A DNA stretch of 63,790 nucleotides, filler included, from Reclinomonas americana ATCC 50394 (lineage: Eukaryota): assembly GCA_048213135.1 (NCBI GenBank). It is 3 parts of 2 records of this genome, joined end to end, with 100 filler letters (N's around TTAATTAATTAA, not from the genome) between each part and the next. Parts side by side here need not be neighbours in the genome. Positions count along the whole stretch, not along the records: positions 1 to 30,192 come from PS015271.1; positions 30,293 to 52,573 come from PS015271.1; 1 more part is not named here. One strand, given 5' to 3'. Shown here one piece after another: positions 1-63,790 of the stretch (its first letter is position 1; each line of letters begins with the position of its first letter). Both the position numbers and the translations under genes were made by a program. The notes beneath the pieces are model-generated. The model had not been told where the DNA came from and made no database searches. It saw only the letters and a list, made by a program, of their open reading frames with translations.

Positions 1-23
1 GAAGTAGCGCGGGAACGACACAC

Positions 24-75
<52 letters not shown>

Positions 76-461
76 CGCACTCTCTCTCTTTCTCTCTCTG
101 TCTCTTGTGGCACACAATATCTTGAATTTTGCACTCGTTTCTCACTTCTCTCTCAAACTCACACTCTCTCACACTCTCACTCTCTCTCTCTCTTACTCTC
201 TTACTCTCTCTCACGCACACTCTACTCTCTTTCGCACACTTTGGCACACTTTCTCACACACTATCTTCTCAATTTCGAACTTTTCACTCTCTCACTCACG
301 CACGCACACACACACACACACACTCACTCACACACTCTCACTCTCACACACTACCTTCTCACACAACTTACTCATTCACACACTCACTCACTCACACACT
401 CTTTCTCACACACTCAATTTCAAACTTTTCCACTCACTCTTCTCTCATTCCTCTCTCTCAG

Positions 462-2160
462 AGTGGCGACAGTGCGCCTAAACCGCGCGGAAAGCGCAGA
501 AAGATCAACATTGATTACATTCAAGTTGCGATCTCTTCATCTGCCTTCTATATTATTCTCTCTTTTCTCTCACACTTTTTTTGTTGTTTTCTTCCGCTTG
601 TTTCTTGTTTGGCGTTTGTTGTTTTTTTTTTTGTAGGATAAGACGCAGCGATTGACTACGTTCCACAAGCGCAAGGAGGGATTGTTGAAGAAGGTGAAGA
701 GTTGATGGAGAATGCGGGCAAGTGCGGTTGATTTCTCGGATGCGCGGACACGCGTTCTCTTGTGTGCACTCTTCTGTGTACACAGCAGGGTACTTGCTGC
801 ACTCTCTTACTCTCCCAATCTCACTCACACTCTCACTCACTCACTCTTTCACCCTGCCATTTGCCCAAGCAAGAACGGTTGATTCGCGTTCTCCTCTTGT
901 GTGCACTCTTTTCTGTGCACGCAGGCTACTTGCTCTCACTCGTTCTCTCACTCTCTCACTCTCACTCTCACGCACTTGTTCACTCTGTCATTTGCCTCAA
1001 ATCATCTGCTGATTGAGAGTGGGCAAGTGCGGTTTATACGCGTTCTCCTCATTTGCAACAGGGTACTTGCTGCACTCTCTCACTCTCTCAGTCTCACTCA
1101 CTCGTTCACTCTGTCATTTGCCTCAAATTATCTGCCGATTGAGAGTGGGCAAGTACGGTTGATACGCGTCCTCCTCATTTGCAACCTGGCACTTGCTCTC
1201 ACTCTCTCACTCTCTCTCTATCACTCTGTCAATCGCCACAATCATCTGCTGATTGAGAGTGGGCAAGTGCGGTTGATGCGCGTTCTCCTAATTTGCAACA
1301 GGGCACTTCCTCTCACTCTCACTCTCGCAATCACACACTTGTTCACCCTGCCATTTGCCCAAGCAAGTGCGGTTTACATGTTCTCCTCTTCTGCGCACTC
1401 TCCCGTGTACACAGCAGGGCACATGCTGTCCTTCACTCACACTCTCACTCACTCGCAAGCAAGTGCGGTTGATACGCGTTCTCCTCTTGTGTGCACTCTT
1501 CTCTGAGCACAGCAGGGCACTTCCTGTCCTTCACACTTAACTCACTCGCTCTGTCACTTGTTCCCGATCATCTGCTGAGCAAGCGCGATTGATTCATTGT
1601 CAGTGCGCACTCTCCTGTGCGCACCAGGGCACTTGCTGTCTCTCACTTTCTCAATCTCAGTCGCTTGTTCACCCTGCCACGCCGCATGCATCTGTCGATT
1701 GAGAGTGGGCAGCTGCGGTTGATTAGCGCACACACGTCCGCACTCTTCTGTGTGCACCAGGGCCATCTCGCTCCCTCTTTCTCTCCCTCTCACGCTTTCG
1801 ATAATCTAAGTGTGCTTGCTCTCACTGTCGCTCATTCTGTCGCGCTCCATCTTATGACACGGTGTTCCTCGGAGAGTGGCGAGCGCGGTTGAATTCACTG
1901 TTGTGCACTCTTCTACTCTCGTGCATCCTGACTGAGCTCTCGCACATCCTGACTGAGCTCTCGCACATGCTCCCTTTTCTCCTCTCTCTCTCCCTTGCCC
2001 TCCGTTGTGCTCACTCCTCCATCTCCGACATCGCAGGCGTACGAGTTGAGCACGTTGACTGGATCGCAGATTCTGCTGCTCATTGCGTCGGAGACAGGCC
2101 AGGTTGGTGCTGCGTAGCTTGTTTGCTCTTCTTGACCTCTCTCTTTTGTGTGCATCGTCT

Positions 2161-2191
<31 letters not shown>

Positions 2192-2852
2192 CTGTAGCTA
2201 TGCTCCTCATACCACGCCGTTGATTTCATCGTGTATTTCGCTCGCTTTCTGTGTCTCTCACTCGCGCACACAAGTTTCTCTCTCTCTCTCCATGCATATC
2301 TTGCCGCGCTGTCAATAGTATCATTCTCATCTTCTCACGCTGCACTCTTCATGCACACCATTGAGAGCATCCAGCTGATTCATGCTGCTCTCTGTTTCTC
2401 TCAGCTTCCTTCATGTACGCTGCTGCTTTGTGTACATTCTCTGATCTCACCGCGCATTTCATTTCATCCTGCTTATTCTTGCCTTGTTCTCTCTGCTTCA
2501 TTCATCCACGCTGCTGTTTCATGTGTCCTCCCCTGATTTCACCGCGGAATTGTTGGCATCCTCCGTGTTCGTGTAGCTGTCCCTCTCAGCTTCATTTCTC
2601 TCCCCTTCTCTTTTTCACCCTCCCTCGCTTTCTCTTTCCCTCGCTCTCCCACTTCCCTCACCCTCCCTCACTTCACTCCCCCTCCCGCAGGTCTACACCT
2701 TCGCCACTCCCAAATTCCAGCCCCTCATCACCCGCCCACCCGGCAAGACATTCATCGAGGTGCGTCACCCCTCCCGCGTCCAGCACCCTCTTCTCCTCAC
2801 AATAACGCCGCCTTGCACCACACAGTCGTGCTTAAACGCGCCTGACGAGTGA
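462..2852 (+). CDS. SRF: SRF/Mcm1-type MADS-box transcription factor, 5'-partial; exons 462-524, 637-693, 2037-2102, 2691-2759, 2826-2852
   Basis: Hand-spliced GT-AG phase-0 exons give SGDSAPKPRGKRRKINIDYIQ-DKTQRLTTFHKRKEGLLKK-AYELSTLTGSQILLLIASETGQ-VYTFATPKFQPLITRPPGKTFIE-SCLNAPDE*. This is collinear with the SRF MADS box plus SAM region (KKAYELSTLTGTQVLLLVASETGHVYTFAT...CLNSPD). Confidence 0.93.
700..1760 (+). repeat. Degenerate ~120-bp tandem repeat inside MADS intron 694-2036
   Basis: The block atcatctgctgattgagagtgggcaagtgcggttgatacgcgttctcctc recurs near 1001, 1128, 1241 and 1690, with partial copies near 720, 870, 1362, 1460 and 1570. Confidence 0.8.
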
Positions 2853-2979
2853 CCCCCGTCACCTGATGGGCGTGTCTCCTCCCCAATCACCATTATTTTC
2901 ATTGCTCGCCTGGAGACACGCAGACACCATTAAAGTGATGAGCGTCATCAAGCGGGGTTGTGTTAGTTGTTGTTGTGTT

Positions 2980-5005
2980 TCAGTTGGCCATGAAGTCACC
3001 ACCTGCGAGGGAATAGGCAACAGCATCAGCAACATGTTCTCACAGAGGACATCTCTCTTTCTCTCCAACTCTCAGACCACAAACCCTCCTTCGCACCCCT
3101 CTTGCCCGACCACTCTTCAGACAAACGCTGCATCAGATTGCCTTCTCTTCTCTCCAATTCTCCGACCACACCCCTTTCTTTCCTCTCCACCACTAGAATC
3201 AGAGCCCAGATGCTCACAGTATGGAGCGCGCACATTCCCCTCCTACCCCCCTTCTACCCCCCTTCTCCTCCCCTTCTCCTCCCCTTCTCCTCCCTTTCCC
3301 CTTTCCCCCTCCACACCATTAATATCAATGGAGGCCCCGTTAATATGCGCCGCACTCTCCGTCGCCAGGAACCCAATCAACGACGCAATCTCCGCCGGCT
3401 GCGCCATGCGACCGGCCGGACACCGCCTCTCCCACGCCGCCAGCGTCTCGGCCGGGAAAAACTTGCGCAACTCCTAACAAAAAAGAAGGGTGAGGAGCGG
3501 TCACGAAAGAAACGCAGGGGTGCAAGTTTTCTTTACCGGCGTGTCGACGAGGGACGGGCACACTGCGTTGACGGTGATGCCGTGGCGCGCCTCCATGCAC
3601 GCCAGTTGCCTGGTGAGACCGAGCAGACCGGCCTTGGAGGCGCTCACGGGGAGGGAGCCTGGCGTGTCACTCGTGAGGAAACGCAAAAAGGGGGGAAAAG
3701 GTGGAGATGGGGGGTGACGAACCGCCACGGCTGTGGCTCTTGCCGGCCTTGGACGACAGATTAATGATGCGTCCCCAGCCGGCCTCACGCATCTGCGGTG
3801 AATTGTGAGGGGATGCGGGGATGGGGAAAGGGAGGAAGTACTTCTAATGTTACGCAACGTACTTGATCGCAGCGCGGCATGTGTAGAACGAGCCCTGTGG
3901 GTGAATAGCGAGTGAGGAGACAATGGAGCAGATCATCTTGCTCCTTCTCGTGACTCTTAGATGCGCGCTCACTCATCGCGATCCGCACAAACAACGGAGC
4001 TTGATCTCTTGAACAGCAACTCGCATGCAGAGTTCCTTCGCCAGCAGATCATCTCGCTCCTTCTCGTGACTCTGAAATGCGCGCTCACTCATCGCGATCC
4101 GCACTGACAACGGAGCTTACTCTCTTGAACAGCAACTCGCATGCAGAGTTCTTTCGCCGACTTTCGAGTACACAGAGCTCTGTCTTGCTCACCCACTCTC
4201 CATCTCAGACACAGGACTCATCCCCTCTTGTTGTTCACTCCGATCGACCATGCTGTTCTTGCACATTTCTCTTGTTATCTACTTTGTGTGCACCACTACA
4301 AGTCGCTCAAGCTGCAATCCTGCCTGCCTGTCTGGGGTTCCCATGCAACACAGAACTTACTCGCGAATAGGAGTTCAATGCCTCGCCATCTATCTTATCT
4401 CTCAGTGTCTTCACTGAGCACCCACCATTGTGGTAAACCTTTTCGATACTTGTCCTCCCTTTCCTGCATCCCTCCCTTCCCCTTCCATCCACACTCACCG
4501 ACAAATTGAAATCCATGATCAATCGCCACTCCTCATCCGTCATCTCACAAATGTCCTTGTTGGGACGCGTAATCGTCGCACAGTTGACCAGAATGTGCAA
4601 CCGACCGCCCATATCCTCCGCCGCTCGGGACACCACAATGCGGACCTCCTCCGAGCTCGACACGTTGAGTGGGATGATTGAAATACGTTGCGCTGTTGGG
4701 GAGAGGAATGAGACAGAATACAAGAGTTGCTGCTCGTGCGCGCGCGCACACCTCCAGCAGGCGATGGTGGTGCGACAGGCAGCGCGGCCACGCACGCGCG
4801 CAGAGCCGTCTCGTCCACACCCGTCGCCACCACCGACGCACCCATGGCCCACAACTGGTGGACCACCGCGCAACCAATGTCGCGGGAGCAGCTGCGGCGG
4901 GGCGAGGAAATGCGATGAGCGCGGGGGTGAGGGAAGACAACCGTCGACGGGCAACACGAACCCAGTCACCAGAGCCACGCGACCGTGGAGAGGTGGGAGC
5001 ACGGC
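2980..5005 (-). CDS. Short-chain dehydrogenase/reductase (FabG-like fold) with atypical active site; start exon not located
   Basis: Spliced exons read AVLPPLHGRVALVTG-CSRDIGCAVVHQLWAMGASVVATG...-LHILVNCATITRP...MTDEEWRLIMDFNLS-GSFYTCRAAIKY-MREAGWGRIINLSSKAG...-GSLPVSASKAGLLGLTRQLA..GITVNAVCPSLVDTP-..GRMAQPAEIASLIGFLATESAAHINGASIDING-GDFMAN*. Confidence 0.9.
3925..4160 (+). repeat. Direct duplication of ~118 bp in an SDR intron
   Basis: gcagatcatct..gctccttctcgtgactct...atgcgcgctcactcatcgcgatccgcac...tcttgaacagcaactcgcatgcagagttc occurs twice in tandem. Confidence 0.85.
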
Positions 5006-5551
5006 CTGAGAGGAGGGGGTGAGTTATGGATCGCAGAAGGGAGGCTTGCAGAAAGTATGACACACGACTGGAGAAGAAGCATGAAACAAGACAGACAGTG
5101 ATCCACAATCATCACGATTCTCTCTCTCACACAAACTACGGTGAAGGACAAGACTCCAATTCGAACAGGGTGCTCTGCTGTTGATCTCTCTCGACAGGAG
5201 GAGACAGCTCACTCGGGGATGGATTGCCTTTCGAGAAACAGGGTGTTGCTCACTTTCTCTCTCTCTCTCCTCAAAACGAAGTATGCTTGGCTGTTCTCAT
5301 TGTCTTATCGATCCGCAACATGCAAGGCTCCATGTCCCTCGCAATCACTACAGAATCACTGGTGCTTCTCGGCAGCAAGACAACTCACTAAAATCTCAGA
5401 CTGACGCTCGATGATCAAGGGCGTCTCTCTCTCTCTCTCTCTCTCTCTCTCNNNNNNNNNNNNNNNNNNNNNNNNNNNNNNNNNNNNNNNNNNNNNNNNN
5501 NNNNNNNNNNNNNNNNNNNNNNNNNNNNNNNNNNNNACACTACTACTACTA

Positions 5552-5610
<59 letters not shown>

Positions 5611-5687
5611 CGCACGCACGCACGCAACTTGCTCCACACTTGCAATACTCACAGTCGGCGCCACAGACGAGCTCGAAGCAACACGCG

Positions 5688-5719
<32 letters not shown>

Positions 5720-5930
5720 AGCACACAGTCAGTCACTCTCTCTCTCTCTCTCTCTCACTCACAGTCACCATTGATCTCTCGCGCACAATCGCCTCCACTT
5801 TCCCACTCGTAAACCGCGCAATCAACTCATACACTAACGCACTCACTGGTGCGCCTGCGAGAAGCGCCACAGCCGCAGCCGCACACAACATATTAAAAAG
5901 TGTCAAGTCCGCGTCAACTCCGCCGTTCAT

Positions 5931-18034
<12,104 letters not shown>

Positions 18035-18384
18035 GCCCGCTCACTCAAACACTCTTTCACTCTCTCGCACACACGCGCGTGCTCACAACAAGGGACATGA
18101 GGAGAGAGTGGCACTCTGTAAGAGAACAAACAAGGCAACGAACCCCCACATCGCGCGCGTGTGATTGTTATGTGATATGCGCTGGTTGATTGATCGGTGT
18201 GGACGGTGGAATTGCAAAGTCAATGCATACACAGCTGGCTTGTCGACCGGCAAGTGCCTACCAGCATCCAACAACGCAAGACGCTTATATGGGAAGAAGC
18301 GGTTGCTGCACTTTCTGAAAGGAAGCGTCCGGGACCCGACGTCGACGTCGACGTCTCGACGAAACGACACTCGACGTCGCCATT

Positions 18385-18470
18385 GTGCAACAACAACAAC
18401 TTTACTACCCCAAACAGCAACAGCTGCACGATGATCACCATCTCAGACATCACGGGAAAAGCGAGAAAAA
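18385..18470 (+). repeat. Partial copy of a dispersed intergenic repeat (matches 55155-55265)
   Basis: Shares caacaacaac...cagcaa...cagctgcacgatgatcaccatct...gcgagaaa with the 55.2-kb copy. Confidence 0.7.
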
Positions 18471-18694
18471 GTCGAGATGGCTAATGCTGGCGTTTCTGCA
18501 AGAGAAACCACGGCTTGGATTTGACGCCGAATTCCAAACAGGAATGCAGATAGACAGCAAGAGGTGTTGGTGTCAGAACACAATGAAACCCAACAGAGCC
18601 AGGCAATGTGCAACGAAGACGTCCGGGAAGGAGCAGAGGAGCAATCGAGTGGGCGACTACTTCACCAAGCTAGGGTTCTAGTTTCAATAGCCAT

Positions 18695-21600
18695 TTAATA
18701 ACCCTCACCCTCATCAACCATCACACCGGTAAAATCCGGCAAAAAGCAGCTGAGGACGCGATCTACCAGCCCTCCGCCAAAGCCACGCATCATAATAATA
18801 GAGCTTCCGGTGGCGAGGACTCCGACAATGTCGTCGGCAAATGCGACGGTACGTGCTGAATCGACCAAGGTATCGTGCCGCAACTCCTCACCGCTCGTCA
18901 GCGACCACACACGTACGGTCTCATCGTCACTCCCACTGATTACGTGCTGACCATCGGGGGAGACCGCAACTGACCTCACGGCAGCAGTGTGCCCCTCCAA
19001 CCGCAGCGAAGCCTCACCGCTTGCCAGCGACCACACCAACACTGTCCCGTCAAGACTGCCACTGACAATGTGCTGTCCGTCGGGTGTGATGGTGACGGAG
19101 AGCACGTAATCAGTGTGGCCCTTGAGCTGACGCACTTCTTCTCCCGTTGCCAATGACCACACTCGTACCGTCCTGTCCAGGCTCCCACTCACAGCGTGCT
19201 CTCCGTCGGGCGTCACGGCGATAGAGATCACTTCATGCGAGTGTCCGTTAAGTTGACGTACTTGCTGTCCGCTCTCCAACAGCCAAACCCGCACCGTGTA
19301 GTCGCGACTCGCACTCACAATGTGCTGGCCGTTGGGAGTGATGGCAACCGAGTGTACTGCATTGGCATGCCCCTGCAAGCAACGCACTTGGTCTCCACTG
19401 TCCATGGACCACACTCGTATTGTCATGTCACCTCCGCCGGTCACCACATGCGTGCCGTCGGGTGTGACAGCCACCGACCGCACCATTTCCGTGTGCCCCT
19501 CCAATCGCAACACCTCTTCTCCACTGTGTACACACCACACACGCACAGTCTTATCACAAGCGCCACTGACAATGTGCTTGCGATCGGGTGTGGCAACAAC
19601 CGACAACACATCACCGGTGTGCCCTTCGAGCCGTCGGACCTCTTCACCACTTCCCGCAGACCACACCTGGATGGTGCCGCGGCAGCGGCCTCCACTTCCA
19701 CTCACAATGCGGTCACCACCGGGGGAAACAGCGACACNNNNNNNNNNNNNNNNNNNNNNNNNNNNNNNNNNNNNNNNNNNNNNNNNNNNNNNNNNNNNNN
19801 NNNNNNNNNNNNNNNNNNNNNNNNNNNNNNNNNNNNNNNNNNNNNNNNNNNNNNNNNNNNNNNNNNNNNNNNNNNNNNNNNNNNNNNNNNNNNNNNNNNN
19901 NNNNNNNNNNNNNNNNNNNNNNNNNNNNNNNNNNNNNNNNNNNNNNNNNNNNNNNNNNNNNNNNNNNNNNNNNNNNNNNNNNNNNNNNNNNNNNNNNNNN
20001 NNNNNNNNNNNNNNNNNNNNNNNNNNNNNNNNNNNNNNNNNNNNNNNNNNNNNNNNNNNNNNNNNNNNNNNNNNNNNNNNNNNNNNNNNNNNNNNNNNNN
20101 NNNNNNNNNNNNNNNNNNNNNNNNNNNNNNNNNNNNNNNNNNNNNNNNNNNNNNNNNNNNNNNNNNNNNNNNNNNNNNNNNNNNNNNNNNNNNNNNNNNN
20201 NNNNNNAGGACACCCGCCCTGTATGCCCTTCCAATCGTCGTACTTCCTCCGCGGTCTCCACTGACCACACTCTCACAGTCTTGTCGGAGCTGCCACTGAC
20301 AATGTGCTTTCCGTCGGGCGTGAAGGCAACAGACTCCACACTCCCAGTGTGCCCCTTGCAACAGAGCATGAGACTACCAGTCTCCAGCGACCACATGCGC
20401 AACGTCTCGTCGATGCCACCGCTCACAACGAACAGACCATCCGGACTGGTCGACACGCATTTGACTCCCTCAGTGTGACCCTCAAATCGCCGCACTTCAT
20501 CACCACTCGCCAGTGACCACACACGCACAGTTTTATCAATACTGCCGCTCACGACATGCTTACCGTCGCGGGTGATCGCGACGCACGATACACCGTCGGT
20601 ATGTCCATTGAACCGCCGTACTTCCCCTCCACTCGCCGCCAGCGACCACACGCGTACGGTATAGTCGTTGCTCCCACTGACAACATGTTTCCCATCAGGA
20701 GCCACGGCAACTGCCCAAACTTGGCAAGTGTGTCCCTTCAACATCCGCACTTCTTCACCAGTCGCCAGCGACCACAAACGCACAGTCGTGTCCCCACTGC
20801 CACTCACCACGTACCGATCGTCGGGAGTGACAGCCACCGAAAACACCCACTTCGCGTGCCCGGTCAGCTGCCTCACTTGTGCACTGTTCTCCATTGACCA
20901 GACTCGCAAAGTCATGTCCCCACTCCCACTTACTACGAACTGACCATCATAACTGCAGGCGACCGAAGCCACCCCCATGGTGTGTCCTTTCATCGGTTTC
21001 CTCGGCCACCTCACATCCGTCACATCCGCCCCTGTGAAATCCGCCTCCCNNNNNNNNNNNNNNNNNNNNTCGCAAACGCCATGCACACATTCACCCCACG
21101 TAAATCCGCTCCCCTCCACACCGTCCTGTGCATCACCGCATCCCTCAAATCCGCACCCCTCACTCGCACGCCCGACAGATCTCGGCCGCTGTACGACACT
21201 TGAGCCACACTCAACACCGTCGCTGCATTCGCAGCAGCCGTCACCACTCGATCGTCATCCTCCACGCGAGACAAATAAATTACCTCCCACAATCTCGCTT
21301 GCAATCGAGGAGATCGTCGCACCACCTCGGCCATTTGTTCCACCAACGATGGTCGATCATTCAGCAGTCGCACTGCCAGCACATGCTGCTGCACATCTTG
21401 CATTGTCAGTCTCTCGGCGTCTCCCCACGTCTCCCATGCAAACATATGCCGTGCCACGCAGTGCTCCAGCAAAGACAGATGCACAAAACCCCACTGCGTC
21501 GTCCCAAATCGTCGCACAATCGGGCAGCACACACGCACGTGCCGGTTCTTGTCGCCAAGAAACTTGTCCCACGGCCCCTCATCTGCTCTCGCAACTGGTG

Positions 21601-23347
21601 ACGACGGAGCGCCGCAAAAGTCATCTTCTTCTTCTTCATCGTCACCGAACTGGTTGTGGGGCGACGAGACACGCACCGCATTCCTCTCGTGCATCAACCG
21701 CGCCAGTCCCTCACAGAATGCAAGACACGTCTCCTCACTCGGCACACGTTCCGCACCAACACGTGTCTGCCTCTCCTGCTCCCTCGCAATCCACTGGCGA
21801 ATGAATCGGTCAAACACATCGCGCCGAGTCGGTCGTTGCACACCACTCGCAACCAACTGCGGCAGTACGCGAGCCACCACTGTCAGCAGGAACGGATTCG
21901 ACACCAGCGCATCCAGTCCATGTACACTCTTCAGTGCACGAATGTACTCCTCGGCAGTCGACCATCGCACCTCACCGTCGTCACTATCGCCATCCACTTG
22001 CACCAGTCGCTCAAAGTACTCCTCAATCTGCACCTTGCTGAAGGCTGCAACGTGCCGCTCCAGCAGCTGCCGCAAGCATAGCTGTCCACGTGTATCCACC
22101 GGTGCAAAGTACCGTCGATACTGCGCCGATCCACCCAGTGCCGTCAGTGCGAAGTCACCGCGACAGGTGATAATCACCTTCACATCGCGACACACATCCA
22201 GTTGGTTCTTGACAAACAGATTCACACCACGGTACAACTCGTCGTACCCGTCAAGCAACAACAGCAATGGTTTCTCCCTCTTCAACCGTCGCACATCCGT
22301 CTCGCTGAATCCCAACTCGGGCGACAGTCGCTCCAATGCCTCCTCCAACAATCGCTCATCGGAGCTGCGCAGTGAACCAAGAGGCACACGGACCGGTAGT
22401 CTTTGCCGACTCCCACGTGGCTGTTGCCACTGTCGCCAAGCCCGCTCGGCCAACAACGACATGGTGGTGGTCTTGCCGGCGCCACTGTTGCCAAACAGCA
22501 CCAGCACACGGTGGGTGGTGTTGGTGTCGGCGAGGAATGCATCAACCTCGGTCAGCAGGTCCGTCAACTCCTTGGATTCGCGCTCCCGGGAACACAGCAG
22601 TGGTACGTACATCTGCATGTCCTTGCGCACACTCTCGTCGTGTTGATAAAACGAGAGCTCACGTACAGCCAGTCGATGCAGTCGCTCTTCGAATGTGTCC
22701 ATGAAGAAGCGAGCATGGCACGCCTCACGGATACGGGTGGTGTACCGCGCAAACTCGTCAGCCGTGAGCCACAATCGAGAAAGGATGGAGAGAAAGACAC
22801 CATCGTCGCCGAGATACCGGAGAACTGTTGTATCTGTCCACGGCGGCGGGTTGTGTATCAGCACGTTCCTCACGTCACGAAGTTGCTCCACAGCCTTGCG
22901 CTCGTCAACGTCGTCAATTAGCAACAGCTTGCGACCATCCTCGCAAAGGAGTCCACCGTACAGCATGATGGACGAGAGGGCAGTCGTGTCGAAATCGGTA
23001 CACGAGGGGTCGGACGAGGGGTCGGCATCGAATGCAGCACGCCAGGCCAACACCGCCGGCTGCTTCTCCTCAAACAACTTGACTCTCCCGGGGAGGAGTG
23101 GAGCATGTCGCGTACGCCAAGCCTTCACAGCCACGGAGTGCATGTGCAAGCCAGTCGGCACAATGCTCGGAACCCACATACACAGATCGCCAGTGTTGAT
23201 CCGTGGAGACCACATATCAGATGCCCAAGCCCGCGCATCAAAGTCGGCATGATCGCGACTGAACTGAGCCATCGAGTACAGGCAGCGAATACCCGCTGCC
23301 TCCTCCACAGCCTCGAACCCCATGTGGACGCGCTGCGAGTTGATCAT
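18695..23347 (-). CDS. STAND/NLR-like protein: N-terminal HEPN-like domain, NACHT, pentapeptide repeats, at least 13 WD40 repeats; intronless where sequenced, interrupted by two N gaps
   Basis: Walker A GNSGAGKTT (22469-22492); Walker B LLLLLDGYDE; KVIITCR sensor; NPFLL (GxP-like) motif; pentapeptides RDLSG/ADLRD/ADLRG/ADFTG; 42-aa WD40 units LEGHTxxVxSVAVTPDGKHIVSGSxDxTVRVWS; N-terminal DFDTTALSSIML...EQLRDVRNVLIH. Confidence 0.92.
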
Positions 23348-23728
23348 GCTGCGCGCACAATAATTTCTGTCAGCACATCAGAGCACTGTGCTTTACGCAG
23401 AAGAGGGGAAAGCAGCAAACCGCGTCTCTCGTTCCGATGGGCTGCAATCATGCGGGGGAGGGGCGGAGTGAGAATGCTTGGGTAATTTGGGAAGACCGAT
23501 ACAAACAATTCTCGTTCCCCGTGCTCAGATGTGCAAACCCGCTGATTCTACCTGTTAGGACTACCATGGCAGGGGATAATCACCAAGGTCTCCCCTCATT
23601 CACTCATTCACACGCACACACAAAGTCTCTCAGTCTATTCCACACGCTAACCCTTTCGCACTCTCCCACGTTTCTCACCGACTCTCACGCGCAATCTCTT
23701 NNNNNNNNNNNNNNNNNNNNCAACGCAG

Positions 23729-24024
23729 TTCTCCGTGCACGTAAGTGCGGCGCATGACTCGTCGTTTACGGTGGTGGTGGAGGGCATGTCGACCCTGTCT
23801 ACGCTGGCGGACCTGCTGCGCGAGGCCACACGCTTGCTGCGAGTGGCAAGTGGGGACGAGGACGTGGAGATTGTTGGAGTGGAGAAGCCGGCCGAGTATG
23901 ACTTGGAGGACGCGGGCGTGACCAAGCTGAAAACGCTGGGCATCAAGGCCTCGTCGCGACTCGTCGTCAAGCTGGCACTGGGCGTGGCGTCGCCGACCGC
24001 TGCGAATGTCACTGGAAATGAGAG
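23729..24024 (+). CDS. Single exon of a possible ubiquitin-like (beta-grasp) domain protein; rest of the gene lost in gaps
   Basis: AG/GT-bounded open frame FSVHVSAAHDSSFTVVVEGMSTLSTLADLLREATRLL...KLKTLGIKASSRLVVKL shows the Ubl pattern beta-beta-TLxDL helix...LxxLGIxxxSxLxV. Confidence 0.4.
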
Positions 24025-24050
24025 GTGCGTGATTGTGATAGGGGTGATGG

Positions 24051-24226
<176 letters not shown>

Positions 24227-25712
24227 NNNNNNNNNNNNNNNNNNNNNNNNNNNNNNNNNNNNNNNNNNNNNNNNNNNNNNNNNNNNNNNNNNNNNNNNNN
24301 NNNNNNNNNNNNNNNNNNNNNNNNNNNNNNNNNNNNNNNNNNNNNNNNNNNNNNNNNNNNNNNNNNNNNNNNNNNNNNNNNNNNNNNNNNNNNNNNNNNN
24401 NNNNNNNNNNNNNNNNNNNNNNNNNNNNNNNNNNNNNNNNNNNNNNNNNNNNNNNNNNNNNNNNNNNNNNNNNNNNNNNNNNNNNNNNNNNNNNNNNNNN
24501 NNNNNNNNNNNNNNNNNNNNNNNNNNNNNNNNNNNNNNNNNNNNNNNNNNNNNNNNNNNNNNNNNNNNNNNNNNNNNNNNNNNNNNNNNNNNNNNNNNNN
24601 NNNNNNNNNNNNNNNNNNNNNNNNNNNNNNNNNNNNNNNNNNNNNNNNNNNNNNNNNNNNNNNNNNNNNNNNNNNNNNNNNNNNNNNNNNNNNNNNNNNN
24701 NNNNNNNNNNNNNNNNNNNNNNNNNNNNNNNNNNNNNNNNNNNNNNNNNNNNNNNNNNNNNNNNNNNNNNNNNNNNNNNNNNNNNNNNNNNNNNNNNNNN
24801 NNNNNNNNNNNNNNNNNNNNNNNNNNNNNNNNNNNNNNNNNNNNNNNNNNNNNNNNNNNNNNNNNNNNNNNNNNNNNNNNNNNNNNNNNNNNNNNNNNNN
24901 NNNNNNNNNNNNNNNNNNNNNNNNNNNNNNNNNNNNNNNNNNNNNNNNNNNNNNNNNNNNNNNNNNNNNNNNNNNNNNNNNNNNNNNNNNNNNNAAGGAG
25001 TTAGCAGGTCAAGCGGATATGGGGTGGGGAATACAGATAGGAGGGCGACACGGCGTCTCACTGACTGTGTGCGGCAGAACGTGTATACGCAAGAGAGTGA
25101 GTGAGTGAATGAGTGCGTGTGAGAAAGAACGAGTAAGTAGACGTGAGAGCGTGAGTGAGAGAGAGACATTGAGGTGAGTATCACACGTACCTTCCTCTCT
25201 CTCCCTCTCTCTCTCTCTCTGCACACACACACACAGAGGAATCACGACTGCAATGACAGTGGAACTCGAAAGAAAGGCAGAGTGATTTCTGCATGTGCGC
25301 GCTGCGGCAAGAGGAACAAGCCGGGCTCCATTCTCGCACTATGTGCTTGTGCACGCGTATTTGCATGAGTGTGTGTGTGCGTGTGTGTGTGTGTGTGAGA
25401 GAGAGTGTGTTTGAGGAACAAGAAAGACCCCCACTTCTCACGAACCCGGCGAGAGAAGAGGCGAGAGAATAAAAGAATCTGCAGAAAGTAACGAACGACG
25501 AGGGCCGCACCGAAGATGTCGTCATGCAAGAGGCCTCGAGAGCAAATCTGTTCTTGTGTCTTTTTGGACAAGTCTTGTCACGCGTCGTCGGGTCTGTCAC
25601 GAGTTGTCAAGTTGCTGGATGCGAGCTTGAGCTTCCATTCTGAGATGACATTCATATGGCTCGCGCTGTCCTATGCCGTGCTACAACCAAGCATTCACTA
25701 AAAAATGCTGCC

Positions 25713-27841
25713 ATGTCTTCCAAAAGACAGGTCTACATAACGAACAAGACAAATCCTGTCGACGTACAGTACAGCCCCCCACCACCACCGCCGCCCAAAC
25801 TTCCGCCACTTGCCTCCCCCAGCCCCCCTTCCTCTACCCACCACCACCACCTCCATTATTTTTATCCCGATTTCCGCGCTCAAATCACCAGCGAACGTGG
25901 CAACTGAAAAACGAATTTTAACCGTACGTTTTCTCAATTACAGTTTTCAGCATTTTGCGAGAAAAGACAAGCCGCCTTCTCGCTTTCGTTAGTCGCCGAC
26001 GCAGTCACACGCACAACACATCTCCCCATTCATCACGACGTCGACTCCACGGCGCCAGTCCCCTTGCAAGACTCCGCGGCAACAACAACAACAGCAGCCG
26101 AATCCTTTGCCTCCAGTAACCCCGCGCAAGGCACCAACCGCCAGTCCGCGCAAGCCCGCCAACACAGGCGCATCCCCGCGGCGCATGGTGAGTCACTGAT
26201 GAGAGAGAGCGGGAGGGAAGCGAAGAGTTGACACTGACTTTTTACATGTGGTTTGATTGGTTGGTTACAGCCGCAAGAAGTTGGCAATCGACGCCCCTCA
26301 GCGTCGCTCTTTCGCGGCGCCGCTGATGTTGCTCGCGGATCGGCGTACTCGCGCGCCGTGGACTCGTCTCCGCCGGACGGACGGCTCGCGCAGAACCAGC
26401 AAACGATTCGCCAGTTGACGACACCGCCGCCTCCGCCTCCGCCGCCTTCCAAGAGCACAGTGGTGCCTTTGCCTGCACTGGGCGGCGGTCCTGCTGCTGC
26501 TTCGTGTCCTCCGCCTCCTCCTCCGCCTGCTGCGCATGATCACCCGCCAGTGCGTCCTTCGTCGCGTTTGGCCGTCGGGAGTGGAGGACACTTGGGCTCG
26601 GCGTCGCTCGACGAGCAGATCCTGCAGCGACTGCTGCAGGAGCCCAAGTATGCGCCTCTGCGTGATGCAAGCAGTGCTTCTGCGAATGGCGACAACTCGT
26701 TTTCGTCGTCAGCGGCGATGCAGACGTTGCAGAAGCGTATTTCGGCGGCGACATTGTTCCGAGCCATGGACGAGGCGCGATCTCGCGAGTCGACTTCAAC
26801 GACAACGACGACGACGACGACGTCGACAACAGCAGCTGCTGTGAGCAAACTGGTGGCTGGTACACTGGAGGCGGGCGTTGCGCGGAATCGGGAGGTGCAG
26901 TTGGAGGACGGACTGCGATCGCTGATGGACGCGGGTGTCACACTGGCCCGCAACCCCCTCGTCAACCACTCTCGTGTCGAGCCGCTGCCTATCGGCGGCG
27001 GCATTGTCAGCAGCCTCTCGTCGTCTCCCAATCAGTCACCCGCGACCTCGCCGAGAAGGAAGAGCGGCACCGCTGGTGCTTTGCCTCCTGTCGCGCCTCC
27101 CAATCGCCCACACAACGCCAAGGACACGCTGCTGCTGCTGCAGGATGAGAGGTGAGACTTGTTTGGGAGAAGGCGTTCTCTTTCTCCCTCATTGTTGTTG
27201 CTCACTTCTCCCTTGCCTCACACAACAGGAAACCGACTGCCGCACTGCCGACAAAGCGCGATCCGTTGTGCTCGATTGGCGCAACTCTGGCCGCCTGCGA
27301 GGGCGTCTCGGCACCGGTGTCGCGCTGCCACTCGCCCGAGTCGGAGGCTGCGGTGACCGACAGCTCAGATGCGCCGCACAAGCACGCAGCCTTTGACGAC
27401 TTTGACGCTCACACCACCACCGCCACCGCGATGGACAATGGCAGTGCACCGCCGACTCACCGCTCGCTGATGCAAGACGCAGACGCCGCGGTTGCCGCGG
27501 CCGTGGCGGCCGCCTCGGCGCTCTTTGATGGACCGAGCGCGGTGCAGAATGCGCTCATTCAGGCGGCGCGCAAGGCCGACGGCGGCGGCGACGACTCGCG
27601 CCGCAAGAGCGTGGTGGCTTCGGACTACTTCAAGCAGCTGGACGAGAAGCGCGAGCAGGAGCGCATGGCCAAGGCGCAGCTCAGCATGCGGCTCCGTCAG
27701 CGACGCGAGAGCATCACGGCAGAGGCGTATGGCGCCATGCCGTCGCCGCGCACGCCACGCGACAGCAAGCCACCGGTGCCTCTGCTGCAGCGTGCGGCCG
27801 CCGGCACCGGATCGAAGAGGAGTGTGAAGAGGGAGAGTTAA
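25713..27841 (+). CDS. Hypothetical low-complexity Ser/Pro/Ala-rich protein; approximate exons 25713-25730, 25993-26187, 26271-27151, 27229-27841
   Basis: GT-AG-linked open frames with coding-like GC content; many SP/TP-basic sites (TPRK, SPRK, SPRR); short charged helix DYFKQLDEKREQERMAKAQLSMRLRQRRES. No recognisable domain. Confidence 0.6.
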
Positions 27842-27944
27842 AGGGGGGTGAAGAGAAAAGGGAAAGGGAAGGGACTGTAATGAAGATGTTTTCTTGACGG
27901 AGATGGAAGGGCTCATAAAAAACAAAACACTTTCGGAGCACGCA

Positions 27945-28086
27945 AGGAACAGCTGCAGCTAGCGCTGCCTCAAGATTGATCTCAAGATTGGTGTCTGTGT
28001 TGATCTTTTGCAATTGGATACGGTTGAACTTGGCCATCATGGCAGCTGTTGCTTGTTTGTTGGTGAATGGATTTGTTGTTGTTGTT
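27945..28086 (-). repeat. Inverted copy of the dispersed intergenic repeat (matches 55262-55375)
   Basis: The reverse complement reads aacaacaa..cattcaccaacaaacaagcaacagctgccatgatggccaagttcaaccgtatccaa..atcaacacagacaccaatcttgag..gcagc..gttccttg, closely matching 55262-55375. Confidence 0.85.
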
Positions 28087-28404
28087 CACCACATTCCAAT
28101 AATGCAACAAACGCCCACAAATCCCAATCAGCAATGCCGACGCGAATCCAAAACTGACTGCGTAGAAATTCGGCAATTCCTCTGTCGCTGCGAGGCCGAA
28201 TCAGCTCTCTTTGCATTCAGCCTTCGCGTGATCCATGCGTTTCGCCTTCTCGGAGACAACTTCGAAAATGAGTGCATTGTCCTCCACCACGTGTCCCACA
28301 GCATCCTCTCACTCCGCGCGTTATCCCCGCACATACACACACATCTCGGCCTTTACGTGTGTGTTTGTGCCTCTATATTCCCGTTTGTGTTATCCGCCAC
28401 CACC

Positions 28405-28616
28405 ATGAAATGGAGCAAGTTTTTGCGTCGCCAAGCGGCGGCCATGTCATCGCAGCAATCTGCCCAACAACAGCAGAATGAGGGCAGTGGCAGCAGTGGC
28501 AAGTCGGTCCATTCAGTGAACGAGGCCTCTGGTTCAAGTGCGTTGGCGACGCGCTTTTTGGTGTCGTATGATGCGCTCAAGGCGATTGTCAAGTCCGCGC
28601 GATTGCAAGGTCAGTG

Positions 28617-28651
<35 letters not shown>

Positions 28652-31600
28652 GAGAGAGGAGGAGAGAGAGAGAAGAAGAGAGGAGGTGTGAGAGAGAGAA
28701 GAGAGTAGAGAGAGAGAGAGNNNNNNNNNNNNNNNNNNNNCCCTCACTCGCTCACTCCTTCCCTCCCTCCTTCCCTCCCTCCTTCCCTCCCTCCTTCCCT
28801 CCCTCCTTCCCTCCCTCCTTCCCTCCCTCCTTCCCTCCCTCCTTCCCTCCCTCCTTCCCTCCCTCCTTCCCTCCCTCTTCCTCCCTCCTTCCCTCCTCCC
28901 TCCTCTCTCCCCTCCAATCCCCTCGTCTCTCTTCCCTCTCTCTCTCCCCTCCCGCTTCCCTCAACCCCCCTCTCTCCCCTTCTTTCGCTCAGTGTCTCGC
29001 TCCCCTTCTTTCGCTCAGTGTCTCGCTCGTCACTTGATCACCTTTCGCGCGTCCTTGCTTGCCTGATTACATCACCTGCAGCGTGCTTCATACGCTTCTC
29101 GTCTTCTTCTTCATCGACCTGTCTCAGTTGGTCTTGTGTGATATCTTACTCATCTTTTTCTCCTTCCGCTGCACAGACGATGCATCACGCATGACGAGTG
29201 ACTTCATGCGGACTCTGCGGCGCGAGGTGGACGATGCCGATGAGTTGTACCGTGCCGAGTTGTTGCGATTGTCGGCGCGCTTGGATCAGTTCGAGAAGCG
29301 TTGCGAGGAGGTGAGTGGGTTTAATGATTTTATGGAGGGTTGGCAATTTGCTTCTATCGCTCTTTCTCTCTCTCTCGCTCTGTTGCTCTCGCTCTCAGTC
29401 GCTCTTGCTATCGCGCTTGCTCTGTCGATCTTGCTCTTGTCGCTCTTGCTCTGTCGCTCTGTCGCTCTTGTCGCTCTTGCTCTTGTCGCTCTTGCTCTTG
29501 TCGCTCTTGCTCTTGTCGCTCTTGCTCTTGTCGCTCTTGCTCTTGTCGCTCTTGCTCTTGTCGCTCTTGCTCTTGTCGCTCTTGCTCTTGTCGCTCTTGC
29601 TCTTGTCGCTCTTGCTCTGTCGCCCTTCCCTCACTTTGTCGCGCTTCCCCACACCTTTCTTTTCTTTCTCCCCGCCCCCACCCTTCTCCTCCTCCCCTCC
29701 CTTCTACCCTCTCTTCTCCCTGTCCTTCTCCCTTCTCCCCCCCTTCTCCCCTTCTCCCCCCTTCTCCCTTCTCACCACCCTTCTCCCCTATTGTAGATCC
29801 TCCACTCGAGCACCACCCGCGCCTCCACCACCCGCCGCCTCCGCCACACCGCCCAGACACTGGAGCGTGAGCTCTCCTCGCTCCGCCTCTTTGCCGAGTT
29901 CAACTGCGAGTCGGTGCGCAAGGCGTGCAAGAAGCTGGACAAGTGCCTCCTGCGCCTCGAGCGTCTCAACGCCGACGCCGTCGACGCCGCCGGCGCTCCT
30001 TCTGCTGCCGCCGCCCCCTCGTCGACGGCGCCAGTGCCGTGGTCTCTCGGCCTCTCGGTCTCACTGTCGCCGGCCGCCAGTTCCGCCGCGCCGGCAGCCA
30101 ATCGCCGTTGCCAGCAGGCGCTGTCGACGGCCTCATTTTCCTCCTCCGACAATCTCCTGGAGCTGATTGCGCGCGTGGGCTCGTTGCGCGCGNNNNNNNN
30201 NNNNNNNNNNNNNNNNNNNNNNNNNNNNNNNNNNNNTTAATTAATTAANNNNNNNNNNNNNNNNNNNNNNNNNNNNNNNNNNNNNNNNNNNNCGCATCGA
30301 CGCCGACAGCCTGCGCATTCACGAAAAGGCGGAGCAGCAAGAGTCGTCGTCGATTCGCCGTTTCCTGCTGTGCACGGCGGTGTTGTCGTCGCTCTTCCAT
30401 TTCATGTTGCCGGAGGTGTCGGTTAGTGATCAAGGGCGCTCTTTGCTTCTGTAGTGATTACTCACCTTTGTGTCCCCCTCGCGCAGCTCTCGCTCCTGGG
30501 CGCCGCCACGCACACCTTTATGGTCTACGTCATGTACCACTTGAACATGCGTCGCGTGCACGTGCGCCAGCTCTTCCAGGCCACGGCCGTGCTTGCTCGC
30601 TTCGCATTCCACCGCCACGTGCGCCGCCAGCATGCGACCGCCATTCCCGCGCCGCTCCACCCGACCGAGGTGCACGTCACCACGTTCTTCTCGTACCTGC
30701 CGCTCAACTTCTTGTCCAAGGCGTGGGGNNNNNNNNNNNNNNNNNNNNNNNNNNNNNNNNNNNNNNNNNNNNNNNNNNNNNNNNNNNNNNNNNNNNNNNN
30801 NNNNNNNNNNNNNNNNNNNNNNNNNNNNNNNNNNNNNNNNNNNNNNNNNNNNNNNNNNNNNNNNNNNNNNNNNNNNNNNNNNNNNNNNNNNNNNNNNNNN
30901 NNNNNNNNNNNNNNNNNNNNNNNNNNNNNNNNNNNNNNNNNNNNNNNNNNNNNNNNNNNNNNNNNNNNNNNNNNNNNNNNNNNNNNNNNNNNNNNNNNNN
31001 NNNNNNNNNNNNNNNNNNNNNNNNNNNNNNNNNNNNNNNNNNNNNNNNNNNNNNNNNNNNNNNNNNNNNNNNNNNNNNNNNNNNNNNNNNNNNNNNNNNN
31101 NNNNNNNNNNNNNNNNNNNNNNNNNNNNNNNNNNNNNNNNNNNNNNNNNNNNNNNNNNNNNNNNNNNNNNNNNNNNNNNNNNNNNNNNNNNNNNNNNNNN
31201 NNNNNNNNNNNNNNNNNNNNNNNNNNNNNNNNNNNNNNNNNNNNNNNNNNNNNNNNNNNNNNNNNNNNNNNNNNNNNNNNNNNNNNNNNNNNNNNNNNNN
31301 NNNNNNNNNNNNNNNNNNNNNNNNNNNNNNNNNNNNNNNNNNNNNNNNNNNNNNNNNNNNNNNNNNNNNNNNNNNNNNNNNNNNNNNNNNNNNNNNNNNN
31401 NNNNNNNNNNNNNNNNNNNNTGCGCTGCACAAGGTGCGCTTGCCCAAGTGGGTGCGCAAGCCGCTGTACACTGTGTGGTGAGTGGGAGGTGGAAGAGGGT
31501 GGTGTGGGTGGGTCACATTCTCTTTCCTGGGGTTTCCTCCTCACGCGTCTTGATGAAGAAAGCGCACACACTCATTTCCAAGTCACCTATTCGCTAGCCT

Positions 31601-33966
31601 CGTCACTCTCTCTCTCTCATTCCTTCTCTGCATGCTGTGACCTACGCCGACGTGCTCCTCGCTCCTCTTTTGCTCATACTTCTCGATGTGCGCGTTGCTG
31701 CTCCGTGTCACGTGCTTTGCTCACGTGTTCTTTTCACGTTCATTGCTGCGCTTGACTTCGATTTCTGGACTTCATTCCGCCATATCTGCGTTGCGAGCTT
31801 TTGCCGCCCTGATGCTTTCATTGCGCTCTTCTGTTGCTCTTCTCCCTCGGGTTTCTCGCTTCGCCTCTCTCCTGCACTGGATCACTCGAATTGCTGTGCC
31901 CACCTCCGCACTGCTCGCTTCGTGCACTATTTGCCTCTCCTGCTCTTCTTCCCCATGCTTCACTCTTCGCTGCACTCCTTCTCTTTCGCTCCACCACCCT
32001 GTCGTCTATCTACTCACCACCCGGCCTCCTCTTTGTCTCATAGGTGCACTGTTCTCGGCACCGACATTGACGAATGCCGCTACCCGCTGGAGACCTACGC
32101 CAATCTCGGCGAGTTCTTCTGCCGCCCGCTCAAGGACGGTGTGCGTCCCATTGGTGAGACTTCGCTGGTCAGCCCGGTGGACTCGCGTGTGGTGTCGTGC
32201 GGCGAGGTGCAGGGCGACAGACTAGATCAAATCAAGGGTCTGTCGTACTCGCTGTCCCAGTTCCTCGGTCTGCACAACAAGGTGGACGAGGACGACGATG
32301 AGATGGAGGACGAGCCGGCGCGCGCCGATTCGCCAACATTGTCGGACGAGTCTGCGANNNNNNNNNNNNNNNNNNNNNNNNNNNNNNNNNNNNNNNNNNN
32401 NNNNNNNNNNNNNNNNNNNNNNNNNNNNNNNNNNNNNNNNNNNNNNNNNNNNNNNNNNNNNNNNNNNNNNNNNNNNNNNNNNNNNNNNNNNNNNNNNNNN
32501 NNNNNNNNNNNNNNNNNNNNNNNNNNNNNNNNNNNNNNNNNNNNNNNNNNNNNNNNNNNNNNNNNNNNNNNNNNNNNNNNNNNNNNNNNNNNNNNNNNNN
32601 NNNNNNNNNNNNNNNNNNNNNNNNNNNNNNNNNNNNNNNNNNNNNNNNNNNNNNNNNNNNNNNNNNNNNNNNNNNNNNNNNNNNNNNNNNNNNNNNNNNN
32701 NNNNNNNNNNNNNNNNNNNNNNNNNNNNNNNNNNNNNNNNNNNNNNNNNNNNNNNNNNNNNNNNNNNNNNNNNNNNNNNNNNNNNNNNNNNNNNNNNNNN
32801 NNNNNNNNNNNNNNNNNNNNNNNNNNNNNNNNNNNNNNNNNNNNNNNNNNNNNNNNNNNNNNNNNNNNNNNNNNNNNNNNNNNNNNNNNNNNNNNNNNNN
32901 NNNNNNNNNNNNNNNNNNNNNNNNNNNNNNNNNNNNNNNNNNNNNNNNNNNNNNNNNNNNNNNNNNNNNNNNNNNNNNNNNNNNNNNNNNNNNNNNNNNN
33001 NNNNNNNNNNNNNNNNNNNNNNNNNNNNNNNNNNNNNNNNNNNNNNNNNNNNNNNNNNNNNNNNNNNNNNNNNNNNNNNNNNNNNNNNNNNNNNNNNNNN
33101 NNNNNNNNNNNNNNNNNNNNNCCTTCTCCCCTTTCCCCTTCTCTCTCCCTTCTCCTCCCTTCTCCTCCCTTCTCTCTCCCTTGTCCTCCCTTCTCTCTCC
33201 CTTCTCCTCCCTTCTCTCTCCCTTGTCCTCCCTTCTCTCTCCCTTCTCCTCCCTTCTCCTCCCTTTCCCCCTTCTCCTTTTCCCTTCCCCCTTCCCCCTT
33301 TCTTCCCTCACATCCCCCTTTTCCTCACTTCCCCCTCTTAGCCCCCCGCGACACCGCCACCCGCCTTCTTGGCGCCCGCGCCCTCGCCGAAGGCAAGAAG
33401 CTCTTCCAAATCGTGCTCTACCTGGCCCCCGGCGACTACCACCGCATTCACTCACCATCCGACTGGCTGATTGAGAACCGCGTGCACTTCCCCGGCGCCC
33501 TGCTGCCCGTCAACCCGCCCTTTGTGGGCCTGGTGCCGAATGTGTTTTCGGTGAACGAGCGTGTGGCGCTCACTGGCCGCTGGGACCAGGGCTTCTTCTC
33601 ACTCACCGCCGTCGGCGCCTACAATGTCGGCTCCATTGTGCTGTCGTTTGACAAGGTTTGTGTGGGAGCATGTGATGAAGCACCACCATCGGTTCCGCTG
33701 TCCTTGTTCCTCACTGCCTACGTTCACAGGAAGTGGAGACCAACAAGAGCTGGCTGCAGCCGGGCAAGAAGGTGATGAATCCGTACGGACCCGGCACCTC
33801 GTACGAGCGCAACTTCCCCACCGGTATCTCGGTGGAGAAGGGCGAGGACATTGCGCACTTCCGCCTGGGTTCGACGGTGGTCCTCGTGTTCGCCGCCGAC
33901 GCCCGCACCGAGTTCGCCGTCAAGGTCGGCGACAAGGTGCGCATGGGCCAGCCGCTGCTGCGCTGA
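28405..33966 (+). CDS. PSD: SPX domain, two hydrophobic segments, then phosphatidylserine decarboxylase proenzyme (LGST type)
   Basis: SPX exons: 28405-28609 (MKWSKFLRRQ...VSYDALKAIVK), 29177-29310 (FMRTLRREVDDADELYRAELLRL), 29797-30192 (LRLFAEFNCESVRKACKKLDK...FSSSDNLLELIARV). PSD exons: LPLNFLSKAWG, LPKWVRKPLY, YANLGEFFCRPLKDGVRPI, VSPVDSRV, QIKGLSYSL, YLAPGDYHRIHSP, VNERVAL, VGAYNVGSI, FRLGSTVVLVF (LGST 33865-33876), KVRMGQPL. Each domain is high confidence; the fusion crosses an assembly linker. Confidence 0.85.
28755..28875 (+). repeat. (CCTTCCCTCCCT)n 12-bp intronic minisatellite
   Basis: Direct reading. Confidence 0.9.
29420..29620 (+). repeat. (GCTCTTGTCGCTCTT)n 15-bp intronic minisatellite
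   Basis: Direct reading; it produces spurious ALVAL and QERQE ORFs. Confidence 0.9.
30193..30292. other. Artificial scaffold linker N44-TTAATTAATTAA-N44
   Basis: Exactly 100 bp with a central all-frame stop palindrome; the same structure occurs at 52574-52673. Confidence 0.95.
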
Positions 33967-34285
33967 TCCGTGCTTGTTTACTTGCGTATGTATAAGAGTG
34001 TTGTTTGCGTTTGTTCCTTTTTTATATAATGGCCGAGCTCTGTGTGTGTGTGTGTTTCTCTCTCTAAAAAGTTGTTTGCAATAAGTGTTGCGTTGTGTCA
34101 GTCGGCAATGAAAATTTGTGCCGATCTGCCCGCATCGGAAAAACTGCCACAGTTGTTCTTTCTTTTTGCAGAATTTTTGCGAGGATCTCGGTCAAGTTGT
34201 CTGCGCCAAGCACGCGCACGCACGCTCACTCTTCCACCCTCTTTCTCTGCTCGGGTTTCTCTCTCCCGTGTCCTTTGCGTGTGGC

Positions 34286-37200
34286 ATGAGTTACTTGCCG
34301 AACCCGCTGTATGCTGGCGCCGGCTTTCACGTGGAGGACTCGGGTGTGTTGCACGAGGTGTTTGGCCTGATTGCCGCAGGTCAGTGCGCACGCTCCCCTC
34401 GGTACGAGGGAGGAGAAGCGCTCACTCGCGTGGACACACAGAGGGCGCGTCGGAGGAGACGCTAGAATACGTACGACGATTCTCGTTGCTGAAAATCGCC
34501 ACCGAGTGGCTGTGGCCGGCCATCGACACGCTGTACAGACCAACGTCGGCCGTCACTACCACCACCACTAGCAGCAGTACGACGACAACGGCGACCACCA
34601 GCAGTACGAGTCTGTCTCAGCGTAATCGTGGATCATTGTCATCGCGTGTTCCTCCGTCGTCATCCCGCAGTCTGTCGACGCGCCTGGTTGGCTTGTCGCC
34701 GCCGATACTGGAGGTGAAGGAATCGCAGAGAGCTGGCGTTGTGGAAAGTGTGGCGGCCATCTTGCGTGCCTTTTGCGCAGTTGCGTGAGTGTGGGTGACA
34801 CAGTCGGAAAATGAGTAGTGTGGGGAAGAATATTGCTAACAGCGAACGACGACGACGTGTGTCGACATTTCCCTGTTTGTGCAGATTCTGGAAAACCCTT
34901 CAGCTGACGACCTCGCCGGTCAAGTGTTGCAGATGTTTGCGCCACCCAACACCACCATTCCGCGTCTATGGCCGCTGTTGCACTCGTTGCGTCTTTGTTT
35001 TGTCTTCCCCCCACGTACTTTTGGGTTTCTGACGAACACATGACAGACGGCATGCGAGTGTCGATCGACACGCCGCCTTTCGCCTGCTCGGTCTGCTGTG
35101 CATCAAGCACTCGACACTGGCGGCCGAGTGCACGCTCGAGGGCCTGCTCGTGCGCTGCGGGTTGGATGTGCACTTGGCGCGCGCTGAGACTCGCACCGCG
35201 GCTTTCACGTTTGCGCTGCTGCGGGAGCTGATTGACCTCGGGTGTGACCGACTCGTGCACCTGTTCTTGCCGGCGCTGCGGGAGGCTGCAGTGGAGCTCA
35301 ACACGTGCACCGCCGCCGACGCCGGTCGCGCGCAGTCGAACAATTCGCTGGCCAATTTGGAGCCGGAGTGGAGTTTGCACGTGCGCGAGGCCGCCAAGCT
35401 GCTGCTGTTGCATATTGTGGAGCAGCGCGATGAGACGAGTGAGGTGGGTAATGAGGGAAAGGGTAAGGAGGGTAGTGAGGGAAAGGGATATGAGGGTAGT
35501 GAGGGAAAGGGGTATGAGGGAAAGGGAATGAGGGCAAGGGAAGGGATGGGAACAAGAGATCAGGGGAGGGAAATCGAGAAAGAATACGATTGCAGGGGAT
35601 GGGAAGATGCAGAAATTGGGCTAAGTGGGACGATGGAAGAAGAAAAGATTGCAATGAGTGAAGAGCTGGGAAGGATGAATATGGGAAGGAAGAGAAGGGG
35701 TGCTGAATGGAGACGGAAAGAAGACAGTGATAGGGATGTGTGAGAGAAAAAGGAAACGACGAGAGGAAGATGATGGAACGGGAATCGAGGAGAGGGGAAG
35801 CAAGAAATGATAGCTGCACGGAAGAGAAAACCGAGGGCGACAGGAAGGATGGAGGAGGGAAGATGAGATGTGCGAAGACAGGGGATCAGTGAAGAACGGG
35901 AATAAGATGGAGTGGGAAGCAAGGGGGAATGAGTGAAAGAGAAGACAATTTGTAGAAGGACCAGTGGGGAAGGGAAGGTTGAGATGAATGGAGACAGGGG
36001 ATCAGTGAAGAACGGGAAGAAGATTGAGGGGGAAGCAAGGGGACGGGAATGTTTAGAAGAATGAGGCCCATGAATGAGAGACCTTGCCGCACATGGATGA
36101 GATGAATTCAACGTCTTCTGCTCTTTTGCTCTTCTTACACCCACCGTCATGTCATTCTCAATCCCCTTTCTCTTTCCCCGTTCTACAGTCCACCCGCAAG
36201 GATTTCCTGCTGGAGTTGGCGATGCAGTTCCCGATGGTCGCTGTTGCAGACTCCATGCATGAATTGCGGCTGTCTCTTGGGACTGGTGAGCTCAGATCAA
36301 AGGCGACAGTGCTGTTGCTGGCGACTCACCGTGCGCTCTGCTGCAGGCTCAAGTTCAAATACCACAGAATGGGACGAGTTCATGTCACTTGTGACGATGG
36401 TGAGTCCTCTTTACTGTCCTCGNNNNNNNNNNNNNNNNNNNNNNNNNNNNNNNNNNNNNNNNNNNNNNNNNNNNNNNNNNNNNNNNNNNNNNNNNNNNNN
36501 NNNNNNNNNNNNNNNNNNNNNNNNNNNNNNNNNNNNNNNNNNNNNNNNNNNNNNNNNNNNNNNNNNNNNNNNNNNNNNNNNNNNNNNNNNNNNNNNNNNN
36601 NNNNNNNNNNNNNNNNNNNNNNNNNNNNNNNNNNNNNNNNNNNNNNNNNNNNNNNNNNNNNNNNNNNNNNNNNNNNNNNNNNNNNNNNNNNNNNNNNNNN
36701 NNNNNNNNNNNNNNNNNNNNNNNNNNNNNNNNNNNNNNNNNNNNNNNNNNNNNNNNNNNNNNNNNNNNNNNNNNNNNNNNNNNNNNNNNNNNNNNNNNNN
36801 NNNNNNNNNNNNNNNNNNNNNNNNNNNNNNNNNNNNNNNNNNNNNNNNNNNNNNNNNNNNNNNNNNNNNNNNNNNNNNNNNNNNNNNNNNNNNNNNNNNN
36901 NNNNNNNNNNNNNNNNNNNNNNNNNNNNNNNNNNNNNNNNNNNNNNNNNNNNNNNNNNNNNNNNNNNNNNNNNNNNNNNNNNNNNNNNNNNNNNNNNNNN
37001 NNNNNNNNNNNNNNNNNNNNNNNNNNNNNNNNNNNNNNNNNNNNNNNNNNNNNNNNNNNNNNNNNNNNNNNNNNNNNNNNNNNNNNNNNNNNNNNNNNNN
37101 NNNNNNNNNNNNNNNNNNNNNNNNNNNNNNNNNNNNNNNNNNNNNNNNNNNNNNNNNNNNNNNNNNNNNNNNNNNNNNNNNNNCCCTTCCCTCCCTCCCT

Positions 37201-38023
37201 GTCCTCCCCTTTCCTCCCTCCCTGTCCTCGCCCTTCCCTCCCTCCCTGTCCTCGCCCTTCACTCCCTCCCTGTCCTCTCCCTTCCCTCCCTCCCTGTCCT
37301 CACCCTTCNNNNNNNNNNNNNNNNNNNNTCCCTCCCTCCCTGCCCTCGCCCTTCCCTCCCTCCCCTGTCCTCACCCTTCCCTCCCTCCCTGCCCTCGCCC
37401 TTCCCTCCCTCCCTGTCCTCACCCTTCCCTCCCTCCCTGTCCTCACCCTTCCCACAGGCCCTCCGGAGCACCCCACCACACCACTACGAAATGTGCTCCA
37501 TCGAAGACCACTTACCGGGCTTTTACCGCGCACTCGACGCCATTTGCCAGGGATACTCGCTCCTTCTCCACGTGAGTGCGAAACGACATGAAAAGAGAAT
37601 TGAGCAGCTGTCACTCACGTCGTCACCATTCCCGAATAGCGCATGGACCTCGTCAGTGCCGACTGCCCGCTGGCCATCTCGGCCGACGCCTACCTCATGC
37701 CGCTGCTCACCGAACTGTTCCTGTATCGCGTGTGTGGCAGCACAAGCGAGTTGCGTCAACGTGTACAGTAGCTCGTTGCTTCCTCTCCCATCGCTCACCA
37801 TCTTCGCAGTGCCCACACGCCCGACGCACTGCAATTTTTCGGCTTGCACACCTTTATCGCCGTCACCTCTCTCCTCATGCGCGTGTACGGCAACGGAGGC
37901 GGGCGGCGTGACATGTCACGACACTTGGAATCACTGTTGCAAAAGGTCAAGGACAACAAGTTTGGTCGGCGAGGTTCCGACCGGCGAAGCCGGCGACGCG
38001 GCTGTCGGTGCGAGATCGTGTAA
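34286..38023 (+). CDS. Hypothetical multi-exon helical protein with C-terminal polybasic and CaaX motif
   Basis: Spliceable frames MSYLPNPLYAGAGFHVEDSGVLHEVFGLIAA-...YVRRFSLLKIATEWLWPAIDTLY...-ILENPSADDLAGQVLQMF-...AFTFALLRELIDLGCDRLVHLFLPALREAA...-STRKDFLLELAMQFPM-...YLMPLLTELFLYR-...KFGRRGSDRRSRRRGCRCEIV* (TAA 38021-38023). Family not recognised. Confidence 0.65.
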
Positions 38024-38329
38024 CCAGGATGGGTTTGTGCGCGCACCACTCGCAGCAGCAGCAGTAGTAGTAGCAGTAGTAATACGTATTTGAATAGTAA
38101 AACATAAACATGCATGTGCAGAGAAGAGAGTACACAAAGGGCGGGAAAATTGGTTATACTACTACTGGCGAAACAGAGATTTGCTTAAACATGGGAGGGA
38201 GTGAGAGAAATAAAGAACACAGACACACACACACACACACACACGACATGCGAGGGCCACAACGTCTTCCGTTGCCCTCCATGCGCGTGGTGGTGATGGC
38301 GCAAGAAACAGAGAATAGAGAGGGGCAGT

Positions 38330-41300
38330 TCAAGGCCAAGGACATTCCCGAGGCCGTGAAGAAGCCGCTGTTTGAGACAAAAAGAGAGGAGGGGCGAAGG
38401 GGAAGAACATGGATTTGCTGAAGGAGCAAGAGGTCCTATTCACCTCGCATGGACGAGACGAGTGCAGACAAGAAAAGCGTGTCACCTGCGACGTGAACGC
38501 CGCTGACTTGCAGTCTGTGAGACAGCGAGCGTGAGTGATGCGAGTCCAATAGAACGAGGATACACGACAAGACACGACGAACCCGCCGCTTAGAAGGACT
38601 GTGCGCGTCAGCATTGTCGACTGCCATTGGGCTGTCGGAGAGACGCGTCAGGCAAATGAAGTGGGCGACGATGCACCATACACAGTGTACGCAACCTGGC
38701 CGACTCAGCAGTCGCCTTTGCGGAAGACGGCGATGGTTCGGTACTGCGCCTCCGTTTGGGCGGCGGAGAGTTGCTGCGTTTGTCACTGTGGGTGTGACAA
38801 AAGTCAGCAAATGACGAGACAAGTGGTGCGAAGGAGAGCGTTGACGAAACGAATTCGGGGCTGGACCATCTTTTGAACTGCGCAGCAAGAGGGAAGGATC
38901 AGTAATAAAGCATGGAATTGTTGGCGAGGTAATGTTACGCACTCAGACAGCCTCTTGCTGCTGAAATGAGTTGCAGAACCGAGAATGCAAAGTGAGTGAC
39001 AAAGCATCGGTGGTCGTGCGCCGTGCACCATCACAACAAACCGTCGGAGGTCAATCTCTGTGAATGGAGCCAGTGCGGCCCTGCAGAAAACAAGAGAGAC
39101 ATGTGAGCCAAAAGGGTACGCAGGCAGGCATATTAAAGGCAACACGAACCGAGTGGCGGGTGACAACTGTCGACGGCGTCGTGGTCGGCTGCGACGTTGA
39201 GAAGAGTGAGGACAAAATGAAGCAGAAAAGGGGTGACAATACTCGCACTCACCTCTCCACGTCATCAGCAACAGCAGCGGCAGCAGGCGAGTGAGCACTG
39301 CAGAGAGAAAGAGAGAGTCAGTGAACGGCACGACAATACTTCGAGGAACGAGGGCACGCGGGTAATACCTTGCCGCGGGAAGATTGCTGGTGAGCACAGA
39401 ACGACAGACAAGACATCAGATAACCGTGGCAAGGAGAACTACCCCGCAATGCGCAAACCTTGCGTCTGCGTCGGCATCCATATTGTCCGCATCGTTACCG
39501 TCGGCATCGTCGTCTTTGGCTTTCGCTTCGGACAAGGGTGGCGGTTCATCGGCACTGGAGAGGCATGACATTATGAGAGCTATTAAAAGAAAGAGTCGCT
39601 GCGGCAACACAAACGCACATCACACGCTCGTCGACCGCATCGGCATCCATCCTGCGAATCGTGTGAGTTAATCGATTCCACCAACAAAATGGAAACGAAC
39701 ACACCTCTGATCTGCAGCGACTGCCGTCACAAGAGGCCTGCGAAACATCATGACTGCATTCAGTACGAGAACCGAGTTGCAATTCTGAATGGATAGTCAA
39801 ACCTTGCGAACAACACTTCTTCCGCCGACTCCTCTTCTGCATTGTCCTCGTCTTCATCGTCGTCAAGCCGCAACAGAGCTCCGAACGATGCGGTGGATGC
39901 GCTCGCACGAGCACCGTCGCTGCAAACGCAGATCGAATCTTGAGGGGCGTGCGACCAACTTACTTGTCGCGCACATCACATGTACTCACCTCGACGGCTG
40001 CGACAATCGTCGTCCTCTGCGATGACGCAGTGGTGGTGTCAGAAGAGGCACACAAACACAAAACTAGTTAAACCCAAGACTCAACTGAGCACGAGTAACA
40101 ATCCGCGGCCGAGGCGATGGTGGTCTGTGATTTTTGATGAGAAATAGGTACAGAACAATACACGTGTGCGAGGTGCGCGTACCCAGCCGGCTCTTGCGAA
40201 TCACTGTGTGCGAGACAAGTCATGAGCGCCACACAGAGGGGACCTGGAAAGACACACGGAGACGCAACGCCACGAATTCCGGCACCTCCAGCACCACCGC
40301 AGTCTCTGGCTGCGCCTCACCACCATCATCCTCGCTGCGCACCGAGAATAGGCGTCAACCAGCAACTTCAACTTCAAAGCGCTACACAACGTCTCATACC
40401 GTGGAACCTCAGGTGCGCGGTCCTCCTCGGCATCAGCAGAGGGCGGTACAACACTGCAGCAGACGTGTACGTGAGAAACCAAACCATGCGTGACGGAGTA
40501 GATGCAATCGACAAACCGATCGCGAACAGTAGACGACGAATTCGGGGAGGAGAGAACATCAAGGCGTATCGGAGCGTTTCTACAAGCAAGAACTGCGTGA
40601 GAGCGATGTAATTAAGTGATCTGCAGGTCGATGACCACTCACCGTGGTGGCGGTGGCTGTTGTGGCGGTTCGCTGGTGCTAGTGCTGCGAGAAACAACAG
40701 TGAGTCTCATGTGTCTCGACCGTGAACCGTGGATATGGTTTCCACTCAACGATGATGGCTCGGCAAGGAAGCTGAAAAACATCTCGTCAGTCAGCGAAAT
40801 CAACGATACGCAAACAACTCAAGCATGTGTTACCTCAATGCATCTGCTGTCGTCATGTTACGTCGCACACTGAGGTAATTTGGGCGCGGGTGAGCGGAGT
40901 TGAAATCAAAATGCACTAGTAAGAGACGCGTACCCATGGGAGACGACATACGGCTCGTCACTGCGCAACACTTGACCTGCACGGTCCGATGGCAAGCCGG
41001 AGACTGCACACCAAGTGTGAGAAGCAACAAAGGATTGGAGGACGCTGATCATTGCCTGTCACTCCCTGCATTTACTCGTTGCACTTCACTCGTTGCACTC
41101 ACTCGTTGCACTTCACTCGTTGCACTCACTCGTTGCACTTCACTCGTTGCACTCACTCGTTGCACTTCACTCGTTGCACTCACTCGTTGCACTTCACTCG
41201 TTGCACTCACTCGTTGCACTTCACTCGTTGCACTCACTCGTTGCACTTCACTCGTTGCACTTCACTCGCTGCGCTTCACTCGCTGCACTTCACTCGCTGC

Positions 41301-43075
41301 GCTTCACTCGCTGCACTTCACTCGCTGCGCTTCACTCGCTGCACTTCACTCGCTGCGCTTCACTCGCTGCACTCACTCGCTGCACTCACTCGCTGCGCTT
41401 CACTCGCTGCGCTTCACTCGCTGCGCTTCACTCGCTGCGCTTCACTCGCTGCACTCACTCGCTGCGCTTCAATTGTTCCTACACTTCACTCGCTGCAAGA
41501 TACTCGTTGCACTTCACTCGCTACGCTTCACTCGTTGCACTTCACTCGCTACGCTTCACTCGCTGCACTTCACTCGCTACGCTTCACTCGCTGCACTTCA
41601 CTCGCTACGCTTCACTCGCTGCACTCACTCGCTGCACTCACTCGCTGCACTTCACTCGCTGCACTCACTCGCTGCACTTCACTCGCTGCACTTCAATTGC
41701 TCCTACACTTCACTCGTTGCAGGATACTCGCTGCGCTCACCTTGCTCACCGGACACCGCTGGTGACGCAAAAGCACTGCACACGAAGCAAGGGGATCATA
41801 AGCGACAATGCGCAGCAGAATACCAACACAACGCATGATTCCACGCACGAGGCAAGACGACGGACGGGCTTGGCGGCCAGCGCCAGTTCCCCGGAAGACG
41901 AAGCGTTCTCTAGCGACAGTGCTGCGTACGAACACGTGAGCGGTGTTACTCTTCTTCCGAGACAGCAAAGCATGGCTCATACCTTCCGCAGTTGGTGGGG
42001 AGTGCAACAGCACGGCTTGAGGCGGATCACTCGCTGCTGTGTAAGCACACGCAAATTAGCGCCACAAACGCACAACATCTTTCGAAGGACACCAACGCAC
42101 ATCCACTTTGCGACGGCGACTGCACAAAGCAAAGCAGTCAGCGACAGCACTCCGCAACAATCGTCTCCCAAAACACTCACACACACACACACACACCTGA
42201 TCAACAACATCACCCGACGCGTGGGGAGACACAAAACGATCCTCGGTCTCGCCGGCGGAGAGCATCACAGAGGCACGCGTGGCCGGGCGCATGGTGCGCA
42301 GCGCCGACGAAGCCGACGGCACCTTGTTCCTTGTCTGCCGGCCTCGGAGACGCGGCTTCTCCACAACAGCCGCCGCCGCCGACGAATCCACCCCTGTGCC
42401 GAGACCCAGCGGCTCTGCTCGTGGAATCGGCGACGTCGTGGACGTCGTCGTGAGCATGCTCTGCGACAAAGGCAAATATGAGTCAGTCGTGCAAACCGCT
42501 CCTCGTCGCCGCCACAACATTGCACTCACCGTTCGGCTCAGCGGCGACGGCTGCACGGGACTAGAGCCGCGAGACGAGGGCGAGGCAAGTACGGGGCATT
42601 GCTCCACGTTCATGTCTTCGCCAGGTCGTTCGTCCGTTCCCGTTTGGTGTCCCTCCTGCTGCCTCTGCGCACCACCGACAGAGTCGCCAACAAACACCTC
42701 GTGACTCTCATTGGTCGACACGGCATTTGGTGACGAGCTGCCGCCCGTGGCAGCGTCGGCAGCAGACGCTGTGGCGTCGGCCCCCTCCTGCGACTGTTTC
42801 GCGCATGAGTATCTCCACGTGCAAGTCAGAAGAAGAAGAACACGAGCACACAAACCATTTCAATCACGCGATCGGTTGCCTTTTTCTGCACGGGTGCGGC
42901 CACGACGACAGGGACGACTCGCAAGGCACCGACAGTGACCACAGTGGGACAGAGTTCCTCGGCAAGTGGCTGGAGTGGCACACCAAGTGGTGCAGGCGCC
43001 ACCACATCGGAACGAAACGGTGGCGACGAGCACAGGGCGGGTGGCGGGAACAAGGTGCTTCCCCTGCACATGGAG
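38330..43075 (-). CDS. Low-complexity coding exons downstream of the Dbf4 zinc finger, probably the C-terminal tail of the same gene; structure uncertain
   Basis: Several AG/GT-bounded Ser/Pro/Asp-rich open segments (e.g. 42250-42810, 41840-41935, 39430-39560), with CT-rich introns on the - strand. Confidence 0.4.
41073..41735 (+). repeat. 13/14-bp minisatellite (CACTTCACTCGTTG, CACTCACTCGCTG and variants), intronic
   Basis: Direct reading. A homogeneous 27-bp dimer block (41073-41260) is followed by variant units, with two copies of an interrupting ttcaattgytcctacacttcactcgytgcargatactcg segment. Confidence 0.95.
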
Positions 43076-43115
43076 GCACACAAAGTGAGACCACCATCAT
43101 CACCACCACCATCTC

Positions 43116-46100
43116 ATGACGAGAAGAAGACGCACCCAGTCATTCGTCGTGGCGGCTCGGGCGAAAACAAAATCTTGGCGCCCGGCACATACGGGCTCTT
43201 CCCCAGCTGCTCAAAATCGATATCCTCACTTTGCACCGAACCGACACGCGACGGCGTGGCCGGAGCCGCCGCCGACGTATCACGATCCACAGTCGGTGGC
43301 GCCGGAAGCGCCGAAGGACTCTTGAAGCTAAAGTCTCTGTCATCCCTCCCAGCGGCGATTCCCGCGCGATCACCACCAGCCACATCCACATCCATGTGAC
43401 TGGCCTCCCCCAACTGCTGCATGCTGTCGACGTCGTCGGCACTGCCGGCCTCGTCTTCCTCGTCCCGCTCCTCACCGCCATCCTCCTCCTCCGCCTCATG
43501 TGTCACCTGATACACCTCGTAGAACGGCAAGTCGCAGTACAGCTGACGCATGCGGTCGAATTCGCACGCCGCCACAGCCGCGTTCTTCTCGTGCGTGTGT
43601 GACATTTTGTGCTGCGCGCGGGGGTACGAATGAGGGGAGAGAAGGGAGAGAAGAAGAAAAGGAGGAGGAAGAGTGGCGCAGACCTCCAGCAGGGTGGTGG
43701 TGAAATTGTCGTGGCAGATCTCGCACCACTTGGGTGTCTGCGCTTGTTCCTTTTTCGACGCGCGGGAGGAGATTCGACGGAGGGGTTGTCGGCTCCTGCG
43801 GGAGGGGAAAGGGGGAAGGGAGGGGGTGTGAGGGGAAGGGAGAGGGAGAGAGGGAGAGGGAGAGGGGAAGGGAGGGGGGAAGGGAGAAGGAGGAGCGAAG
43901 AGGGAAGAGGCAGAGGAAGACAGGAAGGGAGAGGGAGGGAAAGGGAGAGGGAGGGGGAATGGGAGAGGGGAACGGAGGGCGAAGATTGGTCATTGGAAAA
44001 AACGGGAAAAGGCCAAGAGGAAGAGGATGCGTGACTGGGAATAGGAAGAGAAGGAAGAAGTGGATCAGAGAGACGGAACGATAGAAGAGTGACCCAGTGG
44101 AAAGGGACAAGGGAATGGACAACTGGGAGAGAGGAAGTAAGGCGAGGTGCAGAAAAACTGGGAAGTGGCCGAGAAGGGGGCGGAGGCGTGACAGTGAGGG
44201 AAAGGAAGAAAGAACGATAGAAGAATGGCAAAGAAGAATGCTGAGGCAGTGAAGGACAGGAAGAAAGAACGAAAAAGGGAGGGAAGATGGAATGGAAGAG
44301 GGAATGGAGGAGGGAATGAAGGGGGGATGGAGGAGAGAGTGGATGAGGGAATGGAGGAGAGAGTGAATGAGACAGCGGAGGAGAGAATGGAAGACAAAGG
44401 AAGAGAACATGAAAGAGAAAGGAGGGAAGCGGGCTTAGACGATGAAGAGAAGAGGGAAAACAGAATGGAGGAGACAATGCAGGAGAGAAAAGAAGAGGCA
44501 GGAGTAAGGACAGGTCCAACACGTCCTTCCACTTCCGCTCTCTCTGCCGCTCCCTGCCATCTCACGCAACTGCAATGGAGTGCTTCCACGAATCTCACCG
44601 CGCACAGCGGGAGGCAGCAGCGCACCTGCACCGGCCGCCTGTTGTACAGCCAACATGTCAGCGTGGTAGACAAAAACAACCGACTCACGAACAAAACTCA
44701 CTCTCTGCTGACTCGACTTGGCGCTGTACGAGGACGTGGGAAACGCGAACGGAGAGCGGGTGTCACCCGGCAGTGTCAGCGACACGCGCGGTGCAATGCA
44801 CGGTTTGTGTTCGAGAGAGGCGTCGGCAGTGGCTGAGGTGCGGGTGGCTGCCAGCATCAACGTGTTGAGCGACGGGAAACGGGAGAGATGACAGAGTGGG
44901 GTGAACTGACCTGGCGTGGCCTCACGACCAGTGCGTCGTGATGCGTCCTGCGGGGACGGTGTGCCGGGAGGAAGCATGCGCGTATCGGCGACGGCCGGTG
45001 GCAGCTGCATTATTGGTGAAAAGATGGCGTGAGTGGCAAGGTGAAACACACCACTTGGCTTTCCCACGCAAACATACCATTCGCTGACTCGGTGACGGCG
45101 TCATGGACTGCGGCTGCACAGCCATGGGCGCCGCAAATGGCGAATCCGGTTGCGTCTGCTGTCCGGGACTCTGCATCGGCAACGGTGACGCAGAGGCCGT
45201 GGTGCTTGCGGCGTTTTGATTGTTGCTCGACGTGATCATGCGCGCCGACGGCGAGGCCATGACTCGTGGCGGCAGAAACTCTTTCCACATGGGTTGGTAC
45301 GTGCTGGTTGTGTCGCGCACAATGAGGTACGTTTCGCCGAGCTTGATGGGTGGCGGATTGCCATTGGTGCGTGGTGTGGCCGACAAGGCGGCCGCCGTCT
45401 TGGCCAGCGCGGCCGATGGCACGGGCGGCGCGGGCGGTGGCGGCGGCCGTGTGTTGATGCCGAGACTCACCAGCACCGTGTCGGCGTTCAGACCGAGATA
45501 TTTGGCGAGCCACGTTCCCAGCGCTGCACGCCGAGTGAGCATGCACACCCATTGACAGGATGAGTAGCACACAAACCTGCGGGGTTGGAAAACATGCGTC
45601 CTTGCGCCGGCTCTTTCGACTTGCTCTTCTCCTTGCCGAGGCCTGCGCGCAACTTTTCTTNNNNNNNNNNNNNNNNNNNNNNNNNNNNNNNNNNNNNNNN
45701 NNNNNNNNNNNNNNNNNNNNNNNNNNNNNNNNNNNNNNNNNNNNNNNNNNNNNNNNNNNNNNNNNNNNNNNNNNNNNNNNNNNNNNNNNNNNNNNNNNNN
45801 NNNNNNNNNNNNNNNNNNNNNNNNNNNNNNNNNNNNNNNNNGTATTGGCACTCGCGATTTGGGCTCCGGTGCTTCCGCGACGCCTGTTTCGCTCTGCGGG
45901 ATGGTTGGCGGTTCCGACCTAGCGGAGGGAAAGAAGAATGAGTGGCTGCAGGGATGACAGTGACGTGCACGACACACGCACCCTATCGAGTCGTCGCCCT
46001 CTTGTCGTTGCGTTTGCTGCTGTTGTCCCTGCTGGCGCTTCATGTGCAACGCCGCCAACACCATGCGTTGACCACGGGCTTGCGGGCCGCTGGCGGAGGC

Positions 46101-47330
46101 TCGCGAGTCGGCGACAATCGATTCCACTTCCTGTGGTGGAAAGGCAAGGGCGTGTGAGGGGGAAGGATGTGAGGGGGAAGGGGGAGGGGATAAACGGAGG
46201 AGTTCGCACCTCCACGCTGGGATTCCTGCAGAAGGGGGGAGAATATGGTGAGAAGGTGGGGAGGACAGATAGGGGAAGAGAAGGAAGAGGGGAGACGACA
46301 AGGGAAATGATAGAAGGAGAGGGAAGTAAGAAGAGAGAAAGGAAAAGAGGGGATGGGAAAGAATAGGGGAAGGGGACGACGGAAAGGGGAAGATGGAGGA
46401 GGAGGGAGACAGCAGATGAGAGGAGGGGGGAGCGGAAGGAGGAAGACGGAGGGAGGGAGACGGAAGATGAGAGAAAGGGGAAGCGGAATGAGGTACGGAG
46501 GAAGAAGAGGGTGCAAATAAACACGCGGAGAAGGGGAGAGAGAAGAGAAAGAGAAAGAGACTGAGCAAGAGAGGGATACAGTGAGAACGAGTGAGAAAGA
46601 GAGAGAGAGAAAGAGAAAGAGAAAGACAGACAGAAAGTGAGTCAGTCAGCGACAGAAAGGAAGAAAAGAGAAGAACCAGACGAAGTGGAAGAAGCTGAGC
46701 ACGTTGACGTGAATGAAGAATAGAGCAACACAAGTACACGAAGGATGACTCAGAGGGCACAAGTGGAAATCCAGAAGCTCGCACGAACCTCAGTCCCGGT
46801 TTCGTCAGCACCACCTTGCTCTTGTGCGGCGGCACCTCCTTGTCGGCGTCCAGCGCGACTCGCTGCGTTGACAAACCGCGAAATGAGTGCGCAACTTAAT
46901 CACACGCAACAATGCAAGCTGCCCGAACCCCTCCATGCTCAGCGACGAAGCCGGCGAATCGCTCACGCTCGGCGGCGTCGTCAAAGAAGAACACGTATCG
47001 TGACAGCGTGTGCTTGCTAGACGACGAACTTCGTCCGCTCTCCGCAGCCGCTGTTGTCGTGGTCGTGGTCGTCGTCGTTGTGGTTGTCGTGGTGGTGGTA
47101 GAAGTGGCAACAGCGACGGCATCGGCTGCGGCCATGGACGCGACAGTGTCACCGCCGAGAGCTGCAGCCACACCCGCTGCAGCGGCAGCTGTTGCTGCTG
47201 CGGTGAGCGGTACGGTGAAGGCGCCAAATGGAGCCAACACCGGTTGGTGGGCGGCGGGAGGTGGTGGAGGTGGTGGTGGCGGGGGGTTGGTGTGGTACGC
47301 CGAGTCCGCCGAGGAAGAGGATATCGAGCG
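43116..47330 (-). CDS. DBF4: Dbf4/ASK-like Cdc7-kinase regulatory subunit (core exons)
   Basis: Motif N/BRCT-like: TLSRYVFFFDDAAERERFAGFVAEHGG-RV...GIPAW (~46225-47010). Motif M: IKLGETYLIVRDTTSTYQPMWKEF (~45278-45347). Motif C zinc finger split by an intron: TPKWCEICHDNFTTTLLE-HKMSHTHEKNA (~43580-43740, CCHH). All three are in canonical order. Confidence 0.78.
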
Positions 47331-47639
47331 CTGGGAAGGGAGAAGGGAAGGGAGAGGGGAAGGGAGAAGGGAAGTGAGTAAAAACAAGAGGCAAAGAAAC
47401 TGGGACTCAGATCGTGGAACGAGATTACCCAAGAGTGTCAACATCAAGAAAACAAGGCTCACGAGGGAGAGACGCAGCGCCGTGACAGGGGTGAGCGCAG
47501 AGGACAGACAAGGTGCAAACGAGCGGAGTTACAAACGGGCACAGAGAGTGACCAGGATAGATATTATAGAGGCTTCTGAGTACAGTGACGCAGAGCACGT
47601 GAGAGGGAGAGCCCGAAAGAGAGAGTCGCAGCAACCTTG

Positions 47640-48420
47640 TGAATGAAATATACAAGGCAATAACGCGTCATCGCTCGTGACGCAAATCAAGACAGGGTAC
47701 GGCAAGGGAGGAAGGCGTGAGGGGCTCCGTCAAGCCACCCGAGAAGTACACAGCACAGAACGCGAGCGCGAGGAAGAAATGAGAAGCTCAAGAATAAACC
47801 AAGCAAATAACACAAGGCAATAACGTGTCATTGTTCGTGACTGATGTCACGGCAGTGCAGGAGAAGGAGGGAGGTACGAGAGGCTCTAGAGAGCGATGCG
47901 GGCAGAATGCCGCACAGAATGCGAAAGCGCGGGAGAAACGAGAGGCCACGCAAATTACACAAGGCAATAACGTGTCATTGTTCGTGACAACTATAATCAA
48001 GACAGAGCAGGAGAAGGAAGGCAGGCGTGATGGGCTCTGTATAGCCTTACGAACAGAATGGCGAAAGGAAAGGGGGAGGAAGATGCACAAAGAGAGACTC
48101 ATGAATTGAACACACAATAAGGGCAAGGTCACACAAGGCAATCGTTCGCGACAACTAATGTCAAGGTAGAGCGACGGGAGAGAGGGGAAGAGCAAGATGG
48201 ACTCTGCAGAGGCTCTTGAGCGGAAAGATGAAAGGAAAAGAGAAGAGGGAAAAGAGACTCACGAATGAAACACACAATATGGCAAAGTTACACAAGGCAA
48301 TCGTTCGCGACAACTAATGTCACGGTAGAGCGACGGGAGAGAGGAAGACGTGAAGGGCTCTGTATAGCCTTGTGGACAGAATGACGAAAGGAAAAGAGAG
48401 AGGAAGAGGGAATAGAGAAT
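47640..48420 (+). repeat. Degenerate ~150-165-bp tandem array (about 5 units) in an intron
   Basis: acaaggcaat(aacgtgtcattg)ttcgtgac/cgcgacaactaatgtca recurs near 47652, 47812, 47959, 48132 and 48292. Confidence 0.85.
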
Positions 48421-48661
48421 ACAGTGTGTGTGTGAGAGAGAGAGAGTCGCAGACAGTCAAGGCTCCACTAAACACAAAGTGCAATTCCCCTCACAAACAC
48501 AACTACACAAGCTCACCTCGTCCCACACTCAACGACACAGCAACACACAAAGACACCACTGACTCCACAAACATGTCAAACAAACACTCTTCTCTCACTC
48601 TTGCATGCCTGTGCGCGTGAGTGCGTGTGAGAGAGAAACAGTGTGTGTGTGTGTGTATGTA

Positions 48662-48745
<84 letters not shown>

Positions 48746-49516
48746 NNNNNNNNNNNNNNNNNNNNNNNNNNNNNNNNNNNNNNNNNNNNNNNNNNNNNNN
48801 NNNNNNNNNNNNNNNNNNNNNNNNNNNNNNNNNNNNNNNNNNNNNNNNNNNNNNNNNNNNNNNNNNNNNNNNNNNNNNNNNNNNNNNNNNNNNNNNNNNN
48901 NNNNNNNNNNNNNNNNNNNNNNNNNNNNNNNNNNNNNNNNNNNNNNNNNNNNNNNNNNNNNNNNNNNNNNNNNNNNNNNNNNNNNNNNNNNNNNNNNNNN
49001 NNNNNNNNNNNNNNNNNNNNNNNNNNNNNNNNNNNNNNNNNNNNNNNNNNNNNNNNNNNNNNNNNNNNNNNNNNNNNNNNNNNNNNNNNNNNNNNNNNNN
49101 NNNNNNNNNNNNNNNNNNNNNNNNNNNNNNNNNNNNNNNNNNNNNNNNNNNNNNNNNNNNNNNNNNNNNNNNNNNNNNNNNNNNNNNNNNNNNNNNNNNN
49201 NNNNNNNNNNNNNNNNNNNNNNNNNNNNNNNNNNNNNNNNNNNNNNNNNNNNNNNNNNNNNNNNNNNNNNNNNNNNNNNNNNNNNNNNNNNNNNNNNNNN
49301 NNNNNNNNNNNNNNNNNNNNNNNNNNNNNNNNNNNNNNNNNNNNNNNNNNNNNNNNNNNNNNNNNNNTCCCTCCCACAGTAACTTGAGCTCTCTCTCTCT
49401 CTCTCTCCTTACCTCTCTGTCTGATGTTACCATTCCTTCTCCCTGTCTCTGTCTCTTTCACCACAATCTGCATTATCCCCTTGAAAAAATACACTTGCAA
49501 CATGCTCATAGTTGAC

Positions 49517-51484
49517 CTCCTTCGGTGTACCCGGTGGCGGCGCTGGCCTGCGTCCGCTTCAATGTCATGAAGCGGTCCAGAATGCTCTCGCGATGGTCCT
49601 CTCGCAACCTCCTGGCTCGCGCCGCAATCATGTCTACCAACTCGGCGCGCTCGGCTGTTCGTGTCCATGTCAGTCACAGTGGCATAACGCAACGCCTTCT
49701 TCGCAGGTGTGCACGTACCATCGGTCAGTGTGCGCACAATGGAGCGTTTCGCCTCTGTTACCACCTCGTCGGTGAGCCACGGCTCGTGGTGATGTCCGTG
49801 ATGGTGTTCGTGCCGGTGGTGATCGCCGTTCTGCGAGAGGGCAAAGTATGCAGCCTGCTCGTGTGCAGGTGCTAGCACAGGTTCTGGTGGTGGCGATGGT
49901 GAGGGCGCCACCGTGTCGTACACGACCACTGGATGAGGCAGGAGATCATGGTGTGCATATTGCTGTAGTGGCGGCGGCGGTGGTGGTTTAGCGGTAATCG
50001 GTGCGGGTGCGGGTGCGGGTGCGGGTGCGGGTGCGGGCGCGGGTGCGGGCGCGGGAGCGATTGTGGTCGACAAGAGTGGGAGACGAGGCACAAAGAGCGG
50101 TGTCACAGGCGTTGCTGCTGCCGAGACGGGCGATGAGGTGGCGGAATCCGAGCCGCCAAGTGCGTCGACGGAGGGTTGCGAGGAGTGCAGACCGCTGTCG
50201 CGTCTGTCGTCGACTTGTGTGAGGCAGCAACATCGTGGTGGTGGGGGAAGGGCAAGGAAAAGAATACGCACGCTGAGAGAGCCGAAGGGAGCGAGTCACG
50301 TGCGCGCACAATTGTTCCGCGATGTGGTGAGTGCGGCGCGCTGACAGGTGCAGCCGAATTCCTCGCGTCGGTGGACGCCAGCAAGTGCCTGATGCCATCC
50401 ACAGCTGCAAGGGAGGGAGTGAGAGGCTGGCAGATCACACAGGGCATCAGCGTGTCACGCTCACCAGATTGACCTCCACCAAATGCACTCTGCAGTGAAC
50501 GTGGCGGATCACTCATACCGTCTGCAGGCACGAACGAGCGGATGAGCGACGAGAGGGGAGAGATGAATGGTATGAGAGGGAACAAAGCACACCATCACGC
50601 CCTCTTGTTGGCCGCAGCATCGGCATTGGGGACGCCCGCGATCCCGGCTGCGAGAACTGCTGCGGCGGCGACGGAGCATGTGGCGGCGCAGCGCTCTATC
50701 GCCACACTCACGAGTGTCAGTCACGCACACACGTGCGATTCAACGCGCCAAACACAAACCTGCTCCGGAACCGACGGCGCCGGCGTCGTAGTCGTCACCG
50801 CCACTCCCGGATTCGTAATCGTCATCGCAGTCGCAGCAGCAGCAGCAGCAGGCACCGGCCGCAGTGGTGGTGGCGCCACATACATGGCCGCCTGCGGTGT
50901 CAACTGCGGTGGAGTCGACGTCAGCCCGAGCGGAGGCGGCACCAATCGCGACGCCGAGCGCGGATCCTGCACAATCGCCGTCGCCCGAACCGACGACGCG
51001 AGCAGTGGCGGCGGTGGCGGCTGCCCATTGGAGACATACGATGCAAACTGTCGCCTGTGTGCAAGGTGTGAGCAAGGTCAGCAATCGGATTCCGGTCCCG
51101 ATATGCAATGAAATCGGTCCATTCCCCTCCCTCCCTCTCTCTCCCTCCTGCTCACCGCAGCTCATCGTACTCGACCACTGGCGACATGGACCGCGACGAC
51201 ATGGAGGGCACCGGCGAGGCGGAGGCCGAGGAAGGCGACTGTCGCTGCGGCTGCTGCAGCATCATCACCGACATGATCTGCTGCTGCTGTTGCTGGTATC
51301 GCTGGTGGTGTGCGGCGGGGCCCGGCGCGTGGACAAACGGGTTGGGCGAGCCGGAGGAGACAGAGGAGGCCATGGAGACGGGCGAGGAGGAGGCGACAGA
51401 GTGTGAGCGGCGTTGCATCTCGCCCACTTGGCGACTGAGACGCGAGGCTGTGTGGGCGAGAGGAGGAGGTGAGTGTTTGTGCAG

Positions 51485-51519
<35 letters not shown>

Positions 51520-51554
51520 TGAGTGTGCAAGGGGTGTGTAGTGTGTGTGTGTGA

Positions 51555-51643
<89 letters not shown>

Positions 51644-53068
51644 TGGAAGAGTGAGCGAGTGGATAAGTGATAGTGAGTGTTTGCTTGATAGTGTCACCCT
51701 TCCCAACCCTCTCTCTCCCCACTCTCCCTCTCCCTCCCCTGTCTCCCCCACCTGCGCCTTCTGCAAGTGCGACTTGAGCGCCTGCCTATGCGGAGGAGTC
51801 GGCCCTCGACTCACAGCAGCAGCAGTTGTTGTTGTTGAAGTCACGCGCGACACTCGTGACGACTGCTGCCTGCGCATCGACTGCAACTGATGCTGCTGCT
51901 GTTGCTGCATCAGCTGCGCAGGCGGCACGTGCACCAGTGGTGCGTGGCGAGTGGGTGGAGCAGGGGGTTTGCCACTCTCATCCATTCGTACTGTCGCACT
52001 TGCTGTGACTGACACACACACACACAAGTGCGCGTTGTGTTTAGTGTCGCACACGCACACACACAGAGAGCGCGCACAGCAGTGGCGAGTGAGTGAGAGT
52101 GCAAACGTTGTTGGCGGGAAAAAACGAGTGCATGACGCACGTGCGTGTAACTGTCCCATCGTGACGCATTCTCACTTTGCATTCATGTCGTTCAGAGGTG
52201 AGAAGGCGCATGCGCGCGAGGGAGGGAATGAGTGTGTGAGACAGTGAGAGTGAGAAGAAGAGTGCTGTGTCCGATTTCATGCAACTTGACTCTCACTTGC
52301 ACACTGAAGGGGAGAGGTGCTTTGCGCTTAGGCGTCACCTTAGGCGTGATAGGCGTCGCCTAATGTCACCTGAGAAGTACAGCTTGCTCTCACTCACAGA
52401 CACGCATGTGCAGGGAAGGAGAGACTTGTAAAGTGCACATAGGCGTCACCTTAGGTGTGATAGGCGTCGCCTTATCTGCAGAAGTTCAGTCTGCAGTCTA
52501 TCTCTCTCTCTCTCTCTCACACACACTCGCAGGGAAGGAGAGACCTTGTAATGTGCACTTAGGCGTCACCTTANNNNNNNNNNNNNNNNNNNNNNNNNNN
52601 NNNNNNNNNNNNNNNNNTTAATTAATTAANNNNNNNNNNNNNNNNNNNNNNNNNNNNNNNNNNNNNNNNNNNNGGACAGAGAGAGACAGGAAAACAGGAA
52701 AGGAAGAGAAGCAAAGAGGAAAGCAAAGGGGAAGAAGGGAGGAGAGCAAGAGAGGGAGCAAAGAAGGAGAGAGGAAGGAGAGAAACGCACCAGGAGTGGC
52801 CGACTGCGCTCGGGACGTGCGCGACAGGCTGGGCGTGGCCGCCGTCTTGGTGTGTTCGGATTGTTTCCGGTCGTGATGTTCTCGCGAGGCGCCCGCACCG
52901 CCGCCAACATGACTCGACGATGAGGGACGTGCTGGTCGCTGAGACGAATCGGCATCTGTGCAGAGAGTGAGAGCTGTTAGAATTACACGTCACGCACACT
53001 CCTTCGCTCTCTCTCTCTCTCTTTCGCCCGTCTCACTGACCTGCTTTCCCGGTGGTGTTGGACGACAT
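49517..53068 (-). CDS. Gln/Pro/Ser-rich exons, possibly the N-terminal extension of the Dbf4-like gene; start at 53068 (MSSNTTGK) or 51985 (MDESGKP)
   Basis: AG/GT-bounded open frames at ~53041-53068, 52791-52955, 51753-52003, 51160-51448, 50761-51030, 49717-50214 (PAPAPA run) and 49517-49654. Phases are compatible where checked. Linkage to the Dbf4 core crosses N gaps. Confidence 0.5.
52111..52122 (-). promoter_or_regulatory. E2F-type motif TTTTCCCGCCAA
   Basis: Matches the E2F consensus TTTSSCGC, about 125 bp upstream of the ATG at 51985. Confidence 0.35.
52300..52573 (+). repeat. About 3 copies of a ~115-bp unit containing palindromic TAGGCGTCACCTTAGGYGTGATAGGCGTCGCCT
   Basis: Copies at ~52329, 52440 and 52560 (the last truncated by the linker). 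Confidence 0.8.
52574..52673. other. Artificial scaffold linker N44-TTAATTAATTAA-N44
   Basis: Same 100-bp structure as 30193-30292. Confidence 0.95.
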
Positions 53069-53298
53069 GGTGTGGTCACGAGAGGCCGCCGCGTCAGAGA
53101 CAGAGAGGAGCGAGAGAGAGAGAAGGACGACTCTTCAACGCGTTCGAGCTCAAACGTTCGTTGTGCTGATGTGCTGGGTGTCACCATGGTACATCATCTC
53201 TGCAAAAGAGGAAAGGCGCGCATCCTCGCAAAGCCGCGTACGTAGTGATAGAGGAGTTTTCCCTGTCCCCGGCGGACACCATCCCGATTTCACCATCC

Positions 53299-54883
53299 AT
53301 GTCGCTCTGCGAAATCATCGCCGACACCGCCAAGGACGACGACGCGGTGCTGCAGGAGTTGCAGGAATGGGTGCTGACGCATGGTGTTGAGGCACTCGAG
53401 CAGGAGTCGCCGAGCACACTGCACACGCCGGCGTATGCCGCCGCCCGCCGCGGCCTGCTGCGCTCGCTGGCCTATATCGCACAAAATGCACCTTCGCGAG
53501 GTCTCGTGTTGGAGACGCCTCCGCGGTATAGCCAGTGGACGCCGGCGCATATTGCGTGTGATGCGGGTCACGTGGCGGTGGTGCAGTACTGTGTGGAGCA
53601 TGCGCCGAGTGGGGCGCAGGTGTTGGAGCGCGCGAACGACGACGGGCGCACCTTGGCGTTGCTCGCCGCCAACAACGGGAGTCTGGAGATGCTGCGCTAT
53701 GTGGCCGCACACGCGCCGAGTGGGGCGCGTGTGTTGGAAATGGGAAACCGACAGACGTGCGCGTGGCCGGCCACACCGTCCATGATTGCGGCCGCACGAG
53801 GCGATGTGGCTATGCTGGAGTACATTGTGTCGCACGCACCTAGCGGAGCTGCGACGCTGGAGCGTGTGGATTCGAACGGGTACACGGCGGCGGAGCACGC
53901 TTGTCGACAGGGCAAGTTGGAGGCGCTGGCCTTTATCGTTGAGCACGCACCGAGCCACGGTCAGCTGCTCGTCCAGCGCAACAGGAACGACAGCAGCATT
54001 CTCGTGCAGTGCGCCACCGTGCCGGTGCTGCAATTCGTTGTGCAGCGCGTGCACGATGGCGCGCGAATGCTCGAGTTGCCGTGTATGGCGGACGAGTGGA
54101 CTTTGGCGCTGTACTTGGCTCGACAGGGCCAGCTGGAGGAGCTGCAGTATGTGGTGGCGGCGGCGCCGAGTGGCACCCTGGTGCTGGAGGCGGTCGGCAG
54201 CAGCGGCTTCACGACGGCACTCGGCGCATGCCAGATCGGCCACCTGCCGCTGCTGCGCTACATTGTGGCGACGGCGCCGAGCGGCAGCCGTCTGCTGGAG
54301 TGTGCCGAGACGAAGAACGGCAACACCCCGGCACACCTGGCGGCCCGGTCCACCCATCATGGTGTGAGCGCGGATGGTGTCTACGACCAGCTGGGTCAGC
54401 TCGACTTTATCGCGCAGGTGGCGCCCAGCGGTTGGCGAACGCTGCTGGTGCCCAATCGGCAACAGCGCACGCCAGTGCAGGAACTGGTCGGCAGCATGCA
54501 TGTGGCGCACCTGGCGGTGCGTATCCCGGCGTTTCTGCGGCGGCACTTGCCGATCGCCAGAGTGCTGCTTCGCCACCTCAACTCCCTCATCGGCGACCTG
54601 AAGGAGCAGCAGTTCGACGACCTGGTCGAGGAATACAGCNNNNNNNNNNNNNNNNNNNNNNNNNNNNNNNNNNNNNNNNNNNNNNNNNNNNNNNNNNNNN
54701 NNNNNNNNNNNNNNNNNNNNNNNNNNNNNNNNNNNNNNNNNNNNNNNNNNNNNNNNNNNNNNNNNNNNNNNNNNNNNNNNNNNNNNNNNNNNNNNNNNNN
54801 NNNNTGGCGGCGACGGCGGCGATGGTGGTGGCGATGATGATGACGGGTATGACAGTGAGCCGGAAGTTGGTATGGAGTGGTGA
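53299..54883 (+). CDS. Intronless ankyrin-repeat protein (about 9 repeats with an APSG insertion) and an acidic tail after the gap
   Basis: Repeats such as WTPAHIACDAGHVAVVQYCVEHAPSGAQVLERANDDG and YTAAEHACRQGKLEALAFIVEHAPS; post-gap frame GGDGGDGGGDDDDGYDSEPEVGMEW*. Confidence 0.88.
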
Positions 54884-55154
54884 GGAGGAGGAGGAGGAGG
54901 AGGAATAGGAGGAGGAGAATGAGGAGGATCCACGCTGCGTGATGGAGATTGCGTTTCGGTGTTTTATCGTCGAGGAGGCGGATCCGCGGAGGCTGTGTGC
55001 TTTTACTCGTCAAGCGTATGGTGGTAGTGGAGAATGTCGTAGCACAGTACGTGCTCTCTTTCTCTCTCAAGTCTGCATTTGCTTCTTTTGCCGAAGCGGC
55101 GTCTCTCAGTGTGAATGGCGTTGTCGATGTTTCTGTGCAGTATGCACCAATGGG

Positions 55155-55375
55155 AGAACAACAACAACTACAGTTGTACAACTGTACTAACCCAAGCAGC
55201 AACATGTACGCAGCTGCACGATGATCACCATCTTGAGTGAGCACGTCACCGAAACGGCGAGAAACAACAACAATTCATTCGCCAGCAAACAAGCGGCAGC
55301 TGTCTTGATGACCAAGTTCAACCGTATCCAAAACATCAACACAGACACCAATCTTGAGGCAGCAGCAGGTTCCTT
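55155..55375 (+). repeat. Longest copy of the dispersed intergenic repeat
   Basis: The 5' half matches 18385-18470 and the 3' half matches the reverse complement of 27945-28086. Confidence 0.8.
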
Positions 55376-55797
55376 GTGTATGTGTTCGCTCTCGGAGCTC
55401 CGAACAAGTCGAGAACTGCGATCTTCACCGCATATGCGCACTTGCATAGACGGATAGCGTTTTCTGCGATCGTACACGGCACATGAATTCGGGAAAAGGC
55501 CATGAGCCAGGCAAACAAAGCAAAGCCGGGTCCGGATCCGTATTCGCGCAAAGAAGCATTGTAGGCGACGATATTGTTCGAATATTTATTCATTTTTAGA
55601 GGCAAGAGCTTGCTTCACGTATACAGTCTCCATAGTCGAATGCATGCACAGTCCACTGCTTGTTAGACAGGGAACCCTTCGCGGGCAGTGCGGTCGACTT
55701 GCACAGCCTCCGAACTTCAGTTTTCACAATCGATCCATTCCGGTGAACCGAAAAACTAGACACGAAAGGATTATTGGGCCAAGCACACACGCACGCA

Positions 55798-58700
55798 ATG
55801 CACTCGCGGAGAGTGTCTTTGTTCCCTATGCTGTCACCGTCGTTGTCGTCTTCTGTAGCAGCGGCGGCAAGACGAGCGGCGCGGCTGCTTTTGTTTGCTG
55901 TCGTGTGGATTTTTGTGCTGTCGGCTACTGGCTCCGATGCCGCAGTGCAAGCACCAGGCAGTTGCGTTGTCCTCCACAATCAAGTACACGGGGCGCGCAT
56001 GTACACACGCACACTCTCAGAGTGCGTGGGGAGAAAGTGATTCAGTGGACGCATATGAATCAGACAAACACACACACGCATGCACACGCACTCTCTCTCT
56101 CATGCGAGGCACACGATAGGATGTGTGCGCGTGCGAAGAAACTTGCGGATCTATTTCTTCCGCACTTAATTCTCACGAATGTCGCTCTCTCGCTTCTCGT
56201 GTCCCTCTCGCTCTCTCTCTCTCGCTCTCTTTCTCGCTCCTCGTGTCGCTCTCTCTTTCTCGCTCCCTATGTTGCTCTCTCTCTCTCGCTCGTCGTGTCG
56301 CTCTCTCNNNNNNNNNNNNNNNNNNNNNNNNNNNNNNNNNNNNNNNNNNNNNNNNNNNNNNNNNNNNNNNNNNNNNNNNNNNNNNNNNNNNNNNNNNNNN
56401 NNNNNNNNNNNNNNNNNNNNNNNNNNNNNNNNNNNNNNNNNNNNNNNNNNNNNNNNNNNNNNNNNNNNNNNNNNNNNNNNNNNNNNNNNNNNNNNNNNNN
56501 NNNNNNNNNNNNNNNNNNNNNNNNNNNNNNNNNNNNNNNNNNNNNNNNNNNNNNNNNNNNNNNNNNNNNNNNNNNNNNNNNNNNNNNNNNNNNNNNNNNN
56601 NNNNNNNNNNNNNNNNNNNNNNNNNNNNNNNNNNNNNNNNNNNNNNNNNNNNNNNNNNNNNNNNNNNNNNNNNNNNNNNNNNNNNNNNNNNNNNNNNNNN
56701 NNNNNNNNNNNNNNNNNNNNNNNNNNNNNNNNNNNNNNNNTCGCTCTCTCTCTTTCTCCCTCCTCATGTCGCTCTCTCTCTCTTTCTCGCTCCTCGTCTC
56801 GCTCTCTCTCTCTCTCTCTTTACTCCTCGTCTCTCTCTCTCTCTCTTCTCGCTCCTCGTGTCGCTCTCGCTCTCTCGCTCCTTGTGTCGCTCTCACTCTC
56901 TCACCCTCGTGTCGCTCTCTCTCTCTCGCTCCCCGTGTCGCTCTCTCTCTCTCCCTGTCTCTTACCCCCGCCCTTCTCCCTTTCCCCTCCTCCCTTCTTC
57001 CCTTCCCCCCTCAGTGTGCAAGGGAGGCGCCTCCCCGCTCGTCTCCTGGACCAATGGCACTCGCACGGCTGGCCTCTGCTCTGGCTCCTTCACCGCCATC
57101 ATGAATACGTCGGCGGATGGCCTATGCAACACCTCGTACTCGGTGTGCACCAACCTGGATGGCGGCAGCAGCGGCCCTCTCGCCCAGATTACCTCGGCCG
57201 CCGTCAAAGCGGTTCCCGGTTGCTTCGCCTTTAGAGCAGCTGGTGATTCGAACTCATGCAAGGCGCTCAACTTTGCTGACCCCAACTCGAATGACATTGT
57301 CGGAATTGGCGGGGAATGCAGGTGTGTGTGTATGTGTGCGGGTGAGGGAGTGATATGCAGACTAAAATTGTGCGCTGAATACTATTCGTTGTTCTCCCGC
57401 AGTGTGAAAGTATTAGGAGCAGGCTGCACTGCCGACACCATGATCTTTGCCGCCAACAGCACGGGTGGCGATTTCGTGAATATCTACACCCAGATTGGCG
57501 TCGTGTGCTGCACGACTGTCACCAACAATGCTCCCACGGACATCCTTCTCAGTGACGTCACCTATGCTGCACCGTCAGCTGTGGGTACTTTAGTCGGCAC
57601 TTTGTCTGCCGTGGACATCGACGCGGGCAACACCTTTACGTTTTCGATTACGGGCGGAACGGATGCCGCAAATTTCGCAATATCGTGCGTGCAGTGCGTG
57701 TCGTTTTGCGTGCGATCCATGTCGATGCTCACCAAGCATGGTTGCTGCAACTGCAGATCGACATCGCTGAAGATTGTGAATGCTGGCGTTAGCACCACGC
57801 TTTTCGGTACGCAGCGCTGCGCCGATTCCGCACACCATGGTCAGCTAATTTATTGTTTTTTGACTCTTGCCAGTGACCATCTCGGTTACCGACAACAACG
57901 GCGGCACATTCTCCAAGAATTTTTCCATCACTCGTTGCGTGCAAAAGCCGCTGCGTGTAACCTCGCTGTGGTATTTACGAAGCTGCATCACTTCNNNNNN
58001 NNNNNNNNNNNNNNNNNNNNNNNNNNNNNNNNNNNNNNTCAGCTGTTACCACGCCATCGGCTCCCACCTTGTCTACATCCACGTACACACCGCCACTTGC
58101 TCTGAGCGGCATCGTCGGTACCTTGTCGGCTACCGACCCGAATACGGCGCAGACGCTGACCTTCACTATCATTGGAGGCACAAACCAGACTTTATTTGCC
58201 ATATCTGGCAACAGTCTTGTCTCTGCAGTGTCTGGACTTACCGGTAATAGCCTGCAAGTGATTGTGCAAGTGGCGAATAATCTCGGCAAAACGAGTTCCA
58301 CAACGTTTACTATCAACGAGCGTTGCGTCAGCTTATTTATTGACCCTGACGCGAAATCTCGGGAATTTCACAAGCCTCATCACTGACAATTCTACATCTT
58401 GGTGCGCAGTCAATGTTGCGCCGACCGCGCCGACCCTTTCGTCGTCAACGTACACGCCGCCACTCGCGCTTAATGGAGTGATTGGCACTCTGGCGTCGAC
58501 CGACGTGAACACGGGTCAAGCATTGACGTACACGATCACTGGCGGCACCAATGCAGCTGCGTTCAACATCAGCGGTACCAGCTTGCGGTCAAGCATTGCC
58601 GGCCTGACGGGCAACAATCTGCAAGTGATTGTGCGAGTCAGTGATGGAACTCTGACGGCGAGTACAACATTTACGATCAACGAAGGTGTGTTGCTCTTGT

Positions 58701-61700
58701 CCTGTCTTTCATGACTTTGTCATGCGTCTCACTTATTATGTGTTTGCGATAGTCAATGTGGCACCAACTGCACCGACGCTGTCATCGACGACGTACACGC
58801 CACCACTTGCTCTGAATGGAGTGATTGGCACGCTGTCGTCAACCGACGTGAACACGGGTCAGACACTGACGTATACGATCACCGGCGGCACCAACTCGAC
58901 TTCGTTCAACATCAGCGGCACCAGCTTGCGATCCAGCATTGCTGGCCTCACTGGCAACAATCTGCAAGTGATTGTTCAAGTGAGTGACGGAGCAGGAGGA
59001 ACGGCAAGCACGACGTTCACGATCAATGAGGGTGTGTTGCTGTCGTCTTGTCTTTATGTCTTTATTATATGTCTCGCTCATTATGTGTTTGCGATAGTCA
59101 ATGTGGCACCAACTGCACCGACGCTGTCCTCGTCGACGTACACGCCACCACTTGCTCTGAATGGCGTGATTGGCACTCTTTCGTCGACGGATCCAAACAC
59201 GGGTCAGACACTGACGTATACGATCACCGGTGGCACGAACTCGGCTTCGTTCAATATCAGCGGTACCAGTCTGCGGTCGAATGTGGCCGGTCTGACCGGC
59301 AACGGGTTGCAAGTGATTGTACGCGTCAGTGACGGAACACTGACGGCGACGACAACTTTCACCATCAACGAAGGTACGTGAGATTCTGTGAGGGATGATA
59401 TGTGTTTTTCTTGTGCAACTCATTCGGTGGGCATCGTTAGCCAACGTCAATCCGACTGCGCCCACCCTGTCTTCGTCAACGTACTCGCCGCCTTTGGTTT
59501 TGAACGGCGTGATCGGCACTCTGGCGTCGACTGATGTCAACACGGGTCAAACATTGACGTACACGATCACGGGTGGTACCAACTCGACTTCGTTCAACGT
59601 CAGCGGCACCAGTCTGCGATCCAGCATTGCTGGCCTCACTGGCAACAACTTGCAAGTGATCGTGCAAGTGAGCGACGGAGCGGGCGGAACCTCAAACACG
59701 ACATTCACGATCAATGAGGGTCTGTTAGTAGTTGATTGATTTGGGCACGAGTTGATCGTAGTTTGCTCAATCTTCGTATCCGTTGCAGCGAACGTGAATC
59801 CGACTGCACCGACCTTGTCTTCATCGACATACACTCCGCCGCTTGCCTCGAATGGAGTGATCGGCACTCTGGCGTCGACGGATGTCAACACGGGTCAGAC
59901 GCTGACGTATACGATCACGGGCGGCACGAATCAGGCGTCATTCAACATTAGTGGCACGAGTCTGCGGTCAAATGTGGCTGGCTTGACTGGCAACACTCTG
60001 CAAGTGATTGTGCAAGTGAGTGATGGAGCAGGCGGAACGGCAAGCACGACATTCACAATCAACGAAGGTCTGTTGTTGTTGATTGATTTGGGCACGAGTT
60101 GATCGTAGTTTGCTCAATCTTCGTATCCGTTGCAGCGAACGTGAATCCGACTGCACCGACCCTGTCTTCATCGACGTACACGCCACCACTTGCGCTGAAC
60201 GGTTTGATCGGCACGCTATCGTCAACTGACGTGAACACGGGTCAGACGCTGACGTACAACATCACGGGCGGCACGAATCAGGCGTCATTCAACATTAGTG
60301 GCACGAGTCTGCGGTCAAACATTGCCGGCCTCACTGGCAATGGTCTGCAAGTGATTGTTCAAGTGAGTGATGGAGCAGGCGGAACGGCAAGCACGACATT
60401 CACGATCAACGAAGGTGTGTGTTTCTCGTCTCTTTTTGTGTTGTTCACGCACACATCTCACTCGGTACCTTGCCGTGCGATATAGTCAATGTGGCGCCAA
60501 CTGCACCGACGCTGTCGTCGTCGACGTACACGCCACCGCTTGCTCTGAATGGAGTGATTGGCACGCTGTCGTCAACCGACGTGAACACGGGTCAGACCCT
60601 GACATACACGATCACCGGTGGCACGAACTCGGCTTCGTTCAATATCAGCGGCAGCAGTCTGCGATCGAGTGTGGCCGGCCTCACTGGCAACGGGTTGCAG
60701 GTGATTGTACGCGTCAGTGACGGAACACTGACGGCGACGACAACTTTCACCATCAACGAAGGTACGTGAGATTCCGTGAGGGATGATATGTGTTTTTCTT
60801 GTGCAACTCATTCGGTGGGCATCGTTAGCCAACGTCAATCCGACTGCGTCAACTTTGTCATCGACAACATACACGCCACCTCTCGTTGTGAATGGAGTGA
60901 TTGGCACTCTGGCGTCGACGGACGTGAACACGGGTCAGACTTTCACGTACACGATCACGGGTGGCACGAACTCGGCTTCGTTCAACATCAGTGGCACCAG
61001 TCTGCGATCGAATGTGGCTGGTCTCACTGGCAACAATCTGCAAGTGATTGTTCAAGTTAGCGATGGAGCTGGTGGAACAGCAAGTGCCACTTTCACGATC
61101 AATGAGGGTCTGCTGTTGGTTGATTGATTCGGGGACGAGTTGGTTGTGGTTTGCTCACTCTTCGTATCCGTTGCAGTGAACGTAAATCCGACTGCACCGA
61201 CCTTGTCTTCATCGACATACACTCCGCCTTTGGCTCTGAACGGCGTGATCGGCACTCTGGCGTCGACGGATGTCAACACGGGTCAGACACTGACGTACAC
61301 GATTATCGGTGGTACCAACTCGACTTCGTTCAACATCAGCGGCACCAGTCTGCGATCCAACATTGCTGGCCTGACCGGCAACAATCTGCAAGTGATTGTG
61401 CAAGTGAGCGATGGAGCAGGTGGCACTGCAAACACGACATTCACAATCAACGAAGGTCTTCGTTGCTTACTTGACGAGCACAAGTTGATCGCAGTTTGCT
61501 CACTCTTCGTATCCGTTGCAGCGAACGTGAATCCGGCTGCGCCTTCACTGTCTTCATCGACGTACACTCCGCCGCTCGCTCTGAACGGCGTGATTGGCAC
61601 TCTTTCGTCTTCGGACCCAAACGCTGGTCAGACGCTGACGTACACGATCACGGGCGGCACGAATCAGACGTCATTCAACATCAGCGGCACCAGCTTGCGG

Positions 61701-63790
61701 TCGAATGTGGCTGGCCTGACTGGCAACAATTTGCAAGTGATTGTGCAAGTGAGTGACGGAACCCTGACGGCAAGCACGACATTCACGATCAACGAAGGTG
61801 TGTCTCTCGTCTCTTTTTTTGTTGTCCACACACACATCTCACTCGGTACCTTGCTTTGCGACAGTCAATGTGGCACCAACTGCACCGACGCTGTCGTCAT
61901 CGACGTACACGCCACCACTCGCGCTGAATGGAGTGATTGGCACGCTAGCATCAACAGATGTCAACACGGGTCAGACCCTGACGTACACCATCACCGGCGG
62001 CACGAATCAAGCATCATTCAACATCAATGGCACCAGCTTGCGGTCGAGTGTGGCCGGTCTCACTGGCAACGGGTTGCAAGTGATTGTACGCGTCAGTGAC
62101 GGAACGCTGACGGCGAGTACAACTTTCACCATCAACGAGGGTACGTGAGATTCCGTGAGGGATGATGTGTGTTTTTTCTTGTGCAACTCATTCAATGTGC
62201 TTCGTCAGCCAACGTCAATCCGACTGCGCCAACTCTTTCATCGACAACATACACGCCACCTCTCGTCGTGAATGGAGTGATTGGCACGCTTGCGTCGACA
62301 GATGTCAACACTGGTCAGACACTGACGTACACGATCACCGGTGGCACAAATCAAGCATCGTTCAACATCAGCGGCACGAGTTTGCGATCCAGCATTGCTG
62401 GCCTCACTGGCAACAATCTGCAAGTGATTGTGCAAGTGAGTGATGGAGCAGGCGGAACGGCAAGTACGACATTCACGATCAATGAGGGTCTGTTATTGGT
62501 TGATTGATTTGGGGGCGAGTTCATTGTGGTTTGCTTACTTTTCGTATCCATTGCAGCGAACGTGAATCCGACTGCGCCGACCCTGTCTTCGTCAACGTAC
62601 ACTCCGCCTTTGGCTTTGAATGGAGTAATCGGCACTCTGGCGTCGACTGATGTCAATACGGGTCAGACTTTCACGTATACGATCACGGGTGGCGCCAACT
62701 CGGCGTCATTCAACATTAGCGGTTCCAGTCTGCGCTCGAACGTTGCTGGTCTCACCGGCAACAACCTGCAAGTGATTGTGCAAGTGAGCGATGGCGCTGG
62801 CGGCACGGCGAGTTCGACCTTCACGATTAGCGAAGGTGTGCTTTGTGCTGCATTGTCTTCGTTCTGCGTTAACTCGCGCTGACTTTGCTGTGCCATGATA
62901 GTCAATGTGGCGCCGACGACACCAACGTTGTCGTCGTCAACATACACGCCGCCACTTGCGCTGAATGGAGTGATTGGCACTTTGGCGTCAACCGACGTGA
63001 ACACGGGTCAGACGCTGACGTATACGATCACGGGCGGTACGAATCAGGCGTCATTCAGCATCAGCGGCACCAGTCTGCGATCCAGCATTGCTGGTCTCAC
63101 TGGCAACAATCTACAAGTGATTGTGCAAGTGAGTGATGGAGCAGGTGGAGCAGCAAGTGCCACTTTCACGATCAATGAGGGTCTGCTATTGGTTGATTGA
63201 TTTGGGGACGAGTTGGTTGTGGTTTGCTCACTCTTCGTATCCGTTGCAGCGAACGTAAATCCGACTGCACCGACCCTTTCGTCGTCGACGTACACTCCGC
63301 CTTTGACGTTAAATGGAGTGATTGGCGTGCTTGCATCAACTGACCCCAACACGGGCCAGACGCTGACGTACACGATCACGGGTGGCACGAACTCGGCTTC
63401 GTTCAACATCAGCGGTACGAGTCTGCGATCGAATGTGGCTGGCCTCACTGGCAACAATCTGCAAGTGATCGTGCAAGTGAGCGACGGAGCAGGCGGTACG
63501 GCGAGCACTACTTTCACAATCAACGAAGGTGTGTCTCTCGTCTCTTCTTTTGTTGTTCACTCACGCATCTCACTCGGTACCTTGCTTTGCGACAGTCAAT
63601 GTGGCGCCAATGGCGCCGACGCTGTCGTCATCGACATACACGCCACCACTTGCGCTGAATGGAGTGATTGGCACTCTTTCGTCGACAGATGTCAACACGG
63701 GTCAAACATTGACGTACACGATCACGGGTGGCACCAACGCGTCCTCGTTCAACATCAGTGGTACCAGCTTGCGGTCAAACATTGCCGGTC
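55798..63790 (+). CDS. Secreted or surface protein: signal-like hydrophobic segment, Cys-rich N-domain, one conventional cadherin-like repeat, then at least 17 tandem 92-93-aa cadherin-like repeats; 3'-partial
   Basis: RRAARLLLFAVVWIFVLSATGSDA signal-like segment; NNAPTDILLS...VGTLSAVDIDAGNTFTFSITGGTDAANFAI...VTISVTDNNG cadherin pattern; repeated exons VNVAPTAPTLSSSTYTPPLALNGVIGTLASTDVNTGQTLTYTITGGTNxASFNISGTSLRSxIAGLTGNNLQVIVQVSDGAGGTASTTFTINE, separated by mostly 66-71-bp phase-1 GT-AG introns. Confidence 0.9.

Follow-up and report, generated by a model that had tools for sequence, protein, structure and literature searches.

N-terminal HEPN domains on NACHT/STAND proteins are documented (PMC3710099, PMC9646362), HEPN-NACHT-repeat proteins have been described in molluscs, cnidarians and Capsaspora (PMC9646362, PMC3710099), and HEPN-STAND fusions of bacteria are listed (PMC3710099, PMC8195603). 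The DZIP3/hRUL138-like HEPN-NACHT proteins, in an order comparable to the one reported here, carry an N-terminal HEPN domain (Rx4H, with N after R), a central NACHT and C-terminal repeats (LRR, TPR or WD40). The bacterial antiphage STAND proteins (Avs, bNACHT) and the HEPN-STAND fusions are built on the same logic, in which a repeat sensor and a STAND NTPase are combined with an N-terminal effector of nuclease type; Avs and bNACHT act through oligomerisation. The KEN domains of RNase L and Ire1 are eukaryotic HEPN-superfamily RNases with an R-N-x3-H-type site, activated by dimerisation of an upstream module, which is a kinase/pseudokinase in those proteins and a NACHT module in the gene analysed here. 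KEN is itself listed among the HEPN families (PMC3710099). The Swt1-like HEPN domains (PF18731) of bacterial type are found on ORFs of ~240-1200 aa in Planctomycetota and Cyanobacteria, and gave the best profile match to the sequence described below.

The window (the whole stretch of DNA analysed, 63,790 nucleotides, filler included, from Reclinomonas americana) contains a gene that we read, with somewhat better than even confidence, as a STAND (NLR-like) receptor whose effector centre (~aa 91-190) is a very divergent HEPN ribonuclease domain with the candidate site R160-N161-x3-H165. The sequence support for HEPN is concordant and weak, being limited to two motifs.

Domain order of the gene and its relatives

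The gene (N-terminal effector region, NACHT, pentapeptide repeats, WD40 arrays) is a single minus-strand unit running from 23347 down to 18695, and all the features given below lie on the same strand. Two runs of N inside it (21050-21069 and 19738-20206) cause the frame to shift across the gaps, the frame being different on each side; the whole gene has ~1385 readable residues. Signs of introns occur in the window, so that a further exon upstream of this gene may exist. The ORF at 21020-23347 has 775 codons, of which 759 residues are readable, and ends at an N gap. It begins with the N-terminal effector region (aa 1-215; 22703..23347), followed by a linker (aa 216-279; 22511..22702) whose C-terminal part is alignable with relatives and in which helices are predicted, in a low-confidence AlphaFold model only. 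The NACHT NTPase core (aa 280-396; 22160..22510) matches Pfam PF05729 with an E value of 2.9e-10 (40.7 bits, cut-off 26.7); its Walker A (GNSGAGKT, aa 286-293, nt 22469-22492), Walker B (LLLLDGYDE, aa 362-370, nt 22238-22264) and downstream NACHT motifs align across 14 relatives, and the wider NOD module reaches ~aa 720. Pentapeptide repeats (PF00805; aa 723-753; 21089..21181; E 3.7e-4, 20.4 bits, cut-off 20.2) extend into the first N gap. The WD40 repeats (PF00400) are C-terminal of the NTPase and number at least 12: block 1 (280 aa; 20208..21047; E 3.3e-69) and block 2 (346 aa; 18698..19735; E 1.3e-71), each with 6 repeats matched, the second ending at the stop codon (18695-18697). The initial annotation had proposed a sensor (WD40), switch (NACHT) and nuclease (HEPN) protein: the order N-terminal region, NACHT, pentapeptide repeats and WD40, with intact NTPase motifs, is what the gene encodes, and the nuclease part is weakly suggested by the two motifs.

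The search for homologues of the NACHT-pentapeptide-WD40 body found 28 relatives, all of them with this body. The proteins of Mortierellomycota (Linnemannia, Benniella, Dissophora), Physarum and other eukaryotes have the same NTPase motifs and are 22-30% identical over 51-96% of aa 200-760 (E down to 3.7e-63). Similarity to these relatives starts at aa 217-281 (aa 186 for one of them), and their N-termini show no similarity to that of the Reclinomonas americana gene; their precomputed Pfam lists include kinase, TIR, OTU, SEFIR, EF-hand, or nothing known. The shared body, the differing added domains and the dissimilar N-termini indicate that the NACHT-pentapeptide-WD40 family swaps its other domains. 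In PADLOC, aa 216-759 gave no Avs or bNACHT match, the sole match being a weak one to mad8 (E 6e-4, 17.4 bits) in the P-loop region; compared with Avs and bNACHT, the host here is probably eukaryotic. A short-chain dehydrogenase elsewhere in the window is divided over two ORFs, and long microsatellites are present in the flanks of the gene.

By this architecture, the long WD40 array would be the presumed ligand sensor, the pentapeptide repeats a spacer and the intact NACHT NTPase an oligomerisation switch. A ligand on the WD40 array would free the NACHT module, NTP-dependent oligomerisation would then gather the N-terminal domains, and paired HEPN domains could form composite R/H sites and cut RNA, leading to cell arrest or death, or to the destruction of invader RNA. 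Dimerisation-activated RNase action of the N-terminal domain is proposed by analogy, and we infer the immune or cell-death receptor class from the architecture only; the HEPN fold, the RNase activity, the activation by proximity and the immune or cell-death role are all put forward as putative properties of this protein.

HEPN-like motifs and profile matches of the N-terminal region

Both motifs reported in the initial annotation were found by translation, N-terminal of the NACHT: RNVLIH, an R-x4-H motif (aa 160-165; nt 22853-22870, the very position given in that annotation), and, upstream of it, DFDTTALSSIML (aa 118-129; 22961..22996), which matches the third-helix block of Swt1-like HEPN. 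RNVLIH is part of AVEQLRDVRNVLIH (aa 152-165), within the candidate catalytic helix RKAVEQLRDVRNVLIH (aa 150-165; 22853..22900), which carries R160, N161 and H165. Among the 759 readable residues the bare Rx4-6H pattern is found 7 times, and is hence uninformative alone; R160-N161-V-L-I-H165 is the sole R-N-x3-H there, and R[NDH]xxxH occurs only twice across the N-termini of 18 relatives. The 16-aa helix scored 19.55 bits on a position matrix from 46 bacterial Swt1-like HEPN domains; none of 2000 shuffles did as well, nor did any of 2000 real windows taken from relatives (maximum 13.06). Separately from the catalytic helix, a match was also obtained to the third-helix block, for which DFDTTALSSIML was the best-scoring stretch (10.27 bits, a score that 27 of 2000 shuffles and 14 of 2000 real windows also attained), and D120, L124, I127 and M128 suit the conserved columns of (W)D-x3-L-L-x-[VIL]-M, the second L being S here. 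These two HEPN-like motifs are in register with the profile. Weaker results came from the fifth-helix block (82 of 2000 shuffles and 65 of 2000 real windows as good) and the first HEPN helix was not found, 1233 shuffles and 1760 real windows out of 2000 each scoring as well. Residues 1-90 have no explanation under the HEPN reading. A second NTPase with KLLLIDDVDE (aa 140-149) as its degenerate Walker B was considered and rejected, there being no upstream P-loop and no NTPase model match on the N-terminal segments.

Family libraries returned HEPN matches far under their curated cut-offs and ~20-27 residues long. The scan of 14 sub-segments of the N-terminal region with 24,736 Pfam models (E ≤ 10) matched only HEPN_Swt1 (PF18731; 8 of 14 segments, E 0.078-0.21) and HEPN_Cthe2314 (5 of 14, E 0.2-0.26), both on the R..H helix of the profile. 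The best Swt1 score was 13.7 bits (E 0.078; cut-off 27.5), over profile positions 74-100 of 115 only. PADLOC (5027 models) gave CARF_HEPN as its sole match for this region (E 0.041, 1 of 6 segments), again on the R..H helix. The sole NCBIfam match, to a CCA-nucleotidyltransferase, was spurious (16.2 bits, cut-off 438.8), and no match to the Pfam KEN domain was reported among the N-terminal segments scanned. The DZIP3 model, Pfam's own PF18738 alone (cut-off 27 bits), matched none of 18 N-terminal segments at E ≤ 10 (E ≤ 1 in one scan); it was above its cut-off in none of 5 and none of 401 prokaryote genomes. Pfam does not support the DZIP3 side of the DZIP3/Swt1-like signature put forward initially; Swt1 gave the best profile match, under the cut-off.

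The DZIP3/hRUL138-like proteins differ from this gene in the absence of a PF18738 match here, in that the host here is not an animal, and in the pentapeptide spacer found here, and no sequence homologue was detected. DZIP3-like HEPN clusters are the Protein Atlas feature neighbours of the Reclinomonas americana domain (0.84 for aa 1-275, 0.83 for aa 88-235), together with Swt1 HEPN clusters; these values are a lead only, as the tool itself states that scores below 0.9 are reached by one third of shuffled proteins. With the Swt1-like HEPN domains the sequence shares the motif helix (LRDVRN is identical in some members), the upstream D-x3-L-x2-[VI]-M block and the block order. It differs from them in having L-I in place of W-A in R-N-x-W-A-H, in a linker 1-8 residues longer, in the sub-threshold score and missing first-helix match given above, and in its partner, which is a NACHT module and not the long ORFs that host the bacterial domains. 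The distance from D to R is 40 residues here, compared with 32-39 in 75 of 76 reference domains; ~35 residues is the spacing expected of the Swt1-like block.

The main profile was built from 76 Swt1-like HEPN domains of Planctomycetota and Cyanobacteria. It gave the N-terminus 11.1 bits, whereas the highest score among 4019 background ORFs and proteins (873,278 residues) was 5.6 bits. With a narrow 31-sequence profile the N-terminus reached 5.8 bits only, and with a 46-sequence profile the long N-termini of 18 relatives did not exceed 2.9 bits. The HEPN-candidate ORF ranked top in a profile search of the 717 six-frame ORFs of the window. The putative divergent HEPN core (aa 91-190; 22778..23077) was aligned by hhalign to columns 13-118 of a 118-column Swt1-like HEPN profile. 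Against the 76-sequence profile hhalign returned a probability of 57% (P 1e-4, 94 columns, 31% identity), and against 44 of the 76 sequences a probability of 53.6% (P 1.3e-4) over 58 columns covering both motifs in register; across runs the probability was 40-57% (P 1e-4 to 3e-4), which is not decisive. Control windows (n = 130) had a mean of 11.9 (sd 2.2, maximum 20.1), compared with 27.4 for the real sequence.

Competing readings and significance

The strongest competitor to a divergent HEPN domain, one we consider unlikely while giving it real weight, is that aa 1-215 form a lineage-specific effector or adaptor unrelated to HEPN, in which the R-N-x3-H and D-x3-L likeness arose by chance or by convergence on another fold. 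No family model was significant, the first HEPN helices were not found, and a low-confidence model of aa 88-215 drew several strands. When the 18-aa motif helix was held fixed and its flanks were shuffled, 40 of 100 shuffles equalled the real local hhalign score, indicating that these 18 residues account for that entire score; the real flanks brought a gain in the global score only, which 4 of 100 shuffles reached. Homologues of the N-terminus were absent from every search: phmmer with aa 1-275 found none among 1.84 billion representative proteins (E ≤ 1e-3); a word-seeded search at E ≤ 10 found none among 2435 candidates of 426-1357 aa, the upper length of its scope, and none among 122 candidates of 30-425 aa; 95 pattern matches in metagenome contigs and 8 in viral contigs yielded no relative; and a search for a paralogue within the window returned the sequence itself and one chance match (E 9.6). 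Against solved structures, aa 1-275 gave two chance matches only (E 1.4 and 1.6), aa 96-215 gave none, and the 44-sequence Swt1-like profile gave a ribosomal and a ciliary protein only (E 0.14 and 0.34). Single-sequence AlphaFold2 models had pLDDT values of 39.1 and 38.0, too low to show a fold. The NACHT-family relatives bear many unrelated extra domains, so an unfamiliar one would not be odd. What tells against a non-HEPN domain is that the only matches in two independent libraries are to three different HEPN families, that two separate motif blocks occur in the correct order with nearly the right spacing, that no control (background residues or windows) came near the observed scores, and that the Atlas neighbours were HEPN clusters in both runs. 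The divergent HEPN domain is the preferred reading, plausible and short of proof.

It is improbable that the domain derives from HEPN and does not cut RNA, serving as an RNA-binding or oligomerisation adaptor as for eukaryotic Swt1 HEPN. Anantharaman et al. describe the HEPN dyad of eukaryotic Swt1 as probably inactive and RNA-sensing (PMC3710099), and the extreme divergence of the Reclinomonas americana domain, whose third-to-fourth-helix linker exceeds that of 75 of the 76 reference domains, would be compatible with such a role. Inactive HEPN versions are recognised in the same source by the loss of the R/H motif (PMC3710099), whereas R, N and H are all kept here, and these are the most conserved columns of the 76 reference domains (R 76/76, N 67/76, H 76/76).

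It is very improbable that the reading frame is not a working gene, be it a pseudogene, a misassembly over the N gaps or bacterial contamination of a eukaryotic assembly. The two gaps with their change of frame, and a WD40 part 27-46% identical to proteins of bacterial and archaeal genomes, stand against ~1385 open codons, all on the same strand, that follow the expected domain order and keep the NTPase motifs intact, against flanking long microsatellites and a dehydrogenase gene split in a way typical of eukaryotes, and against a NACHT part nearest to fungal and amoebozoan proteins. The last three features make a eukaryotic origin likely, as the initial annotation had assumed in placing the receptor in a microbial eukaryote, without amounting to proof.

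Both the architecture and the logic presumed for it have been published before, and hence the gene opens no new question. Should the N-terminal domain prove to be an active HEPN RNase, a non-animal eukaryote would possess an RNase-armed NACHT-WD40 receptor, an arrangement whose descriptions to date come from animals, Capsaspora and bacteria; this would be one more data point for the view that NLR-like receptors across life share one effector-domain pool. As the domain has no detectable sequence relative, it would, if HEPN, widen the known sequence range of HEPN. We further suggest, tentatively and with less than even confidence, that the first 215 residues constitute a new effector family confined to a protist lineage with little sequence data, either a deeply divergent HEPN branch or a new fold converged on R-N-x3-H, attached to the NACHT-pentapeptide-WD40 body, which in Mortierellomycota, Physarum and others carries different N-termini. 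If so, RNase-armed NLR-like receptors would have arisen outside animals and bacteria through independent domain shuffling.

Receptor body and its relatives

The gene under study lies on the minus strand; 10 codons past an in-frame stop its frame reaches a first ATG, at 23347, from which 759 codons are readable before it is interrupted by a first run of N (21050-21069, 20 bases). Beyond this gap the same strand encodes two WD40 blocks: one at 20208-21047 (280 codons, in a frame different from that of the pre-gap part; Pfam E 3.3e-69), and, after a second run of N separating the two (19738-20206, 469 bases), another of 346 codons reaching the stop at 18695 (E 1.3e-71). The pre-gap part includes a NACHT domain (aa 280-396; Pfam E 2.9e-10; 40.7 bits, cut-off 26.7) and pentapeptide repeats (aa 723-753; E 3.7e-4; 20.4 bits, cut-off 20.2), so that the NACHT and WD40 domains which the initial annotation placed downstream of the N-terminal region are confirmed. 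The NACHT switch looks intact: its Walker A (GNSGAGKT, aa 286-293) and its Walker B (LLLLDGYDE, aa 362-370), like the NACHT motifs that follow, align with those of 14 relatives (proteins alike in the NACHT-pentapeptide-WD40 body).

The query aa 200-760 retrieved 28 longer proteins at E ≤ 1e-3 (best 3.7e-63; identity 22-30%), most of them with NACHT, pentapeptide and WD40 families and some named as Linnemannia, Benniella, Dissophora, Mortierella or Physarum proteins. This body recurs in Mortierellomycota, Physarum, and other eukaryote and metagenome proteins; WD40 relatives were also seen in MAGs labelled Mycoavidus, an endosymbiont of Mortierella. The precomputed Pfam lists of the relatives, which carry no positions, include at least kinase, TIR, OTU, SEFIR, EF-hand and NRPS-like modules as other families, so the NACHT-pentapeptide-WD40 proteins look like a domain-swapping family. 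In BLAST, likeness to the relatives begins at aa 217-281 (aa 186 for one of them), so aa 1 to about 215 form a separate N-terminal module.

This module is an orphan by sequence. The N-terminal stretches of the relatives showed no likeness to aa 1-215; a phmmer search of 1.84 billion representative proteins with aa 1-275 gave no match at E ≤ 1e-3; word-seeded searches at E ≤ 10 retained none of 2435 and none of 122 candidates; and no relative of the module was found in metagenome contigs, viral contigs or the window itself.

A putative HEPN domain in the N-terminal module

The module had been read as a DZIP3/Swt1-like HEPN RNase effector from two motifs, DFDTTALSSIML and the R-x4-H motif RNVLIH, and both are present on the minus strand, the former at aa 118-129 (22961-22996) and the latter exactly at 22853-22870 (aa 160-165). 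With 7 occurrences among the 759 residues, a bare Rx4-6H is hardly informative; R-N-x3-H occurs once, and R[NDH]xxxH just twice across the N-termini of 18 relatives.

Pfam scans of the whole N-terminal region gave nothing. When 14 sub-segments were scanned at E ≤ 10, the only families matched were HEPN_Swt1 (8 segments, E 0.078-0.21, profile positions 74-100 of 115) and HEPN_Cthe2314 (5 segments, E 0.2-0.26), with 6 segments matching no family; the sole PADLOC match was CARF_HEPN (E 0.041, one of six segments). The matches to these three HEPN families are weak and all fall on one helix of about 25 residues. The sole NCBIfam match, an actinobacterial CCA tRNA nucleotidyltransferase at 22658-22840 (aa 169-230; E 0.0032; 16.2 bits where the cut-off is 438.8), was judged to be due to chance. 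DZIP3 family membership found no backing in Pfam (PF18738 in none of 18 N-terminal segments scanned). In a search for sequences of the DZIP3 family, PF18738 exceeded its cut-off in 0/5 and 0/401 prokaryote genomes. The nearest Protein Atlas feature clusters were DZIP3-like HEPN (0.84 for aa 1-275, 0.83 for aa 88-235; on that tool's calibration, scores below 0.9 are leads only), followed by DUF4559 and Swt1 HEPN.

Among the prokaryotes sampled, Swt1-like HEPN domains (PF18731) were frequent, the model passing its cut-off in 47 of 401 Planctomycetota and in 33 of 301 Cyanobacteria; they stand at the start of ORFs about 1100-1200 or 240-520 aa long. Reference profiles of 31, 46 and 76 sequences were built from these domains in order to test beyond the motif. 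The columns matched by the motifs are the conserved ones of the reference domains (D in 72, R in 76, N in 67 and H in 76 of 76). The D-to-R spacing of the module, 40, departs from the 32-39 of 75 of the 76, which counts against the HEPN reading. The 76-sequence HMM scored 11.1 bits on the N-terminus, against a best of 5.6 bits among 4019 background ORFs/proteins (873,278 residues), and ranked this ORF top among the 717 six-frame ORFs of the window (9.4 bits; next 5.7); the best score of the 46-sequence HMM on the N-termini of 18 relatives was 2.9 bits. With the 76-sequence profile, hhalign aligned aa 91-190 (probability 57%, P 1e-4, 94 columns, 31% identity), and with a 44-sequence alignment it covered 58 columns including both motifs (53.6%, P 1.3e-4). 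The real hhalign score of 27.4 compares with 17.9 for the reversed query and a maximum of 20.1 (mean 11.9, sd 2.2) for 130 windows from the N-termini of relatives. Shuffling of the flanks around the fixed 18-residue motif attained the real local hhalign score in 40 of 100 cases, so the motif by itself accounts for this score; the real flanks add to the global score only, which 4 of 100 shuffles attained.

The 46-sequence alignment supplied a position matrix for scoring helix blocks, with 2000 shuffles and 2000 real windows as controls. The catalytic helix block (aa 150, 19.55 bits) was attained by none of either; the third helix block, exactly at aa 118 (10.27 bits), by 27 shuffles and 14 real windows; and the fifth (6.57 bits) by 82 and 65. 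The first helix block was unmatched (1233 shuffles and 1760 real windows do as well), and aa 1-90 matched nothing. Two AlphaFold2 models computed without an alignment had pLDDT of 39.1 and 38.0.

The HEPN reading is therefore upheld in part: the weak family matches, the motif blocks and the profile scores above background speak for it, but the hhalign probabilities are not decisive, all family scores on the region lie under curated cut-offs and the first helix block went unmatched. On balance, we lean towards aa ~91-190 being a true, very divergent HEPN domain. As to its branch, profiles favour the Swt1-like side and language-model features the DZIP3-like side.

Surrounding DNA and nature of the host

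The host is likely eukaryotic, because of a split dehydrogenase, dinucleotide repeats, Myb and ankyrin genes, and NACHT relatives, the nearest of which are fungal and amoebozoan. The short-chain dehydrogenase occupies two minus-strand ORFs (4310-5023, adh_short profile positions 41-110; 3504-3932, positions 150-189), which suggests an intron or a frameshift and is the main sign within the window that the host splices genes. A minus-strand Myb-like ORF at 7027-8487 has two DNA-binding repeats (PF00249, E 7.2e-17), and a plus-strand ORF at 53299-54837 has ankyrin repeats (PF12796, E 4.8e-22). Long dinucleotide microsatellites, seen as (TC/GA)n in the DNA and, once translated, as runs of the dipeptides ER, SL and TH, lie between genes (~24040-24100, 16500-17480, 28700-29000 and elsewhere) and adjoin several N runs; N accounts for 6486 of the 63790 bases. 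Among 60 further ORFs of at least 130 aa, only the two dehydrogenase pieces match Pfam at E ≤ 1e-5. Either genes are sparse in the window, or they are lineage-specific or intron-split.

Proposed mechanism and published context

From the architecture, and by analogy with RNase L, Ire1 and Csm6, we infer a scheme in which the WD40 repeats would sense, the NACHT would oligomerise and paired HEPN domains would then cut RNA.

In animals, the fusion partners described for DZIP3-type HEPN domains include NACHT, CARD, Death and LRR, and expansions are noted for Nematostella, oyster and Capsaspora; the same source reports fusions of CXorf38-type HEPN to NACHT and of bacterial HEPN to STAND ATPases, as well as transfer of bacterial-type Swt1-family HEPN to Naegleria and dictyostelids (PMC3710099). 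In the pearl oyster, more than 50 NACHT proteins combine a DZIP3-like HEPN at the N-terminus with LRR, TPR or WD40 tails; in that study Rx4H was the commonest form (131 proteins), Rx4-6H was present in 194/202, and N usually followed R (PMC9646362). HEPN is one of the effectors listed for conflict systems in bacteria and animals (PMC8195603). Where the effector domains of fungal NLRs were surveyed, the main text contains none of the words 'HEPN', 'RNase' or 'nuclease' (PMC9815663). A limited literature search of titles and abstract openings found no HEPN-NACHT-WD40 protein in a non-holozoan protist. The gene product is a divergent addition to an already known receptor type, with a putative identity as a HEPN RNase.

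Follow-up and report, generated by a model that had tools for sequence, protein, structure and literature searches.

SPX domains are the eukaryotic readout of phosphate status; the known ones bind inositol (pyro)phosphates through a phosphate binding cluster and a lysine surface cluster, and they are N-terminal, beginning at Met1 with an MK-aromatic start. In the SPX fold, a helical hairpin at the N-terminus packs against several long helices that form a bundle. The effectors to which they are fused include VTC4/VTC3 (SPX-TTM), PHO1/XPR1/Syg1 (SPX-EXS), Pho87/90/91 (SPX-transporter), NLA (SPX-RING), and Gde1/Pho81 (SPX-ankyrin-GDPD), with Gde1 as the precedent for an SPX domain attached to a phospholipid-metabolising enzyme. 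To our knowledge, all of the partners are phosphate transporters, polyphosphate polymerases, ubiquitin ligases, inhibitors of transcription factors or glycerophosphodiesterases, and we know of no list of SPX partners with a pyruvoyl decarboxylase of aminophospholipid synthesis on it. As for the phosphatidylserine decarboxylases (PSDs), the type II enzymes (yeast Psd2, plant PSD2/PSD3) form a GGST-type subfamily in which C2 (as in yeast Psd2) or EF-hand modules are present.

The window analysed here, a stretch of 63,790 nucleotides of Reclinomonas americana ATCC 50394 with filler included, contains on its + strand, at 28405-33966, nine GT-AG exons that give a single open frame; this encodes an SPX-like region at the N-terminus, followed by a hydrophobic stretch of 42 residues and then a complete type I PSD. 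Like the SPX-fused effectors, the predicted protein has an N-terminal SPX-type domain followed by an output module, and the spacing of its Y/K pair and lysine cluster is the published one; it differs from them in its output, a pyruvoyl decarboxylase of aminophospholipid synthesis, and in an SPX domain that is far more divergent and falls below the Pfam cutoff. A full HMMER scan of 1.84 billion representatives with exon 3 gave a single real match (E 7.4e-10), P0121, an independent metagenomic protein of 221 aa from a 1319-bp ENA contig, which is the one relative that this domain has in that set.

With the mitochondrial type I PSDs (yeast Psd1, animal PISD, oomycete and Dictyostelium PSD1), the protein has in common the D-H-S residues and LGST, the S.WG......LP.W.R.P.Y motif upstream of the domain, and an upstream hydrophobic anchor at the aligned position; exon 8 is 62-69% identical to PSD1 of Dictyostelia, oomycetes and fish. 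In contrast to these enzymes, the N-terminal presequence is replaced by about 265 SPX-like residues plus an extra hydrophobic segment, and there is an acidic insert after the FLG motif. The type II PSDs follow the same principle, an N-terminal extension with a ligand- or membrane-sensing domain and no mitochondrial signal, but with GGST-type catalysis and C2/EF-hand modules in place of the LGST type and the SPX-like module. A first-pass annotation of this DNA knew of no described SPX-PSD fusion, and this agrees with the literature searched, where none is described, and with the PSD relatives: among the 120 matches listed, none has PF03105 or a second Pfam domain of the SPX kind.

Gene structure and proposed function

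The features of the locus are the following.

28405-28609, + strand: exon 1, start codon and SPX-like helices 1-2 (MKWSKFL; Y55-x3-K59)
28610-29176, + strand: intron 1, 567 nt, phase 1
29177-29310, + strand: exon 2, SPX-like helix 3 (FMRTLRREVDDADELY...)
29311-29796, + strand: intron 2, 486 nt, phase 0, full of 15-nt and 18-nt pyrimidine-rich tandem repeats
29797-30192, + strand: exon 3, SPX-like helix 4 with K155/K158/K159/K162, open up to the contig end
30193-30292, no strand: spacer, N44-TTAATTAATTAA-N44, not genomic
30293-30421, + strand: exon 4, RIDADSLRIHEK..., end of the helical region and first hydrophobic segment (FLLCTAVLSSLFHFML)
30487-30728, + strand: exon 5, second hydrophobic segment, basic acid-free segment, and start of the PSD N-terminal motif (LPLNFLSKAWG)
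30729-31420, no strand: scaffold gap of 692 N, whose coding flanks abut in phase 2
31421-31477, + strand: exon 6, ALHKVRLPKWVRKPLYTVW, conserved PSD N-terminal motif
32044-32357, + strand: exon 7, start of the PSD domain, catalytic Asp (SPVD), and acidic insert entering the gap
32358-33121, no strand: gap of 764 N, covering the end of the exon 7 insert and the 5' part of the intron
33342-33655, + strand: exon 8, core of the PSD, containing the catalytic His (GDYHRIH)
33730-33966, + strand: exon 9, LGST self-cleavage site, alpha chain, and TGA stop

Judged from its sequence, 28405-33966 appears to be one protein-coding gene with three modules and at least about 680 residues, and the sequence features described in the first-pass annotation were all found in their places. 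The ATG at 28405 opens MKWSKFL in a Kozak-like context (CCACCATG), and the GT...AG boundaries have matching phases at 28609/29177 (phase 1), 29310/29797 (phase 0), 30421/30487 (phase 0), 31477/32044 (phase 2), and 33655/33730 (phase 0). The donors of exons 1 and 4 are GTCAGT at 28610 and GTTAGT at 30422, respectively; intron 1 contains (AG)n, a gap of 20 N, and a 12-nt pyrimidine tandem repeat, and the right flank of the 764-N gap (33122-33341) is intron sequence made of pyrimidine repeats. Regarding the coding signal, GC3 is 0.65-0.94 across all nine exons (0.65 in exon 1, 0.75 in exon 2), against a total GC of 0.52-0.57 in the introns. Rfam and tRNA scans of the whole window gave no matches.

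The reading favoured here, with fair confidence, is a single gene that joins a divergent SPX-type domain, a hydrophobic hairpin and a type I PSD; the SPX-like part may gate the PSD by inositol pyrophosphates (PP-InsPs). Module 1 (exons 1-4) would be a divergent SPX-type helical domain, with a tyrosine/lysine phosphate binding cluster and a lysine surface cluster, that binds PP-InsPs, the signal of cellular phosphate status; module 2 would be a hydrophobic hairpin with basic residues on its flanks, and a positive-inside arrangement of it would place the SPX-like domain and the enzyme on the same membrane face; module 3 would be a complete type I (LGST, pyruvoyl) PSD. From its position on the enzyme's side of the membrane, the SPX-like domain could switch PSD activity, maturation or partner binding, so that the synthesis of phosphatidylethanolamine from phosphatidylserine would track the phosphate supply.

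That the protein is a true inositol-pyrophosphate-gated PSD, in which a hairpin-held SPX sensor on the enzyme side switches phosphatidylethanolamine synthesis by phosphate status, is proposed more tentatively, as a possibility somewhat short of even chances. If true, it would extend SPX outputs to aminophospholipid synthesis for the first time and would be the first type I PSD gated by a ligand, possibly active outside the mitochondrial inner membrane. An SPX-PSD fusion of this kind would couple the phosphate signal directly to the production of a major membrane phospholipid, as a one-protein system for SPX control of an enzyme over a short membrane tether and for the throttling of phospholipid synthesis under phosphate shortage.

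The SPX-like region

The SPX-like region is located at the extreme N-terminus, from Met1 (MKWSKFL), and its motifs in the spliced model are YDALK (55-59), FMRTLRREV..ADELY (78-93), and FNCESVRKACKKLDK (to 162); after the lysine cluster, exon 3 continues with an A/S/P-rich loop and then a helix ...DNLLELIARVGSLRA, and FSSSDNLLELI lies immediately upstream of the spacer. Scores with Pfam SPX (PF03105, gathering score 27.8 bits) were obtained per exon or piece and for P0121. PF03105 was the top of 24,736 families for a 61-aa helix-4 piece (E 4.5e-4, 20.8 bits) and the top family for P0121 (E 0.0058, 17.2 bits, below the cutoff though helices 3-6 are in one piece), and exon 3, for which it likewise ranked first, had E 0.0024 and 18.4 bits; exons 1 and 2 had no match to this profile even at E up to 10, exon 1 by itself matched no Pfam family, and the match is confined to the C-terminal block of the SPX domain. 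The region had been described as a complete SPX domain: all of its motifs are indeed present, but Pfam sees the C-terminal block alone, and the profile check recommended at that stage returns SPX as top family, yet at 18.4-20.8 bits in this gene, under the gathering score.

As for the ligand residues, Y55/K59 and K155/K158/K159/K162 have i, i+4 and j, j+3, j+4, j+7 spacing. In PMC9911596 and bioRxiv 10.1101/2019.12.13.875393, the corresponding residues are Y22, K26 and K129, K132, K133, K136 in Vtc4, and Y25, K29 and K136, K139, K140, K143 in AtSPX1; the spacing is the same as that published there for Vtc4, Vtc3 and AtSPX1. The phosphate-binding cluster (a Y and a K four residues apart in helix 2, with a K of helix 4) and the lysine surface cluster of helix 4 are thus retained, as had been claimed, and in P0121, whose overall identity is about 40-45%, all four helix-4 lysines are present. 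Since SPX is the top Pfam family for both the helix-4 piece and P0121, the spacing of the Y/K pair and of the lysine cluster is intact, and the position is N-terminal, the region is probably an SPX domain.

The best surviving alternative, although an unlikely one, is that the fusion is real and its N-terminal helical region is no working SPX sensor but a degenerate relic, or else an unrelated extension that resembles the SPX C-terminal block and serves targeting or oligomerisation. It would explain why every SPX score is under the gathering cutoff and why exons 1 and 2 have no match, and it is favoured by the 33-residue low-complexity, Q/S/G-rich insert that separates SPX-like helices 1 and 2 in exon 1. 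The structural searches point the same way: four sequence/profile searches of the PDB retrieved no SPX chain, and the fold searches with an AlphaFold model of P0121 (a protein without helices 1-2) listed generic helical hairpins only. This model is weak (mean pLDDT 59.7, with two long helices at pLDDT 70-84), it had no Foldseek match in the PDB at E <= 0.001, and its fold searches are uninformative. Against a non-sensor extension, SPX ranks first among all Pfam families in two orthologues, all six positions that contact the ligand are retained at the published spacing, the helix-4 lysines being kept also in P0121, and the domain begins with Met1, in the manner of SPX domains.

When the SPX-like helices were given as three chains, one per exon, complex prediction scored 0.01 ('no answer'), which is no evidence either way. 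Word-based homologue searches for longer proteins, with exon 3 or with a profile of exon 3 and P0121 (E up to 10), found none, which is weak evidence, and among metagenome contigs the patterns RLF[AS]EFNC and RKA[CT]KK[LF]D matched 236 times, 0 of the matches being confirmed. Some candidates were discarded: in the PDB, the sole hits, MazE7 (E 0.7) and a gamma-tubulin complex component (E 2.1 or worse), were at chance level, and P0122, a bacterial Ig-repeat protein found in the exon 3 HMMER scan (E 6e-6), was a low-complexity match.

The decarboxylase and the hydrophobic stretch

The PSD part was recognised with the profiles PF02666 (PS_Dcarbxylase, cutoff 22 bits) and TIGR00163 (cutoff 111.75 bits). 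PF02666 matched exon 7 (E 1.8e-13, 51.1 bits, profile positions 2-62 of 198), exon 8 (E 1.2e-24, 87.5 bits, 54-148), and exon 9 (E 3.6e-12, 46.8 bits, 149-197), so that the three exons are collinear on the profile, each above its cutoff. The TIGR00163 pieces of the same exons are likewise collinear (60.7, 105 and 42 bits; profile positions 9-82, 87-173 and 187-239 of 243); their sum, 207.7 bits, exceeds the cutoff, and each exon singly is below it. The motifs in the spliced model are SPVD (431-434), GDYHRIH (532-538), and LGST (652-655), where the Asp of SPVD and the His of GDYHRIH are presumably catalytic and LGST is taken to be the self-cleavage site yielding the pyruvoyl group; in the homologue alignment, LGST is found in 9/10 sequences (FGST in one), GDYH in 10/10, and the Asp in 9/10 (one sequence is gapped). 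The profile matches of exons 7-9 and the aligned columns confirm the D, H and LGST serine previously assigned, and with all catalytic residues present the PSD is predicted to be a complete type I (LGST, pyruvoyl) enzyme that is competent for catalysis. In a PSD tree (FastTree, 304 columns, 35 of the 120 listed matches plus the window) it had its own branch near an Amoebozoa-containing group, a weak placement.

Upstream of the PSD, a hydrophobic stretch at residues about 266-307 is interrupted by PEVS and can therefore be read as two segments, which accommodates the two hydrophobic segments reported earlier. It is directly followed by residues 310-345, preceded by Met309: 36 residues with 7 K/R and no D/E, similar to a presequence, which could act as an internal mitochondrial signal or as the start of a shorter isoform. 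The N-terminus itself is SPX-like and not a presequence; with residues 310-345 in view, the non-mitochondrial location suggested in the first-pass annotation is less secure than was claimed there.

This segment also leads to the second alternative, judged quite improbable, in which an ordinary mitochondrial PSD, beginning internally (at Met309, or from a promoter in or after intron 4), is the main product and the SPX form is minor or alternative, with dual localisation as the outcome. The composition of residues 310-345 after a Met speaks for it, as does the catalytic part, 62-69% identical to mitochondrial-type PSD1; yet the hydrophobic segment matching the membrane anchor of oomycete PSD1 in the alignment is upstream of Met309 and would be absent from the short form, the exon 5 frame has no ATG from the upstream stop to the acceptor site, and P0121 shows conservation of the upstream exons as coding sequence.

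Spacer, gaps and continuity of the frame

The frame was reported to resume after a 100-bp linker, and it does: with 30193-30292 excised, it is open for 132 codons leftward and 53 rightward. The linker itself, however, is a non-genomic contig/scaffold spacer with stops in all six frames, according to an assembly convention described in PMC7907477, and an identical one recurs at 52574-52673; as an assembly spacer, it does not allow the adjacency of its two sides to be assumed. The flanks of the second spacer and of an N44 run at 57995-58038 do not look coding, so both are uninformative on whether such spacers join adjacent sequence.

The continuity was instead assessed with P0121. By BLASTP, exon 2 aligns with its residues 18-54 (E 1e-9), exon 3 with residues 72-169 (ungapped, E 4e-19), and exon 4 with residues 170-212 (ungapped, E 1e-8); the three exons are collinear on P0121, which is contiguous across the intron 2 junction. 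Because the exon 3 and exon 4 alignments are ungapped, the spacer falls exactly between P0121 residues 169 and 170, so that zero residues are missing across 30193-30292. The homologue support from P0121 covers the exon 2-3 and 3-4 joins, the exon 1-exon 2 join being outside it, and P0121 ends upstream of any PSD sequence; hence, the full SPX-like plus PSD fusion is seen in one genome only, where it spans two scaffold joins, and in the second organism the SPX-like part shares a single ORF with the first hydrophobic segment.

Regarding the two N gaps, the sequence KAWG|ALHKVRLPKW across the 692-N gap has the spacing AWG-6 residues-LP.W of 10/10 aligned PSD homologues; as this spacing is kept and the frame is maintained when the gap is excised, the gap hides no residue. 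The 764-N gap is flanked by TIGR00163 positions 82 and 87, so that little of the conserved sequence is lost. The proposed fusion is supported: P0121 is a single ORF from the counterpart of exon 2 through that of exon 3 and past the linker position to that of exon 4, and exon 4 shares a contig with exon 5, whose PSD homology (..LPLNFLSKAWG) enters exon 6 without an indel.

It is very improbable that a gene for an SPX-plus-anchor protein and a distinct PSD gene were united by scaffolding or by erroneous splicing of exon 4 to exon 5. Such a reading is favoured by a spacer marking a possibly arbitrary join of separately assembled pieces, by the stop that unspliced exon 4 meets after 10 codons, and by the end of P0121 short of PSD sequence; against it, both spacer sides are one ORF in P0121, exons 4 and 5 are on a shared contig with a 65-nt phase-0 GT..AG intron between them (30421/30487), and exon 5 has no start of its own upstream of the anchor segment and a terminal PSD motif that runs into exon 6.

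For the single gene favoured here, any gene caller would be halted by the N runs and by the spacer with its stops in six frames, which would account for the failure of the protein collections to yield a full-length protein of this type; in draft assemblies, such spacers and N runs can conceal unusual gene architectures from protein databases.

Gene model and continuity across the assembly breaks

The gene was read directly from the DNA and spliced by coordinates into nine predicted exons, and the fusion of an SPX-like domain with a phosphatidylserine decarboxylase (PSD) in one gene is well supported.

Exons of the gene
28405-28609, +, exon 1, with the start ATG
29177-29310, +, exon 2, from the spliced model
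29797-30192, +, exon 3, ends at a spacer
30293-30421, +, exon 4, begins after the spacer
30487-30728, +, exon 5, ends at a 692-N gap
31421-31477, +, exon 6, begins after the 692-N gap
32044-32357, +, exon 7, ends at a 764-N gap
33342-33655, +, exon 8, after the 764-N gap and before exon 9
33730-33966, +, exon 9, ends with TGA

No stop interrupts the frame across the nine exons between the ATG, in a CCACCATG context, and the final TGA, and the spliced model has 684 residues, including 10 X that stand for the 764-N gap. Each of the five visible introns has GT..AG ends and phases that agree; GC3 is 0.65-0.94 across the nine exons, and the introns have a total GC of 52-57%, 58-97% pyrimidine and dense tandem repeats. 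Within 28619-29789 and 33136-33336, the intronic repeats are pyrimidine-rich, with periods of 12, 15, 18, 21 and 31 nt, and are accompanied by (AG)n; one intron stretch of this gene is 97% pyrimidine.

Regarding the assembly, the window is draft eukaryotic sequence at scaffold level (56.6% GC, 24 N runs), and two of its N regions, at 30193-30292 and 52574-52673, are 100-bp spacers built as N44-TTAATTAATTAA-N44. Spacers with such a core, carrying stops in all six frames, are described in PMC7907477 as a device that strings together separately assembled scaffolds, sometimes in arbitrary order. The "100-bp linker" of the first-pass annotation is therefore not genomic, and the adjacency of its two sides needed demonstration.

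This came from P0121, a metagenomic protein of 221 aa encoded on one ENA contig of 1319 bp. When exon 3 was run by HMMER against the full set of 1.84 billion representative proteins, it gave two matches, P0121 and a bacterial Ig-repeat protein, the latter rejected as spurious. P0121 starts within apparent intron and acceptor sequence, and is thus genomic. Exon 2 aligned with its residues 18-54 (BLASTP E 1e-9), exon 3 with residues 72-169 (E 4e-19) and exon 4, ungapped, with residues 170-212 (E 1e-8), which confirms the exon 2/3 splice. In this other organism, the sequence that reads ...VGSLRA / RIDADSLR... across the spacer is the unbroken ...AGNLRS RIDAKGDL...; hence, the two sides of the spacer are true neighbours with no sequence lost between them, and the frame does resume beyond it, as initially proposed. 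Exons 4 and 5 lie on one contig with a 65-nt intron between them, and no ATG precedes the hydrophobic segment in the exon 5 frame, so that the SPX-like region, the anchor, the PSD motif and the PSD domain form one continuous chain in this one genome.

The 692-N gap (30729-31420) interrupts a codon within a conserved motif: the coding sequence stops at ..LSKAWG (phase 2) on the left and picks up at ALHKVRLPKW on the right. Once the Ns were removed, the frame was kept and the motif spacing equalled that of all ten homologues, indicating that nothing of the protein is lost here; the gap is either an artefact or covers exactly an intron. As neither this gap nor the spacer hides a residue, gap lengths in the assembly do not reflect missing coding sequence, and its breaks may lie at exon junctions or at false gaps. 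Excision of the second spacer and of a lone N44 run at 57995-58038 also left an open frame, yet the flanks were not coding-like and are uninformative on adjacency.

The decarboxylase and the segment preceding it

As for the C-terminal half, its sequence makes the PSD identity certain. PF02666 (PS_Dcarbxylase) matched the single exons 7 (1.8e-13), 8 (1.2e-24) and 9 (3.6e-12) collinearly, over profile positions 2-197 of 198, and the TIGR00163 pieces summed to 207.7 bits vs a cutoff of 111.75. In an alignment with ten PSD homologues, the SPVD, GDYHRIH and LGST motifs assigned by the first-pass annotation fell in conserved catalytic columns, and the pre-domain motif (S.WG, six residues, LP.W.R.P.Y) was intact. 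P0001, a 246-aa ORF on an 898-bp ENA contig, belongs to the PSD gene of a close relative and reads through short in-frame introns; its sequence is 100% identical to that of the gene here for 28 residues of the PSD core, LLPVNPPFVGLVPNVFSVNERVALTGRW, and the two share an intron position at SFDK. P0001 and P0121 may represent two halves of one gene, from the same organism.

A word-based search with exon 8 retrieved 476 PSDs, the best 120 of which were 57-69% identical to it and included Dictyostelia, oomycetes and fish. All of these 120 carried PF02666, one with two further unrelated domains, and none carried PF03105 (SPX). No SPX-PSD fusion was found in the literature listings searched, in line with the first-pass annotation. 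The SPX-like part had P0121 as its single relative in the exon 3 scan; the spacer stops and N runs would disrupt automated gene prediction, which may explain the absence of a full-length protein from protein searches.

Between the domains, residues about 266-307 form one hydrophobic stretch split by PEVS, with basic residues flanking both sides; under the positive-inside rule, such a layout points to a hairpin, with the PSD and the SPX-like domain on one face. In alignment, the membrane anchor of oomycete PSD1 corresponds to the second half of the stretch. P0121 ends within the hydrophobic stretch. The 36 residues directly following the stretch, with Met309 just before them, include 7 K/R and no acidic residue, and may serve as a mitochondrial signal inside the protein or mark where a short isoform begins; the non-mitochondrial location put forward initially is thus not safe.

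Affinity of the N-terminal domain to SPX

The SPX identity of the N-terminal domain is probable. Pfam (24,736 families) was scored on separate exons or pieces and on P0121, and PF03105, with a cutoff of 27.8 bits, was the top family for exon 3 (E 0.0024), a 61-residue helix-4 piece (E 4.5e-4, 20.8 bits) and P0121 (E 0.0058), yet always below this cutoff; all three matched the C-terminal block of the profile, and exons 1 and 2 had no SPX match even at E up to 10. The domain opens at Met1 with MKW and has F...L..E......[LY]Y in helix 3, both typical of SPX. All six ligand-contacting positions are present, Y55/K59 and K155/K158/K159/K162, with a spacing identical to that given for Vtc4 (Y22/K26 and K129/K132/K133/K136) and AtSPX1 (Y25/K29 and K136/K139/K140/K143) in PMC9911596 and bioRxiv 10.1101/2019.12.13.875393. 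P0121 retains the helix-4 lysines at about 40-45% overall identity. Four sequence or profile searches of the PDB found no SPX chain; the AlphaFold model of P0121 was weak, at pLDDT 59.7 with two long helices predicted confidently, and fold searches with it matched generic hairpins only. Overall, SPX homology appears quite likely: of the complete SPX domain claimed at first, the motifs and ligand-contacting residues stand, while the profile scores fall short.

The gene shares its kind with SPX-fused effectors, as an SPX-like domain joined to an effector; likewise, it resembles PSDs with a regulatory N-terminus, its own regulation being putative. By analogy with other SPX-fused proteins, inositol pyrophosphates would bind the basic surface of the SPX-like domain and alter its contacts with the neighbouring enzyme, which would make PSD activity or maturation follow phosphate status.

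Other features of the window

A scan of the whole window (1-63790) gave no Rfam match at the gathering score and no tRNA genes, and most other long ORFs had no Pfam family.

ORFs with a Pfam family
4310-5023, -, short-chain dehydrogenase fragment (E about 1e-8)
7027-8391, -, Myb DNA-binding (E 6e-17)
53170-54639, +, ankyrin repeats (E 3.6e-22)

On the minus strand, 18698-23377 holds a NACHT (STAND NTPase) ORF of 769 aa followed by two ORFs with WD40 repeats (280 and 346 aa). Gaps of 20 N and 469 N part the three, which share one frame once these are cut out; they probably belong to a single NACHT-WD40 gene in which the repeats interrupted assembly.
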